Source of the DNA: Spirochaetia bacterium
GTDB lineage: Bacteria > Spirochaetota > Spirochaetia > DSM-2461
Assembly (NCBI GenBank): GCA_963666985.2
Contig: CAXXIA010000003.1
Span: 1 to 64,000, forward strand
Direction of reading: 5' to 3'
Length of the DNA stretch: 64,000 nucleotides
Below the pieces are notes generated by a model that was given only the letters and a program-made list of their open reading frames with translations, searched no databases and was not told where the DNA came from. The position numbers and the translations under genes are program-made. This document shows positions 1 through 64,000 of this stretch, piece after piece; position 1 is the first letter of the stretch, and each line of letters opens with the position of its first letter.

Positions 1-474
1 AAGTCCCTCGTAGAGTCCGATGAACGAGGAGAGCAGCATAATAACGCCGATAACCAGGGCCATCAGCAGATATTTGCGGTCAGAGAAGCGCTCGACGGCC
101 CGAACCAGGATGGACTCCATCACACCGACTTGTTCAATAATGGTGAACGAACCGCCCACGAAAAACAAAAACGCGGCGATGACGGCGAGAGTAACGGCGT
201 TATCGCCCCAGAACACTTCAGCCGGAGCGGTGAACCAGCGCCAAACCGGCAGAGTGCGGATAACTTCGGCGGCCTGTTCCGCGCCGAGATAATGAAAAGA
301 TCCCTGAACCACGATGGTTCGGCCGTCTATCCGATTCCGTTCGTATTCGCCCGCCGGAACCGTTCGTGTCAAAATCCCCGATACGATGATGAGAACCAAC
401 AGAATGCATCCGGCCAGGGCAAAGGCTCGGGCCCCGATCTTAACGCTGCTTGGACGTTCCGTGCTGTCGCTCAT
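1..474 (-). CDS. YfcC/DcuC-like ion-transporter-superfamily membrane protein (3' end outside window)
   Basis: Manual translation MSDSTERPSSVKIGARAFALAGCILLVLIIVSGILTRTVPAGEYER...GRTIVVQGSFHY...FLFFVGGSFTII. The VPAGEYER..GRTIVV and FLFFVGG motifs are typical of YfcC. ATGA overlap with the M20 peptidase stop. Confidence 0.75.
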   Translation of the reverse strand, partial: MSDSTERPSSVKIGARAFALAGCILLVLIIVSGILTRTVPAGEYERNRIDGRTIVVQGSFHYLGAEQAAEVIRTLPVWRWFTAPAEVFWGDNAVTLAVIAAFLFFVGGSFTIIEQVGVMESILVRAVERFSDRKYLLMALVIGVIMLLSSFIGLYEGL

Positions 475-1823
475 GAAAGCTCCTCGGCTGATTTATAGAG
501 AACAATTCCTTCCAGGAAATCCACGGCCTTTTCCCACGCCGCCGTGGAAATCGATTCGTTGGGAGCATGGACGGCGGCTATTTCATCACCCGTAACGTCC
601 ATGGGAATAAATCGAAAAATGGCGTCCGAAACATCGCGATACCACCGGGAATCCGAAGTGGCGGTCATTAAATACGGTGCCGTTACGGCTTTGGGCCACG
701 TTTTCCCTACCAATGAAGTAAACATCTCCCAATGATCGGCGGTAGCCTTTCCGGCGGGAACGGGTTCGAAGGCTTCATTCTCCACGGCTTTTACCGTTAC
801 GCCTTCGTCCACGGCCGAATCGACGATTCCGCGAACGCGTTTTATTGTTCCCTCAACGCTTTCTCCGGGAAGAATGCGCAGATTGACGAAAGCCTCGACC
901 GTATCGGGAAGAACATTGTCTCTCTCGCCGCCGCGAACGATGGTGAGGGCCGTGGTGGTCCGGACCATTCCGGATGTGGCCGAATTCGCCGCAAGGGCTT
1001 TGAGGATAATCGGAGCAAACAAGCGGGGATGGGAAAGAACAAATCCTTTCGGACCGCCGATGGTACGGCCCAGAGCGCGAAACATGCCCATCGGCACTTC
1101 CGTGAGTTTCTTCGGGAACGGATGAGTTTCCAGGGCGGCCAGGGCTTGAGCGATACGGCCGACGGCGCTGTGTTTCGGAGGCGCCGATGCATGTCCGGGC
1201 ATACCGCTGGAAGTTATTTTAAGCGTTAAGAAGCCCTTTTCGGCCGTACCGACAAGAGCCACGGGGCGTTTGGTGAACGCCGTCAGCTGATCCACGGCCA
1301 CCGCCCCGCCTTCGTCAAGGACAAACGCGAAGCGGATTCCCCTTCCGGCGAATTCGGCCGCGATGGTTCTGGCGCCCCGAAGACCGGAAACCTCTTCGTC
1401 GCCGCCGAAAGCCAAATAAAGGGTTCTGACCGGCTTGGCGCCTCGCGCCGCGGCTCTGTCGACGGCTTCCAGCCACGCGGCGAGCATTCCCTTGTCGTCC
1501 AGGGTGCCCCGGCCGTAGATTCGGCCGTCGGCGATTTCTCCGGAGAACGGCTTTTTCTTCCACTTTTCGGCGTCGCCGGGAGGAACCACGTCGAAATGAG
1601 CCATGCCGAGCATGGGCGCCAGGGAAGAATCTGTTCCCTCCCACCGATAAACGATGGCTCTCTCTCCGATCAGTTCCCGTTCCATGACGGCGTGGGCGTT
1701 CGGATAGAGTTCGGCGATGATGTTCGGGACGGAGGCGAAAAGATCGGCATCCTCCTCATCCGGTATATACGATGAAACGGTGGGCAGCTGTATGAGCTTG
1801 GAAAAGCGTTCTAATGAATTCAT
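471..1823 (-). CDS. M20/M25/M40 family metallopeptidase (carboxypeptidase S/PM20D1-like)
   Basis: AHFDVVP, YGRGTLDDKG, GDEE, DEGG, GHASAP and HAPNE motifs. Start placed at MNSLERF (ORF track extends to 1877). Confidence 0.9.
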   Translation of the reverse strand: MNSLERFSKLIQLPTVSSYIPDEEDADLFASVPNIIAELYPNAHAVMERELIGERAIVYRWEGTDSSLAPMLGMAHFDVVPPGDAEKWKKKPFSGEIADGRIYGRGTLDDKGMLAAWLEAVDRAAARGAKPVRTLYLAFGGDEEVSGLRGARTIAAEFAGRGIRFAFVLDEGGAVAVDQLTAFTKRPVALVGTAEKGFLTLKITSSGMPGHASAPPKHSAVGRIAQALAALETHPFPKKLTEVPMGMFRALGRTIGGPKGFVLSHPRLFAPIILKALAANSATSGMVRTTTALTIVRGGERDNVLPDTVEAFVNLRILPGESVEGTIKRVRGIVDSAVDEGVTVKAVENEAFEPVPAGKATADHWEMFTSLVGKTWPKAVTAPYLMTATSDSRWYRDVSDAIFRFIPMDVTGDEIAAVHAPNESISTAAWEKAVDFLEGIVLYKSAEELS

Positions 1824-1845
1824 AAATAATGAGTATACAGAATTT

Positions 1846-3423
1846 TCAAGATTCCGTGGGAAATCCCGGTTCCTCATCCCTTAAGATTCTATAAAGGATT
1901 AAATCGCCGTCACCTGCCGATGCCGGAACGGGAGACGGCTTTATATCGCGCCAATCTTCGGCGCGGCGCGGATTATGCCCGATCGACCAGGATTCGATGA
2001 CATCTTCATGAACATCGGCGGTGATAAGGATTCCATCATCGGAAGGATTTTTACTTCGCCGCGCCAAGAGTCTGGCAATCGGATAATTTCGGAATCCTCC
2101 GTTCGGAAGGCCGATTTCGCGGCCGACTCGGCGGTCCCTTTCAAAGGCCGCAAGACACCAATCCAATGCGGTCCGTCCCGCCTCGTCGCGGGCGGCTTCT
2201 CCCGGAGGTCCGTTGTTCCAGGAACCGTCGATAACCGGAAGCAGAGTCTTGAGTGCCCGAAGATCGGACATCCAGGCCGCGATCATCAGGAGAGTAACGC
2301 CTTCCGAGTCCGCCGTTTTCAAATAAGCGGCGGATGAATCCGCACGCACCCAATTATTAATCCCTGAATCAGCCGCTTCCGCCGGTGTGTTTCCGACCAC
2401 GAGAATCGCCAGAATTCGGGGATGCGAGCCGATAAGGGCGTAATATTCCGGCATGGCGGCAAAATCGAACTCCTCCGGTTCCGCTCTATCCGCGGATTTC
2501 GGAACGGAGGCCTTAAGAGCGCTTGAGTCCAAAGCGGCCATGATCGAGGCGGCGATTCTTTCGTGCCCGCCGCCCGCGGCATAACAGAGAGCGCCGCGCC
2601 CTTGGGAATCCACGGCCCGCGGATCGGCTCCCCGCTGAAGAAGCAGGGAAACCGCGGCATCGCGGCCATGCCAGGAAGCGGCCATAAGCGGCGTAACGCC
2701 CAAAGGATCGGATGTATTCGGATCGGCGCCTTCATCAAGCATGTCGCGAAGGATGCTCCACTCGCCGGAAAACGCGGCTTGGTGAAGCGGCCAGGCGCCG
2801 CTTTTCCAATCGGGAGAAGAAGCGCTGTCCGCCAGAAACGCCATATCCCGCCAAATCCGGGCGTCCAGGGGAACCTGAGTCATCGGAAGATCCAAAGGAT
2901 TCGGGGCCCCCATCTCGGGGTCGGCCAAGAGCAAACCATCGGCTCCGTTTTGAATCAGTCGCTTGATGAGTTCGAACTCACCTCTGTCGACGGCCAGAGA
3001 CAGCGCCGAAACGGAATGTTCGGCGCCCTGTTCGCTCACGGCATCCGAGACGATATCCGGATCGGCTCCCCCGGAAAGCAGGGCCATGACCAAATCTTCC
3101 CTCGATGCCAGAACGGCCTTCATCAGCGGCGTTAATCCGTCTGGACCGGCGACATCCGGATCGGATGCTGTTTTCAGAAGCCTCTCGACCAGGGGAAGAC
3201 TTCCTATGGAAACGGCACAGTAAAGCGGTGTTCGGCCTAAAGCGTCGATTTCTTCCGGATCGGCGCCGCGGGAGAGAAGCTGTTCGACAAGAGAAACGTT
3301 ACCGGACTCTACAGCGGCCTGAAGAGCTCCCGGATCCGGTGCCCTCTCGCCGGCGCACGGCAGAGTTATCGTGAACAAAATCAATAAAACAACAATGATA
3401 CAGCGGGAATCCATCGCATTCAT
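1846..3423 (-). CDS. Exported ankyrin-repeat protein
   Basis: Hydrophobic N-terminal signal-like segment; repeated GRTPLYCA, GLTPLMKA, WPLHQAA, GVTPLMAA...LLxxGADP ankyrin units. Confidence 0.85.
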   Translation of the reverse strand: MNAMDSRCIIVVLLILFTITLPCAGERAPDPGALQAAVESGNVSLVEQLLSRGADPEEIDALGRTPLYCAVSIGSLPLVERLLKTASDPDVAGPDGLTPLMKAVLASREDLVMALLSGGADPDIVSDAVSEQGAEHSVSALSLAVDRGEFELIKRLIQNGADGLLLADPEMGAPNPLDLPMTQVPLDARIWRDMAFLADSASSPDWKSGAWPLHQAAFSGEWSILRDMLDEGADPNTSDPLGVTPLMAASWHGRDAAVSLLLQRGADPRAVDSQGRGALCYAAGGGHERIAASIMAALDSSALKASVPKSADRAEPEEFDFAAMPEYYALIGSHPRILAILVVGNTPAEAADSGINNWVRADSSAAYLKTADSEGVTLLMIAAWMSDLRALKTLLPVIDGSWNNGPPGEAARDEAGRTALDWCLAAFERDRRVGREIGLPNGGFRNYPIARLLARRSKNPSDDGILITADVHEDVIESWSIGHNPRRAEDWRDIKPSPVPASAGDGDLILYRILRDEEPGFPTES

Positions 3424-3461
3424 TATCGGCAGACGACTCCATAAAGGCTATAATCTAAGGT

Positions 3462-4481
3462 ATGACTATATCGAATCAGCCCTTCGGCATGACTCATGAC
3501 GGGAGTAAGACCCGATTATGGACCATCAAAAATTCGTCCGGATATGCCTTAAGCCTTACCGACTGGGGAGCGACGATTGTTTCGCTTCTCATGCCCGATC
3601 GTAACGGCCGTTTTACCGATATCCTCCTTGGATTCGATGAGGCCTCGCAATACATCCCCGGCCGCGGTTATCTGGGAGCCACGTGCGGACGGTTCGCCAA
3701 CCGTATCGCCGAAGGCCGGTTCGTCCTGAACGGCAAGACAATTGAGCTGGCCTGTAACGACGGTCCGAATCATCTTCATGGAGGCGTTACGGGATTCAAT
3801 TCCCGTTTATGGGCCGCCGAACCATATACCGAGGGCGATCGCTCAGGCATCCTTTTTACCTATGTCAGCCCCAATGGCGAGGAAAACTACCCCGGGGAAC
3901 TGAAGGTTCGGGCCGATTATGCCCTGGACGAAGAATGCCGCGTATATATGGATTTCAGGGCCGAGTGTGATGCGGATACCATCGTCAACATCACGAACCA
4001 CGCATACTGGAACCTGGCCGGCGGAAAAAGCGGTACAATCCTGAATCATGAGCTCCGATTTGAATCGTCCCGCTACCTTCCCGTGGATGAAACCGCGATT
4101 CCCACCGGAGAACTGAAGGATGTGACGGGAACTCCGTTCGATTTTCGCAGGAGTAAAACCATAGGCTCCGATATCGGCCAAGTTCCCGGAGGATACGATC
4201 ACTGCATGGTCATTGACGGGAAACGGGGCAATCTCCGCAAAGCCGCCGAAGTATACGAACCCGAAAGCGGCCGCGGGTTTATCCTGCTTACCGACAGGCC
4301 CGGAGTTCAATTCTATTCGGGGAATTTTCTGAAAAATAATCCATTCCCCAAACACGGCGGTTTCTGTCTGGAACCGCAGGATTTTCCCGATGCGCCGAAC
4401 CGGAAGGATTTTCCTTCCACGGTACTGCATCCGGGAGATACGTATCATCATCGGAGTGTTGTGGAATTCTCGGTTAAATAG
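3462..4481 (+). CDS. galM: Aldose 1-epimerase (galactose mutarotase)
   Basis: GATCGRFANRI, NHLHGG, NITNHAYWNL, GYDH and FCLEPQ motifs. Confidence 0.95.
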   Translation: MTISNQPFGMTHDGSKTRLWTIKNSSGYALSLTDWGATIVSLLMPDRNGRFTDILLGFDEASQYIPGRGYLGATCGRFANRIAEGRFVLNGKTIELACNDGPNHLHGGVTGFNSRLWAAEPYTEGDRSGILFTYVSPNGEENYPGELKVRADYALDEECRVYMDFRAECDADTIVNITNHAYWNLAGGKSGTILNHELRFESSRYLPVDETAIPTGELKDVTGTPFDFRRSKTIGSDIGQVPGGYDHCMVIDGKRGNLRKAAEVYEPESGRGFILLTDRPGVQFYSGNFLKNNPFPKHGGFCLEPQDFPDAPNRKDFPSTVLHPGDTYHHRSVVEFSVK

Positions 4482-4576
4482 AACTTCCGCAGGGATAGGG
4501 CCGCATCGTTTTCTTTGCTGTCGGAGGCGAATGCGGCCGGGGGGAGCCGCACCGGAGTCTTCTCGGCCGCCGATGA

Positions 4577-6346
4577 TCAATCCTCCGCTGAGGATTCCTT
4601 CTCTTCACAATCCGCGGGGAAAGAAATCATAAACGAACAGCCATATCCAAGACTGCTTTCCACCCAGACGCGGCCTCCGTGCTTTAAAGCGATATGCTTC
4701 ACGATGGCCAGGCCCAAACCGGTTCCTCCGAGTTCCCTGCTTCTGGCCTTATCCACCCGATAAAATCGTTCGAAAATCCGGGAAAGTTCACTCTCGGGAA
4801 GTCCGGGACCGTTATCCTTAACGACAAAAATAATTTCCGTTCCGACAATACGGGCTGATAACGTAATCATGGAACCTTCGGGACTGTATTTTACGGCATT
4901 ATCCAAGAGATTAACCAAAGCCTGCTCGACCAGAATGGGATGCACGCAGCATTCCAGACCGTCCGCCACTTCCATGCTCATGCGGATCTTCTTCGATTCG
5001 GCTTTTATGGACACCGTCGCAACCGCATCATCAAAGAGCCATCGAACGTCCACCCGTTCCCTCGGCAGGGAAGTTTCACCTTCTTCCAGCCGTGAGAGCG
5101 TCATGAGGTCGCCGATAATGAATCCCAATCGTTCCGCCTGCCTTCTGATAATACTTAAAAAGCCGTCCCGACGTTCTTTATCAAGATTCTCCGCCCGCTG
5201 AAGGGTTTCGACGAACCCGAGAATGGAGGTTATGGGAGTGCGCAGTTCATGCGAAACATTGGCCACGAAATCCTTCCGCATCATTTCAAGCTGGGTAATT
5301 CTTGTCACGTCGTTCATCACCAAAAGGCATCCGGACCGAATAAGCACGGCGTGAACCTGAAGAAAGAACGGACCGGAATCCCGATCCAGCCTGACAAGCG
5401 ATTCCTCTTCACCGCCTTCGGCCGCCAGTCTTTTGGCTATATCGTATAATTCCGGGCTGCGAAAAACATGCAGGAAACCCTTGCCCACACATTTCTCATC
5501 GTTCGTTCCCGCCAGCTCCACGGCGGCGGGATTCACCTGAAGAATATTCAAATCCGTATCCAGAAGAACAACCGGTGCGGTCATGCCTTCCAGCATCGAA
5601 CGCAAAACGGTCTGCCGATCTTCAATGTCGCGAAACGTGTCGCGCAGCTGACGCCCCATTCGGTTTATGGAAGCGGAAAGTTCATCGGCTTCACGGAATC
5701 CGGAAAGAATCAGGGCCTTGGAAAAATCACCGCGGGAATAATCACCGACAACCGATTGAACGGACTTCAGAAGGTTGCTGATTCTTTTGGCGGCTAAAAC
5801 GCTGATTAATGCGGAGATAAGGATAAGCGCGGCGGCAAAGGCCGTCAGAGCCTTAACGGAGCGATCCAGCCCGTCGCGAAGTCCCTGAACCGTTCGAGCA
5901 ACACGGAAAACAAGATTCACCGATGGATCAAAATAAGCGGTATAAATAAACAGTTCACCGCCCAAAGTCTCGCTCCGGCGAACGGAAGAGCCCTGTCCTT
6001 TGGTAAGAGCCGCTCGAATTTCCGGACGATTTCCATGATCCGACATCACTTCCGCGTCCTCATGGGTATCGGCAAGGACGGTTCCGTCGGATTCGATGAT
6101 TGTTATCCGATACCCCAAAGTTTCCGGAAGAACCGAAAGAAACCGATCGGCGGCGGCTTCGCGGTCATCTTCATCCTGATAAAAAGCCGCCAAGGTCCGA
6201 ACCAATTCCCACTGACGGGATTCCGCATCTTTAAACGCATAGGATTGAAGCGAACGGACTCCGAAAATTCCGCTTGCCATGACGGCCGCGCCTACGAGCA
6301 GGAGAAGAGTTATAAATAATTGAAAAAAAACGGATTGCTTTTTCAG
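4577..6346 (-). CDS. phoR: PhoR-like sensor histidine kinase (TM-HAMP-PAS-HisKA-HATPase)
   Basis: DFVANVSHELRTP H-box, NLLDNAVKYS, DNGPG, RIFERFYRVDKARSRELGGTGLGLAIVKH. The frame stays open from ATG 6280 up to a CTG at 6346 with GGAG 8 nt upstream, which completes the first TM helix. Confidence 0.85.
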   Translation of the reverse strand: MKKQSVFFQLFITLLLLVGAAVMASGIFGVRSLQSYAFKDAESRQWELVRTLAAFYQDEDDREAAADRFLSVLPETLGYRITIIESDGTVLADTHEDAEVMSDHGNRPEIRAALTKGQGSSVRRSETLGGELFIYTAYFDPSVNLVFRVARTVQGLRDGLDRSVKALTAFAAALILISALISVLAAKRISNLLKSVQSVVGDYSRGDFSKALILSGFREADELSASINRMGRQLRDTFRDIEDRQTVLRSMLEGMTAPVVLLDTDLNILQVNPAAVELAGTNDEKCVGKGFLHVFRSPELYDIAKRLAAEGGEEESLVRLDRDSGPFFLQVHAVLIRSGCLLVMNDVTRITQLEMMRKDFVANVSHELRTPITSILGFVETLQRAENLDKERRDGFLSIIRRQAERLGFIIGDLMTLSRLEEGETSLPRERVDVRWLFDDAVATVSIKAESKKIRMSMEVADGLECCVHPILVEQALVNLLDNAVKYSPEGSMITLSARIVGTEIIFVVKDNGPGLPESELSRIFERFYRVDKARSRELGGTGLGLAIVKHIALKHGGRVWVESSLGYGCSFMISFPADCEEKESSAED

Positions 6347-6349
6347 GGG

Positions 6350-6494
6350 CTATTCTCCGCGCAGGCGATATCCGTTTTCAAGGTTATTCGGCAGCGCCAT
6401 CGTCAATTTCTATTCTCCGCGCAGGCGATATCCGTTTTCAAGGTTATTCGGCAGCGCCATCGTCAATTTCTATTCTCCGCGCATGCGATATCCG
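6350..6494. repeat. 60-bp tandem repeat (2 perfect copies plus a partial third copy formed by the 3' end of the response regulator)
   Basis: CTATTCTCCGCGCAGGCGATATCCGTTTTCAAGGTTATTCGGCAGCGCCATCGTCAATTT at 6350-6409 and 6410-6469; 25-bp near-copy at 6470-6494. Confidence 0.97.
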
Positions 6495-7165
6495 ACGCCG
6501 CGGACGGTTTCCACCATGTCCCCCATGTCGCCGAGTTTTTTCCTTATGCCCAGAATCTGGACATCCACGGATCGAGCCGTAACCGGATAATCCTCACCCT
6601 TTACCGCATCAATAATCTGATGCCGGGAAAACACCCACCCCGGATTTTCCGCAAGAAAACGTAAGATGGCGAACTCGGTAGCCGAGAAACCGACCGATTT
6701 TCCGCCCACACGAACCTCGTGCCTGGCCGAATCGATGCTGATTCCATGAATGTCGACGACACGATTGCTGGTGGTTTCTCGTGCCAAGCCGTTTCGGCGA
6801 AGCAGCGCCTTAACCCTGGCCACAAGAACCCTCGGACTGAAGGGTTTGGTAACGTAATCGTCGGCTCCGGCATCAAAACCGGTTACCTGATCGTCTTCCT
6901 CGGCTCTGGCGGTAAGCATCATTATGGGCGTTTTCCGTGTTGAGGCCTCGGATTTGAGCTGCCTGCAGACTTTTATTCCATCGGTACCGGGAAGCATGAT
7001 ATCCAACAGGATAAGGTCTGGCTGGTGGCGGCGTGCCAAACTCAAGGCTTCTTCACCATCGGCGGCTTTAATAACATCGTATCCGCTCATCTCCAAATTA
7101 AAGGAAATAAGCTCCCTGATATCGGCCTCATCCTCAACTATGAGCAGCGTTTCTTTTTTTACCAT
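6470..7165 (-). CDS. phoB: OmpR/PhoB-family response regulator
   Basis: LIVEDE, LILLDIMLPG, LTARAEEDD, GADDYVTKPFS, RSVDVQI, ETVRGVGY; paired with a PhoR-like kinase. Confidence 0.85.
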   Translation of the reverse strand: MVKKETLLIVEDEADIRELISFNLEMSGYDVIKAADGEEALSLARRHQPDLILLDIMLPGTDGIKVCRQLKSEASTRKTPIMMLTARAEEDDQVTGFDAGADDYVTKPFSPRVLVARVKALLRRNGLARETTSNRVVDIHGISIDSARHEVRVGGKSVGFSATEFAILRFLAENPGWVFSRHQIIDAVKGEDYPVTARSVDVQILGIRKKLGDMGDMVETVRGVGYRMRGE

Positions 7166-7208
7166 GAACTCCACTCCTTTGTATCCGTAGAGAGAATGTG
7201 AGGGATAG

Positions 7209-7248
7209 ATGAGAGCAAGATTAACACCTTATGAGAATGACGTTAAGA
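7209..7248 (-). promoter_or_regulatory. Pho-box-like array of four direct half-sites at 11-bp period
   Basis: Minus strand TCTTAAC-N4-TTCTCAT-N4-TGTTAAT-N4-CTCTCAT, upstream of the phoB-like gene. Confidence 0.55.
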
Positions 7249-7288
7249 TTCTCGCAGAGATGTTATAAAGAGTCGGAATTACCGCCTT

Positions 7289-9520
7289 CTAATAAGTAAA
7301 ACGACGTAATTCCATATCCAGAATATCCAGGGACTGGACATTTTTCTCCCCGAGAGTGGTTATCTCCGAAAGCGCTTTTGTAATATCCCCAATCCCGGTA
7401 CTGATTTCCGCAATAGCGTCGTGACTCTGGCGAGAGAGATCGGCAACCTTTGTAAGGGAAGCATTGGATTTCTCCGATCTTCTGTCGATGTTCTGTGAAG
7501 AATCCCGAACGGCGGCGCTGGCTCCGACAAGGCTGCTCAAGGCCTCCGTAATCTGGTCCGTTCCTCTTCCGAGTTCCACCAGAGAATTCATAATCTCCGT
7601 AAGAGCTTCCGAAACGCTGGTTGAATCCACCACAATCTTGGAAATGGAATCTCCGGTCTGTCTGGATCTGTCGGCGGTTCCGCCGATCTTATTGACAATT
7701 TCCCTTACCGAATCTCCGATCTGTTTGGCGTTGCTGCCCGTTGATTCGGCAAGTTTGCGGATTTCATCCGCGACTACCGCGAAACCGCGGCCGGCCTCGC
7801 CGGCATGGGCGGCTTCGATGGCGGCATTCATGGCCAAAAGATTGATCTGCGAAGAAATGCCGTCGATAACCGTAACAACATCCTGGATGGAATCGGCTGA
7901 AGAGGCGATTCCATCGATATCGGACAGGGTTGTTTCCATTTGTTCCTCACCGGCACGCGCCATCGAAGCCAAAGTTTCAGCCATGACCGACCGATCTTTC
8001 GCCAATGAAGAAATACTTTTAATGGACGCGACCATTTCCTCAACCGCTGCCGACGATTCCTCTACGGCCGAGGCTTCTTCCGACGCTTGAGCATTGACGT
8101 TCTGCACTTCACCGCTTACTTCACGGATTTCATCACGAACGGATTCGGAAAGTTCGGCAAGAGTGTTCGACTGGTTGTCTATGGAAACTATGGTGGCCTG
8201 AATTTCATCCAAAGCGGAGGAAATCTCTTCAACATTGGAAGCCAATGTCTCGGCAACTTCATGCCCCTGTTTAGTGGAAGTATGAATGTTTTTCATAATT
8301 CCCTGCAGGGTTTCGGCAAAAGTATTGAATCCTTTGGCCAGCCGGCCTGTTTCATCCGAAGACTTGATGGCTATTCGCTGAGTTAAATCGGCATCTCCTT
8401 GGGATATTTCTTCCAAACGTTCGGTAGCGGCCAACAGCGCTTTGGTAACCAGAGAAATAATTACCAGAGCAACTCCGGAAGCCACAAGTCCGAAAATCAA
8501 TCCGACAATCAAAACCAGAAAGCCGATTTCCTTCGATTCTTTTATAAGTTCAGACTCATAAACGGCGTATGTTATGATCCAATCCCGTTCCGGAAAATAT
8601 TTAACAAAACCGATTTTCTTGAAGAATTTATTTTCCGGTTCTCCCGGTTTTGTCCACATATACTCAACTCGGCCATTCTCAATCTCAAACATATATTGAG
8701 TTAAATCCTGCCCTGTAACCTTATCTTTCAATACAAAAGATTGTCCGACCCAGTCCTGATCAACATAAGCGATATATGTGGAATTACGGTCCTGAATATA
8801 AGGATAAGCACCCATAAAACTTTGCTTGTAGAGATTCTTATTCATTTCACTCAGCATGGCCGCTTCATATTCGGCTATATCCTTATCAATATCGTCAATG
8901 TAAACACCGGTGCCGATGGCCCATTCCCAAGGTTCAAAATATTTAATACAGGATTTCTTAGCCGAATCTTCAGTTTCACCAGGTTTGGGATAGTAGTAAT
9001 CATAAAAGAAATACTCATTGGCCATTGCACCCTTAACAAAGTCACGGCCGATGTAAGAACCTTTACTATCCTGATAATCGTACCGTGATGTTCCTTCGAT
9101 TGCCGGATTAGGCGGAAAAAGCACATTAACAACATCTTTGGAATCAATCCAAAAATAGCCGTCATTGCCATATGAAAAATTGCGAAGGGCTTCTTTGGCT
9201 TCCCGCTGAGCCGCGTACCTTGAAAGTTCACCGCTTAATTCTTTTTGATGATAAAAATCGGCAATACTGACGGCACCGTCAGTCAGATGCCCCAGCCTCC
9301 GTTCCGTATTCGCGATTTCCAATTCTTTGGCTTTTTGGGAAGACTCATGGAACTGATGCACAAGGGAGTATATCTGTTCCAGACTGCTGTTACTGAAATC
9401 CTCAAAATTGTTCAAAACACTTTTTTTGCTCATTTGCCCTGTGATAAGAGCGAGCACCACTGTAATCACCAAAAATAATACAAGAATCGGAATAAACACT
9501 TTCCACCGTATCGATTTCAT
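7289..9520 (-). CDS. Methyl-accepting chemotaxis protein with Cache sensor domains
   Basis: TM, Cache ([21 protein letters not shown]), TM, HAMP (DETGRLA), signalling tip [35 protein letters not shown]. Confidence 0.95.
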
Positions 9521-9752
9521 GCACTTCTCCTCAAAGATGTCGCTGGAGACTCTTTGCTCTACGCGCCGAACAGCAACGCTGATCGGCTGTTATGAATTTG
9601 ATTCGGAGATCTTGCCGCAGGAACACGGAATGCTTAATCGGCAGATACTCCGCATCACTCTTTCTCATTCCCGCCGAATACCGTATTCGGACCAAAATCA
9701 CATTTAAAGAGCCTCATTTTTAAGTTTTATTCTTTTTCGCAATTATGCAAAC

Positions 9753-11978
9753 TCAAACGGTAAATCTCCTCATTTCCTCTTCAAGGGAATCCATGGCCTC
9801 GGTATTCGTCGTACTTAATCCGACGATAATTTTCAAAGATGTTCCAATTTCATTAAGAGACTGCCGGATTTCCTCGATACCGTGATGATTCAGCTGAGAA
9901 AGTTCGGCCACCTCCGTCAATGAAGTTCGGCTGTCGTCCGCCTGAGCGCCAATCTTCACCGAAGACTCCCGAACGGCCTGACTGGCCAAATTCAGATGTC
10001 CAAGCGCCGAGGTTATCTGGTCTGTTCCCTGACCCATCTCTTCCAGAGCATTTAGGATTTCCTTCAGTGTTGTCGAAACATCGGCGCTGCCGGTAACAAT
10101 TTCACCGATGGATTCACCGGTCTGTCTCGATCGATCCGCCGTATGGCTAATTTTATCGATAATTTCTCCTACGGATTCGGTAATCCTCTTTGCGTTGCTT
10201 CCCGTCGATTCGGCCAACTTCCGGATTTCATCCGCCACCACGGCGAATCCCCTTCCGGCGTCTCCGGCATGTGCGGCCTCAATGGCCGCATTCATGGCCA
10301 AAAGGTTTATACGGGATGAAATGCCGTCAATAACCGTCACCACATCCTTAATGGAATCCGCGGACTCGGATATCCCTTTGATGTCGGACATGGTGGTGTG
10401 CATTTGTTCCTCACCCTTACGGGCAAGACCGGCAAGCAGTTCGGCCATACTCGACCTTTCGGAGGCCATTCTGGAAATGTTTCTGATGGATGCGATCATC
10501 TCTTCAACGGCCGCCGATGATTCTTCCACGGCCGATGATTCTTCGACCGTTTGGTTGTTCACGGTCTCCAAAGCATCCCCGATAACATTCATGGAATCGT
10601 TTGTATTTTCCGCAAGAGAAATAAGACTTGAAGACTGTTTGTCGATCGTGGTGATGGTGGAGATAATCAATTCAAGAGACGCCGATATTTGCTCAACATT
10701 CGACGAGAGTGTTTCGGCCACTTCGCGTCCCTGCCCCGAGGATTCCTGAACATGCATCACAATCCCCCGGAGAGAGGAGGTAAAGGCATTAAAACTCTCG
10801 GCCAGCTGTCCCACTTCGTCTTGGGAATTCACAATGATGGATTGGGTAAGATCCGCGTCACCTTCGGCAATCTCCCGCAGTCGTTCGTTGGTTTTTTTCA
10901 AACTCTTAACGATGAGATTAACCGCCAGTAAGATCACAACCGCCACGGCGATCGCGGCAACAATCCCGACAATGACAATGTTTCGCGTCATTTTCGTAAT
11001 CATTGCATTAAGGTCGCCCTCATAAATTGTATAAACCATCACCCAATCGCGCGGCTCATACAGCATGGTGAATCCCTTTTTCAGGAACAGTTTATTGGGA
11101 TTCTCTCCCGGCTTGATATAGTAATAATCAATAGGACCGGTGCCGTTGGCGAAAAACTTATCGGTGAGATCTCTTGTCACATCATTGTCATTGAGATATG
11201 TGCCGACCATGTCCGGATTGTTGTGAGCAATCATCATACTGTCTTTGGCAATAATGGCGGGATAAGAACCGAGAAAAGATTCTTTAAAAAGGGTCTGATT
11301 CATGGAGGCAATCTGATTTTTCTCCCACTCGGCGACGGCCGCGTCGATATCGTCGATATATGTTCCGGTTCCGACGGTCCATCCCCAGGGATCGAAACGG
11401 CGGCTGGTTCCCATTTTCGGCATAGCCTCGGTCTGACCGGGACGCGGAAAGTAATATTCCAGATCGAAATATTTATTTTCTTTAGCTCCATCCACCAGCA
11501 TATGGATAAAAGCTTGTCCGTTTTCATCCTTCAATTCGCCGCGGTAAGAGCCTTCAATATCGGAGTCGGGAGGATTAAGGACATTGATATACTCATCATT
11601 ATCAATGAAGTAATAATTCCCATCGCTGTATCGCAGAAGACGTATCCCTTCTTTTGCTTCGGCCATGGCCGCTTGAGGAGAAAGGATTCCCTGCATTTGA
11701 CGCGAATAGGCATTTTCAAGAACACCGAAGGCAACATCGAGAAGATCCCGCTGGGACTGACGTGTTTTATCCAGCATTTGTATGCGCAGCTGCTGAGAGG
11801 CCAAATCGAACTGTTCTATCTGACTGTAAACCTGATTTATGTAGACATTCGAAAAACTTTCAAAATCCTCTTCAATCTTTGATCGATTCAAGGATGTCAT
11901 TTGCCAAGTCATGATTACAATCGCCAGAAGAACAACACCTAAAACCGGAAAGAACAACTTCCATTGAATAGATTTCAT
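9753..11978 (-). CDS. Methyl-accepting chemotaxis protein with Cache sensor domains (tandem paralogue)
   Basis: Same architecture: [56 protein letters not shown]. Confidence 0.95.
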   Translation of the reverse strand: MKSIQWKLFFPVLGVVLLAIVIMTWQMTSLNRSKIEEDFESFSNVYINQVYSQIEQFDLASQQLRIQMLDKTRQSQRDLLDVAFGVLENAYSRQMQGILSPQAAMAEAKEGIRLLRYSDGNYYFIDNDEYINVLNPPDSDIEGSYRGELKDENGQAFIHMLVDGAKENKYFDLEYYFPRPGQTEAMPKMGTSRRFDPWGWTVGTGTYIDDIDAAVAEWEKNQIASMNQTLFKESFLGSYPAIIAKDSMMIAHNNPDMVGTYLNDNDVTRDLTDKFFANGTGPIDYYYIKPGENPNKLFLKKGFTMLYEPRDWVMVYTIYEGDLNAMITKMTRNIVIVGIVAAIAVAVVILLAVNLIVKSLKKTNERLREIAEGDADLTQSIIVNSQDEVGQLAESFNAFTSSLRGIVMHVQESSGQGREVAETLSSNVEQISASLELIISTITTIDKQSSSLISLAENTNDSMNVIGDALETVNNQTVEESSAVEESSAAVEEMIASIRNISRMASERSSMAELLAGLARKGEEQMHTTMSDIKGISESADSIKDVVTVIDGISSRINLLAMNAAIEAAHAGDAGRGFAVVADEIRKLAESTGSNAKRITESVGEIIDKISHTADRSRQTGESIGEIVTGSADVSTTLKEILNALEEMGQGTDQITSALGHLNLASQAVRESSVKIGAQADDSRTSLTEVAELSQLNHHGIEEIRQSLNEIGTSLKIIVGLSTTNTEAMDSLEEEMRRFTV

Positions 11979-12190
11979 ACCATGCCCCCGTTAGGCGAAT
12001 TTTAATTCGACGGGAACGCTTTTGCACATTTTTGTACTAATATTTCTTCTCAATACAAAAATATAGATATTATTTCATCGTTGTCCGAACATTATTTCCG
12101 GAGGAGATTCTTCCCTTACATTCATTTATCTTTATATAAACCCATCTTAATTCGAATCCGCATCGGTTACTGTTCCGAAATAGAATCCGG

Positions 12191-12219
12191 TTGACGAATC
12201 CGGAGACCGTCGATATAGT
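12191..12219 (+). promoter_or_regulatory. sigma70-type promoter of tRNA-Leu
   Basis: TTGACG-17 nt-TATAGT, ending 12 nt before the tRNA. Confidence 0.75.
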
Positions 12220-12231
12220 ACCGCTAGTTCC

Positions 12232-12315
12232 GCGGCAGTGGTGGAATTGGTAGACACGCTAGCTTGAGGGGCTAGTGATAGCAATATCGTGGAGGTTCAA
12301 GTCCTCTCTGCCGCA
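12232..12315 (+). tRNA. tRNA-Leu(GAG)
   Basis: Acceptor stem GCGGCAG/CTGCCGC plus A, D arm GTGGAATTGGTAGACAC, anticodon arm CTAGC-TTGAGGG-GCTAG, long variable arm, T arm GGAGG-TTCAAGT-CCTCT. CCA not encoded. Confidence 0.97.
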
Positions 12316-12533
12316 AGAAGGCGATCAGCCCAATGGGTTGGTCGCCTTTTTTGATTCTTAAAAAGGACTTGAAGCGGAATCCCGACGCGACCGAGCAGGG
12401 AGCGTAAATCGACACAATGTCGATTTAGGGATGGAGACGGCTCGGAGGACTAAGGCAGGAAGCCGAAGTCCGGAGGACAAGTCCTCTCTGCCGCAAGAAA
12501 AGCGAGCGCCCATCGTGGCGGTCGCTTTTTTTT
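12298..12533 (+). repeat. tRNA-linked repeat: 22-bp direct repeat of the tRNA 3' end at 180-bp distance, each copy followed by a terminator
   Basis: CAAGTCCTCTCTGCCGCAAGAA at 12298-12319 and 12478-12499; second hairpin AAAAGCGAGCGCC-CATCGT-GGCGGTCGCTTTT plus T run. Confidence 0.85.
12318..12352 (+). terminator. Rho-independent terminator after tRNA-Leu
   Basis: AAGGCGATCAGCCC-AAT-GGGTTGGTCGCCTT followed by a T run. Confidence 0.85.
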
Positions 12534-12660
12534 GCCCAAAATACAAGACTTGAACCTCCAAAGAGTATGCGCGGTACAAAAGGTCGTACCAAAGACATTA
12601 TTGAAGAACCATCCCGGCTAAGTGCCGAACAGACCGCGGGAAACACCGTCGGCCGGCCGG

Positions 12661-13821
12661 CTAACCGACCAAGCCGGTCACTTCATCAACGATAGCTCGG
12701 ATAAACGCATCAAAATCGGGCACATCAGCCTTCGGCACACGAAATCCAATCGCGCCTTCATGCCCCCCGCCGTTTTCAATTCCAAGAAGATTAATGACAC
12801 TCCGGAGATCCAAATCCTTGAAAAATTGACTCCGCCGCATTCGCATCTGGATAAAATTCGAGCGTTTAGGATGATCGTAATAAACGACCAAACTGAGATA
12901 ACCGCTTTCTTCAGCCAATAAATTGGCGACATATTTTGCAACCGTTACAACGACTTCCGAATCATAAGTCTTGTTTATGAAACGGGATACATTCTCATCC
13001 AATGCTATCCAGGAAATACGTCCCTGTGTTTTTTTGTGCTCAAGAAAATCCCTGCAGCAATGTTCTTCATCGGCCGAAAGCTTTTCAAGCTCATTGAGAA
13101 TATCTTCAATACTTGAAAAATTGCCCGAATCCTTTTCAGTCTTTTCAATAAGCATTTCATTGAAAAGGCGACTGAAATACCGGTAATACCGCTTCTCTCT
13201 ACGGGACTTTAAGAATTGTCCCATTTTCGAGTCTCCGACGATTCCGGTAACGATGGAAAGTACAAAATTCCGAGTGAAGATTTCACCCGTCAGAGACTCA
13301 CGAAGGATTCTCTTTTTCTTTGAGAGCCGCAGGGCCAAATAGCCGATGAGTTCACACGTGGATGAGGCCTCGTCCACCAAACGGTATCCTTCCTCTCCGA
13401 TATAAAAACCGTCGGCTTCCAAATGATGATCCACTTCCATTACAAGGACATGATCCTTATCCATAATCGGCCGTAAATCTTCAAGGAATTCGAGCATTTC
13501 GGGTTTCGGAGTATCGAAAGCGATAACCGTATCGTATTCATCGCCGATATCCTGAGGTTTTTCCAGAACCCTGATTGAATTATATTTACAGATGCTTAAA
13601 AGATAAGGAAATTTCTCATGATTTTCCTTTGCGAAAACAATACTGGGCGTTTTGCCGAATTTCACAATCAGCAGACTGAATGCCACCATGGAGGCCACGC
13701 AGTCCTCATCGGGGTTATGATGACCGATCAATAAAAAAGATTCCCTCTTCATCATCGTTTCGATGAAAGTGTTAACGATTTTCTTTCTCGTATGCCGGTT
13801 TGGAATACGGATTTTCTTCAT
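12661..13821 (-). CDS. DHH/DHHA1-family phosphoesterase (NrnA-like)
   Basis: GHHNPDEDC, AFDT, EVDHH, GIVGDS, RMRR and GGGHEGAIG motifs. Confidence 0.9.
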   Translation of the reverse strand: MKKIRIPNRHTRKKIVNTFIETMMKRESFLLIGHHNPDEDCVASMVAFSLLIVKFGKTPSIVFAKENHEKFPYLLSICKYNSIRVLEKPQDIGDEYDTVIAFDTPKPEMLEFLEDLRPIMDKDHVLVMEVDHHLEADGFYIGEEGYRLVDEASSTCELIGYLALRLSKKKRILRESLTGEIFTRNFVLSIVTGIVGDSKMGQFLKSRREKRYYRYFSRLFNEMLIEKTEKDSGNFSSIEDILNELEKLSADEEHCCRDFLEHKKTQGRISWIALDENVSRFINKTYDSEVVVTVAKYVANLLAEESGYLSLVVYYDHPKRSNFIQMRMRRSQFFKDLDLRSVINLLGIENGGGHEGAIGFRVPKADVPDFDAFIRAIVDEVTGLVG

Positions 13822-14801
13822 TTTTCTGTCCCGGTTCCGTACAAAAAGGCTCGGTCACGGCCGGCTTCTTTCGCGGAATAAAGAGCCTTATCGGCACTTC
13901 CCAGCAATTCCTCTACGGTTTCACCGTGGATTGGGCATACGGCGATACCGAAGCTGACGCTTACGTGGCTGAACGTGCCTTTTCTGTCATTAAGAATATT
14001 CAATTCACGTATATTCTGACCCACTTCACGACAACATTCCAGAGATTCCCGACCATCCTTTCCGGGGAGGATAAAAGCGAACTCATCTCCGCCGTATCGG
14101 GCCGGGATATCCTCCTTATGAGAAAAAAAGTCTTTGAATACAGACGCCACGGCCAGTATAACCTCATCGCCGACATCTTCCCCGTATTCCTCGTTCAATT
14201 TCCCGAAACGATCAATATCCAGCAAAACCAAAGAAATCCCGGGGCCCCCCATTATCGAGTCCAGTACGGCATTTTCAACGGATTCATCAAAAAAACGTCG
14301 ATTATAGAGTCCGGTAGGTTCATCGGTAACGGCTCTGATCCGAGCCTTTTCACCCCACATGACCATGTCCGAAAGAAACGCACCGGTATTCCGGAGGCGG
14401 CTTACGGCCGTATGCAGCATACGCCGCATGATTTTATTGGCGGCGACCGGTTCCCGAAGCATTAATTCCGCAAATCCATCTCCATCCATCGAAAGCAATT
14501 CGCAATCCTTCAGAGTCCGGCAGGTGGCCGACCGAACATCCTTTTCCAGAATGGACATTTCGCCGAAAAAACTGCCTTCTCCAATCCTTGAGACCTCCAG
14601 TTCATCACCGGTTTCGGTTTTCACGGAAACCGAAACCGTTCCGTCGAGAACAATGTACATTTGGCGGCCCTCATCACCTTCTCGAAACAGAACCCATCCG
14701 TCCGGAATGAAATGTTTTTTCATATGAAGACGAACACGTTCCACCTCATCGGGAGAAAGAAGAGAGAAGATATCCAGATTCCTCAAAGCATCGGGAGTCA
14801 T
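13818..14801 (-). CDS. cNMP-binding domain + GGDEF domain protein (GGDEF motif intact)
   Basis: LFREGDEG..FFGEMSIL..RSAT cNMP cassette; DEPTGLYNRR, LDID, RYGGDEF, ADKALYSAKEAGRDR. Confidence 0.92.
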   Translation of the reverse strand: MTPDALRNLDIFSLLSPDEVERVRLHMKKHFIPDGWVLFREGDEGRQMYIVLDGTVSVSVKTETGDELEVSRIGEGSFFGEMSILEKDVRSATCRTLKDCELLSMDGDGFAELMLREPVAANKIMRRMLHTAVSRLRNTGAFLSDMVMWGEKARIRAVTDEPTGLYNRRFFDESVENAVLDSIMGGPGISLVLLDIDRFGKLNEEYGEDVGDEVILAVASVFKDFFSHKEDIPARYGGDEFAFILPGKDGRESLECCREVGQNIRELNILNDRKGTFSHVSVSFGIAVCPIHGETVEELLGSADKALYSAKEAGRDRAFLYGTGTEK

Positions 14802-15829
14802 GTGTTTTCCAAATCCTCGGGGAAAAGAATGCGATTCCCTCCCCGCCGCCGTCCCTCCATCACGAGTTCATGCGCTTTGTTCGCAAGCAACACGGCATCA
14901 TGACCGTGCTCCGGAGAGAGAACCAAACCGAAACTCACCGACAGTGCGATTTCCTTCCCGCGCAAAATGGAAGACAAATCCAAACCGCGAAGAAAGTCTC
15001 CGGTTTCTTCGGCGGTACGGCGAAGCTCGGATTGATCCGCCCCGAGACGAATAATCGCATTCTCATTTCCCATGTACCGAAACAATAAATCCGAATTCGA
15101 TACGAAACTCTTGAGCCCATCGGCAATAAATCTCAGCGCTTTATCGCCCGCTTCATGACCATATGTGTCATTGATTTCTTTAAAATTATCCGGTTTATAC
15201 ATCAGAAGTCCAACGGAATCATCCGTTTTTTGAAGAACTTCTGTTAAGGTTTCTTCGAAAAATGTCTTATTGTGAAGTCCGGTAAGTTTATCAACATAAA
15301 CCTGCCGCTTCAGTTCGTTTACCAGCGGTGAATTTTCCTTAACAAGCGCATTCACACCGCGAATACGCGCCGAAATCTGCCCCAGAAAAGTATAAAGCAG
15401 CCGCGCGTACAATCCCGGATAGCTCCGGGAGAGATGATCAAGACCGTCTTCTCCCAGCGGGAAGACCACAAGAGAAGAAGATCCTTCCGTATACGCGTCG
15501 GCGTTCCGGTTTTGTCCCGTGAAAAAATCCAAATCTCCGAAGATGTCGCCCGAAAGAAAGCGGGCGATTTCCACCGAACGGCCTTCATCATCGTTCTTCC
15601 GAATAACAACAGAACCTTTCCGGACGAAATACAGTCTTTCGGAAGACTCACCCGCGGCGAAAATCCGTTCGTCGGCTTTTAAATCAATCATACCGCTTAA
15701 GAGTCCGATGACGTTCAAATCATCTTCGGTACAGCGGGAAAAAATCTTGGCGCTCCGAAGAACCGAAGAAATCTCATCCCGAACATCGGGCGGCAGCGGT
15801 TCCGTCGGTCTTTCGGATTGGATTCTCAT
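14798..15829 (-). CDS. cNMP-binding domain + degenerate GGDEF domain protein
   Basis: IFAAGE..LYFVRKG..IFGDL..RNA cNMP cassette; DKLTGLHNK and FKEINDTYGHEAGD kept, but YKPD replaces xDID and RYMGNEN replaces RxGGDEF. Start uncertain (15829, 15841 or 15865). Confidence 0.88.
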   Translation of the reverse strand: MRIQSERPTEPLPPDVRDEISSVLRSAKIFSRCTEDDLNVIGLLSGMIDLKADERIFAAGESSERLYFVRKGSVVIRKNDDEGRSVEIARFLSGDIFGDLDFFTGQNRNADAYTEGSSSLVVFPLGEDGLDHLSRSYPGLYARLLYTFLGQISARIRGVNALVKENSPLVNELKRQVYVDKLTGLHNKTFFEETLTEVLQKTDDSVGLLMYKPDNFKEINDTYGHEAGDKALRFIADGLKSFVSNSDLLFRYMGNENAIIRLGADQSELRRTAEETGDFLRGLDLSSILRGKEIALSVSFGLVLSPEHGHDAVLLANKAHELVMEGRRRGGNRILFPEDLENT

Positions 15830-15932
15830 AAATTCAATCATCTCGAAAAAGTTCAAGGAGAACAAGCTGGTGATTTCGGCCGTTTTTCTCTTTATGAATC
15901 TAAAGTTTACGATTGATGAGGTAAACGCTCTC

Positions 15933-16439
15933 TTATTCTGCTTCTCCCGTAGGAATGGTCTTTACCATTTCAAGAATCTCAGCGGCATTCTCCGGAGCGT
16001 AATTATAGGCCCAGCGTTCTTCGGATATGTGAAATCCGAACCGTTCATACGGTCCTCTTCCGCCTTTTTTCGCGAAAATATTCATCCAGGGTTTGTCAAT
16101 GACGATACACACGGCAACGACATTGCCCAAGGAGTCCTGAGCGAACCAGATCATGTCGTACGGACCATGGGGAGATTTGAAAATAACCCGAGTCAGTTCG
16201 TCTCCAAACGCATTAACGTCCAAAGAGAGAACGGCATCCCTTAAGTGCTTGCAGCTCCTTCCGAGATCGCCGACGGGCCTATGAGCACGGCGTTCGATAA
16301 AATCAGGACATGTGCAGGTATAGCGGTGAAGGTTGATGGCATAGCGTCCGCCTCCGGATCGGCTTTCGACGGTGATATCGCGATCGTATTCCGGTCCGAA
16401 GGGAGCCATTTCAAGCAGCGCGGGTTTCCAAAGGCTCAT
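15933..16439 (-). CDS. Small SWIM-type zinc-finger protein
   Basis: YAINLHRYTCTCPDF-x15-CKH matches the SWIM CxC...CxH pattern. Confidence 0.7.
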   Translation of the reverse strand: MSLWKPALLEMAPFGPEYDRDITVESRSGGGRYAINLHRYTCTCPDFIERRAHRPVGDLGRSCKHLRDAVLSLDVNAFGDELTRVIFKSPHGPYDMIWFAQDSLGNVVAVCIVIDKPWMNIFAKKGGRGPYERFGFHISEERWAYNYAPENAAEILEMVKTIPTGEAE

Positions 16440-16530
16440 GAAGTGATTTTAACGCGAATTTCCCCGGCGTGGAATCGGGATTCTTAAATCCCAATAAAAA
16501 GGCATCGGAAAAGCCGCCGCCGGTATCCCA

Positions 16531-17394
16531 TTATTCTTCCTCGGCGGCATCATCCGGCGGAAGGTTCGACGCCCGTTCGGTAATTCGCGAAGAGAATTTG
16601 AATTTGGGAGTCATGTACGCATCTTTCGCGGGAACCAGGATTTCTTCGCCCGTAGAGGGATTTCTGCCCATTCGCGCCTTTCTGGCCGGTTTTTTCACCA
16701 GAGTCAGACGCCCGAGTTTCCCGAAGGAAACCGTATGTCCCAAAAGCATACCGGTTTCCAGAAGTACGGCGTAATCGTCGAGCAAAGCGGATACGGTCTT
16801 TTGGGTAAGTCCGGAGGCTTCGGCGAGATACTTCGTCATCGACTTTTTATCAAATTGGGCCGGAGCATCTCCGCCGGGATACGTGAACTTTCGGTTGAGA
16901 TGAACAAAGGAATTGGTCAGGAACACCATTGCTTCCCGGATACGCTGCTCCTGTTCTTCCGAACTGAGACCGGATGGAAGAATCGCAATGCGATAAATAG
17001 CGGATGTATTTTTTAAAGGAGTACCGGAAAAGGAGGCTTTTCTTCCGACGGCCGGCGACTCGATCAGCTCAACACCTTCATTTCTTAAAACGTTGGGAAC
17101 ATCGGATCTCATTTTTATGCTCGCGTATTCCATTCTCCTCGGAGATCCGGGGCCGAGGGCCACCAGGGAACCGGAATAGGTTGCGAGAATCATTCCTCTG
17201 GGTTCGTCGGCTTCTACCTTTTCAACGAATTTCATACCGATAAGATCGATCTGCTCTTCAAAAAGCCTGTTTTTCTCCATCCAGAGATCTTCGAGCCGAT
17301 TCAGGGCGCCCGACTCCTTCGCCCAAGCCTCCTCGGACGATGCCACGAGTTCTTCGAGATGGCCGGCCACTTCCGGCGGTAAAGAACGCTCCAT
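16531..17394 (-). CDS. Unknown N-terminal domain fused to a C-terminal HU/IHF-like DNA-binding domain
   Basis: C-terminal KKSMTKYLAEASGLTQK..VSFGKLGRL..ARMGRNPSTGEEILVPAK..PKFKFS; SD AAGGAGGA before ATG 17394. Confidence 0.8.
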   Translation of the reverse strand: MERSLPPEVAGHLEELVASSEEAWAKESGALNRLEDLWMEKNRLFEEQIDLIGMKFVEKVEADEPRGMILATYSGSLVALGPGSPRRMEYASIKMRSDVPNVLRNEGVELIESPAVGRKASFSGTPLKNTSAIYRIAILPSGLSSEEQEQRIREAMVFLTNSFVHLNRKFTYPGGDAPAQFDKKSMTKYLAEASGLTQKTVSALLDDYAVLLETGMLLGHTVSFGKLGRLTLVKKPARKARMGRNPSTGEEILVPAKDAYMTPKFKFSSRITERASNLPPDDAAEEE

Positions 17395-17513
17395 CCTCAA
17401 TCCTCCTTTATTTCAAACGATCATCAGTATACACCGGGTATGTGTTATTTCCCAAACGAAGCGGACCGGCCGTTCGCCCGAGCCGAAAGACATTCCATCT
17501 TCAAAGTCCGCGT

Positions 17514-18065
17514 TCAGTTCAGCTTATACAAAGCCCGAACAAGCGCCGTTTTATGTCTCCCTACGTAATCGATCAGCCGTTCTTGAGAATCCTTGCTTTG
17601 AGAATCCGCTCCGGCGAGCTCCAGAACATCATCCACTTTCCGATACCAGAGATAATGCGGTTCCAAAGGTTTCGCCGGCGGGGACTGTCTGAGGCGGACA
17701 TTCAGTTCTTCATCGAGCTGATTATGATTGGCGCTGCCGATAATATAGCGAATATCACCGTTCTCACCGACGTAAAGAACCATGCGCCTGAATCCGACTC
17801 CCATGGCGTCGTCACTCCGGAATCCCTTTACCTGAATATCCAGCGATCCCAGACGCAGTTCCCACCCTTCTTCCCTGCGGGCTTTTCGAAAAGCGACGAT
17901 ATCCTCCTTAATCTCCCTGGTTCTATCAACATCCATCCTGGCCTCCTGCAGTTCGGTACGCCATTGACGAAGCTGACGTTCGTATCTCGGCATCAATCCG
18001 GCCCGAGATACAAATCGATCGGTGTTGGACAGGAGCACCCACACATCGGCGAACCTTTCACCCAT
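17514..18065 (-). CDS. Hypothetical protein
   Basis: 183-aa ORF co-oriented with the HU fusion, globular-looking composition; no motif recognised. Confidence 0.6.
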   Translation of the reverse strand: MGERFADVWVLLSNTDRFVSRAGLMPRYERQLRQWRTELQEARMDVDRTREIKEDIVAFRKARREEGWELRLGSLDIQVKGFRSDDAMGVGFRRMVLYVGENGDIRYIIGSANHNQLDEELNVRLRQSPPAKPLEPHYLWYRKVDDVLELAGADSQSKDSQERLIDYVGRHKTALVRALYKLN

Positions 18066-18180
18066 GCGGGAACGAAAGCTTTCGAACAGATCGATATCCC
18101 TCCGGTATATTCGGGGCTTATCCCCGTCGGGGCCTCTTCGAACCCCGTTCTCTTTTTAGTATACTGATTTAGAGGATATT

Positions 18181-18915
18181 TTGACCCGACCCGTCTTGGT
18201 TGTTGCCGATATTCATGGAAATCTTGAGGCTCTGCGTGCCGTTCTCAAGCATGCGGCCGGAGAATTTGACGAAATATGGTGTCTCGGTGATGTCGCGGGA
18301 TATGGTCCCGATCCCGGTCCCTGTCTTAATCTTCTTCTAAAAATGAAGGCCGTCATGGTGGCGGGCAATCACGATTTGGCCGCCTGCGGCAAATTGGAAC
18401 TCAAAGATTTCAATCGGGAAGCTCGAGCCGCTCTGGAGATTCATCGAACCATACTTTCAGAAAAACATAAGCGGATACTGGCCTCACTGCCCTCTCTTCT
18501 TGAACGCCGATCGGTAACATTGTCTCACGGCAGTCCCGAGAATCCGATCTGGGGCTACGTTCTAGATTCTTTTGAAGCATCACGAGTGCTTTCCACCGCG
18601 CAAACCTCCCTCACGCTAATCGGGCATTCGCATCTGCAGGGTCTATGGGCTCTTTCTCACTTCGGCCGCGCGGAGACTCCTTCCGTCGCTCCCGGCGAGG
18701 AATACCGTTATGCCTGTTCGCCGCATCTGGCCAACCCGGGTAGTGTCGGTCAATCCCGCGACGGGAATCCTTCGGCTCGATACATGCTGCTGCACCCCGA
18801 ACGAAAAACCTTAATATTCCGATCCTGCCGGTGGAGAACGGGTCCGACCGGACGCAAGATGTCGTCTCGGGGATATCCGCAAAGTCTTATCGACAGAATG
18901 GCGCCGAAAAATTGA
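18181..18915 (+). CDS. Calcineurin-like metallophosphoesterase (Metallophos_2/YfcE-like)
   Basis: DIHGN, LGDVAGYG, GNHD, HGSP, GHSH and NPGSVGQ motifs. Confidence 0.9.
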   Translation: MTRPVLVVADIHGNLEALRAVLKHAAGEFDEIWCLGDVAGYGPDPGPCLNLLLKMKAVMVAGNHDLAACGKLELKDFNREARAALEIHRTILSEKHKRILASLPSLLERRSVTLSHGSPENPIWGYVLDSFEASRVLSTAQTSLTLIGHSHLQGLWALSHFGRAETPSVAPGEEYRYACSPHLANPGSVGQSRDGNPSARYMLLHPERKTLIFRSCRWRTGPTGRKMSSRGYPQSLIDRMAPKN

Positions 18916-19104
18916 TCGGCTTTGACGCCGCCGCTTATGCGGGCCGGATGGTGAAGACCGTTCGATATGGCGCGCACCGTTCAAAATCCCGCGTATTTTA
19001 GCAGCCTGTTGAAAAACATCCGGCCGCCGGCAAACGTCTTGAAATCAACTCAATAATGGAAAGCTCTCTCGGCGAACTTGAGAATTTGTTTGAGTGTGTA
19101 TATA

Positions 19105-19135
19105 TTTGATATATATCTTTTTGATACATATCAAA
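19105..19135. promoter_or_regulatory. Candidate PadR operator (tandem palindromes)
   Basis: TTTGATA-CA-TATCAAA at 19120-19135 preceded by imperfect TTTGATATATATCTTT, directly before the padR SD. Confidence 0.5.
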
Positions 19136-19151
19136 GAAATGGAGATTTGGA

Positions 19152-19733
19152 ATGCCGAGAGAGAACAAAACACGATACGCCCTTCTCGGGATGCTCACCT
19201 ACAAACCGATGAGCGGCTACGATATGAAAAAAATGAGCGACCACAGCATCGGACATTTCTGGAACGAAAACTACGGAAATATCTATCCGGTACTGAAAAC
19301 AATGGAGGCCGAAGGTTTGGTCGTTATGAGCCGAGAAGGAGGTGAGGATTCTCCGGCCAAGAAGGTATACACCATTACACAGCAAGGCCGAAAGGAATTC
19401 GAATCCTGGCTGAAGCGTCCGGCACTCTCTTCAAAGCTGAGGGATGAGCTTCTTCTCCAGATATTTTTCGGTCAATGGACCGACAGATCCGTCATCGTGG
19501 AAAAACTGAACGCGGAAGATGCCCGCTGCGCCGCCGTTATCGAGGTGCTCGAAGGGATTCGCGCTCATATGGATTCGGGAGAATCCATGGATCCCGATTA
19601 CCCGGTGAATGTCCGGGAAATCATGATTCGGGGAAGGCCGTACTGGCGCAGCACGGTGGAATTCGGTCTGAATTATTATACCGGGATTCGTAAGTGGTGC
19701 GCCGAAACCATCGCCAATTTTAAAGAACTGTAA
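19152..19733 (+). CDS. PadR-family transcriptional regulator (AphA-like subfamily)
   Basis: YALLGML..PMSGYD..FWNENYGNIYPVL..KKVYTITQQGR..WL, with a C-terminal helical domain. Confidence 0.92.
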   Translation: MPRENKTRYALLGMLTYKPMSGYDMKKMSDHSIGHFWNENYGNIYPVLKTMEAEGLVVMSREGGEDSPAKKVYTITQQGRKEFESWLKRPALSSKLRDELLLQIFFGQWTDRSVIVEKLNAEDARCAAVIEVLEGIRAHMDSGESMDPDYPVNVREIMIRGRPYWRSTVEFGLNYYTGIRKWCAETIANFKEL

Positions 19734-19866
19734 AATTTTAGGGTTATGTTCTCGCTCCGGAAGAATGGCGCGAGAAATCCGCGTTTTGTGAAAACATGCC
19801 GAAGAAACGGACCGATCGCCGAAAGTCGTTCACAAAGCCCGCTATTCGATTCAAGGAGAAGGAAAG

Positions 19867-21357
19867 ATGAAGATTATCGTTTTGGGAGGAAGCCCCAAGG
19901 GAGAAACAAGCGTAACCATGCAGTACGTGGAATACCTCAAACGGCGGTATCCTGAGGTAACATTCGATGTGCAGCAGCCGGCCGCTCAGATTCGCAGGCT
20001 GGAATCAAACAAGGAAGCCTTTGAAGAAATAATCGCCGGTGTTGCCGCGGCGGACGGTGTACTCTGGGCCTTTCCTCTGTACGTCCACGGCGTCTGCAGT
20101 CAGTATCAGAGGTTCATTGAACTCATTGAAGAGCGGAACGCCGCGGGAGCCTTCGCGGGGAAAGTCGCGGCGTCGCTGTCCACGTCCATCCATTTTTTCG
20201 ACAACACGGCTCATGATTATGTCAGAAGCGTCTGTGAAGATTTGGGAATGGCTTACGCGCTTTCCCATTCGCCGAAAATGGACGACCTTGTAAAACCCGA
20301 AGGCCGAAAGGCCGCGGAAGGATTCTTCGAATTATTCCGGCAGAGTATACAAAACGGTCTGCCGGCGACTCAATTGTTTCCCTCGCGTTCCGAAACTTCC
20401 GAGTTCCGCTACACTCCCGGCAAGACGGCGACGATTCGGAGTGAATCCGGCAGATGCAGATGTAATCATACAGAAAACGATTCGGCCGCCGAACCGGTTG
20501 CGGCCGAAGTGAAGATTGCCATCGTCGCGGACTCCTTGGAAGGGAATCTCGCGGGTATGATTGAACGCTTCCGGTCGAACTTCGCCGGCGGCGTAACGGT
20601 CATAAACCTGCGGGACATCAACATCGCCGGAGGATGTCTGGGCTGCCTGAAATGCGGACCGGCCAACCGGTGCGGTTGGGACGGAAAGGATGATCTTCGT
20701 TCCGTTTATGAGGAATATATTGAAACCGCCGATATCTATGTTCTGGCCGGTACGGTAAAAGGAAGATGGCATTCTTCCGAACTGAAGGCCTTCATCGACC
20801 GCGGTTTTTATCATACACACCAGCCGTTCCTGACGGGCAAACAATTCGCCGTACTCCTCGACGGCCCCATCACGACGAATCCGGCCCTCCGCGATTTCTG
20901 TACGTCTTACCCGGAATGGCAGGGAGCGGGTCTGCAGGGAATCGCCGCGACGGATTCCCGCGATTCGAAGACTGTCGATGCCGATATCGACGCCCTGGCC
21001 GGCCGCTGCGCCATGGCCGTAAAGACGGGATATCAGCGGCCGAAGACCTTCCTGGGCGTAGGCGGAATGGATATTTTTCGAGACGATATTTACGGGCATT
21101 TGGGCATGGTTTTCAGAGCCGACCATAAGTCTTATCGGAAAAACGGCGTATACAAAACAATGCCCCATAAGCGTCCGCTGAAGTTCGTCGGTCTTCGGAT
21201 TGTCAATCTCATCGTCTCTTTCCCGCCGATACGGAAAAAAATAAGCGCGAACATGCGCACCTTCATGCTTACCCCTTACAAAATGATGTTCAAATCACTG
21301 GGTATGGATTCCGAAGCTGAAGATGGTTCGGCGGCGGCCCGCAAAGCGGGGAAATAA
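19867..21357 (+). CDS. Tandem flavodoxin-fold NAD(P)H-dependent oxidoreductase / iron-sulfur flavoprotein
   Basis: LGGSPKG..ADGVLWAFPLY N-terminal domain; second domain with CLGCLKC-x5-C and LKAFIDR. Confidence 0.8.
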   Translation: MKIIVLGGSPKGETSVTMQYVEYLKRRYPEVTFDVQQPAAQIRRLESNKEAFEEIIAGVAAADGVLWAFPLYVHGVCSQYQRFIELIEERNAAGAFAGKVAASLSTSIHFFDNTAHDYVRSVCEDLGMAYALSHSPKMDDLVKPEGRKAAEGFFELFRQSIQNGLPATQLFPSRSETSEFRYTPGKTATIRSESGRCRCNHTENDSAAEPVAAEVKIAIVADSLEGNLAGMIERFRSNFAGGVTVINLRDINIAGGCLGCLKCGPANRCGWDGKDDLRSVYEEYIETADIYVLAGTVKGRWHSSELKAFIDRGFYHTHQPFLTGKQFAVLLDGPITTNPALRDFCTSYPEWQGAGLQGIAATDSRDSKTVDADIDALAGRCAMAVKTGYQRPKTFLGVGGMDIFRDDIYGHLGMVFRADHKSYRKNGVYKTMPHKRPLKFVGLRIVNLIVSFPPIRKKISANMRTFMLTPYKMMFKSLGMDSEAEDGSAAARKAGK

Positions 21358-21362
21358 ACGGA

Positions 21363-21388
21363 CCAACCCGGCCTTTTCGCCGGGTTGG
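21363..21388. terminator. Perfect 10-bp hairpin after the flavoprotein gene (probable terminator/stabiliser)
   Basis: CCAACCCGGC-CTTTTC-GCCGGGTTGG; no T run on the + strand. Confidence 0.5.
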
Positions 21389-21481
21389 GAAGATATCAAA
21401 AGGAGAGGTGCAACCTGCTCGATGATACAAAACCCTCGGTTTTCATCCTCAGAATCCGCTTCTTCATGCTATGCTTTGTCT

Positions 21482-22000
21482 ATGGACACAATGGATGCGA
21501 TTTATCACCGGCGTTCGGTAAGAAATTACTCCGACGAAGCGGTTTCCGGCGAGGATTTTCAGAAAATCATAGCGGCGGGAATGATGGCTCCCAGCGCGGG
21601 AAATCAGCAGCCCTGGCATTTCATTACCGTTACGAAGAAAGAAACCCTTCTTGCCGTTACACAGGTGAATCCCAATGCCGGCATGGCCTCCAAAGCTCCC
21701 GCGGGTATTCTGGTCTGCGGAGATAAAACCTTGGAGAAATATCCTGGATATTGGATACAAGACTGCAGCGCCTCCGTTCAAAACATGCTTCTGACAATCC
21801 ATGCGATGAATTTGGCGGCCGTATGGACAGGGATATGGCCCGTTCAGGACCGTGTTGAAGGATTTATAAAGCTCTTCGGCCTGCCCGATTCGGTTCTCCC
21901 TCTGGGATTCATCGTCTTAGGGCACCCCATGGACAATAATCGGAAAGGGAATCCTCCGGATCGTTTCAGGCCCGATCGAATCCATACCGAACAATGGTAA
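21482..22000 (+). CDS. Nitroreductase family protein
   Basis: RRSVRNY, APSAGNQQPWHF, QDCSASVQNMLL, AVWTG; start MDTMDAI. Confidence 0.92.
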   Translation: MDTMDAIYHRRSVRNYSDEAVSGEDFQKIIAAGMMAPSAGNQQPWHFITVTKKETLLAVTQVNPNAGMASKAPAGILVCGDKTLEKYPGYWIQDCSASVQNMLLTIHAMNLAAVWTGIWPVQDRVEGFIKLFGLPDSVLPLGFIVLGHPMDNNRKGNPPDRFRPDRIHTEQW

Positions 22001-22067
22001 CATCAATTCTTTTACAGGCCGTGAAAAAAGCGGTCCGAGTATGGAAGGAACCTTATCCCGGGAAGAC

Positions 22068-22856
22068 TCAGTATTCGGGATGATACAATTTGCTCTGGAG
22101 TACGCAGCGATTTCCTTTTAGTCGGGATGTAAAGAATTCCACCGGCCGATGATCCGCCGTATAGTTAATGGCCCTCAGCATCAAACAAGGTTCCCAAAGA
22201 GTTGTTTTCAGCAATACCGCATCCTCAAGATCCATCCTGGAGGCAAGGACTTCCCGTTCGGCATATTCAACCCGAACGTCGAACAGATCGCGGATAAGCT
22301 GATAAAGATTCTTTTGGAATTCTTGTTCGGGAATCTCCAAAAGCTTCTCATAATCGGGATTTCCAAAATAAGAATCTACAACCAGAATCGGTTCATCTTC
22401 AACATAACGAAGCCGAGAAAGATGAATAACGTCATCTCCGATATCAATATTCAGCCTCGTGGCGATAAGGTGACCGGCCTGAATTTTTTCCCGTTTCAGC
22501 AATTCCGTATGATATGTGATCTTTTGCCGTTCCAGCATTTCTCCGAAACTGATCAGTTCTCCAAGAAAAACCAGAGGCAGATTATTCGGATTGCTGGTAA
22601 TGGCCCGTTTCCCGCGCTCCCTGATGAGGAATCCCTTTTCGATGAGCATTTTCATGGCACGGTTGACCGTGGGACGGCTAATGCCCAAAACCAGAGAGAC
22701 TTCCTCTTCGCTCAAGAACTCGGTATTCAGAGGAATTTCCTCATTCTCGATCAGACTGGTAAGAATGTATTCCACTTGAGAATACAGCGGAATACCATCC
22801 GTCTCGGTTAATACGGAACGATACTGTGTTAAACTTTTTTTGATATGCTCAATCAT
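22068..22856 (-). CDS. GntR-family regulator, HutC/UTRA subfamily
   Basis: PLYSQV..LSEEEV..LGISRPTVNRAM wHTH followed by a UTRA domain (ISFGEML, LSRLRYVEDEPI). Confidence 0.9.
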   Translation of the reverse strand: MIEHIKKSLTQYRSVLTETDGIPLYSQVEYILTSLIENEEIPLNTEFLSEEEVSLVLGISRPTVNRAMKMLIEKGFLIRERGKRAITSNPNNLPLVFLGELISFGEMLERQKITYHTELLKREKIQAGHLIATRLNIDIGDDVIHLSRLRYVEDEPILVVDSYFGNPDYEKLLEIPEQEFQKNLYQLIRDLFDVRVEYAEREVLASRMDLEDAVLLKTTLWEPCLMLRAINYTADHRPVEFFTSRLKGNRCVLQSKLYHPEY

Positions 22857-22873
22857 AAGCAGTTTTCCGTTTT

Positions 22874-24424
22874 CTATTCCTTTTCGCCCGAATCGGAAAA
22901 TCGATCATAATAGGGATTCATGGACTCCAGCAATCCCTGAAAGATTTCATACATCTTATCATGATATATCGCGCTTCCTCTATTCGGTTCAAAACAATCC
23001 GGAGTGCCCATACTTTCGTTCGCGGATGAAAAATCATCCAGGATTCCCAAGCCGACGCCGCATACGGCGGCCGCTCCCCGGGCGGTCGCCATCTGCAGAG
23101 TTTTCGGCCGAACGATGCTACATCCGCAGATATCGGCAATCGTTCCACACCAGGCATCGCTTTGGGCTCCTCCGCCTATAATCCTCAAATCGGCCGAGGG
23201 GGAATCCCGTCCGAATAAAATCGAAAGCATTCCGCGAAGGTTATACGCGACGCCTTCCTGCACGGCTTTAATCATTTCATAAGCGCCGTGTTCCATGGAC
23301 AAGCCGATGAAAGCTCCCCGAGCCCGTTCATTGTAGTCCGGCGGACCGCCGCCGCGCAGATAAGGCAGAAAAATCAAATCACGGGATTTCTTCGGATTCC
23401 CGACGGACCATTGTTCAAAGGCCGAATAAAGGTTTTCTCGATTTTTTTCGAAAGAGGAATCACATGAGGACTCGACCAAAAGGTCAATAATCCATTGATA
23501 ACAAATACCTCCTCCGTAATTCACAAGTTGTGAACAGTAATAATCTTTTACAACATGATTCAAAACAAAAGGACGGGCGGAGGGATTGAGCTTCAGTGCG
23601 TTTTTGGGAACCGTATCCGAAATCCAGGACGCCGAACCGAGGCTTAAATAGGGAGTGTTTTCTTCGACAGATCCGGCACCGACCGAGGCGCAGGGAACAT
23701 CCCCGCCTCCGGTTACAACGGGGATTCCGGGTATTAAGCCGCAATCGCTTGCGGCTTTTTCCGTCAGCCTTCCCACAATTTCACAGGAATCAATCAGCAG
23801 CGGCAGCTTCTCCATATCCAGTCCCAGTGAGCCGACAATCTCTTCCGACCATTTTCCCTTCTGCAGATCCATCAGCCCGTAGTTGGATCCTTCCGAAAAA
23901 TCCGTTGCGAAACATCCTGTCAGCCGGAGATTAATAAAATCCTTGGTCCCTAAAAACGCATAGGTTTTATCATAGAGATCCTTTCGATTTTTCTTAATCC
24001 AAAGGATTTTCGACGCCGGATATATCGGCAGATCGAGACCGCCCCCCGTAATTTGATAAAACCGCTTAAAACCTATCTCCGATTCGAGAAAAGCCGCTTC
24101 CTCCGTACTCCGAAAATCGGCCCACAAAAACGTTTCATCCATCAAGAGATTCCCGTCGCGGTCTACGGGAATGCAGCCGTTCATATGCCCGTCGACACAG
24201 ATTCCGGCGACCGATGAGGGAGAAATTCCGGTTTCCTCCAGAAGTTCACGGGTTGAAGCGACAATGGAGAGCCACCAGTCATCCGGCTTTTGAAGAGCCG
24301 TCAGCGGCTCTTTATAGAATGTCTTATGTCCCCTATACCGATCCGCTTGTAAACCAAGGCGTTCGTCGAAGAGACAACTCTTCACTCCCGTCGTACCGAT
24401 GTCGTGAGACACAATGTAATTCAT
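22874..24424 (-). CDS. FGGY-family carbohydrate kinase (xylulokinase-like)
   Basis: SHDIGTTGVK, WADFRS, GGGD, LGSA, FLPYLRG, ARGAFIGL, EGVA, GGGAQS. Confidence 0.92.
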   Translation of the reverse strand: MNYIVSHDIGTTGVKSCLFDERLGLQADRYRGHKTFYKEPLTALQKPDDWWLSIVASTRELLEETGISPSSVAGICVDGHMNGCIPVDRDGNLLMDETFLWADFRSTEEAAFLESEIGFKRFYQITGGGLDLPIYPASKILWIKKNRKDLYDKTYAFLGTKDFINLRLTGCFATDFSEGSNYGLMDLQKGKWSEEIVGSLGLDMEKLPLLIDSCEIVGRLTEKAASDCGLIPGIPVVTGGGDVPCASVGAGSVEENTPYLSLGSASWISDTVPKNALKLNPSARPFVLNHVVKDYYCSQLVNYGGGICYQWIIDLLVESSCDSSFEKNRENLYSAFEQWSVGNPKKSRDLIFLPYLRGGGPPDYNERARGAFIGLSMEHGAYEMIKAVQEGVAYNLRGMLSILFGRDSPSADLRIIGGGAQSDAWCGTIADICGCSIVRPKTLQMATARGAAAVCGVGLGILDDFSSANESMGTPDCFEPNRGSAIYHDKMYEIFQGLLESMNPYYDRFSDSGEKE

Positions 24425-25209
24425 GACCAAGCCTTCCAGGGATTGTGCGTGGCGAGCATGCCGCCGTCTACGGAGAGGATTGTCCCGTTGATATACGAAG
24501 AGGCTTCCGATGCCAAAAACAGCACGAGAGAGGTTATATCCTCCGGATTCGCGAAACGCCTAATGGGAATCCCTTTGAGTTTCTCTTCCGCTCTGCTTTC
24601 CAGAATATCGCGGGTCATTTCCGTAACAACAACGCCGGGAGCATACGCATTAACCAAGATTCCATAAGGGGCGAATTCCGCGGCCATCACCCGAGTCAGA
24701 GTTTCAACGGCGGCCTTCGTAATGCAGTAAGCTCCCATACCGACGCTGGGCATGGCCGCGACGTTGGAGCTGACATTGATGATTCTCCCGCCGCCGCGTT
24801 CTTTCATGGAAGAAAGGACGGAACGGGAACAATGAAGAACTCCCGAAAGATTAACCTCCAAAACGCGATTCCAATCCTCAATCTTCATCCTCTCCAATGA
24901 AGAACGAATAAGGATTCCAGCGTTGTTGACGAGAACATCAATCCCCGAGAGTTCCCGAACGATTTCGGCGGCGGCCTCATTGACCGAGTCGGGATTCGAA
25001 ATATCGCAAGAGACGCCGATGATTTTCACATCCGGGAATTCCTCGGTTAATTCATCAACCGTCCGCTCCAGTGTTTCACGCCGAAGATCCAAAAGCGCGA
25101 CATTGGCCCCCATTCGGCAGAATCCCATGGCGATATTGCGGCCGATTCCCTGAGAGGCACCGGTAACCACCGCGTTTTTTCCCTGAATATCGGGATATAT
25201 GGCAGTCAT
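24421..25209 (-). CDS. Short-chain dehydrogenase/reductase
   Basis: TGASQGIG, NNAG, YCITK, VNAYAPG, VDGG. Confidence 0.93.
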   Translation of the reverse strand: MTAIYPDIQGKNAVVTGASQGIGRNIAMGFCRMGANVALLDLRRETLERTVDELTEEFPDVKIIGVSCDISNPDSVNEAAAEIVRELSGIDVLVNNAGILIRSSLERMKIEDWNRVLEVNLSGVLHCSRSVLSSMKERGGGRIINVSSNVAAMPSVGMGAYCITKAAVETLTRVMAAEFAPYGILVNAYAPGVVVTEMTRDILESRAEEKLKGIPIRRFANPEDITSLVLFLASEASSYINGTILSVDGGMLATHNPWKAWS

Positions 25210-25226
25210 ACGTTCTTCCTTCTTTC

Positions 25227-26033
25227 TTAAATCGACAGGGAATGTCCGCCGTCGACCATAACGACTTCACCCGTCATATAGGACGAAGCTTCGGAAGACA
25301 GAAAGGCGATGGGACCGAACAAGTCCATAACTTGCGCCATGCGCCCAAGGGGAATTTTTCCAATGCGATCGCGCTCTTTCTTATTCAAATCGCGTTGGGA
25401 ATCTCCTTTCCGAACATTTTCCCTGATATCTATAAAGCCGGGAGCGAGGGCGTTAACACGGATGCCTTTTTCGGCCCATTCGCATGCAAGAGATTTCGTG
25501 AGCATCACGACTCCCGACTTCGCTGTGCAGTAACCGGCTTTGGGAGAGCCCTGTACGTAAAAATAGGAAGCGGTGGAGGCAAAATTAATTATGCTGCCTC
25601 CTCCGCCGGCCGCCATTTTCTCGCCGAAATACCGGCACGTAAGAAAAAAGGAATTCAAATTGATGTCCAGTTCCTTTTTCCACGTTGCGTAATCAAGTTC
25701 GAAGACGGTTTTTCCGCTTCCGAAAGTGCATACAAGGTTTACCAATACGTCGATTCCGCCGAAATCTTCCGCAACCTCTTCTGCAAGACTTTTTACCGCC
25801 GCCTCATCGGTTAGATTGCGGCAATACGTGAGGAGTTCTCCCGCGGAGGAAGGATTTTCAACACGCAATTCCTCAATGGCCGGATCGATATCGATCGCCG
25901 CGACTTTCGCGCCGGAATCGACCAAAAGCAAGGCCAGCCGACGGCCGACGGTTCCGCCCGCGCCCGCGAGTACGAAGACTTTGCCGGTTATGTCGAAAAG
26001 ATTTTTCACCGCTGACCGCGAAATATCGCTCAT
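25227..26033 (-). CDS. Short-chain dehydrogenase/reductase
   Basis: AGAGGTVG, GSIINFAS, YCTAK, IRVNALAPG, VDGG; ATG 26033 overlaps the upstream stop. Confidence 0.9.
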   Translation of the reverse strand: MSDISRSAVKNLFDITGKVFVLAGAGGTVGRRLALLLVDSGAKVAAIDIDPAIEELRVENPSSAGELLTYCRNLTDEAAVKSLAEEVAEDFGGIDVLVNLVCTFGSGKTVFELDYATWKKELDINLNSFFLTCRYFGEKMAAGGGGSIINFASTASYFYVQGSPKAGYCTAKSGVVMLTKSLACEWAEKGIRVNALAPGFIDIRENVRKGDSQRDLNKKERDRIGKIPLGRMAQVMDLFGPIAFLSSEASSYMTGEVVMVDGGHSLSI

Positions 26034-26554
26034 CGGCTCTCCCCGCTTCCTCTTTTCTCCAATATTTCCGCGGTCCAGCGGGCGGCATCGCCGCAAACAC
26101 CCGTACAGCCCCAATCATGGGCCCCCGATTGTTCAAATTTCACCTTTTCATCCGGATCGGTAATGCTGTAAGGCCTTCCGTACAAATTCCTATGAATCTG
26201 ATGACAAATAATCGAACCGTATTTTTCAATGAACTTATTATGCAATTCCTGCACTAAAGCAAAATTCTCTTTATTTTTCGACGAAGCCCTCGGATCGTCG
26301 GGATCGGCTCCGATATCCTCAAGCCGTCGGCCTGTTTGAGTTCCGATAAAATACGTTCCGCCCACATAAGCGCCGCAAGATCCGTCGCCCAAACATCCGC
26401 CTCCGGCCGAGAAACCGGCCATTGCCCGATAGGCGTCCGGATTAACAACGCCGAAGGTCTCCATAAGAGCCTTGAATGTCGACTGAGAACATCCCTTTTC
26501 CGTTTTTTCGATTTGGAATCCGAGTTCATATGCTTTATCCGATTTTTCGCTCAT
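26030..26554 (-). CDS. C-GCAxxG-C-C family putative redox-active protein
   Basis: GCSQS..GFSAGGG..SCGAYVGG..F..KYGSIIC..C pattern, with extra cysteines. Confidence 0.85.
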   Translation of the reverse strand: MSEKSDKAYELGFQIEKTEKGCSQSTFKALMETFGVVNPDAYRAMAGFSAGGGCLGDGSCGAYVGGTYFIGTQTGRRLEDIGADPDDPRASSKNKENFALVQELHNKFIEKYGSIICHQIHRNLYGRPYSITDPDEKVKFEQSGAHDWGCTGVCGDAARWTAEILEKRGSGESR

Positions 26555-26571
26555 ATCGTTTCTCCTTCGCT

Positions 26572-27936
26572 TTACGCCAATTGCTGGGCGGTTTTCAAAA
26601 CGGCTTCAGCCAAAGTGGGGTGAACATGAATCATTCGGCCGATATCTTCGGCCGTAGCCCCCACGAATTTCGCCAAGGCCAGCTCGTGAATAAGATCGGA
26701 CGAGTGAGGACCGATGATCTGAGCGCCGAGAATCTTTCCGCTTTCTTCAATGAGTGTTTTTACAAATCCTTCATACTCGTCGCTGACCAGAGCTTTGCCG
26801 TTGGACTTAAAGGGAGAAATCGTCGATCGATATTCGATACCGCGTTTCTTGGCCTCCTGCTCGGTTAATCCCACTCCGGAGATTTCCAGGCTGGTAAAAA
26901 TCGACCAGGGAACCACGTCGTAATCCATTGTTCTCTTTTCTCCAAGAATATGACGGGCGACGATTTCTCCTTCCAAGCGGGAAACATGGGCTAAGGTTCC
27001 GCCGATAACGTCGCCCACGGCATAAATTGAAGAAGCTGAAGTCCGTAAACACTCGTCGACAAGGATTTGCCCTCGCGCACCCGTCCGAATCCCCGCTTTT
27101 TCCAAATTCAATCCGGAGGTGTTCGGTTTCCTTCCGACAACGACCAATACCTTTTCCGCTTTAATGTCATTGCCGTCGGCCAATTTGCATTCAAAACCTT
27201 CGGCGGTCCGCCGATAGCTTTCGACGCATGTATTGAAATGCATTTCGATACCGCGCTTTTCGAAATCGGCCTGAATAAGAGCCGAAACATCTTCATCCAC
27301 AGTCGCGAGAAGACGGGGCAGCATTTCAACCATTGTGATTTTGACGCCGAAATTGGAGAAGATATTGGCGAATTCGCAGCCCATTACGCCACCGCCGATT
27401 ATGAGGATGGACCCGGGCAATTCTTTGAGAGACAAAATCCCGCGATTCGAAAGGATGTCGGGATCGTCGTAGGCAAACGGAGGTACCTCAACCGAAACCG
27501 AACCGGTATCAATAAGAATGTTCTTCGATTCAATCAGGAACGGTTCGCCTTCTTTGGGTTCAACCAAAACGGTTTTATCATCATGCAGACTTCCAAATCC
27601 CATATGCAGATCGATTCCCATCTTTGAGAACTTTGAAACGCATCCACTCTCAAGCGCGGCGACGTGCCGGCCGGTTCGCTCCATGACTTTGGAGAAATCC
27701 AGTGAAAAGCCCTTGCCGCTTATTCCGTACGTTTCGAGATGATTCAGAATATCGATCCGGTGAGATACCGAAGCCAGACTTTTTGTCGGCATGCATCCCC
27801 ATTTCAGGCACACTCCGCCGAGAACCTCCTTCTCGACACACGCGACGGACAATCCCGCGGCGGCGGCCATCGGTCCGGCGACATAGCCCCCCGGACCTCC
27901 GCCTATAATGGTGAGGTCTTTTTCAATTTTCTTCAT
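26572..27936 (-). CDS. lpdA: Dihydrolipoyl dehydrogenase-like flavoprotein disulfide reductase (orphan)
   Basis: IGGGPGGY, GGVCLKWGCMP redox disulfide, IGGGVMGCE, YAVGD, HPTLAE. Confidence 0.88.
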   Translation of the reverse strand: MKKIEKDLTIIGGGPGGYVAGPMAAAAGLSVACVEKEVLGGVCLKWGCMPTKSLASVSHRIDILNHLETYGISGKGFSLDFSKVMERTGRHVAALESGCVSKFSKMGIDLHMGFGSLHDDKTVLVEPKEGEPFLIESKNILIDTGSVSVEVPPFAYDDPDILSNRGILSLKELPGSILIIGGGVMGCEFANIFSNFGVKITMVEMLPRLLATVDEDVSALIQADFEKRGIEMHFNTCVESYRRTAEGFECKLADGNDIKAEKVLVVVGRKPNTSGLNLEKAGIRTGARGQILVDECLRTSASSIYAVGDVIGGTLAHVSRLEGEIVARHILGEKRTMDYDVVPWSIFTSLEISGVGLTEQEAKKRGIEYRSTISPFKSNGKALVSDEYEGFVKTLIEESGKILGAQIIGPHSSDLIHELALAKFVGATAEDIGRMIHVHPTLAEAVLKTAQQLA

Positions 27937-27948
27937 TCAAGTCTCCAG

Positions 27949-28953
27949 TCAGTTATTTGTTTCCATTCGGCTGTACGCACCGACGATTACGAGGATGATG
28001 ACGCCGTTCAGCATGACCTGCCATTCTTCATGCAGGCCTATCATGCCGAGAACGCTGTAGAGAACGGAGGTAACGATGACTCCCAGCATCGTCTTTCCGG
28101 CTCCTCCGATACCGCCCGAAAACATCGTTCCCCCGATCACGACGGCCGCAATGGTCTGCAGAGTCAGATTCGCTCCTACCCCGGCCCCGCTCTGAAACGT
28201 TGGATAGGGAGTCCTGGCCTGTCCGAGATAAAGCAAACCGGCGATAACGGCCAGAATTCCGCTCAATGTATAGGTCAGGATTTGAACTCTTTCGATTCGA
28301 ATACCCGAAAGGCGGGAGGATTCACAATTGCTTCCCAGAGAACGGATTTTCCATCCGAATGAAGTCCGATTTAATATAAAACCGAACACGATTACGAATC
28401 CGATCCACAGAAGCGTTCGCACGGGAAGACCGTTGAATCCGCCTTTTTGAGAAGATTTCATGATGCGGGCGATACTGAATTGGGTCAGTTCTTCCGCCGA
28501 CTTCCCGCCGCCGCCGCCGCCCGTGGCGACATACAGGATTCCGGTAATGATAATCATCATCGCCAGAGTCATTACGACATAGGGAATCTTCAGTCGAGCG
28601 ATACAGAAACCGTTTATGAAACCTATGGCCGTACCTATGGCCAGACAAATCAGGATGGGTCCCCAAAGCGCTCCGTCGCCCATGAGCTGAGCCCCTATCA
28701 TCACCACCAGCCAATAAATCGCTCCGACGGACATATCAATACCGCCCGAAAGAATGACCAGGGTTTGGGAAAGAGCCAGTATTCCCAGCATTGAATTAAG
28801 ATAAAGGATTCCAATTAAATGATTTACGGTAAGAAACCTCGGCGTGATAATTCCGGCGACGGCCATTATAACAACCAGCGCGGCCAGGATGATGGAAACC
28901 TGCAGATTCTTTCGCATCGAGTCTTTCATCGACTGTATAAAGTTGCTATTCAT
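27949..28953 (-). CDS. Sugar ABC transporter permease (RbsC/CUT2 type)
   Basis: GGIDMSVG, GSNCESSRLSGI, TIAAVVIGGT..GG. Confidence 0.92.
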   Translation of the reverse strand: MNSNFIQSMKDSMRKNLQVSIILAALVVIMAVAGIITPRFLTVNHLIGILYLNSMLGILALSQTLVILSGGIDMSVGAIYWLVVMIGAQLMGDGALWGPILICLAIGTAIGFINGFCIARLKIPYVVMTLAMMIIITGILYVATGGGGGGKSAEELTQFSIARIMKSSQKGGFNGLPVRTLLWIGFVIVFGFILNRTSFGWKIRSLGSNCESSRLSGIRIERVQILTYTLSGILAVIAGLLYLGQARTPYPTFQSGAGVGANLTLQTIAAVVIGGTMFSGGIGGAGKTMLGVIVTSVLYSVLGMIGLHEEWQVMLNGVIILVIVGAYSRMETNN

Positions 28954-29890
28954 TCAATTTACTCCGCCGGTGAAATATCGAAATCTGAATACCCGCGACG
29001 ACGACAAGCAGCAATCCCTTCACGATGAACTGATACCAAGACGAAACTCCAAAAAACTGCAGAATGAAGACAAGCGACGCGACGATCAAAGACGCGGCCA
29101 ATGTGCCGCTGAATCCCCCGACACCGCCTGTGACCATGGTTCCGCCCATGAAAACCACTATGAAGGAATCAAAAAGATACCGGGCTCCCGCCTCGGCGTT
29201 ACCGCTGGAAATGCGGCATGCGAGATAGATTCCCGCCAGACCGGCAACCAAAGAACTGATTGTGAAAATCAAAATACGCGTTCTGTCGACGGCAACACCG
29301 GACATCCTCGCGGCATTCGGATCTCCGCCTACGGCATAGATCATGCGGCCGAGAGCCTTTTTTCTTAAAAGCAGAACACCGATGATTCCGGCGGCGACAA
29401 TGATAAGAAACGGCGCGAGCGCAAAATCGCCAACGGAAAAAAGCAGCACGTTTTTAAGGGAATCACAGATATACCCGCCCGGACTGGGACGAACAATCAG
29501 GCTCACCCCGTTTATGATGAACATCATTCCCAGCGTCATGATAAAAGGTTCCATCCGGAAAAAAGTCACTCCGATTCCGTTAATCAATCCAATCAGCAGG
29601 GAAACGGCGACAACGACCAAAATCGCCGAGAACAGACTCTTTTCCATAAGCACCGAACAGATGGCGGTCGCCAAACCGGCTACCGATCCGACGGAAAGAT
29701 CGAAACCGCGGCCGATGACGACGATGGTTTGTGAAAAACCGATTAATATAATGGGAACCGCGGAAATAAAAATGGCGGAAAACGTTGAAACAGAACGAAA
29801 AAAGGGCGATATGGCGAACGACAGCCCCCAAAAAATAATCAAGATCAGATACACATAATGTTTTGTCAGAATGCTTTTCAGATTCAGCAT
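28946..29890 (-). CDS. Sugar ABC transporter permease (RbsC/CUT2 type)
   Basis: GFDLSVG, GRMIYAVGGDPNAARMSGV, MGGTMVTGG. Confidence 0.92.
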   Translation of the reverse strand: MLNLKSILTKHYVYLILIIFWGLSFAISPFFRSVSTFSAIFISAVPIILIGFSQTIVVIGRGFDLSVGSVAGLATAICSVLMEKSLFSAILVVVAVSLLIGLINGIGVTFFRMEPFIMTLGMMFIINGVSLIVRPSPGGYICDSLKNVLLFSVGDFALAPFLIIVAAGIIGVLLLRKKALGRMIYAVGGDPNAARMSGVAVDRTRILIFTISSLVAGLAGIYLACRISSGNAEAGARYLFDSFIVVFMGGTMVTGGVGGFSGTLAASLIVASLVFILQFFGVSSWYQFIVKGLLLVVVAGIQISIFHRRSKLNE

Positions 29891-29899
29891 AACGGTGTC

Positions 29900-31405
29900 C
29901 TATTCATAGTAAGATTGCAGCAGACTTTCTTCATCCACGACTTCCTCGCTGCATTCGTTAACGATAGCTCCTTCACGCATAACCAGAAGCCTATCCGGAA
30001 GCTGAAGAATCTCTTCTCTGTCGGTTAAAAGCGCGAGCGTCGGTATTCCTTCGTCGGCCAGGGATCGAAGCAGATTGTAAATCTGCACTTTCGCCCCTAT
30101 ATCGACACCGACGGTCGGCTGATCCAAAAGAAGGATTTTCGGCTCGGCCATTAAATACTTCGAAAGAACGACTTTCTGCCTGTTGCCGCCGCTGAGATAC
30201 CGAACGACTTTTTCCAGATTCGGCGTTTCGACATTGAGTTTGTCCACCATGGACTGCGCCGATTTATTTTCCATTTTCGTATTGATAATTCCGAAATGAG
30301 TCCGCTGATTCAGACTGGGGAGAGTCATATTGAAGGTAACGTTATGAGAAGACCAAAGCTCTTCTTCGTCTCTCCTGTCCGAGATATAATAAATACCGGC
30401 TTTCATGGCGTCATAAACGGAATTAATGACGATTTCTTTTCCGTCGATTGATATGGTTCCTTCATTCTTGTTCAGGATTCCGGCGATTGTCCGAAGCAAC
30501 TTGCTCTGCCCCTGACCGCGCAATCCGGCCAAACCGACAATCTCGCCTTTCCGAACAACCAGATCCGTGGTTTTCAGATGTTTTGAAGCCATACCCCGCA
30601 CGGATAAAACAACATCCGACCGGGTGCCGATGCCCCTCTTCGCGGGAAATTGAAGCCCCCCGGCGATTCCGGTCATATATTGAATAATGGTTTTCCTCTT
30701 TTCCAGGAAATCTTCTTTTTTCTCATTATTAATCACTCCGGACAGATTTCCGTCTTTTAAAACAAGGATTTCATCCGCGAGCTTCAGAACTTCTTCCAAA
30801 CGATGAGAGATAAAAATAATGGTTTTCCCCTCATCCCGCAGACGGCGAATGATGCCGAAAAGTTCGTCGACAAGAGAGGACTCCAAGGAGGCGGTCATTT
30901 CATCGAAAATGATGATATTCGGATTCCCGGAGATGACTTTGCCAAGCTCTACAAGGCTTTTTTCCCCTTCCGTAAGATCCGCCGCAGGGCGGGAAACATC
31001 GATATCAAGATTGACTTGTTTTAAAACCTCACGGGCATTCTTTTTCAGTTTCCTGTGAGACAAAAACGATTTTTTGTAATAATCCTTTAATTCAACCAGG
31101 GCGACATTTTCGGCGACGCTCAGCTGCGGTATCAGTGAATGTTCCTGAAATACCGCATCGATTTTATATTCGGTTCTCGCATTAATGGGGTTCCGAATTC
31201 GAGCGGGATTTCCGGCGATGAAAATATTTCCGGAATTCGGCTGGTAAATGCCCATAAGAATTTTTATCAGAGTCGATTTTCCGGCGCCGTTTTCACCCAT
31301 CAAAGCATAGATTCGCCCCGCAGACAGACCGAATGAAATTCCCTTAAGAACATTGACGCCCGGGAAAGTCTTCTGCAGCGATTCTATGCGGATTGTTTCT
31401 TCCAT
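29900..31405 (-). CDS. Sugar ABC transporter ATP-binding protein (RbsA type, two NBDs)
   Basis: GENGAGKST, FDEMT, ISHRL, LSGGNRQKV. Confidence 0.93.
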   Translation of the reverse strand: MEETIRIESLQKTFPGVNVLKGISFGLSAGRIYALMGENGAGKSTLIKILMGIYQPNSGNIFIAGNPARIRNPINARTEYKIDAVFQEHSLIPQLSVAENVALVELKDYYKKSFLSHRKLKKNAREVLKQVNLDIDVSRPAADLTEGEKSLVELGKVISGNPNIIIFDEMTASLESSLVDELFGIIRRLRDEGKTIIFISHRLEEVLKLADEILVLKDGNLSGVINNEKKEDFLEKRKTIIQYMTGIAGGLQFPAKRGIGTRSDVVLSVRGMASKHLKTTDLVVRKGEIVGLAGLRGQGQSKLLRTIAGILNKNEGTISIDGKEIVINSVYDAMKAGIYYISDRRDEEELWSSHNVTFNMTLPSLNQRTHFGIINTKMENKSAQSMVDKLNVETPNLEKVVRYLSGGNRQKVVLSKYLMAEPKILLLDQPTVGVDIGAKVQIYNLLRSLADEGIPTLALLTDREEILQLPDRLLVMREGAIVNECSEEVVDEESLLQSYYE

Positions 31406-31429
31406 AGTCTTTCTGGTGCTCCTCAAGAA

Positions 31430-31463
31430 GCGCGAGGCCGGGCGTTCGCCCGAATCCTCGCGC
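31430..31463. other. Intra-operon stem-loop after the substrate-binding protein gene
   Basis: GCGCGAGG...CCTCGCGC outer stem enclosing a CGGGCG/CGCCCG inner stem; typical position for differential mRNA stabilisation. Confidence 0.55.
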
Positions 31464-31476
31464 CGGAATAACTCCG

Positions 31477-32679
31477 TTACCGGATGATTTTATTCAATGT
31501 CTCATCGCTGAGCGGCGTGAATACGAAGACTCCCTGGGGGGCGTCATAACGAACGTATTTCTCGAATTCATCACTGGAGAATCCCGGAGTGGGATAGAAG
31601 TACATCCTGGGCACCGGATAGCCTTGAAGAAGCATTTCCATCAGTTTCACCGCGATGGCGCTGTTGATGGACGGATGGGCCGAAGCATACGCGGTGATGT
31701 CATATTCAAGACATTTCTGCAGGAAACCGTTCTGATCCTCGGATGCATGGAGATAATCACCGGGGTTCAAACCGAGCTCAACCATGGCGTCGATGATGGC
31801 CAAGGACATCTGACCGCCCACGGAATAAACGGCATCGAATTCCGGATGAGCCGTATACATATCCATGAACTTCGACTTGGCCTTGTCGGCCGACCAATCG
31901 CAATACTCGATGGCGGTGATTTCGATATCCGGATACTTATTGAAAACATCCAGTCCGCCGCCGCTTCGTCCCTCGTCGATGGGATATCCCTTAAGGCCCC
32001 TGAAGAAGAACACTTTGCCTTTGTAATTCATCTGCTCCGCGAGCCATTCGGCCGAAAGGGTTCCGAAGGAATAAGGATCGTTGCCCATGAAACAGTTATA
32101 TTTCGTGGTGTCGGCGCTGTCGTTGAAAAGCATGATGGGACAGCCGGCGTCATAGATTTTCTCAATTGTGTCTTTCAATGCCATGGGATCCAGAGGATCC
32201 ACGATAATGCCGTCCAGTTCGCCTTTTTTCCACATGGTGAACATGCCTTCCAGGTTGGCGATTTGGGTATCGACATCGGAAGCGCTGTCCATGTGAATGT
32301 AGTCGGTAATCAGCGTTGAGCGCTTGACTTCACGTTCGAATTCGGCGATGCAGACTTCCTGCCAGGGATTGCCCCTCCAACTGGTGATAAAACCGATTTT
32401 ATAGGGGGGCTCGGCCGTGTATTCCCGGATTTTGGGACTGTTGTTCCACCAATCCAGCCAGGCTCCGCCCTTCATGGCGATACTGTAAGCCGTGTCCACG
32501 TTCAAATCATAGCGAACGGGCTTACCGCTTTTTCCTTCAACGGCCGCAACCTGTTCCTTCAGCGTTGCGTTTTCAGCCTGAAGCGCTTTAAAATCAGCCT
32601 CGCTCACCTTTGATCCGCAGCTTGTTACCGCCAAGGCAAAAAGCCCTAACGCGATCATTGATAAAAAGAGTCTCTTCAT
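31477..32679 (-). CDS. Sugar ABC substrate-binding lipoprotein (periplasmic binding protein type 1)
   Basis: MKRLFLSMIALGLFALAVTS-C lipoprotein signal; GNPWQ, DGIIVDP, EWLAEQM, FNKYPDIEI, DWSADKAK. Confidence 0.88.
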   Translation of the reverse strand: MKRLFLSMIALGLFALAVTSCGSKVSEADFKALQAENATLKEQVAAVEGKSGKPVRYDLNVDTAYSIAMKGGAWLDWWNNSPKIREYTAEPPYKIGFITSWRGNPWQEVCIAEFEREVKRSTLITDYIHMDSASDVDTQIANLEGMFTMWKKGELDGIIVDPLDPMALKDTIEKIYDAGCPIMLFNDSADTTKYNCFMGNDPYSFGTLSAEWLAEQMNYKGKVFFFRGLKGYPIDEGRSGGGLDVFNKYPDIEITAIEYCDWSADKAKSKFMDMYTAHPEFDAVYSVGGQMSLAIIDAMVELGLNPGDYLHASEDQNGFLQKCLEYDITAYASAHPSINSAIAVKLMEMLLQGYPVPRMYFYPTPGFSSDEFEKYVRYDAPQGVFVFTPLSDETLNKIIR

Positions 32680-32738
32680 TCCTTCCTTCTCCTCGTTGTT
32701 CTCTATACAGCGATAGAACCTACCGCTTTTTTTCCGAT

Positions 32739-34298
32739 TCATTTCTCAGCCGAGAATATTTTTTTAAGTTGGGTATTAATCGGTGATACGGCCCGATAAA
32801 GGTCGTTAAAAACGCCGTATAGGTCGTTATAAACGGCGGTGTCTTTTTCTCTGGGTTCAATGCATTCTTTAATTTTAATGAAGTCCCGCACGGCCGAATC
32901 AAAACCGTCGAAAACCCCCAGACCGACGCCGCAAACAATGGCCGCGCCGAGAGAATTGGCTTCTTGCTGAGCATTTAACGTACAGATGGTCCTATTCATG
33001 ACGCTGGCCTGGATATTTCTCCAAACCTCACTCTTCGATCCTCCGCCGATCATGTTGATCCGATCGAATCGAGTTCCCACCTGGTTTTCCATCACTTCGC
33101 ACATAATGCGAATGTTCATGGAAATCCCCTCCATAACGGAGCGAAGAATATCGCCTTTGGTATGGGCCAGCGTTAAACCGGCGATAGTTCCTCTGTCGTC
33201 CAAATTGTTATGAGGAGCGCCCCCCGGACGCATATTCGGCAAAAAAACAATTCCGTTGGATCCGGCCGGAGAAGCCTCGGCTTTTTTATCGATTATGGAA
33301 TAGACACTTCCCCCGGATTCCTCGGCTTCGCGAATCTCATTTTCACAGAACTGGTCCTTAACCCATTGATGGACAACACCGGCGGAAAACATCGCGAGCT
33401 GAACAACGTGAGTATCGGGAACCACATGACAAAGGGAAAACGGCCGCATCACATTATCGAAGAAAGGCTTTTTTGAAGCGACGGCCAGCCAGGATGCCGA
33501 GCCGATGACATTGTAGGCATTGCCTTCCGCGATAACACCCGCGCCCAATGCCGCGGAAGGAACATCTCCGCCGCCGATAACAACCGGCGTTCCTTCCATC
33601 AGCCCCGTAGCAGCCGCCGCGGAAGAAGTAACGTTCCCGACGATGTCGGTGGAACGGCAAATCCGTTCGGGGAGTTTTCCGGAATCCAGCCCGGAAGCGT
33701 TAATAATCTCATCATCCCATCGGCGCTTCTCAAGGTTCAGCAAACCCGTATTGGATGCGTCGGAATAATCGGTTAGGAATTCTCCGGTCAGCTTACAGAC
33801 GATAAAGTCCTTAACGCCGATCATTTTATAGGTGCTTTTGTAGACATCGGGCTGATGCGCTTTAATCCACATCATCTTGGCCAGCGCATAAAGAGGTATG
33901 GCCATGCCCGCACCGGTTCTTCGGTAAAACCGCTCCCACCCGATCCGCTCTTCGATACTTCGCCCTTCCTCGACGCTCCGGCAATCGGCCCAAATCATCA
34001 CCCGATCCGAAATGGAAGAGCCGTCAGTTCCCACGGGAATCAGCGACATCATCTGACCGCTGAACGAAACTCCGGCAATATCCCCGGAAGGGATTCCGGC
34101 CTTTTGGATAACCGTTTTTGTCGATTCACAAACGGCTTTCCACCAATCTTCGGGGTTTTGAACAACCCAATCCGAATGCGGATAATAGGTTTGATACTCA
34201 ACGTACGTACTGGCCAGCAATCGACCGTCGCACCCGTACAGCGACGCTTTATTCCCCGTTGTTCCAAGGTCATGAGATAAAATGGCTTGTTTGCTCAA
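32739..34298 (-). CDS. FGGY-family carbohydrate kinase (xylulokinase-like)
   Basis: SHDLGTTGNK, SFSGQM, WADCRS, TDYSDAS, GGGD, FLPNM, GGGSKS; TTG start after GAGGAG (ORF track 34325). Confidence 0.92.
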   Translation of the reverse strand: MSKQAILSHDLGTTGNKASLYGCDGRLLASTYVEYQTYYPHSDWVVQNPEDWWKAVCESTKTVIQKAGIPSGDIAGVSFSGQMMSLIPVGTDGSSISDRVMIWADCRSVEEGRSIEERIGWERFYRRTGAGMAIPLYALAKMMWIKAHQPDVYKSTYKMIGVKDFIVCKLTGEFLTDYSDASNTGLLNLEKRRWDDEIINASGLDSGKLPERICRSTDIVGNVTSSAAAATGLMEGTPVVIGGGDVPSAALGAGVIAEGNAYNVIGSASWLAVASKKPFFDNVMRPFSLCHVVPDTHVVQLAMFSAGVVHQWVKDQFCENEIREAEESGGSVYSIIDKKAEASPAGSNGIVFLPNMRPGGAPHNNLDDRGTIAGLTLAHTKGDILRSVMEGISMNIRIMCEVMENQVGTRFDRINMIGGGSKSEVWRNIQASVMNRTICTLNAQQEANSLGAAIVCGVGLGVFDGFDSAVRDFIKIKECIEPREKDTAVYNDLYGVFNDLYRAVSPINTQLKKIFSAEK

Positions 34299-34311
34299 AA
34301 CGTTTCTCCTC

Positions 34312-34707
34312 TCAAGTAATTTCATCCGTCAGGATTTCGAACAGTTCAATCCAATTATCCTCAATATCCCGGAAATAGCCGATTCTCCATCCGTTCGTTG
34401 TTTGCCGTTCGCCTTCGATGAAAACGCCTTTGGATTCCAAATATTCCTTAGCTTCCGAAAAATCATCGAGGCGAAACGCAAAATGACTTAATCCCGGTTC
34501 ATCCAGAGCTCTCCCGATACGTTCTTTTTTCGAGGGAAGCAATTCAATTCGAAGATCGCCTTTTTCCAGGAAATAAATCGGCGGCCGGCCGGTTTTCAGC
34601 AGCTGATGAACCACGCGAAAACCCAAAACATCCTCATACCAGTGTTTCAGGGCTTCGACATCCGCGGCATAAATCCCCACATGGCATCCGACCGGCCGAA
34701 GCATCAT
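34312..34707 (-). CDS. VOC/glyoxalase family protein
   Basis: HVGI..WYEDVLGF..IELL..GLSHFAF..YFRDIEDNWIELFE; His/Glu/His/Glu metal ligands present. Confidence 0.88.
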   Translation of the reverse strand: MMLRPVGCHVGIYAADVEALKHWYEDVLGFRVVHQLLKTGRPPIYFLEKGDLRIELLPSKKERIGRALDEPGLSHFAFRLDDFSEAKEYLESKGVFIEGERQTTNGWRIGYFRDIEDNWIELFEILTDEIT

Positions 34708-35366
34708 GAATCAATCCAATCCTGATAGATGGACAATCCCGCGCTGGTTCCCAGCCGCGTCGCGCCGGCGTCCACCATGGCTTTTGCATCGGCGGCGGAA
34801 CGAATACCTCCGGCTGCTTTCACGCGCGTGGAGGTTCCTTTAACGGAATCCGACATCAATTTCACGATACGGGGAGTCGGCGGTTCGATAAATCCGGTTG
34901 ATGTTTTTACAAAATCGGCGCCCGCCTGGGAATAGATTTCACAAGCCTTCACAATCTCGTCATCCGTCAGAAGACACACTTCAAAAATGGCTTTCAGGAT
35001 TTTATTCCCCGCCGCCTTCCGGCAAACATCGGCTTCTTTCTTCAGAACATCATAGTTTCCGTCCTTAAGAGCACCGACATTGATAACGAAATCACAGTCT
35101 GTTGCCCCTTTCGCGGCGGCATCCCGGATTTCAAATTCTTTCATTTCCGCCGTCCAGGCACCGTAGGGGAAAGCCAATGCCGCGGTAATGCCCACATCGG
35201 AACCTTCCAGAAAACGGCGGGCATATTCGATATAGCAAGGATGAATCGCAACCGTGGCGAAATTGTATAACCGGGACTCAAGGCAGATGTTTTCAATGCT
35301 TTCCAACGGAACTTGGATTTTCAGCTGAGTTTGGTCGATGTAACCGGCAATTTCATTTTTGGTCAT
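34704..35366 (-). CDS. deoC: Deoxyribose-phosphate aldolase
   Basis: IDQTQL, AFPYG, DFVIN, LKAIFE, ADFVKTSTGF, VKAAGGIR, RLGTS. Confidence 0.88.
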   Translation of the reverse strand: MTKNEIAGYIDQTQLKIQVPLESIENICLESRLYNFATVAIHPCYIEYARRFLEGSDVGITAALAFPYGAWTAEMKEFEIRDAAAKGATDCDFVINVGALKDGNYDVLKKEADVCRKAAGNKILKAIFEVCLLTDDEIVKACEIYSQAGADFVKTSTGFIEPPTPRIVKLMSDSVKGTSTRVKAAGGIRSAADAKAMVDAGATRLGTSAGLSIYQDWIDS

Positions 35367-36028
35367 TTAGCATCCTCCTCGGTCCATCCGATGATGTTTT
35401 TCCATGTACTGGAGTGAATGCGATCCACTCCGGCTTCGATGTATTCCTCGGCATCCTTCTTCGTACGGACACCGCCGGAGACCTCAATCTGCAATTCTTT
35501 TCCGATAACCCGGCGGATGAACTTAACGTGTTCTATAGCCGTCGAGCCTTGCCAGAAGCCGGAATTGGTCTTAATGATTTTTATCCCCACCTCCAAAAAG
35601 AGCCGGCAGACCTGTTCAATTTCCTCGAATGTCATTTTCGCCACCTGCGGCAAAGCGACGATATCCATCTTCCCGCCGACCGCTTTAACAATGGCTTCCA
35701 AATCCTTTTTCACCAAATCCCATTTACCGGATTTCATATAGTTGAATTTGGGGCTGACATCGATTTCACTGCATTGAAAGCTCAAAGCCCGTTCGATGAG
35801 TTTTACATTCGTTTCCGTCGTGAACCCGCCTAAGGGGTATGAAATAATTGTGCCCACCCTTTTTTTAGGAAAAAGTTCTCGGGCTAAGGAAATGTAGAAC
35901 TCATCAACAATAACCGAATAAAAATCAACATTCTTAACGTCTTTCGCGAACTCTCTGATTCCTGATTCCGTCATTTCGGTCGTCAACGGCGCAAGAATCA
36001 TTCGTTTTGCCATATCTTGATCAATCAT
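35363..36028 (-). CDS. Divergent DeoC-like aldolase
   Basis: ISYPLG, EIDV, IIKTNSGF, IEVSGGVRT, RIHSS; second catalytic Lys replaced. Confidence 0.8.
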   Translation of the reverse strand: MIDQDMAKRMILAPLTTEMTESGIREFAKDVKNVDFYSVIVDEFYISLARELFPKKRVGTIISYPLGGFTTETNVKLIERALSFQCSEIDVSPKFNYMKSGKWDLVKKDLEAIVKAVGGKMDIVALPQVAKMTFEEIEQVCRLFLEVGIKIIKTNSGFWQGSTAIEHVKFIRRVIGKELQIEVSGGVRTKKDAEEYIEAGVDRIHSSTWKNIIGWTEEDAK

Positions 36029-36039
36029 GGCTACTCCTT

Positions 36040-36065
36040 ATGATGTAATCATGTCTTTACATCAT
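36040..36065. promoter_or_regulatory. Palindromic operator candidate for the GntR regulator
   Basis: ATGATGTAA-TCATGTCT-TTACATCAT, perfect 9-bp arms abutting the AAGGAG SD of the first operon gene. Confidence 0.6.
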
Positions 36066-36177
36066 TCTATCATAACGATATTGTGTCGGCAAGCATTTTT
36101 TTCAGCGGATGATGTGGCAGGCCGGGATTCCCCGACTGCATAAGTCAATTAACTTTTCCTTGATAAGGAGTTACTAA

Positions 36178-37050
36178 ATGAGATCTTATCCTGAATGCAT
36201 TCCCTGCATTGTCGAGCAAACCTTAAGAGCGACAAAACGCCTTACGGAGAATCAACAGCTCCATTTAGATTGTCTCTATGACGTCTGCGCGAATTTCAGA
36301 AAAAACCGTCCTTTGGATAATCCTGCCCGTGAAAGTCAGTTTGCCTACGAAACGGTTATGAACCATACGGGCGCCGCCGATCCGTACCGTGATGAAATGC
36401 TCTGGGCCAATAAGCTTGCGAAGGAAATCCTCTCGAATCTCCCGCACGACTCCCACTACTTCACCGATATGGAAGCGGCCCTTCGGCTTTCGGCGGCCGG
36501 CAATGCCATCGACTACGGACCGCAGCATAGTTCGGATATTGAACAAGATGTTCGGGACTCCATAGAACAGGAACCGGCCGTCAGTCACTTTTCCGATTTC
36601 GCCGAAAAGCTGAACAACGCCGAAAACTTGCTGTTTCTTGCCGATAATGCCGGAGAAATCATCTTTGACAAGGTGTTCCTTTCACTAATAAAGGATAAAG
36701 GCATTAACGTTACCATAGCGGTAAAATCCGGTCCCATTCTCAACGATGTGACACTGAAAACCGCTCGTGAAATCGGACTTGATAACGACTTTCCCGTTAT
36801 CGGCACGGGTTCCAATGCCATGGGAGTGGATTTTTGGCGATGTTCCGACGAATTTTTGGAATTGTTCAAAACGTCCGACATTATTCTGGCAAAAGGACAA
36901 GCGAATTTCGAATCCCTTCATGGAACCGAAAGAGAAATTTTCAGTCTTTTACGGGTGAAATGTCCCATAATCGCCTCCCTTACGGGGGGACCTGTCGGCA
37001 GATCCGTTTTTCTTAGTTTAAAACGATTAGAACAATCGTCTCTTTTATAA
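36178..37050 (+). CDS. DUF89/ARMT1-like damage-control phosphatase
   Basis: ECIPCI, DPY, AAGNAID, LADNAGEIIFD, PILND, KGQANFES, LRVKC. Confidence 0.92.
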   Translation: MRSYPECIPCIVEQTLRATKRLTENQQLHLDCLYDVCANFRKNRPLDNPARESQFAYETVMNHTGAADPYRDEMLWANKLAKEILSNLPHDSHYFTDMEAALRLSAAGNAIDYGPQHSSDIEQDVRDSIEQEPAVSHFSDFAEKLNNAENLLFLADNAGEIIFDKVFLSLIKDKGINVTIAVKSGPILNDVTLKTAREIGLDNDFPVIGTGSNAMGVDFWRCSDEFLELFKTSDIILAKGQANFESLHGTEREIFSLLRVKCPIIASLTGGPVGRSVFLSLKRLEQSSLL

Positions 37051-37217
37051 TCCGGAACCGCCCGACCGATTCCGTAAAAGATGAGGAATCCGAGGGCGAA
37101 GTACGGTAATGCGAAATAAAGGAATCCGGGCGGATGAGCAAAACATGAATTTTCGAACAGCCCCTCCCGATTAAACAAAAAAGCGGATTCTCAGCAACAA
37201 AATTAAGAGGTGAATTC

Positions 37218-37293
37218 AAAGCCCTTTCAACGCGGATTCGGAGGGGTTTCGGCCATCGGAGAGAATCAATTTCATGATTATGAAACCGCCTCA
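37218..37293 (+). repeat. Structured intergenic repeat, copy A (degenerate)
   Basis: Collinear with 59536-59612 and with the reverse complement of 40050-40127. Confidence 0.7.
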
Positions 37294-37437
37294 GGCATAA
37301 TTGGTTTTTTCTTTTCCATGGGACTGGAAAGTCCCCTTCCTATCTTTTCTCATATTTCTTTAACATTCCCCAAAACAAACGCTTATTTTCTTCCTTAGGA
37401 ATTCTATACTGTTAAGTAATCTCTAAGGAGGATTATT

Positions 37438-39027
37438 ATGCACAGCCGAAAACTTCGTTTTTTCGCGATTGCCGTTCTATTCACCGCCGTCGTTCCCGCT
37501 TTGATGGCGAGCGGCGCTGCGGACGGCCCGAGGAAGGGAAGCGCCGAACTGGTGGTGCTTCATACGAACGATTTCCACGGACATCCGCTGAAGTTCTATA
37601 ACTATCCCGCTCCGGATCTCGGCGGACTTCCGGCCATGGCCACCATCGTGCAGGACATCCGGGAGGAGAATGAGAATGTATTGGTTCTGGATGCCGGCGA
37701 TATCAATACCGGGCGGCCGGAATCGAACTTCTATGAAACGGCTCCGGACATTATCGGTTACAACTATATCGGCTACGACGCCATGACTCTGGGAAATCAT
37801 GAATTCGACAAACCCTTAAGCGTTTTAAGTCAGCAGGAACAAATGGCCTCTTTTCCCTTTCTCTCGGCCAATGTCCGTCTGCCCGACGGCTCCCTGCTTG
37901 CCGAACCGTACATCATCAAGAAAGTCGGGAATATGAGAGTGGGGATTTTCGGTCTGACAACCACCGAAACCCCCATCGTTACCTCCCCGAGCATCACCGG
38001 CGATCTTATCTTCGAAGACGAAGTCGAAACAGCCCGCCGCATGGTGGCCGAGCTCACGCCTCAGGCCGACGTTATTATCGCTCTGGTTCACTTGGGGCTT
38101 TACGATAATGAGAATCTCGGCTCCCGCCGACTCGCAAAAAACGTAAGCGGCATCGACTTGATTATCGACGGCCACAGCCATACCCAGATGAAAGAACCCG
38201 TTGTTGTGAACGGCACTCCCATTGTACAGGCTTGGCAGTGGGGTCTTGAAATCGGCAAAGCCGTCATGAAGGTTACGGACGGCGAGGTAACGGATTTCAC
38301 CTGGGAACCCATTCCCGTCAACTTGAAAAACCGCAGCAAGGACGCCGCGGGCAACAGCGTATACACCTACATCGACAAAGAGGTTCGGGAAGATCCCTTC
38401 CTGCTCAACGCTCTCACACCGTATGCCGATCAGGTGGAGGCCAAACTTTCCGTGGTTATCGGCAGAGCCGCGGGATTATTCAGCAACGCGAAGTCCCGTA
38501 ACGAGGAAACCGCTTTGGGCAACTTCGTCGCGGACGCCATGCTTTGGGCCACCAAAGATCAGGGCGCCGATTTCGCCATTCAGAACGGCGGCGGGATTCG
38601 AACCGACATTCCGGAAGGTGAAATCAACAAGAAACTCATTTACGAAGTTCTGCCCTTCGACAACTCGGTCATGACCGTCGACATGACCGGGGAACAGGTT
38701 CTTGCGATGTTCGCGTACGTTCCGACCATCGAACGGGGAAAAGGCGCGTTCCCGCAGGTTTCCGAAGGCGTCTCCTTCACCGCGGACTTCACCACGGGCG
38801 AGGCGAAAAACATACGGATCAACGGCCGGCCGGTAGATCCGAAGGCCACCTACAAGGTCACCACGAATTCCTTCATGGCCGTCGGAGGCGACGGGTATTC
38901 CATGATGATTCCGGGATACAAGTACGATACGTCCGCGTTCCAAAGAGATGTTGTAATCGACTACATCGAACACCTCGGAGGCGTCATCACGCCTTCGGTT
39001 GAGGGACGAATTACCGTTATCGAGTAA
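37438..39027 (+). CDS. ushA: Exported bifunctional 5'-nucleotidase/UDP-sugar hydrolase (UshA-like)
   Basis: Signal peptide; HTNDFHG, LDAGD, LGNHEFD, DGHSH, NGGGIR, LPFDN, GGDGY. Confidence 0.9.
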   Translation: MHSRKLRFFAIAVLFTAVVPALMASGAADGPRKGSAELVVLHTNDFHGHPLKFYNYPAPDLGGLPAMATIVQDIREENENVLVLDAGDINTGRPESNFYETAPDIIGYNYIGYDAMTLGNHEFDKPLSVLSQQEQMASFPFLSANVRLPDGSLLAEPYIIKKVGNMRVGIFGLTTTETPIVTSPSITGDLIFEDEVETARRMVAELTPQADVIIALVHLGLYDNENLGSRRLAKNVSGIDLIIDGHSHTQMKEPVVVNGTPIVQAWQWGLEIGKAVMKVTDGEVTDFTWEPIPVNLKNRSKDAAGNSVYTYIDKEVREDPFLLNALTPYADQVEAKLSVVIGRAAGLFSNAKSRNEETALGNFVADAMLWATKDQGADFAIQNGGGIRTDIPEGEINKKLIYEVLPFDNSVMTVDMTGEQVLAMFAYVPTIERGKGAFPQVSEGVSFTADFTTGEAKNIRINGRPVDPKATYKVTTNSFMAVGGDGYSMMIPGYKYDTSAFQRDVVIDYIEHLGGVITPSVEGRITVIE

Positions 39028-39323
39028 TTTTATCGGGACCGATTCCGGCGGCGGACAGGCTTCGGCGGTCTTCCGGCCGCCGTATGAGGAGGCTTTTCAC
39101 CGCCGCTTTTTCAGCGTAATCCGATCGGTATCGGTCGGCAGGCCCTCTTCGGACGGAGGGCCGCAGTCCGCCGCCGGATACCTGTACCGCCGCTCAACGG
39201 CGGCTTTCGGCGGCGGGCATAAGCAGCCGCGGCGGAGAACGGGCGGCCCGCATTCCTCACACGGCCGGCCTCGGTCTTTTCGTAAAGGCTCATCCCCGAA
39301 CGGCTTCGGGGGTCACCTCTCAA

Positions 39324-40025
39324 TTAAGCGATTTCCAGCGCGATTTCCATCATCTGACGAAAGGTACTCTGGCGCTCTTCGGCGCTGCACTGTTCATGGG
39401 TTACGATGCTGTCGCTCACGGTGAGCAGGGAGAGCGCTTTGGCCTTGAACTTCGCGGCCAGCGTGTAAAGCGCGGCGGTTTCCATTTCCACGGCGATGGC
39501 CCCGTAATCAGCCCAGAGCTTCCAGGAATCGGGATTGTCGTCGTAGAAGGTGTCGGAAGTAAGAATGTTTCCCGCGACGGCTTTCACGCCCAGTCTGCCG
39601 GCCTCTTCCCAGGCCCGCCGGACCAAATCGAAATTCGCCGTGGGCGCATAATCCCGGCCGCCGAAACGCAGCTTGTTCACCGCAGAATCGGTGGAGGCGC
39701 TCATGGCGATAACAACTTCCCGGAGTCCCACCTCCTTTTGCATGGAGCCGCAGGTTCCGATGCGGATAACGGTTTTCACGCCGTAGAAGGCCAGAAGTTC
39801 ATGCACGTAGATGGAAATGGACGGGATGCCCATGCCGGTTCCCTGCACGGAGACTCTCTTGCCTTTGTAGGTTCCGGTGAACCCCAGCATGCCGCGCACT
39901 TCGTTGTGGCAGACGGGATTTTCAAGAAAATTCTCCGCGATGAACTTGGCCCGTAAGGGGTCGCCGGGAAGAAGAACGGATTCTGCGATGTCGCCTTTTT
40001 CGGCGCCCAAATGCGGTGTGCTCAT
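39324..40025 (-). CDS. deoD: Purine-nucleoside phosphorylase
   Basis: [48 protein letters not shown]. Confidence 0.97.
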
Positions 40026-40049
40026 GTGTTACCTCAATCAATTGTCGTA

Positions 40050-40186
40050 TAAGGCAATTTCATAATATTATGAAATTGCTTGTATCCGATGGCCGACCCT
40101 CCTGCGGATTCGTCTTAGAAGGGCCGTCTTTCAAAAACCACAAACAGCTGAACTGTGCAACAGTTTAGCGGGCCTGTTTTTGAAAG
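40050..40186 (-). repeat. Structured intergenic repeat, copy B
   Basis: Minus strand CTTTCAAAAAC..GTTTTTGAAAG, GCCCTTCT..AGGAGGGTC and GCAATTTCATAA-TA-TTATGAAATTGC hairpins, ending about 25 nt before deoD. Confidence 0.8.
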
Positions 40187-40222
40187 AGCATCGAATCTTC
40201 GACTTTATTCTATGGTATTTGA

Positions 40223-41518
40223 ATGATCCCTGTCGCGTGGTACGAAAAATTCCAAGTTTCAAAAAAACAGGCGGACGATCTTCGCAAGGCCGGCGCCGCC
40301 TTATGGAATATGGCCGAACCGGGTTTTCGGGAAAAGGCCACCCACGATTATCTCTCCGGTCTCTTTGAGATTCTCGGCTTCTCCGTACGTCCTTTCGAAG
40401 GCATTCCCGGATTCATCGCCTCTTTCCCGGAAAAATCCGGGGCGCCTTCAAACACTTCTTCGGACCAATCGGGTTCTTCCGGTATTCCCGCCGCCTCCCA
40501 AAAAACGGCGCCGACGAGCGGCACTGAGAACGCGGCCGATTCCGAAGGACGTATTGCTCTCATATCCGACATGGACGGCCTCCCCAACCCGGAGGACTCA
40601 ACGGGCACCTACATCCATTCCTGCGGACACCATATGCAGATGGCCGCCCTATACGGGGCCGCCCGTCTCTTAAAGGACGCCGCTTCCGGCGCTCTTCGGC
40701 ACATGGATTTCATCGCCGTTCCCGCCGAAGAATACATCGATTTGGAATACAGGGAGACTCTCCGCTCCGCCGGAGTCGTCTCCCGTCTCAGCGGAAAGCA
40801 GGAATTGATTGAGCGCGGTTATTTTAAGGGATACCGGCAGGTCGTCTCCACTCATGCCGCCGGTTTTCAGGAACCTCTTTTCATCAGCAGTGTCCGCTCC
40901 ATGGGAGGCTTCCGGGCGATGCGCTTTATTTTCCGGGGCAAAGCCGCCCATGCCGGCGCGGCGCCTCATAAAGGCATTAATGCCCAAAACGCCGCATCGC
41001 TGTTCCTTCAAGCCTGCGCCTTTCTGAGAGAAGGCTTCCGAAATGAAGATTACATCCGTATTCATCCGGTTCTCTCCTACCCTCCCGATCAATCGGTGAA
41101 TATCGTTCCGGCGCTGGTTCGGGCCGATACATACGTTCGGGCGGCCGCGATCGAGGCCATTGATGAAACCGCCGGGAAACTTAAAGACGCCGCCAAAGGC
41201 GCCGCCGCCGCGTTGGGCGCTTCTGTGGAAATAGAAGAAATACCCGGTTACGCCCCGTTTAAGGCAAACCTCGACATGCACGAAATCCTGCGCACCGTCA
41301 CGGAAGAAATGGAACTTCCTTTCATCGACGAGGACTACTCCGCCGCATCCTCGGACGTGGGCGATCTTTCCCAAATGATTCCGACGATTATGCTGGGCCT
41401 GCCGGGTGTAAACGGTCTTTTTCATAATCCCGGATTTCGAGTGACCGACGAGGATGCGGCGTATGTTCTGCCCTCTGCGGTTTTAGTCCGCTATCTGGAA
41501 GCCCTAACAGGCTGTTGA
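40223..41518 (+). CDS. M20 amidohydrolase (Acy1-like/AbgB-like)
   Basis: AEPGFRE, DMDGL, HSCGHH, VPAEE, GKAAHAGAAPHKGINA, SSDVGDLS. Confidence 0.88.
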   Translation: MIPVAWYEKFQVSKKQADDLRKAGAALWNMAEPGFREKATHDYLSGLFEILGFSVRPFEGIPGFIASFPEKSGAPSNTSSDQSGSSGIPAASQKTAPTSGTENAADSEGRIALISDMDGLPNPEDSTGTYIHSCGHHMQMAALYGAARLLKDAASGALRHMDFIAVPAEEYIDLEYRETLRSAGVVSRLSGKQELIERGYFKGYRQVVSTHAAGFQEPLFISSVRSMGGFRAMRFIFRGKAAHAGAAPHKGINAQNAASLFLQACAFLREGFRNEDYIRIHPVLSYPPDQSVNIVPALVRADTYVRAAAIEAIDETAGKLKDAAKGAAAALGASVEIEEIPGYAPFKANLDMHEILRTVTEEMELPFIDEDYSAASSDVGDLSQMIPTIMLGLPGVNGLFHNPGFRVTDEDAAYVLPSAVLVRYLEALTGC

Positions 41519-41668
41519 AAAAGTAAGATTTGGTTCGAAGATAGCGAGCGAGACTCGCAGCTCGCTGCCGAATCAAGCACAGAAAGCGCCGCGTACCGGC
41601 TGTACGTGAGCATTTCGAGCATTGATTCAACGCCGTATACGGGCATAAGGTCCTTTTTCAACAGCCTG
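41508..41668. mobile_element. MITE-like element, 161 bp with 16-bp perfect terminal inverted repeats
   Basis: CAGGCTGTTGAAAAAG (41508-41523) and CTTTTTCAACAGCCTG (41653-41668); no transposase; related solo end CAGCCTGTTGAAAAA at 19002-19016. Confidence 0.75.
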
Positions 41669-41737
41669 CCAAATAAATTAAAATCTCGTTAAGGGTCTGT
41701 TTCGCTTAAAGTAATTATTGCTAATATACTTATTCTT

Positions 41738-44710
41738 ATGCCGCAAAGACGTCTTCACTTCAGTATATCAATAATATTATCCACCCTGGCGATAGTTTTT
41801 ATCCTGGCCATTTCCATCGTCGGAAATATTCTTTATATCGCCGATAAATCCGCGGATATTGAAGCCAAGCAGCATTTCAATCTCGTGGGGCATCTCATTC
41901 GGGAAAAAACGGCCGAAGAGTTCCGCCCCGCGCTCGATTACGTCGGACTTCTTTCGGCCCTTCCGGAAAGCTCCCTTCCCATAGAGAACTTCGGATTGAA
42001 TCATTCTCTGTTTTCCGCAAGCGGCCGGGTTTTCGACGACTATCCGAGTATTTATTCTCTCTATGTCGGACGAAACGACGGGAGTTTTCTTCAAGTTATT
42101 AACTGCCGGGACTTCAATCAGGCGATTCTTGCCCATCAAGCCTCTTCGGAAACATCGACGATTCTCCGTTCAATCACGAACGAAGGGGACTCCCGGCGGG
42201 AAACTTGGCTTTTTCTTGATGAAAACGGACGCATTCTGGAAAGCCGATCGAACGACGCCGAATATGATCCGAGAAATCGGCCTTGGTTTATCGGCGCACA
42301 AGAGGCACGTTCGTCCTATCTGACCGATCCCTATGAATTTTATTCACTGAAACAGTCGGGCATTACGGCCTCGCGGACCAATGAAGACTCTTCATGCGTT
42401 GTGGGAATCGACCTCACCATTTCGCGTTTGACCGATTTCATCATCAACTTGAAATTTTCGGAAAACGGCGGTGTCGCCCTCTATACCTCGGATGGAGATA
42501 TCATCGCCTCCACGCCGGGCTTCATCGATTTGATTCCCCAAGAATTGATTACCACGCAGATAGAAAGCGAAGATGTCTCTTTATACGAGGATACATTCAT
42601 CCGATCGGAACGTTGGGAAGCTACCGAATCCAAAAACCTGTTCATCGTCTCCGCGGCGCCGAGAAATGATTTCATGGCCGATGCCGCCGTTATGCAGAAA
42701 CGGATTATTTTCATTTCAACCATACTCATCATCGTCATCCTTCCGTTCATCCTCATTTGGGCTTTGAGTATTTCCCGGGGACTTCACAGACTCGCCGAAG
42801 ATGCAACCCATATCGGAAATATGAAATTCGACCATTCGGTCGCCTTTAAAACATCCATTCTTGAATTCTGGCAGCTTGCCAATACGTTCAAGCTGATGAA
42901 AAGCACCATCAGCGAACGGACGAATGATCTCCAGACGGCCAATACGAGACTGAAAACACTGGCTGAAATGATTGTCGCCCTCTCGGCGGAACGGAATTTC
43001 GACCGATTGTCCGAAGTCATTCTTAAAAATGCCAAAGAACTCGCCAATGCGGACGGCGGCAGCCTTTATTTGGTCAATGAGACTCGTGATGCGCTTGATT
43101 TTTCGATAGTCCTTACAGACTCCCTGGGAATCGCCCAGGGAGGGACAAGCGGAACTCCCATAGCAATGAATTCCGTACCCCTTTATAACGACGGTCGTGA
43201 AAACCATCATAATGTCGTCACACACGCTTTTTTCACCGGAAAGACCGTCAACATCGCGGATGCCTATGAAATCGGAGAATATGATTTCTCCGGAACACGA
43301 AAATTCGACGCTCATAACGGCTACCGTTCCGTTTCCTTCCTGACGCTCCCGCTCAAGCCCATGGGCGGCGGAGATATTCTCGGAGCCATACAGCTTATCA
43401 ACGCGACCGATCCGGAAACCGGAGAAATCATTCCCTTTTCGAAAGAAATCGAAACGTTTATCGAGGCCTTGGGCTCCGCGGCGGCCGTCGCCGTCCACAA
43501 CTGGCGCCTGGTAAAAAAACAGAAAGATCTTTTTAACGATTTGGTTCGCTTCATCGCCAGCGCCATTGATAAAAAGAGTCCTTATACGGCGCGCCATTGT
43601 GAGAGGGTTCCCCAGATTGCCGACATTCTTATCGATGCGGCCGACGCCGCGGAATCGGGGCCCTTCAAGAATTTTGAATTTAAAAATCCCGACGAACGCC
43701 GGGAATTCGAAATCGCGGCATGGCTCCACGACTGCGGGAAAGTCACGACTCCCGAATACATTGTCGATAAAGCGACAAAGCTGGAAACCATCCATAACCG
43801 CATTCATGAAATTCGAACCCGCTTCGAAGTTCTTCTGAGGGACGCACGAATAGAACGCCTCTCCCAAATCTTAAGCGGTGTTCCCGAAGAACTTGCCGAT
43901 GAGATTCTTCAAAAGCAGGAACAGAAGCTTCATGAGGATTTCGCTTTTGTCGCCGAATGCAACATCGGCAGCGAAAGGATGGACGACAAGGCCATTCAGC
44001 GTCTGAAAGACATCGGAAGAACTCAATGGACACAGAACTTCAACGACCATATCGGACTTTCCTGGGTGGAACATCAGTACTTAAGCGACGCGGGGATTAA
44101 TGAAGAGAACGCAGGGCTGCCCCGAAAAACAAATCTGCTGATGGATTTGCCCGAACACCGGATTCATCGCCCGGAAGAAACGAAGTCCCTTTACGAAGAT
44201 CAATATAAGAAATTGGGGATTATCCTCGACATTCCCGAACTTTTATTCAATCGCGGAGAGATCTACAACCTTTCCATCCGCTCGGGAACCTTAACGAAAG
44301 AAGACCGCTATATCATCAACGAACATGTGGCTCAAACAATCATCATGCTCAGTGAAATTAAATTCCCGGATGAGCTGAAGAAAGTCATCGATTACGCGGG
44401 AGAGCACCATGAGAATCCCATGGGCACCGGATATCCCAGAGGAATCTCATCAACAACACTGTCCGTACCTTCAAGGATTTTGGCCGTTGCCGATATTTTC
44501 GAAGCGCTCACCTCCGCGGATCGGCCCTACAAAAAGGATAAAACACTCTCGGAAACGCTCGATATTATGTATGAGATGAAAAAGAAAGGGCTTATCGACG
44601 GAGAGGTCTTTACCTTACTGATCAAATCAAAGGCCTATGAGACGTATGCCGAACAATTCCTGAAACCCGAACAAATCGATGAAGTGAATCCGGGGAAATA
44701 TTTGATTTAA
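41738..44710 (+). CDS. Membrane Cache-HAMP-GAF-HD-GYP cyclic-dinucleotide phosphodiesterase
   Basis: YDPRNRPWF (Cache), NADGGSLYL..GYRSVSFL..QLIN (GAF), KSPYTARHCERV, WLHDCGK, HHE..GTGYP, ADIFEALT..DRPYK. Confidence 0.93.
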   Translation: MPQRRLHFSISIILSTLAIVFILAISIVGNILYIADKSADIEAKQHFNLVGHLIREKTAEEFRPALDYVGLLSALPESSLPIENFGLNHSLFSASGRVFDDYPSIYSLYVGRNDGSFLQVINCRDFNQAILAHQASSETSTILRSITNEGDSRRETWLFLDENGRILESRSNDAEYDPRNRPWFIGAQEARSSYLTDPYEFYSLKQSGITASRTNEDSSCVVGIDLTISRLTDFIINLKFSENGGVALYTSDGDIIASTPGFIDLIPQELITTQIESEDVSLYEDTFIRSERWEATESKNLFIVSAAPRNDFMADAAVMQKRIIFISTILIIVILPFILIWALSISRGLHRLAEDATHIGNMKFDHSVAFKTSILEFWQLANTFKLMKSTISERTNDLQTANTRLKTLAEMIVALSAERNFDRLSEVILKNAKELANADGGSLYLVNETRDALDFSIVLTDSLGIAQGGTSGTPIAMNSVPLYNDGRENHHNVVTHAFFTGKTVNIADAYEIGEYDFSGTRKFDAHNGYRSVSFLTLPLKPMGGGDILGAIQLINATDPETGEIIPFSKEIETFIEALGSAAAVAVHNWRLVKKQKDLFNDLVRFIASAIDKKSPYTARHCERVPQIADILIDAADAAESGPFKNFEFKNPDERREFEIAAWLHDCGKVTTPEYIVDKATKLETIHNRIHEIRTRFEVLLRDARIERLSQILSGVPEELADEILQKQEQKLHEDFAFVAECNIGSERMDDKAIQRLKDIGRTQWTQNFNDHIGLSWVEHQYLSDAGINEENAGLPRKTNLLMDLPEHRIHRPEETKSLYEDQYKKLGIILDIPELLFNRGEIYNLSIRSGTLTKEDRYIINEHVAQTIIMLSEIKFPDELKKVIDYAGEHHENPMGTGYPRGISSTTLSVPSRILAVADIFEALTSADRPYKKDKTLSETLDIMYEMKKKGLIDGEVFTLLIKSKAYETYAEQFLKPEQIDEVNPGKYLI

Positions 44711-45002
44711 CTGCCGAGCCGCCGGGCTTGCGGGGATGGGCTTCAGGGTGGGCTCGGGATGCGTCCGCCGGTTGAACGGCGGAAGTACGGCGGCAAGCGA
44801 AGCCGCCGGGCCGTGATGGAACGGCCGCGAGTAAATCGGCGCTTGAACAGGCTGCAAACGGACCGACAGTCAAAGGCCTCAGCGCAGCCCTGCGAAAAAA
44901 TAAAAAACTCCATGCCGCGGTGATTCCCGGCCGCACTCACGCCGAGAAATGAATCCGATTCGATTCAGGGAAATCAAAATCGGCAGAAAAGGCCGGTCTT
45001 TC

Positions 45003-46451
45003 TCAGAACACCAGTTTTGTTTCGCCCCGGCCCCGTTTCAGGATGCCTTGAGCTCTTTTACGGGCTTCGGCGACAACTGCTGCGGTATCCATTCGGAGTT
45101 TTCCGGATTCTTTCAAGGGCTCTCCGGCGACGAAGACGAACTCGGCATTCCGGGCGTCGGCGGAATAGATTAACGCGGCCAGAGGATTGTACGAGGGAGC
45201 CGTGTGGGGCATGTCAAGGTTCCAGATAACAAGGTCGGCCGGGGCGCCGACTTCAAGGCGCCCTGTTCCGAAGGGGAGCGACTCATGACCGCGCATGAGC
45301 ATTTTCCAGATGTCCTTCAGAGCAAAGGCTTCACCGTTTGCCTGACGGCTTTTCCCGGCCAGGGCCAAAAGACGGGCCTGTTCCAGTGGGTTCAGACAGT
45401 TTGAACTCGCGGCCCCGTCCGTACCGATGCAGAGCGGTAAATCTCCGGGATTCTCCAGGATGGGGCCGGGAGGCATGCCGAGCTTCATGTAGGTCATCAT
45501 GCACACGGCGATCCAGTTCTCCCGGGAGAGAAGAGAGCGCTCTTCGGGAAGAATCCAGTAGGCATGGGCAATAATGAGCGGCAGATCGGTTAAACCGGAA
45601 TCGGCCACCACCTGCATGGGAGTGCGGCCGTATTGTTCCCTGCTGGCGGCAATCTGATTCACATCATCTTCCACGTGCAGATGAGCCCCGACTCCCAGCT
45701 TTTCGGCCGACTTGGCGCACAGCGCCAACTGTTCAGGATTGCAAGTATAGGGCGAATGCGGTCCGAGGCGCAGCGAAAGGCGGCCTTCGCGTCCGTTCCA
45801 GGATCGAATCAGATCTTCCGAAGCGGCCAGCTGATCCTCGAATCCGCCGGACATGCCGAATAACGTGGGCGCGATATCGGCGCGGATTCCCGTTTCCAGG
45901 GCGATTTTGCAGATGCGCTCGGCCATGAAGTAGTGGTCGGCAAAGGCGGTAACGCCATAGTCCAGCATTTCGGCGACGGCCAAGCGGCAGCCGATTTCCG
46001 CGTCGTCCGGTTCCATCTTGCTTTCATACGGCCAGATTTCCTTGTTGAACCAGTCGTCGGGAGTTACGTCTTCGGCGATTCCCCGAAAGATGCTCATGGG
46101 GCTGTGGGTGTGAAGATTCACCAGGCCAGGAGAAACGAAGCGGCCCGAGGCGTCGATGACGCGGGGCTCCGGCGTCGAGAAAGGGAGGTTCCCCTGCCGT
46201 GAATCCCGCTCACGGTAGGCGGCGGTTTTTTGGCCGCCCGCGGACGGGCCGTTGTGATTCGAGGCGGCTTTATAGGTCCGGCGGCTGAAATCGCCGGAGA
46301 ACGCGTCGCCGGCCGGGCGGATTTCCGCGATCAGGCCACCTGCCAACAGAAGATCGACAGGCTGCGAGACGGCTCCTTCGGCATCAATCGTCCGGGCACC
46401 CTTAATCAGAACGGATGAGGCATTCGCGGTTCGGCTTCGGGGGTCACTCAT
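45003..46451 (-). CDS. Amidohydrolase-superfamily deaminase (MTA/SAH/cytosine deaminase-like)
   Basis: PGLVNLHTH, GVTAFADHY, GPHSPYTC, HLHV, IAHA, GTDGAASSN, GAPADL. Confidence 0.88.
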   Translation of the reverse strand: MSDPRSRTANASSVLIKGARTIDAEGAVSQPVDLLLAGGLIAEIRPAGDAFSGDFSRRTYKAASNHNGPSAGGQKTAAYRERDSRQGNLPFSTPEPRVIDASGRFVSPGLVNLHTHSPMSIFRGIAEDVTPDDWFNKEIWPYESKMEPDDAEIGCRLAVAEMLDYGVTAFADHYFMAERICKIALETGIRADIAPTLFGMSGGFEDQLAASEDLIRSWNGREGRLSLRLGPHSPYTCNPEQLALCAKSAEKLGVGAHLHVEDDVNQIAASREQYGRTPMQVVADSGLTDLPLIIAHAYWILPEERSLLSRENWIAVCMMTYMKLGMPPGPILENPGDLPLCIGTDGAASSNCLNPLEQARLLALAGKSRQANGEAFALKDIWKMLMRGHESLPFGTGRLEVGAPADLVIWNLDMPHTAPSYNPLAALIYSADARNAEFVFVAGEPLKESGKLRMDTAAVVAEARKRAQGILKRGRGETKLVF

Positions 46452-47400
46452 AAGAACACAAAAGTTCGGTAAGAAGCGCGATGAAACCTTCTCGGTCCAA
46501 ATCGACGGCTACGCGGGTGTTGGGCGCCCTTCCGGTGGTACCGAAAACATCCACGACGGTTTTGCCCAGAGTGTGCTTCCCTTGCGTTTCCACGGCGACG
46601 TATCGGCTTTCGAAGCTCACCAGAGTCTCGTCGATGGCGCCGGCAAGGGCAAAAGGATCGTGGAGGGCCAGACCGGAGAATCCGACGCTTTGATAAAAGT
46701 CGGCGTAGGTTTCCAGCATGTCGCAGCAGGCCGCGGGAACGGCTTTTCCGGAGGCTCGAAGAGCCGCTCTTTCCTCTTCTGTGATGAGGGCGCAGTTGGT
46801 TACGTCCAGTCCGTACATATCGATGGGGATGCCGGACTGGAAGACGGCCGCGGCGGAATGGGGGTCGGCGTAGATGTTGAACTCGGCGGCGGGCGTAACG
46901 TTGCCGAATCCGGCGGCGCCACCCATCATCACGATTCGGTTAATCTTTCCGGCCAAATCCGGATATTGATGCAGGGCTCCGGCGATGTTGGTGAGCGGTC
47001 CGATGGTAACCAGTTCCAGCTCGCCGCCCAAGGCCTCGGCGGTTTCATTGATAAACGCGGCGGCATTTCGGGGATCTTCTGCAAAGGCCGGTTCGGGGAG
47101 AGAGACGTTCCCCACTCCGTTCTCACCGTGAACATGACCGCCGTCCCGGCGTTCGGTGAAATACGGTCCCGATGCACCGCGGCAGACGGGCGGCGGATTC
47201 ATGCTGCCGTGCCGGCTGTGCCGCATGGCAAGAGTTACAAGGGAGCGGGCATTCCGGGTGACTTTATCAATATTCACGTTCCCGGCCACCGTGGTGATGC
47301 CCAGAACTTCCAGCTTGCTTGAAGAGAGGGCCATGAAGATGGCCAGAGCGTCGTCGATACCCGGATCGCAGTCGATGATGATTTTACGCGTTTTACTCAC
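46444..47400 (-). CDS. Inosine/uridine-preferring nucleoside hydrolase
   Basis: IIDCDPGIDDA, VHGENG, GPLTN, MGG..GN.TPAAEFN, LHDP; GTG start overlapping the upstream stop. Confidence 0.93.
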   Translation of the reverse strand: MSKTRKIIIDCDPGIDDALAIFMALSSSKLEVLGITTVAGNVNIDKVTRNARSLVTLAMRHSRHGSMNPPPVCRGASGPYFTERRDGGHVHGENGVGNVSLPEPAFAEDPRNAAAFINETAEALGGELELVTIGPLTNIAGALHQYPDLAGKINRIVMMGGAAGFGNVTPAAEFNIYADPHSAAAVFQSGIPIDMYGLDVTNCALITEEERAALRASGKAVPAACCDMLETYADFYQSVGFSGLALHDPFALAGAIDETLVSFESRYVAVETQGKHTLGKTVVDVFGTTGRAPNTRVAVDLDREGFIALLTELLCSYE

Positions 47401-48530
47401 GAAAGGCTCCTTAAGGCATCGGCGACAAGGTCTACGAATGCTTCGCGATTGATATCTACAACTACATCGACATTGGCTTCTTCCGGGGGGGTGCGCCCAA
47501 TGAAACCTCCATACGTTTCCCCTTTGGCCGGACTCACCACGGTGGCTCCCGTGGTGAGCGCGCCGACGCATTCCGCATCCACCCGGGCTTTTACCGACCT
47601 GAATATTTCCGGAGCGATAAGGGCGGCCACGGCGCAGGGATCGTGCAGAGGACTGCCGCCGAATCCGGCGAAATATTCTTCGTGGAATTTCTTAAAGAAA
47701 TCGAGCAGCTCGGCCACCATCACGCCGGTCTTTGTGCCGATATTGCGGAAGCTTTCAATGTCTTCCAGGGTAATAATCGCCTTATGCGACACATCCAGGC
47801 AGCTCATGATAATGGGCAGTCCGGATGAAAAGACAATCTGGGCGGCCTCGGGGTCTACAAGAATGTTGAATTCCGCGGCGGGCGTCCAGTTACCGCCGAT
47901 GGCCGCGCCGCCCATCATGCTGATCCGGGCGATTTTCGATTTCAAATCCGGCCTGGCCAAGAGAAGCATGGCCACGTTGGTAAAAGCTCCTGTAGGGATA
48001 ATCGTCACCGGCTCCGCGGCGTTTTCCAGAATATCCACCATGAGTTCAAAGGCGCTTAATTCCGATTCGGGGCGGTCGGGCATCGGAAGATCAGGACCGT
48101 CCATGCCCGTCTCGCCATGCACCTCGGCGGCCGTGATGAGTTCGCGAAAAAGCGGCTTCGACGATCCCCTGGCCACGGGCGCGTCACAGCCCAAAAAGCT
48201 TAAAATTTTCCGGGCGTTCAGCGTGATTTTTTCAATGGTCTGATTCCCGGCCGTGGTGCAGACTCCCAGAATATCGATTTCCGGACGGGCATGGGCCAGA
48301 ACAAGAGCGATGGCATCATCGTGCCCCGGATCGCAGTCCATGATAACAGGAAGGGAATGCGGCGCACCGGAGGTAAACGGGCCGAGAGAGGCGGGGTGAG
48401 TCTTTGCGATATGGCCGGCGGTGGGAGAGGATGCGGATTTTTCCGTTTTATAAGCCGTATTATTGGCCGCTTTTTCAGCCGAGTCGGCTTTAGCCGCCTT
48501 AACGGTCATGTTTTTAGAGATTTCGGGCAT
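47397..48530 (-). CDS. Nucleoside hydrolase (RihA/RihB-like) with a long N-terminal extension
   Basis: MDCDPGHDDAIA, AGNQT, VHGETGMDG, GNWTPAAEFNILVDPEAA, PLHDP. Confidence 0.93.
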   Translation of the reverse strand: MPEISKNMTVKAAKADSAEKAANNTAYKTEKSASSPTAGHIAKTHPASLGPFTSGAPHSLPVIMDCDPGHDDAIALVLAHARPEIDILGVCTTAGNQTIEKITLNARKILSFLGCDAPVARGSSKPLFRELITAAEVHGETGMDGPDLPMPDRPESELSAFELMVDILENAAEPVTIIPTGAFTNVAMLLLARPDLKSKIARISMMGGAAIGGNWTPAAEFNILVDPEAAQIVFSSGLPIIMSCLDVSHKAIITLEDIESFRNIGTKTGVMVAELLDFFKKFHEEYFAGFGGSPLHDPCAVAALIAPEIFRSVKARVDAECVGALTTGATVVSPAKGETYGGFIGRTPPEEANVDVVVDINREAFVDLVADALRSLS

Positions 48531-49519
48531 CAGGACTTCTCCCCGGAGGAACCCGCCGAAAGGGCGGCTATTTCTTCGGACACATTCATGGCAGCCCGTT
48601 CTTGAATCCGTTTTGCCTGCTCGGTCTTACGGATGGTGTAAATAACCAGTCCGATAACAACAACCACGTAGGGCAGCATGGAAACGAACTCGTAGGGAAT
48701 CTTTAAGATTTGCAGTGAATTGGACAAAGCGTCAAAGAAACCGAAAAGCAGGGATGTCAGCATCCCTCCCACCGGCGTGGCACCGCCCATGGCTTCCGCG
48801 GCAAGTGCGATAAAACCCCGCCCCGCGGTCATATCCCGGCTGAACCACGAGACATACCCCATGGACATGTAGGCTCCGCCGAAACCGGCCATCATGCCGG
48901 AAAGCACCAGTGCGGTGTAGCGAATCTTCACAACGCTGATGCCCACCGAATCGGCGGCGTTCTCATTTTCTCCAACCGCCCTGATTCTTAAGCCGATAGG
49001 CGTTTTGTACAAGAAGAACCAGACAACAAACACCATCAGAAAGGCCATGTACGTCAGAACGTTATGACCGGAAAAAATCGGTCCCAGTACGGGGATGCTT
49101 TTCAGAAGCGGAATATTGATTTTCGGAAGAACCTGCGAGGCCAAAGAAGCGGAAATACCCTTATCACCGGCCACAAGATAAAGAACGAAAATGGTGCCCC
49201 CCGAAGCGATCATGTTGAGTGCGACACCGGCCAGAATAATGTCCGTTTTCAGATTCAGAGAGAAATAGCCCAGAGCCAAAGCCACAAAGCCGCCGAAAAT
49301 AACGGCCATGAGAAGTCCGAACCAGGCGCTTCCGCTGATCGCCGAAAAAATCACCCCCGTTAAAGCGGAGATGAGCATGATTCCTTCCAGAGCGATGTTG
49401 ATGACTCCGGCCTTATCGGAAATAAGAGCACCCAGCGTGGCGAAAAGAATCGGCGTTGTAACCCGAAGAACCGAGTAGCCGAATTCCGCGTTAAGAATCG
49501 TGGACAGGATCTGATTCAT
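48530..49519 (-). CDS. Nucleoside ABC transporter permease (NupC-like)
   Basis: KAGVINIALEG, GLRIRAVGE..AADSVGISV, AGRGFIALAA. Confidence 0.92.
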   Translation of the reverse strand: MNQILSTILNAEFGYSVLRVTTPILFATLGALISDKAGVINIALEGIMLISALTGVIFSAISGSAWFGLLMAVIFGGFVALALGYFSLNLKTDIILAGVALNMIASGGTIFVLYLVAGDKGISASLASQVLPKINIPLLKSIPVLGPIFSGHNVLTYMAFLMVFVVWFFLYKTPIGLRIRAVGENENAADSVGISVVKIRYTALVLSGMMAGFGGAYMSMGYVSWFSRDMTAGRGFIALAAEAMGGATPVGGMLTSLLFGFFDALSNSLQILKIPYEFVSMLPYVVVVIGLVIYTIRKTEQAKRIQERAAMNVSEEIAALSAGSSGEKS

Positions 49520-50562
49520 GCCATCGCCTCCTTCACCACCAGCTTATGGCGCTGCCGGGCAAGGAAGGCTTCCGCCGCCACCAATATGATAATGACTCCC
49601 TGAATAATCGCCACGAATTCGTTGGGAACGTCCGTCTGCCGGGACATGATGTCCGCTCCTATGCTCAGATACGCCAGAAAGAAAGCCGCCACGGGAACAT
49701 AAAGAGGATTGTTCCTTGCCAGAATGGCGACAATCACGCCGGTCCATCCGTATCCGGGAAGCGACTGCCAGGTAAAACGGCGATAGAGCCCGAGAACCTC
49801 CACGGCGCCGCCCATGCCGGCGATGAATCCTCCGACCAGCTGGGAAAGAAGAATCGTATTCGCCGTATTGATTCCTGAGTATTCGGCGAAGGCGATATTT
49901 TTCCCGATTACACGGATTCTGTATCCCCAGCGCGTCCTGAATATGAAAACCGCCGAGAGGAAAATCATCAGAATCGCTATAAAAATGCCGAAATGAACCT
50001 TGGTTTTGGGAATCAGTTTAATCAGCTTGGCGGTTTCGCCGAAGGGATAGGAAACCATGGCGCCCGCGTTGACATCCCGCAGGAAATAATTGATGAGATA
50101 GAGACCGAAGAAAAAAGCGATGTAATTGAACATCAAAGAGGAAACCAATTCCGAAGCTCCCCATTTGATTTTCAATAAACCGGGAATACCGCAGAAAACG
50201 GCGCCGATGGCCCCTCCCCAGAGTATGGCGATAAATGGATGAATCACCGGCGGAAGATTCCAGTTCACGGCCAAAAAGGAGGCGCCGATGGCGCCGAAGA
50301 AAAAACCGCCTTCGGCACCCAGATTAAACTGAGCCGCGGAAAACATGATGCTGACCGAGAGACCGCAGAAAATCAGCGGTATCATCAACTCCAGCACGTT
50401 CCCGATATGCCGCAGGCTGTCCAGAGGTCCCAAAAGAAAGCTCTTCAGCGCCTCGCCCGGCATATCGGAATTGAAAAAAATAATCACCATGGCCAAAGCC
50501 AAAGCAATGACGATGGCTATGACGATTCTGCCGAGTTCAAACAATTTAAGCGATTTAAACAT
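49516..50562 (-). CDS. Nucleoside ABC transporter permease (NupB-like)
   Basis: FNLGAEG, ELVSSLMFNY, FAEYSGI, GYGWTGVIVAILARNNP. Confidence 0.92.
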   Translation of the reverse strand: MFKSLKLFELGRIVIAIVIALALAMVIIFFNSDMPGEALKSFLLGPLDSLRHIGNVLELMIPLIFCGLSVSIMFSAAQFNLGAEGGFFFGAIGASFLAVNWNLPPVIHPFIAILWGGAIGAVFCGIPGLLKIKWGASELVSSLMFNYIAFFFGLYLINYFLRDVNAGAMVSYPFGETAKLIKLIPKTKVHFGIFIAILMIFLSAVFIFRTRWGYRIRVIGKNIAFAEYSGINTANTILLSQLVGGFIAGMGGAVEVLGLYRRFTWQSLPGYGWTGVIVAILARNNPLYVPVAAFFLAYLSIGADIMSRQTDVPNEFVAIIQGVIIILVAAEAFLARQRHKLVVKEAMA

Positions 50563-52120
50563 GGAGAGCCCTCCGGATTTCTTCGGCATCCTGTTTCTTC
50601 AGCCCAAGCATATACAGCCCAAGCTCTTCTTCCGATATGGATGAGGCATCTTCGATATAAGCGGTAATTTTTCCGCCGTACATCACGATAAGCGCATCCG
50701 ACAATTCCATGACTTCATTCAAGTCGGCGGAGACCAAAAGGACGGCACAGCCCTCGTCTCTCAGTGTGACCAAACGCTTGCGAATAAATTCGGTGGCACC
50801 GACGTCGATACCCCGTGTGGGCTGATCCGCGACGATAAGATGGGGTTCCGAAGAGAACTCCCGGGCGACAACGACCTTCTGGATATTGCCGCCTGAGAGC
50901 CTGCCGACTTCCTGCTGAGCGGAAGAACAAAGAACCCGATATTCTTGAACCAAGTCGTCGGACATTTTGTGGATGGCATTCATATCCATGAGAAATCCGC
51001 TGCGTGTGAACTCCTGATGATCGTGCTTATAGGCAAGAAGATTGGCCTCAATGGACATATCCCGAACACAGCCTTGAGTCATTCGGTCTTCGGGAACATG
51101 GGATGTGCCCAAATCCCGAATCTGCTTGATGGAGAGCTTCTTGATATCGGTATCGGTAATGGAGATATCCCCCGAAGCGTATCGGCCCATGCCGGTAATG
51201 GCCTCCACCAATTCCCGCTGACCGTTTCCCTCCACTCCGGCGACTCCGAGGATTTCACCGGAACGCACGGAAAAACCGATATCGTCGACGGCGCGTTTGC
51301 TGAAGCGGTTCACCACCGTGAGATTTTTAACTTCCAGAACCGTTTCTTTGGGATTCGCCGGTCCTTTTTTCACTTTCAGAACAACATCCCGTCCGACCAT
51401 AAGCCGGGAAATGTCCTGCTCGGTTACATCCGCGACATCGAACACGCCTTGATTGGATCCGGAACGCATAATGGTAACCCGATCGCAGAGGTTTTTTATT
51501 TCATTAAGCTTATGGGAAATGAAAATAATCGTATTGCCTTGATTTTTAAGGAGCTTGAGTTCCTCGAAAAGTTCATCCGTTTCCTGAGGAGTCAGAACCG
51601 CGGTGGGCTCATCCAGAATCAAGATACGGGCGCCCCTGTGCAGAGCTTTGAGAATCTCCACTTTCTGTTTGATGCCTACCGGTAAATCACGGACGGCCAT
51701 GGAGGGATCGACTTTCAGATTGTATTTTTCCGAAAGCTCTTGCGTGATTTTTATCGCTTCGGAAACATTCAACCGGATTCCTTTTCTCGGCTCCACGCCC
51801 ATCACCAAGTTCTCGGCAACGGATAATGAAGGAACTAGCATGAAATGTTGATGAACCATACCTATGCCGTAGGCAATGGCGGCATGAGGATTGGAGATAT
51901 TGATTTCCCGACCTTCGAGAAGAATGCGCCCTTCTTCAGGGTGATTCAAACCGAAGAGAATCTGCATCAGGGTTGTTTTTCCGGCACCGTTTTCTCCAAC
52001 CAAACCATGAATTTCTCCCGCGGATATTGAAAAGTCCACGCTTTTATTGGCCATGATTCCGTTGGGATAAACTTTGGTGATGTTCTCCATTCTCAGAAGT
52101 TCACCGTTTGTATCAGGCAT
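50555..52120 (-). CDS. Nucleoside ABC transporter ATP-binding protein (NupA-like)
   Basis: GENGAGKTT, GIGMVHQHFML, LDEPTAVLTPQE, GVEGNGQ, LSGGNIQK. Confidence 0.94.
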   Translation of the reverse strand: MPDTNGELLRMENITKVYPNGIMANKSVDFSISAGEIHGLVGENGAGKTTLMQILFGLNHPEEGRILLEGREINISNPHAAIAYGIGMVHQHFMLVPSLSVAENLVMGVEPRKGIRLNVSEAIKITQELSEKYNLKVDPSMAVRDLPVGIKQKVEILKALHRGARILILDEPTAVLTPQETDELFEELKLLKNQGNTIIFISHKLNEIKNLCDRVTIMRSGSNQGVFDVADVTEQDISRLMVGRDVVLKVKKGPANPKETVLEVKNLTVVNRFSKRAVDDIGFSVRSGEILGVAGVEGNGQRELVEAITGMGRYASGDISITDTDIKKLSIKQIRDLGTSHVPEDRMTQGCVRDMSIEANLLAYKHDHQEFTRSGFLMDMNAIHKMSDDLVQEYRVLCSSAQQEVGRLSGGNIQKVVVAREFSSEPHLIVADQPTRGIDVGATEFIRKRLVTLRDEGCAVLLVSADLNEVMELSDALIVMYGGKITAYIEDASSISEEELGLYMLGLKKQDAEEIRRALHV

Positions 52121-52181
52121 TACTCTTACTCCAGAGACCGCCGAACCGTCCGAGAAACAATACGGCGGCTAAAATTTGCAG

Positions 52182-52206
52182 AAAGCCCCGATCGCGGGAT
52201 CGGGGC
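52182..52206 (-). terminator. Intra-operon hairpin after the BMP gene
   Basis: Plus-strand GCCCCGATC-GCGG-GATCGGGGC; on the minus strand the hairpin is followed by TTT. Confidence 0.6.
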
Positions 52207-52230
52207 CGTTCTGTCTCAAGAATTTCGGAA

Positions 52231-53337
52231 CTACGGTTTGACCGAATTCCTCATACTGTTCAGCTTGTCGGAATCCATTCCCAGGGCGGTACTGACTTTG
52301 ATTTCACCGCTCTGAATCTTCGCTTCCAAATCCGACACCAGCGTTCGAATGTCCTCGGGCACAAGATCCCTGTAAACCTCATTGTCTGCCAATCCGACGG
52401 CTTCTTCCGCGAAACCGAGAGTTTCGGCCTTGCCGTAAGGACAGGTTCCGGCCATATGCATATCAATGGCCCGAAGAAGCGACATATCAACCCTCTTCAG
52501 AACGCTGGTTGTAATCAGCTTCGCCTTGGCCGGATCGGTTTCCATGAAAATCAGGGCCTGATCGGAATCGACGCCGATGGCATATTTATTCACATCTTTT
52601 GCGGCGTCCAGCAATCCCAGTCCCGCCTGACTGGCGACATTGTAGCCGATGTCGGCGCCGATATTGTACTGAGCCAGGGCCATTTCCTTACCCTTGGCGG
52701 AATCGGAAAAGGAACCGACGTAGGATATGGCGACCTTAACGGCGGGATCCACATATTGAACGCCTTCAATGAAGCCGACCAAGAAGTCGTTAATAACGGG
52801 AATATCCATACCGCCCAGGAATCCCACGACTTTATCGCTGTTGGCCAGCGGCATATCCGAATTGGTTATGGAAGCGGCCATGGCGCCGGCGACAAACGAA
52901 GCTTCGTTCTGCTTGTACATAATGGAATAGACATTCTCAAGTCCCAAGGAATAATCCACGGAAGTATCGAAGATAATGAACCGCTTATCGGGATATTCCG
53001 CGGCGACTTCCTGAAGCATTTCCGTCATTTGCCAGGTTCCGACAACAATAATGTCCCAATCGTCTTCAACGGTATCCAAGAGCGTGGGCTCCCACTTGGT
53101 TTCGTCGTAACCCATTTCAATGGTTTTTGTAACCGCACCGTATTTCTCATGAATCATCTTCATTCCGTTGTCGGCGGAATCAAAAAAAGATTTGTCACCC
53201 ATGGTTCCGTTCGCCAGATAGATCACTTTAAGAACATCATCCTTGGTTGTCTCCGCAGTCTTTTCTTTGCTGCAGCCGACGAAGAGAAGGGCTCCTCCCA
53301 AAACAAGAGCCGCCAAGATAACAACGAGCCTTTTCAT
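52231..53337 (-). CDS. BMP-family (PnrA/TmpC-like) nucleoside-binding lipoprotein
   Basis: LFVG-C lipoprotein signal; GDKSFFD, EASFVAG, GFLGG, GSFSD, AIGVDSDQ, TSVLKRVD. Confidence 0.93.
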   Translation of the reverse strand: MKRLVVILAALVLGGALLFVGCSKEKTAETTKDDVLKVIYLANGTMGDKSFFDSADNGMKMIHEKYGAVTKTIEMGYDETKWEPTLLDTVEDDWDIIVVGTWQMTEMLQEVAAEYPDKRFIIFDTSVDYSLGLENVYSIMYKQNEASFVAGAMAASITNSDMPLANSDKVVGFLGGMDIPVINDFLVGFIEGVQYVDPAVKVAISYVGSFSDSAKGKEMALAQYNIGADIGYNVASQAGLGLLDAAKDVNKYAIGVDSDQALIFMETDPAKAKLITTSVLKRVDMSLLRAIDMHMAGTCPYGKAETLGFAEEAVGLADNEVYRDLVPEDIRTLVSDLEAKIQSGEIKVSTALGMDSDKLNSMRNSVKP

Positions 53338-53456
53338 TAGCTTTCTCCTTTTTCGGATCGGTCAATCTTACCCAATCCGTATTATTCAATTATGCTTTCT
53401 CAAGTCCCTTTCAGGAACAGCTTTTCTTCGAAATAAAAAGATTTTGTCTTTTAAAT

Positions 53457-54890
53457 TCACGAATATGAAACCATTTTTTTGGCCAAATCCGCGGTCCAGC
53501 GAGAGAGTTCACTGATTTTCATATGCTCCAAACCCGGTACATAAGTCTCCAAATCATCACCGATGGGATCGCTCCACGTTGCCGGCACAGGGAACATAAT
53601 GCCCAAAGCACTCCCGACTTCACCGGCATTGCAATCCACATCAACGCCGCAGTCGGCCAATATCCGAAACGCCCGAGTCAGATCGTTTCCGCAATACCAA
53701 AGAGAAAGAACCACGGCGACCATGTTCGGATATGCATGAATCCAATTATATGTTTTTAAATCCTCGTATAAAGAATCCCATGCCGCAATATGATCCTCAT
53801 CCGCTCCCTTGTCGAAACTCCGAGCGGCCGCGATGGTCTTATCCATCAATTCGGCGAATTCCGTTCCGTCGGGCACATAACGCCGGGACTCAAGGAGGAG
53901 CTTCCGGGAATCATCAAAAAGAAAGGCCAGTGAACTGAGGACCGCCGAATGAATCCCGGCGTAAACTCCGTTGGTATTATGAGAAACCGTTGAATCCATC
54001 CACGCGTATTTCGCCGCCCGCATCGGATCTCCCGGTGCGAGGAAACCGCAGACCATGGTCCTCATTTGAGCGCCGATCCATTCGGAAAAGGGATTCCCCA
54101 TTCGGCCGGATTCGGGAGGATACCAGCCGCGGCGTAAATTCTCCAATGCGAAATATTCCGCCGACCATCCCATCGGAATGTATTGCAGCCACATGTCCGC
54201 GATATCGTCCGCCGTTATATCCCGCGATTTATCCGCGGCACGCTGTGCCGCTTTCAGTACCATCAGTTCAAAAGTGATGTCGTCATTAAGCGTTTCGGGC
54301 GGCTTGATATAGCCGTTCAGCTTCTCACCGTACGTTTCCCGAAGAGTCTTCCCCGTATAGCCTTCCAAAGCGGTTCCGTAAGAACCTCCGGAAATCTGTC
54401 CCAGCCATGCCCGGTGTATCCGATCTTCCAAATCGGGAACATCGGAGGGAGAAAAAGGTGCCGCGGACGCGGCTCCTTCATCATTCGCCGCGGGCATGAG
54501 GGAACGGGCCTCCTCCCATGTATCGGGACGAACGGTTTTATGCGTCGGATGATTCTTATCGGGCACAGCCGAATTGAGGGCCTTTAAAATACGGCCCGAA
54601 AGCATATCCAACTCGGCATCGTTCCCACGTTCACAGGCCGCAAGACCATCATCAAGCAGAGCTTCGGCTTCGGAAACATCGTATCCCTGGTTGTATCGGG
54701 CCTGAATCATGGCGGTATACAAGCTTTCCGGAGCCCGCGATCCGGGAACCCGGCTGTCCCAGAATAATTTTAAATGAACCCGCCAACCGGCCAGAAGAAC
54801 GTCGGCGCCGCCCCAATCCGAAGGATCTTCCTCGAAATTTACGGGCCTCGCCGTTTCAATTTTTTCCAATTCCCTTTCCCAGGCTTTCAT
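53457..54890 (-). CDS. ADP-ribosylglycohydrolase family protein
   Basis: AWLGQ..G.ALEG, NDDITF, EWIGAQMR, VSH..NG, CGVDVDCNAG; about 150-aa N-terminal extension. Confidence 0.85.
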   Translation of the reverse strand: MKAWERELEKIETARPVNFEEDPSDWGGADVLLAGWRVHLKLFWDSRVPGSRAPESLYTAMIQARYNQGYDVSEAEALLDDGLAACERGNDAELDMLSGRILKALNSAVPDKNHPTHKTVRPDTWEEARSLMPAANDEGAASAAPFSPSDVPDLEDRIHRAWLGQISGGSYGTALEGYTGKTLRETYGEKLNGYIKPPETLNDDITFELMVLKAAQRAADKSRDITADDIADMWLQYIPMGWSAEYFALENLRRGWYPPESGRMGNPFSEWIGAQMRTMVCGFLAPGDPMRAAKYAWMDSTVSHNTNGVYAGIHSAVLSSLAFLFDDSRKLLLESRRYVPDGTEFAELMDKTIAAARSFDKGADEDHIAAWDSLYEDLKTYNWIHAYPNMVAVVLSLWYCGNDLTRAFRILADCGVDVDCNAGEVGSALGIMFPVPATWSDPIGDDLETYVPGLEHMKISELSRWTADLAKKMVSYS

Positions 54891-55034
54891 AACAATCATT
54901 ACCTCGCATTGATTTTGCACACTTTCGCTGAGTACAGATACCGTTACCCCGAAAAGAATAGAGCCTAATCCATTAATCGCTCCAATCTTCAGAGTATATT
55001 CCCAATAAATACGGCCCTTAACAACACCGAAGGT

Positions 55035-56189
55035 TTATATTTTTCGACGCCACTCCTTCGGCGACATACCGGTCACTTTCTTGAAGACTTTTGAAAAATA
55101 ATAGGAGTTTTCATATCCCAGCATTTCGGCCACTTCCCGGACTTTAATGCGTCGCTGCCGCATCAGCTCCATCGCTTTGTCGATCTTTGCCGAAGTCATG
55201 TAGCTGGAAAGCCCTTGTCCCGTCCGCTTTTTGAATACCGTTGAGAGATAGTTGGGACTCATTTCAAAATGTTCGGCGATATCGGAAATCGTCAGACGCT
55301 CCATCATATGTCCGCAGACATAAACCTTAACGGCATCGGTGAGTTTCCGGTGCGGCTTATCGGAACTCGGGTCCGCGAACACCACCGGACAATCACCGGT
55401 GGCTTGCTTCAGGGCCAGAAGGGCATCATCGTGAGACTCGCCGATTCGTGCCGGCTGTTCCGCGCTTCTGCCGATACCGGCCAAAAGCGGTGTATTGAAA
55501 TAAGTAGCCACGGCCGAGACGGCGTTCCGGGCCGCTTTGCCCGCATCTCCCGAATCGGCGCAGACGATTGCGGCAAACAGCGGGCCGTCCAGCTTCACCA
55601 ACCTGGAGGACATGCTGCGTCCGAGAATCTCTCCCGCCATATCCATCGCATAGCGCAAATCGTCAACTTCGGAGCGGAAACAGATAACGCTCCAGGGACC
55701 TTCGGGCAGACCGGCTTCAACCGCCGTTTCTCCGTCACCTTTTCCGGCGAGAAGCGGAAGCAGTAATCGATTCCCTTCTTCGGATACGGGCTGCCGATGG
55801 AGCTGCTCGTGTTGCTTAACTTTGGCCAGGGAGCGTTTCACGCAGGCAGAAAGAGTTTCCTCGGAGATTTCAATCTTTATTAAATAATCGTCGGCCCCCA
55901 GCCGCAAGGCCTTCTGCACCAGCGTAAAATCATCATAGCTTGTCAGAACGATGAACTGTCCGTCCCAGCCGGTATTCCGGCAGGCTTCCAGCAATTCCAA
56001 GCCGTCCATCACGGGCATCTTAATATCGCAAAATACCAAATCGGGTCTCAAACGGCCGATTATTTCCAGCGCCTGCCTGCCGTTGCGGGCCATACCGACA
56101 ATTTCCACACCCAGAGAATGCCAATCGAGCATCGACTTCAGGCCGACCTGAATCAAAGGATCATCATCGACGATAATCATCTTATACAT
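55035..56189 (-). CDS. YesN-type response regulator (REC + AraC HTH)
   Basis: IVDDD, CDIKMPVMDGL, ALRLGADDYLIK, SPNYLSTVFKK, GYENSYYFSKVFKK. Confidence 0.92.
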   Translation of the reverse strand: MYKMIIVDDDPLIQVGLKSMLDWHSLGVEIVGMARNGRQALEIIGRLRPDLVFCDIKMPVMDGLELLEACRNTGWDGQFIVLTSYDDFTLVQKALRLGADDYLIKIEISEETLSACVKRSLAKVKQHEQLHRQPVSEEGNRLLLPLLAGKGDGETAVEAGLPEGPWSVICFRSEVDDLRYAMDMAGEILGRSMSSRLVKLDGPLFAAIVCADSGDAGKAARNAVSAVATYFNTPLLAGIGRSAEQPARIGESHDDALLALKQATGDCPVVFADPSSDKPHRKLTDAVKVYVCGHMMERLTISDIAEHFEMSPNYLSTVFKKRTGQGLSSYMTSAKIDKAMELMRQRRIKVREVAEMLGYENSYYFSKVFKKVTGMSPKEWRRKI

Positions 56190-57957
56190 CGGTATCCTCC
56201 GAAATAAGCCGGTAAGGCAGTAAGAGGGTAACTGTTGTGCCCTCACCTATTGTGCTATTTACCTTCAAGCCGTAGTTCGAACCGAACGTAAGCTTAATCC
56301 GCTCGTCCACGTTGCTTAAACCGATGCGGTTGAATCGGCCGGATTTCTCCCGGGTTACAAGGGTCTCTCTCACTTGCTCATCCGTCATGCCCACACCGTC
56401 GTCATGCACCTGTAAGGAAAGACCATCTCCGAGACGCCGAATGGAAACGGTGACTGTACCACCGCTTTCTTTAGGAGCAAGACCGTGCAGAAAAGCGTTT
56501 TCAACGAGCGGCTGCAGGCTGAACTTGATAATTCGACAATCAAGAACGCATTCGTCGGGAATATCAAAACCCACTTCATAGAGGCTCCCCCGAATGGTTC
56601 GTTCCAAATCGATGAAGTACTCCAGCAACTCCAGTTCACGTCTGACGCTGATAATTTCATCAGTGCCTTTGGCAATCTCCTTCAGCAAAAAAGCCAGGGA
56701 ACTGACGGTCCGGGAGATGCCTTTGGCTTTCTGCATGTCGGCCATCCATTTAACGGAATTAAGCGTGTTATAAAGAAAATGCGGATTAATCTGCGACTGC
56801 AGCATATTCAGTTCAAGAATTTTACGCTGCTTCTCATCTTTAATCCGCTGGTCGATCAGACGGTGTACCTGCCGCGCCATACGATTAATGTCCACTCCGA
56901 TCCGTCCGATTTCATCGTCCGATTCAATCTCTCGATTAACGGCGAAATTGCCGCCGGCAATGGAATCCAACTGCAGAATAATCTTGTGAATCGGAGTATT
57001 CACCATACGGTTCATAAAGACGATAATCACTCCGGTCAGCAGCAGGATGCCACCAACCACGATAAGAAGCAGCATCAGATAATCGGCGCTGCCCAGATAA
57101 TCCGTCCGCGCCGGAATAACCTCGGCCAAAAGCCAGTCAAGCTCTTGCGATCGATAGGATATAAGGACTTCGGAATCACCAAACATCCTCCAGTGGTCCT
57201 CATCACTCATCGCCTCCAACAACGGGATAAGAGAGGCACTCTCGTGGGCCGCCACCAAACGATCACCTTCCAGAAGCCAAAGCTCACCGCCGAGGAGAAC
57301 GTAGAAACGCCCCTGTATTAATTTCTTTACCCTCAGAAAACTGTCGATAATCGCATGAGCATTAATCGTGATATACGTCCAGCCCTGAGGTGCACCGGGT
57401 GCCGCCGGATCGATGCGGCGAATAATCGGCATCGTCTGCACCTCATCGGCATACGGATATTGTATGGTATGAAGCAAATCGGGGATTTCGCTGTTGCGGG
57501 AAAGTTTTTCGGCGAAAAACGGAAGCCCTCGAACAACATCCAAATCACCGGGCAAACCGGAGATAACTCCCTGCTCAAGATAAGAGCCGTTTTCACTGGA
57601 AATAATGAGCTTATCGATATAACGCCCTCCGACGCTGCTGGAGATGCGGTCGTTCAAAACACGCCAAGCCTCAACCCGCAGCCTTCTGATGGTCGCTTCG
57701 TCGGTTTCGGCGACGAACATAACGATACGGCTGGTAGCGGTGGTCCAGTTGGCCAATTCCATGATATCGCCGACGACGTTTTCCATTTGCTCCGAGGCAA
57801 GCTGCAGGTTCCATCGCGAGGCCTGCACCGTGGTTCGCAGCGATTGGCGGTTGAAAATTCCCAGTATGATACCTGTGACGGCGATGAGTACGATGACGGT
57901 ACAGAGCACACACGCCAGCAGCATGCGGTATTTCAATGAAAGCGTTCGGTGCTTCAT
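56182..57957 (-). CDS. YesM-type sensor histidine kinase
   Basis: Two TMs, HAMP (DEIG), LQSQINPHFLYNTL, LQPLVENAFLHG, DDGVGM, IGLSNV. Confidence 0.93.
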   Translation of the reverse strand: MKHRTLSLKYRMLLACVLCTVIVLIAVTGIILGIFNRQSLRTTVQASRWNLQLASEQMENVVGDIMELANWTTATSRIVMFVAETDEATIRRLRVEAWRVLNDRISSSVGGRYIDKLIISSENGSYLEQGVISGLPGDLDVVRGLPFFAEKLSRNSEIPDLLHTIQYPYADEVQTMPIIRRIDPAAPGAPQGWTYITINAHAIIDSFLRVKKLIQGRFYVLLGGELWLLEGDRLVAAHESASLIPLLEAMSDEDHWRMFGDSEVLISYRSQELDWLLAEVIPARTDYLGSADYLMLLLIVVGGILLLTGVIIVFMNRMVNTPIHKIILQLDSIAGGNFAVNREIESDDEIGRIGVDINRMARQVHRLIDQRIKDEKQRKILELNMLQSQINPHFLYNTLNSVKWMADMQKAKGISRTVSSLAFLLKEIAKGTDEIISVRRELELLEYFIDLERTIRGSLYEVGFDIPDECVLDCRIIKFSLQPLVENAFLHGLAPKESGGTVTVSIRRLGDGLSLQVHDDGVGMTDEQVRETLVTREKSGRFNRIGLSNVDERIKLTFGSNYGLKVNSTIGEGTTVTLLLPYRLISEDTDV

Positions 57958-58176
57958 AGGCGTTTCGGTATCCCAAGTATCGTAACTCGAAACTCCCATA
58001 AGTCAAGAAAGATGGATTGGAGAAAATTACAGAGAATTGTAAAAAAGTACCTATGTTCCTCATCTCTTTCGGTGAAATTGGCAGGCAATCGGAGAGATTG
58101 CCCCGTTTTATGCTGAAAATAACGGACGTACAATTTTTAAAGATAAGTCTTATCAGAACCAAAGGAGGTCTGAAAT

Positions 58177-59452
58177 ATGAAAAAAATGTTAACGGTGTTC
58201 CTCGCCCTTCTTATGATCACTCCGATGACTTTATTCGCCGGAGGCCTCGAAAGAGGCTGCTCCCGAATCCGGAGTGGTAACCCTGAAATTAGCCGTCTGG
58301 GATGAGGCAACCACTGTTTACCCGAAGCCCATGGTCGATGCCTTTTATGGCGCAGAATTCAGACATTAAAGTTGAATTCGTCGATACGGCGGCCAATGAT
58401 TATCCGGATCGGTGGGCGGTTCTGCTGGCCGGCGGCGATACAACCGATCTGATCAGCATCAAGGACATGCCGGGATACGCCGGAATGGCCACCCGCAACC
58501 AGATTCTCAACCTGACGCCCTACATCAAGCAGGATAATTACGATTTGGGTCAGTACAGCGGGCTGACCAATGAATTCACCGTAGACGGCAATCTCTACTG
58601 CCTTCCCTTCCGAAGCGACATCTGGATTCTTTATTACAACAAGGAATCTGTTCGATGCGGCCGGAGTTCCTTACCTCCGCCAACGATATGACTTGGCAGC
58701 AGTATTTTGATCTGGCCAAGAAAATGACCAGCGGAAGCGGAGCCTCCAAAGTCTACGGCGCCCACCACCATACCTGGAGATCAACAACTCAATTGGCAAC
58801 CGTACAGGACGGGAAACATACCGTCATCGCCGATGATTATTCCTTCATGAAGTGGATGTATGAATTGATGATTAAAGCCCAAAACGAAGGCACCATCATG
58901 GATTGGGCTTCACAGAAGGCCGGGAATCTCCACTACCGATCATTATTCTATAACCAACAGTTCGCGATGATGCCCATGGGTACCTGGCAGATCGCCACCC
59001 AGATGTCGGCCAAGGAAAAAGGCGAGGCTCCTTTCGAATGGGGCATCGCAAAGTTCCCTCATCCCCCGGGAGTTAAAGCCGGAACAACCGCGGGTAACTT
59101 TACCGGCGTCGCCATCAACTCCAAGAGCGCGAATCCGGATGAGGCCTGGGAATTCCTGAAGTTCTACTGCGGCCCCGAAGGCGCCGATATCCTGGTAGGA
59201 CTGGGACAAATGCCCGCCGGACGCACACCGGAAGTTCTGGCTAAAATCGCCGCTAAAGAGGGCTTTCCCGAAGGCGGTGCCGAAGCGCTTCAGACCGTTA
59301 CCGTTCGTCTTGAGGCTCCCTATCATCCTCAGCTCTCCGCTATCGAGCAAATCCTGAACGAAGAACACGAACTGATTCTCACAGGCGGTAAGAGCATCAA
59401 TGCCGGTTTGGCCGATACGGGCAAACGGGTTAGAGCCTTACTCGGCAAATAA
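58177..59452 (+). pseudogene. CUT1 sugar ABC substrate-binding protein, broken by four frameshifts (probably sequencing errors)
   Basis: SD AAGGAGG then MKKMLTVFLALLMITPMTLFAGG. Removing one base near 58246, 58343, 58645 and 58675 gives one continuous SBP (VTLKLAVWD..DIKVEF..LYYNKDLFDAAGV..MTW..AWEFLKF). Confidence 0.8.
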
Positions 59453-59483
59453 CGGTTGAACAGAAAAAAGAATTAACCTTTAC

Positions 59484-59624
59484 AATGCGGGATGAAGCAA
59501 TTGAGACGATTTCAAAAATCAGCGATTTTTGAAATGAAGCCCTTCTAAAACGGATTTAGAGAGGTTTCGGTCATCGATTACAAGCAATTTCATGAATTAT
59601 GAAATTGCCTTATTCATCCCGCAT
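59484..59624 (+). repeat. Structured intergenic repeat, copy C, enclosed by a 13-bp inverted repeat
   Basis: AATGCGGGATGAA...TTCATCCCGCATT enclosing three hairpins shared with copies A and B. Confidence 0.8.
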
Positions 59625-59646
59625 TTCCTCATTAGGACGACATAAG

Positions 59647-60540
59647 ATGACCAAAGAACAAAAAAGGCTCCTGAAAAACAACGCCGTCGCCTATTCGTTT
59701 ATTCTCCCGAATTTCCTCGGCTTTGCGATTTTCACCTTGCTGCCGATGCTTGCCGCGATTATGCTGGTTTTCGCCAAATGGGATGGAGCGAGTCCGATAC
59801 GGTGGGTGGGACTTGCCAACTTCAAGGAAATGTTCACAGCCGATTTCTACTTTTGGAAATCCTTTTCAAATACGATTTGGTATTCTTTGGCGACCGTTCC
59901 CGCCACCATCATTTGTTCGCTAATCTTGGCCATCGTCCTTAATCGCCGAATCGCGGGACGGACCATTTTTCGAACCATTTACTTTTTTCCCTATGTCGCT
60001 TCTTTAGTGGCCGTAGCGGCTGTGTGGAACTTGATTTTCCACCCTACCATGGGGCCGGTGAACGAAATGCTGATGAAATGGGGAATTGAAAATCCGCCGC
60101 GCTGGACAGCCGACACATCCTGGGCGCTGCCGACGGTCATCATGGCCTCGGTCTGGCGCTATATGGGTTATTACATGATTATCTACCTTGCCGCTCTTCA
60201 GGGGATTCCCACATACCTCTATGAGGCCGCGGCCATCGACGGCGCATCAAAACGGCAGCAGTTCCGCAATATCACTCTTCCGATGCTCACTCCGACAACC
60301 TTTTTCGTCAGCATCATGCTGACCATCAACTGCTTCAAGGTCTTCGACCTGATTCTGTTGATGACCAACGGCGGTCCGGGTTACGCGACGAACGTGCTGG
60401 TTTTCAACGTTTACACGTACGCCTTCAAGCACTTCCGATTCGGATATTCCAGCACCTATGCCATGATCCTCTTTCTTATCGTACTGGCCGTAACTCTTAT
60501 TCAGTTCCGCGCCGAAAAGAAATGGGTCGCATACTTCTAG
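59647..60540 (+). CDS. Carbohydrate ABC transporter permease (MalF/UgpA type)
   Basis: WVGLANF, FRTIYFFPY, LYEAAAIDGAS..QFRNITLPML EAA loop. Confidence 0.93.
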   Translation: MTKEQKRLLKNNAVAYSFILPNFLGFAIFTLLPMLAAIMLVFAKWDGASPIRWVGLANFKEMFTADFYFWKSFSNTIWYSLATVPATIICSLILAIVLNRRIAGRTIFRTIYFFPYVASLVAVAAVWNLIFHPTMGPVNEMLMKWGIENPPRWTADTSWALPTVIMASVWRYMGYYMIIYLAALQGIPTYLYEAAAIDGASKRQQFRNITLPMLTPTTFFVSIMLTINCFKVFDLILLMTNGGPGYATNVLVFNVYTYAFKHFRFGYSSTYAMILFLIVLAVTLIQFRAEKKWVAYF

Positions 60541-60550
60541 GGAGGATGAA

Positions 60551-61396
60551 ATGGCACATATGACTTCTTTAAGAACAAAATCCATCATCTCGAATACAGC
60601 CGTCTATATTGTGATGATCTTCCTGGCCGTTACGATGCTGGTTCCCTTCTTCTGGATGCTCTCCGCGTCTCTGAAACGCGATATCGACGTCTTCATCTTT
60701 CCCATCGTCTGGATTCCGAAACCGCCTGTTTGGCATAACTACATCAGCATTTGGACGCGCATCCCGTTTGTAAGATTCTTTCTCAATACCATAAAACTGA
60801 CCGTTATCATCACGATTCTGCAGATCTTCACCTCCAGTTTCGCCGCATACGCTTTTGCCAAACTGCAGTTCAAAGGACGCAATTTTCTTTTTCTCAGCTA
60901 TGTAGCGACAATCGCGCTGCCCTGGCAGGTCTATATGATTCCTCAGTTCATCATGATGCGGCATCTCAGTCTTGCCGATACGCATATGGCGCTGATTATC
61001 ATTCAAACCTTCACCGCTTTCGGCGTGTTCCTTATGCGGCAATTCTACATGAACGTACCCAACGAGCTCTGCGACGCGGCGCGCATCGACGGTTTGAGTG
61101 AATACGGGATTTACGGACGCATCATGCTGCCGCTCTCAAAACCGGCATTAGCCACGCTGACGATCTTCTCATTCGTCTTCGTGTGGAACGACTTCATGGG
61201 TCCGCTGATTTATCTCAGCAGCGACAAGAAAAAAACGATACAGCTTGGACTGCGCCTGTTCATCCAGCAATACGGCGCCGATTATGCGCACATTATGGCG
61301 GCTTCACTGGTAGCGATGATTCCCGTCATTATCCTTTTTATTGCTTTCCAGCGCTTCTATGTCCAAGGCATCGCCACCAGCGGACTTAAAGGCTGA
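60551..61396 (+). CDS. Carbohydrate ABC transporter permease (MalG/UgpE type)
   Basis: PFFWMLSASLK, AAYAFAKLQF, ELCDAARIDG, WNDFMGPL, GIATSGLKG. Confidence 0.93.
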   Translation: MAHMTSLRTKSIISNTAVYIVMIFLAVTMLVPFFWMLSASLKRDIDVFIFPIVWIPKPPVWHNYISIWTRIPFVRFFLNTIKLTVIITILQIFTSSFAAYAFAKLQFKGRNFLFLSYVATIALPWQVYMIPQFIMMRHLSLADTHMALIIIQTFTAFGVFLMRQFYMNVPNELCDAARIDGLSEYGIYGRIMLPLSKPALATLTIFSFVFVWNDFMGPLIYLSSDKKKTIQLGLRLFIQQYGADYAHIMAASLVAMIPVIILFIAFQRFYVQGIATSGLKG

Positions 61397-61411
61397 ATCC
61401 GGAGAAGAGAA

Positions 61412-63399
61412 GTGCACTATGACGCACTGAGAAAAAATCCGCTCGCATCGTTTTCCGATGCTGCCCGGGCGGCGGAGGACTGCATCCGTCCCTACCTGCC
61501 CTTCGTAGCCGCCGGAAAGGTTCCCGGAATGGGCGGCAGCAGCTTCAAAGAATCCACGATTCGCCTGGAAATGACCTCGCGGCTCCTCTGGGCCGCCGTA
61601 CCCCTGGCCGCCGGGACACGATCCTCCGTACCTCTGGCCGCCGGGACACGATTCGCCGTACCTTTCACTGCCGCCGACAAAGCAGGCTCGAATCCGGCCG
61701 CTATGAAACCTGCCGCCGAACCTTCAGCTTCCGCGAATTTCATCGCAGGAAGCCAAAGAAGCCGCGAATCGGGCATCGAAATCCTCGCCCGTTCCGTGGC
61801 CGAAGGAACCAATCCCGAGAGCATCCGGTACTGGGGTATCCCCGAAAATCACGACCAGATTCTGGTGGAAATGCCCGCCATAGCCCTGGCCATTGTTCTG
61901 ACTCCGACAACCTTTCGGGATGCCCTCTCTCCGGAGGAACTGAAGCGTTACACTGGACTGGCTCACCTGGATAAACCGCCGAGAGGTTCCGATATGCAAC
62001 TGGCTTTTCTTCGGTCTTCTGGTGAATGCCGTTCTGGCCGAATTCCGTCCGGAGGCCGTCGACGGGAAACGAATGCTATCGGCTTTGTCCGATATCGAAT
62101 CTTTCTACCTGAGCGGCGGATGGTTTAACGACGGGAATCAGAACGAACGGCGGAGCCGGGACTACTACATTCCCTGGGCCTATTATTTCTTCGGACTTCT
62201 TTTTACAACTCTTGCTCCGGATATCGACCCTTCTTTCACTTCTTTCGCCGCAAATCTTACCGAACGGGCTCGACTTTTCGCACCTCAGTACAGAGACTGG
62301 TTTGCATCCGACGGTTCTGGCCTGCCCTTCGGCCGAAGTCTGACGTACCGCTACGCACAAGCGGCATTTTGGGGAGCCCTGGCCTACGCCGATATCGAAG
62401 CTCTGCCGTGGACCGAAATGCGCGGGCTCTGGGCCTCGCAACATGCGCTGGTGGTTCGATAAGCCTTTCTTCAGTGAAACTGGTCTTCAAAAAGTAGGCT
62501 ATGCCTACCCAAATCAGTACATGGCCGAACGCTACAACTCCCCCTCATCGCCGCTGTGGGCCCTCCAGGCTTTTCTCCCTCTGGCTCTCGGCCCGGAACA
62601 TCCCTTCTGGAGGGCATCCGAAGAACCCTATTCCGGGAATACCTCGGACCGAGTTCAAACCGAAACGGGATTCATCCTGACCAATCTCGGCCGAGACCAC
62701 AGAGTGGCCGTCTCCGCCGGACAATGGACTCCCGGAGAGGCCAACGAACATGGCCACATGGCCGAAAAATATGAAAAGTTCGCCTACTCAACAGCCTTTG
62801 CCTTCAATGTGGCGGTTGACGAAACGGGTTTCGATAAAATTGCCCCTGACAATGCCCTGCTCCTCTCCAAGGACGGAAAAACCTTCCGACGAAAGAAGGA
62901 AAGCCGGAACCATGAGGTCGGTTCCCGATGGTGCCGATCGGAGTGGCATCCTTTCGAGGAGGTAAGTGTGGAAAGCCGGCAAGTTCTTTCAGGTTCCTGG
63001 ATTCTGAGGATCCATCTTATCGAAACGGCCGTGCCTCTTTTTACTCTGGAAGGCGGCTTTCCTCTGCCCTATGATGACCGGGATTTTCATCCTTCCGCAG
63101 CCGCGGAAGAAGATGACGGACATGCCTGCCTCGCTCTCACCGCTTTCGGCGCTTCCGGAGTACGGGATGCGGGCGGTGTACGGCAGGGGATTCTGGTGGA
63201 TGCTTTTCCCAATTCCAACATTCTCCATCCCCACGTCGTTATTCCCGCTTTGCACGGCACAATTCCCTCGGGGAACAGTACATTGATGACTCTGGTAACG
63301 GCTCATCCCGACCGGGACGAAGGGCTGGATGCATGGAATCATCCGCCGGACCTTCCCTCACTTCTGGCGTTTTTGCTCGAAAAAAGAGGCCGCGGATGA
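61412..63399 (+). pseudogene. DUF2264-family protein, broken by three frameshifts (probably sequencing errors)
   Basis: LEMTSRLLW, GTNP..YWG..DQILVEM, then FYLSGGWFNDG..DYY, PFGRSLTYRYAQAAFW, then GYAYPN..ERYNSPSSPLWA..KYEKFAYST. Frame changes near 61950, 62005 and 62437. Confidence 0.78.
61596..61673 (+). repeat. 30-bp in-frame tandem repeat (about 2.5 copies) in the DUF2264 gene
   Basis: CCGTACC(C/T)CTGGCCGCCGGGACACGAT units encoding VPLAAGTRSS/VPLAAGTRFA/VPFTAA. Confidence 0.85.
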
Positions 63400-63436
63400 T
63401 GAATCATAAAATCAAAGAAAACTTGCGAGGAATCCC

Positions 63437-64000
63437 ATGAGGCAAGAAGGAAACTTCACAGAATCCATCCACAATGAAGATTATATGCGTCCCTACGACA
63501 CCCGGAACCTGGATAACCGGGGATTTGTCTTCACCGGAGGCCGAAAGACCGAAAGCCTCAATGGAGAATGGCACTTTGTTCCGGATCTCTACGACGTCGG
63601 CTTTCGTGATTCCTGGCATCGGAAGAGAACGCTCAAGGATGACGGTTTTCCCGCGGAACCCTGGGACTACCATCCCGAAGAAGGCCGCCCGGTCACGGTT
63701 CCCGGATGCTGGAATGTTATTGATCCCGTCTTTTTTCACTTCGAGGGCACAGGCTGGTATTCCCGCCGTTTTTCTTGCCCCAAGCAATCCGAAGGGGAAC
63801 GGATATTCCTGCGTATCGGCGCGGCCAACTACGATACCAAGGTGTATCTGAACGGAGGTTTCCTGGGCAGCCATGTCGGAGGCTCCACACCCTTTTTCGC
63901 GGAACTCACCGGCCTGAGGGATGAAGAAAATGAACTTCTTATAGCCGTGAACAATGTACGAACCGGCGACCGAGTGCCGATGCGAAACACGGACTGGTTC
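63437..64000 (+). CDS. Glycoside hydrolase family 2 (beta-glucuronidase/galactosidase-like), N-terminal part, runs off window
   Basis: Manual translation is open to the window end: SLNGEWHF..VTVPGCWN..EGTGWYSRRF..IFLRIGAANY..VYLNG..HVGGSTPF..NELLIAVNN..DWF. Confidence 0.88.
   Translation, partial: MRQEGNFTESIHNEDYMRPYDTRNLDNRGFVFTGGRKTESLNGEWHFVPDLYDVGFRDSWHRKRTLKDDGFPAEPWDYHPEEGRPVTVPGCWNVIDPVFFHFEGTGWYSRRFSCPKQSEGERIFLRIGAANYDTKVYLNGGFLGSHVGGSTPFFAELTGLRDEENELLIAVNNVRTGDRVPMRNTDWF

What the first reader, a model, noticed from the sequence alone, without database searches (positions are those of the whole stretch)
12661..15829. Complementary-degenerate cNMP-GGDEF pair plus DHH nuclease: candidate one-active-site synthase of a linear dinucleotide
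Seen: three genes joined by ATGA stop/start overlaps (14798-14801, 13818-13821). Protein A (14798-15829) keeps FKEINDTYGHEAGD but has lost the metal and triphosphate residues (DID->KPD, GGDEF->MGNEN, ADxALYxAKxxGR->AHELVMEGRRRGG). Protein B (13818-14801) keeps DID, GGDEF and ADKALYSAKEAGR but has lost the Lys, Asp and His that A keeps (FGKLNEEYGEDVGD). Both keep the guanine-reading Asn and Asp and an N-terminal cNMP-binding domain. Known: diguanylate cyclases act as dimers forming two phosphodiester bonds via linear pppGpG; in PleD numbering D327/E370 bind Mg, N335/D344 bind guanine, and K332/D336/H340 are conserved; stand-alone DHH/DHHA1 enzymes hydrolyse short linear substrates such as pGpG and pApA. 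Inference: an A/B heterodimer, like the C1/C2 halves of mammalian adenylyl cyclase, would have one competent site. B would be the metal-bound GTP donor and A the acceptor, giving cNMP-gated pppGpG/pGpG rather than c-di-GMP, with the DHH protein as the dedicated eraser. The cross-subunit role of K/D/H is my reading of dimer models, not shown here.
Basis: partly seen in the sequence, partly recalled or inferred. Interest (0 to 1): 0.88.

Follow-up and report, generated by a model that had tools for sequence, protein, structure and literature searches.

The report
Two half-enzymes forming one catalytic site
Many spirochaete bacteria carry two neighbouring signalling enzymes that are each broken in opposite ways and probably work only as a pair with one active site, often beside a degrading enzyme, so they may make a guanine-nucleotide messenger other than the usual c-di-GMP.

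Summary
Observation confirmed. Three coupled genes encode cNMP-GGDEF A, cNMP-GGDEF B and a DHH/DHHA1 hydrolase.

The losses are reciprocal and conserved across Spirochaetota:
- All 94 A sequences replace the metal Asp by Lys and keep DgcR-numbered K179/D183/H187. None keeps D282.
- All 89 B sequences keep the metal site and 88 keep D282. None keeps K, D and H together.

These are the cross-subunit pairs of the published DGC Michaelis model, so an A:B dimer would have one complete site. A and B are adjacent or fused in 86 of 93 loci, and 47 single-chain A-B fusions were found.

One site does not force a linear product: re-binding of pppGpG can give c-di-GMP, and Cas10-type oligomers are possible. 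The DHH is linked but not obligatory (29 of 93 loci), and its substrate is open.

Binding and activity are untested; the complex predictor was unavailable. No description was found in 10 literature searches. This scan noted the same system earlier in three other genomes.

One-site heterodimer 0.75; non-canonical product 0.42.

The parts
14798..15829 (-). Gene A: cNMP-GGDEF with a dead metal site (nucleophile/acceptor half); degenerate cNMP pocket
15143..15196 (-). A residues 212-229: K212 replaces the metal Asp (DgcR D174); K217, N220, D221, H225, D229 = DgcR K179, N182, D183, H187, D191
   Evidence: K212, K217, D221, H225 and D229 in 94 of 94 A sequences; N220 in 89 of 94
15059..15073 (-). 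A signature MGNEN in place of GGDEF (third residue N in 67 of 94, D in 27; fourth residue E in 89 of 94)
13818..14801 (-). Gene B: cNMP-GGDEF with intact metal/triphosphate site (electrophile/donor half) and intact cNMP pocket
14166..14219 (-). B residues 195-212: D195 kept; K179, D183, H187 equivalents lost (G200, E204, E208); N203 and D212 kept
14079..14093 (-). B GGDEF motif (237-241); no RxxD I-site upstream in this copy
13857..13895 (-). B ADKALYSAKEAGR (303-315): D304 and Y308 (DgcR D282, Y286, cross-subunit partners of A's H225 and D221); K311 and R315 (gamma-phosphate)
12661..13821 (-). DHH/DHHA1 phosphoesterase of a divergent Spirochaetota subfamily; H34, D38, D40, D103, DHH 131-133, D197, QxRxR 325-329 and GGGH 351-354 intact; fused to B in 14 relatives

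Best explanation
A and B are the two halves of one asymmetric GGDEF nucleotidyltransferase. They pair through their cNMP C-helices (inferred). B binds Mg and GTP and offers its alpha-phosphate. A binds a second guanine nucleotide without metal, using Lys/Arg for the phosphates, and offers the 3'-OH. A's K217 stabilises the transition state; A D221-B Y308, A H225-B D304 and B R168 close the interface (inferred from the DgcR model). The symmetric second site is dead, so each binding event makes one bond and the first product is pppGpG. A cyclic mononucleotide binding B's intact pocket gates the reaction (inferred; cAMP versus cGMP not resolved). The linked DHH most likely turns the product over locally. 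End product within this model: non-canonical 0.42 (linear pppGpG/pGpG 0.24, Cas10-like longer or cyclic oligo-G 0.10, another acceptor 0.08); c-di-GMP after release and flipped re-binding 0.33. Shown: residue patterns, synteny, fusions. Inferred: dimerisation, catalysis, gating, product, DHH substrate.
For: (1) Reciprocal conservation. A, n=94: D174->K 94, K179 94, D183 94, H187 94, D282 0, Y286 1, R293 1. B, n=89: D174 89, third and fourth GGDEF acids 89, D282 88, R147 88, K289 88, Y286 83; K179 3, D183 8, H187 36, all three together 0. The pattern holds after thinning to below 60% identity (53 A, 43 B). (2) The DgcR model names D183-Y286 and H187-D282 as cross-subunit pairs, K179 over the incoming alpha-phosphate and R147 at the opposing guanine (PMC8041772); GacA work supports the cross-dimer Arg and fourth Glu (PMC6456294 section 13). 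(3) A has a full B adjacent or fused in 86 of 93 loci. 20 of 20 long-frame loci fetched are single-chain A-B fusions; 47 of 65 protein hits are full-length fusions, with a 14-residue linker in 62 of 64. (4) A and B each form one clade (SH-aLRT 98 and 85, quick tree, 106-row subsample). (5) B's cNMP pocket: G80 85/85, E81 82, R90 85, S91 84; A's Arg only 51/85 with an acid at position 101 in 65/85; the helix Arg to DxLT spacing is 25 in both. (6) A N220 and B Y308 are lost together in 5 of 85 pairs and kept together in 80 (one lineage, so about one event). (7) B-DHH fusion in 14 sequences. (8) Precedent: Cas10 has a metal-free Palm1 holding the nucleophile's triphosphate with lysines (PMC11734703 passages), and the SAM-AMP Cas10 is paired with a DHH nuclease (PMC10600005 passages).
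Against: No direct evidence of binding or activity. In the 64-row fusion alignment B keeps conservative substitutes (R in 63, E in 61, H in 62), so some B homodimer activity is not excluded. RxxD is kept in 56 of 89 B and about 33 of 94 A sequences, which points to c-di-GMP binding. The DHH is adjacent in only 29 of 93 A loci. 10 of 93 genomes with the strong DHH subfamily lack A on re-search, and 10 of 10 re-searched A-only genomes (of 17) lack the DHH subfamily. The residue roles come from a manually built model, not a solved competent dimer, and the two papers disagree on the general base.
Confidence: 0.75

Rival explanations
1. Sub-case of the best model: the one-site heterodimer is a two-step c-di-GMP synthase. 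pppGpG is released, re-binds with its triphosphate at B and its 3' G at A, and is cyclised. A's loss of the gamma-phosphate Arg would suit an internal phosphodiester.
For: pppGpG is a substrate for WspR (PMC2270323); cGAS and DncV cyclise at one site (PMC6456294); guanine readers are kept in both halves; RxxD in 20 of 20 fused B halves and 16 of 20 fused A halves; the longest PDB alignments of the DHH profile are to chains named cyclic-dinucleotide phosphodiesterase (5xt3, 5xsi, 9n0l).
Against: The window's A and B lack RxxD. The genome already has 26 canonical GGDEF domains. The invariant Lys at A's metal site and the linked DHH subfamily suggest a separate channel. mCpol/Cas10 comparison ties asymmetric sites to stepwise, longer products (PMC12657230 passage).
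Confidence: 0.33
2. B is an ordinary homodimeric cNMP-activated diguanylate cyclase and A is a catalytically dead regulator or GTP/c-di-GMP sensor.
For: B keeps the metal site, GGDEF and triphosphate residues; many B have R/E/H in place of K/D/H; degenerate GGDEF sensors such as FimX are known (PMC8846402 passage).
Against: The Lys is kept in 26 of 26 other GGDEF domains of this genome and 75 of 75 controls but is Gly in the window's B. A pure regulator would not need invariant K, D and H that match B's invariant D and Y.
Confidence: 0.15
3. A:B is non-catalytic and serves as a cNMP/GTP sensor that regulates the DHH hydrolase, as the degenerate GGDEF does in GdpP.
For: B-DHH fusions mirror the GdpP layout (PMC9779919 passage); a diadenylate cyclase is present in 5 of 5 genomes tested.
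Against: One full catalytic set is conserved across A+B; 64 of 93 A loci have no adjacent DHH and some genomes with A lack the subfamily.
Confidence: 0.1
4. Independent of the synthase question: the DHH's main substrate is not the A:B product but c-di-AMP, pApA or nanoRNA.
For: Present without A/B in the single-contig genomes G141 and G119, both with a diadenylate cyclase; stand-alone copies sit near a CHASE2-class III cyclase in 13 loci.
Against: 83 of 93 genomes with the strong subfamily also have an A match (kin are not independent); fusion to B in 14 sequences; the genome has two other NrnA-sized DHH proteins.
Confidence: 0.35

Closest known systems
Canonical homodimeric diguanylate cyclases (DgcR PMC8041772, PleD, WspR)
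   Same: GGDEF fold, DxLT hinge, guanine readers N/D, coiled-coil input
   Different: Catalytic residues are split between two paralogues; neither chain has the full set; only one site can form
XC_0249 cNMP-GGDEF of Xanthomonas campestris (PMC3770947, abstract only; I recall doubts about papers from that group, not checked)
   Same: cNMP + GGDEF architecture, linked nucleotide cyclase
   Different: Single intact protein reported to make c-di-GMP; no degenerate partner, no DHH
Cas10 Palm1/Palm2 synthase, including the SAM-AMP system with DHH nuclease NrN (PMC11734703, PMC10600005)
   Same: Pseudo-symmetric pair of palm domains, one metal site, lysine-held nucleophile site, DHH-family eraser, fusions
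   Different: Guanine-specific GGDEF, cNMP-gated, no Cas genes noticed among the recurring neighbour families; works-like only
GdpP (PAS-GGDEF*-DHH-DHHA1; PMC9779919)
   Same: Sensor-GGDEF-DHH-DHHA1 order in B-DHH fusions; DTxKPE motif in the DHH domain
   Different: GGDEF motif intact, cNMP instead of PAS, no membrane anchor, and partner A; far below the NCBIfam cut-off
Mammalian adenylyl cyclase C1/C2 pseudo-heterodimer (recalled, not looked up)
   Same: Duplicated cyclase halves forming one competent site
   Different: Different family and reaction (intramolecular cNMP formation)
NrnA, TM1595, PggH stand-alone DHH/DHHA1 dinucleotidases (PMC9779919, PMC8861645)
   Same: DHH and GGGH motifs, metal ligands
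   Different: About 60 aa longer; QxRxR instead of RxRxR; 27.5 bits against an NrnA cut-off of 350

Membership tests
Canonical diguanylate cyclase (protein A) | Metal ligands D174 and GG[D/E]EF | tested here: not met
   K212 and MGNEN; Asp->Lys in 94 of 94
Canonical diguanylate cyclase (protein A) | Guanine readers N182/D191 and K179/D183/H187 | tested here: met
   N 89 of 94; the others 94 of 94
Canonical diguanylate cyclase (protein A) | D282/Y286 and gamma-phosphate K289/R293 | tested here: not met
   D282 0, Y286 1, R293 1 of 94; K289 mostly R
Canonical diguanylate cyclase (protein B) | Metal ligands, GGDEF, K289/R293, D282/Y286, R147 | tested here: met
   83-89 of 89 at each position
Canonical diguanylate cyclase (protein B) | K179, D183, H187 | tested here: not met
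   G/E/E in the window; K 3, D 8, H 36, all three 0 of 89
Canonical diguanylate cyclase | Makes c-di-GMP from GTP as a homodimer | not testable with these tools
   needs enzyme assay
cNMP-binding domain (B) | Phosphate-binding cassette GE...RS/TA | tested here: met
   G80 85/85, E81 82, R90 85, S91 84; cassette definition recalled and seen in PKA alignments
cNMP-binding domain (A) | Phosphate-binding cassette GE...RS/TA | tested here: inconclusive
   Window has GDLD...RNA; Arg 51/85, acid at position 101 in 65/85
NrnA | DHH and GGGH motifs | tested here: met
   61 of 61
NrnA | RxRxR motif in DHHA1; NCBIfam cut-off | tested here: not met
   QxRxR (Q325 60/61; register assigned by eye); 27.5 vs 350 bits
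GdpP | TM-PAS-degenerate GGDEF-DHH-DHHA1 | tested here: not met
   cNMP-intact GGDEF-DHH in fusions; NF011110 (GdpP-like by recall) 14 vs 707 bits
Cas10 | Part of a type III CRISPR complex with GGDD palm | tested here: not met
   Cas10 palm2 Pfam hit below cut-off (23.3 vs 27); no Cas family noticed among the 28 neighbour clusters printed, of which 12 proteins were scanned against Pfam
Obligate heterodimer | A binds B in a productive orientation | not tested
   complex predictor unavailable; single-chain models uninformative (see Tried and rejected)

The most novel reading that the evidence does not exclude
Spirochaetota have a cNMP-gated, Cas10-like asymmetric GGDEF enzyme (split or single-chain) whose end product is not c-di-GMP but a linear pppGpG/pGpG, a longer or cyclic oligoguanylate, or a G-N conjugate, removed by its own DHH subfamily: a new nucleotide messenger channel, present in Treponema denticola.
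Probability: 0.42. Interest if true: 0.92.

Novelty: new variant of a known kind. Interest (0 to 1): 0.78.

Why it matters
GGDEF enzymes are described as symmetric homodimers with two half-sites. A natural pair that splits the catalytic residues would be, as far as my searches show, the first obligate one-site GGDEF heterodimer. It directly tests the disputed cross-subunit model of catalysis, because evolution has sorted the residues into donor and acceptor sets. If the product is non-canonical, it is a new messenger and bears on whether linear dinucleotides are made on purpose as signals. Both genes are currently named 'GGDEF protein' or 'diguanylate cyclase' in databases, including the T. 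denticola records AAS13243.1 (A) and AAS13242.1 (B), so the system can be tested with soluble proteins.

Tried and rejected

AlphaFold2 of a natural A-B fusion with 23 and 64 rows: pLDDT 82.7 and 83.3, pTM 0.49 both times. The domains and two 40-residue helices are predicted, but the packing is not resolved. No verdict either way.

A-B mutual information on 123 pairs (Neff 65): no enrichment in the in-register coiled-coil band (mean z 0.27 vs 0.14). The second-ranked pair N220-Y308 comes from one lineage. Underpowered.

The search for related loci with the DHH protein found nothing. The 75 control GGDEF domains taken from those loci were mostly selected by a pattern containing N-D-x-x-G-H, so they are biased for N, D and H; the own-genome census is the unbiased control.

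The phylum searches scored only 4-5 candidates per genome, so absences are soft unless re-searched. The A set includes at least one B-like cross-match (G397). Nineteen distant DHH hits (E 1e-41 to 1e-60) were set aside as another subfamily; those inspected lack the GH motif.

Promoter/terminator scan: at chance level. Rfam: only a tRNA in the window, no riboswitch. The segment downstream of the DHH is not a dispersed repeat. The tree is the quick version; the careful search did not finish. The RxxD count for A has at least two mis-anchored rows. Frameshift artefact for the fusions was rejected: many independent records share a linker of constant length; P0027 does look like an artefact and was not used.
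Full report
OBSERVATION. The three minus-strand genes, their ATGA overlaps and all quoted motifs are present. A (343 aa) and B (327 aa) are cNMP_binding + GGDEF, and the third is DHH with a weak DHHA1 match. Protein records from related loci are labelled Spirochaetota. In the same genome 26 of 26 other GG[D/E]E domains keep the Lys, Asn and Asp of the FKxxNDxxGH motif and 25 keep the His, so B's loss and A's Lys at the metal Asp are exceptional.

DISTRIBUTION. Among 41 genomes searched with the DHH, 19 regions were fetched. Seventeen show A-B-DHH in order, one contig ends before A and one weak secondary hit has none. In a 401-genome phylum sample, the DHH profile matched 112 genomes (E<=1e-40), the A profile 104 (E<=1e-48), and both matched 87. 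Of the 93 strong DHH genomes, 83 have an A match (few candidates were scored per genome and kin are not independent). Over all fetched loci, 86 of 93 A loci have a full B adjacent or fused, and 29 of 93 also have the DHH. Of the seven without a full B, one has a partial B at a contig end (L053), one a shortened B (L241), and two are solo copies in genomes that hold a B or a second A elsewhere. B is fused to the DHH in 14 sequences. A is fused to B in 20 of 20 long-frame loci fetched and in 47 of 65 protein hits. The link to the DHH is not obligatory: 10 of 10 re-searched DHH-only genomes lack A and 10 of 10 re-searched A-only genomes (of 17) lack the DHH subfamily. Named records exist for the pair in Treponema denticola (AAS13243.1, AAS13242.1), and the DHH subfamily includes a T. 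pallidum protein (O83781).

RESIDUE LOGIC. I used DgcR numbering; the spacings match B exactly apart from a one-residue insertion. The DgcR paper (PMC8041772; passages and section 10 read) assigns D174/E217/E218 to Mg, N182/D191 to guanine and K289/R293 to the gamma-phosphate. In its modelled competent dimer K179 lies over the incoming alpha-phosphate, D183 pairs with Y286 and H187 with D282, and R147 reaches the opposing guanine. In 94 A sequences D174 is Lys in 94, K179/D183/H187 are kept in 94, D282 in 0, Y286 in 1, R293 in 1, R147 in 49. In 89 B sequences D174 and both GGDEF acids are kept in 89, D282, R147 and K289 in 88 and Y286 in 83, but K179 in 3, D183 in 8, H187 in 36 and all three together in none. 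Thinning to below 60% identity leaves the pattern intact. So every contact needed for A's nucleotide to attack B's nucleotide is conserved, and the mirror set is broken. In five pairs of one lineage A's guanine Asn and B's Tyr are lost together, a weak sign that these positions face each other. A and B are each one clade in a quick tree of a 106-row subsample. The sensor is asymmetric too: B's phosphate-binding cassette is nearly invariant and A's is not. The genome has five clear class III cyclase-like genes and one weak one as cNMP sources.

MECHANISM. Most likely A:B is a one-site heterodimer (0.75), gated by cNMP at B and making pppGpG first. The end product is open. Purified pppGpG is cyclised by WspR (PMC2270323, passages), and single-site cGAS and DncV cyclise by rotating the intermediate (PMC6456294, passages and sections 12-13). 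RxxD is kept in 56 of 89 B and about 33 of 94 A sequences, against 21 of 31 motif hits in the own genome, though not in this window's pair. So c-di-GMP by re-binding stays at 0.33. On the other side, Cas10 is a two-palm enzyme with one metal site and a lysine-held nucleophile site that makes oligomers (PMC11734703, passages). Asymmetric placement is tied to stepwise products (PMC12657230, passages). A Cas10 with an altered acceptor site makes SAM-AMP and has its own DHH nuclease (PMC10600005, passages). With the invariant Lys in A and the linked DHH subfamily, I put non-canonical products at 0.42.

THE DHH. Catalytic motifs are intact in 61 sequences. It fits no named subfamily: NCBIfam scores are far below cut-off. 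The DHHA1 strand reads QxRxR rather than NrnA's RxRxR (PMC9779919, passages). The profile's longest PDB alignments are to cyclic-dinucleotide phosphodiesterase chains, with E-values similar to TM1595. PggH shows that such enzymes can be pGpG-specific (PMC8861645, passages). Five of five genomes tested have a diadenylate cyclase, and 13 stand-alone copies lie near a CHASE2-class III cyclase. A role in c-di-AMP or general dinucleotide turnover is therefore a live rival (0.35).

LITERATURE. Ten searches gave no description of this pair or of a complementary GGDEF heterodimer, judged from listings and abstract starts. Passages of PMC6005682, PMC5478684, PMC8846402 and PMC12878829 were also read and PMC3770947 by abstract. 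Subscription papers were not searched and no supplements were read. The adenylyl cyclase C1/C2 analogy is recalled. Three earlier scan notes describe the same system in other genomes; they were read after the main analysis and are not independent evidence.

VERDICT. A real, widely conserved Spirochaetota module and a new variant of the GGDEF family. The one-site heterodimer is well supported by sequence; binding, activity and product are untested. Interest 0.78.

Noticed in passing
window 12232-12351 (+): tRNA-Leu(GAG) followed by a 17-pair terminator-like hairpin, converging on the operon's 3' end.
   Followed up: yes
window 15933-16439 and 16531-17400 (-): Upstream genes: a 168-aa protein with no Pfam match and a CxC...CxH motif (SWIM-like by eye), and an HU/IHF-like domain fused to about 180 aa of unknown sequence. 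Both lie beside A in L032 and L047 only.
   Followed up: partly
window 17514-18065 (-): 183-aa protein with no Pfam or NCBIfam match, near A in four relatives (L033, L035-L037).
   Followed up: partly
L142, L144, L173, L175, L177, L179-L184, L187, L189: Stand-alone DHH of this subfamily lies near a CHASE2-class III nucleotide cyclase in 13 loci.
   Followed up: partly
L057, L063, L216, L217, L222: Sub-lineage in which A's guanine Asn is Val/Cys, B's Tyr is lost and B reads [S/A]GDE; the three of these genomes re-searched lack the DHH subfamily. Possibly a different acceptor nucleotide.
   Followed up: partly
L045, L054, L139, L230-L234, L248: Nine of 85 B sequences change their own guanine readers (N->S/G or D->N), so the donor base may differ.
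   Followed up: no
L160-L165: A distant DHH-like group lacking the GH motif; five of these loci share a GAF-HD protein and L164 also has a GGDEF gene next to it.
   Followed up: no
window about 6340-6470: A repeated 20-aa stretch in a spurious plus-strand ORF suggests a direct repeat of about 60 bp near the end of a response-regulator gene.
   Followed up: no
window 7289-11978 (-): Two tandem ~740-aa genes downstream of the tRNA; the second is a Cache-HAMP-MCP chemoreceptor by Pfam and the first looks alike by eye.
   Followed up: no
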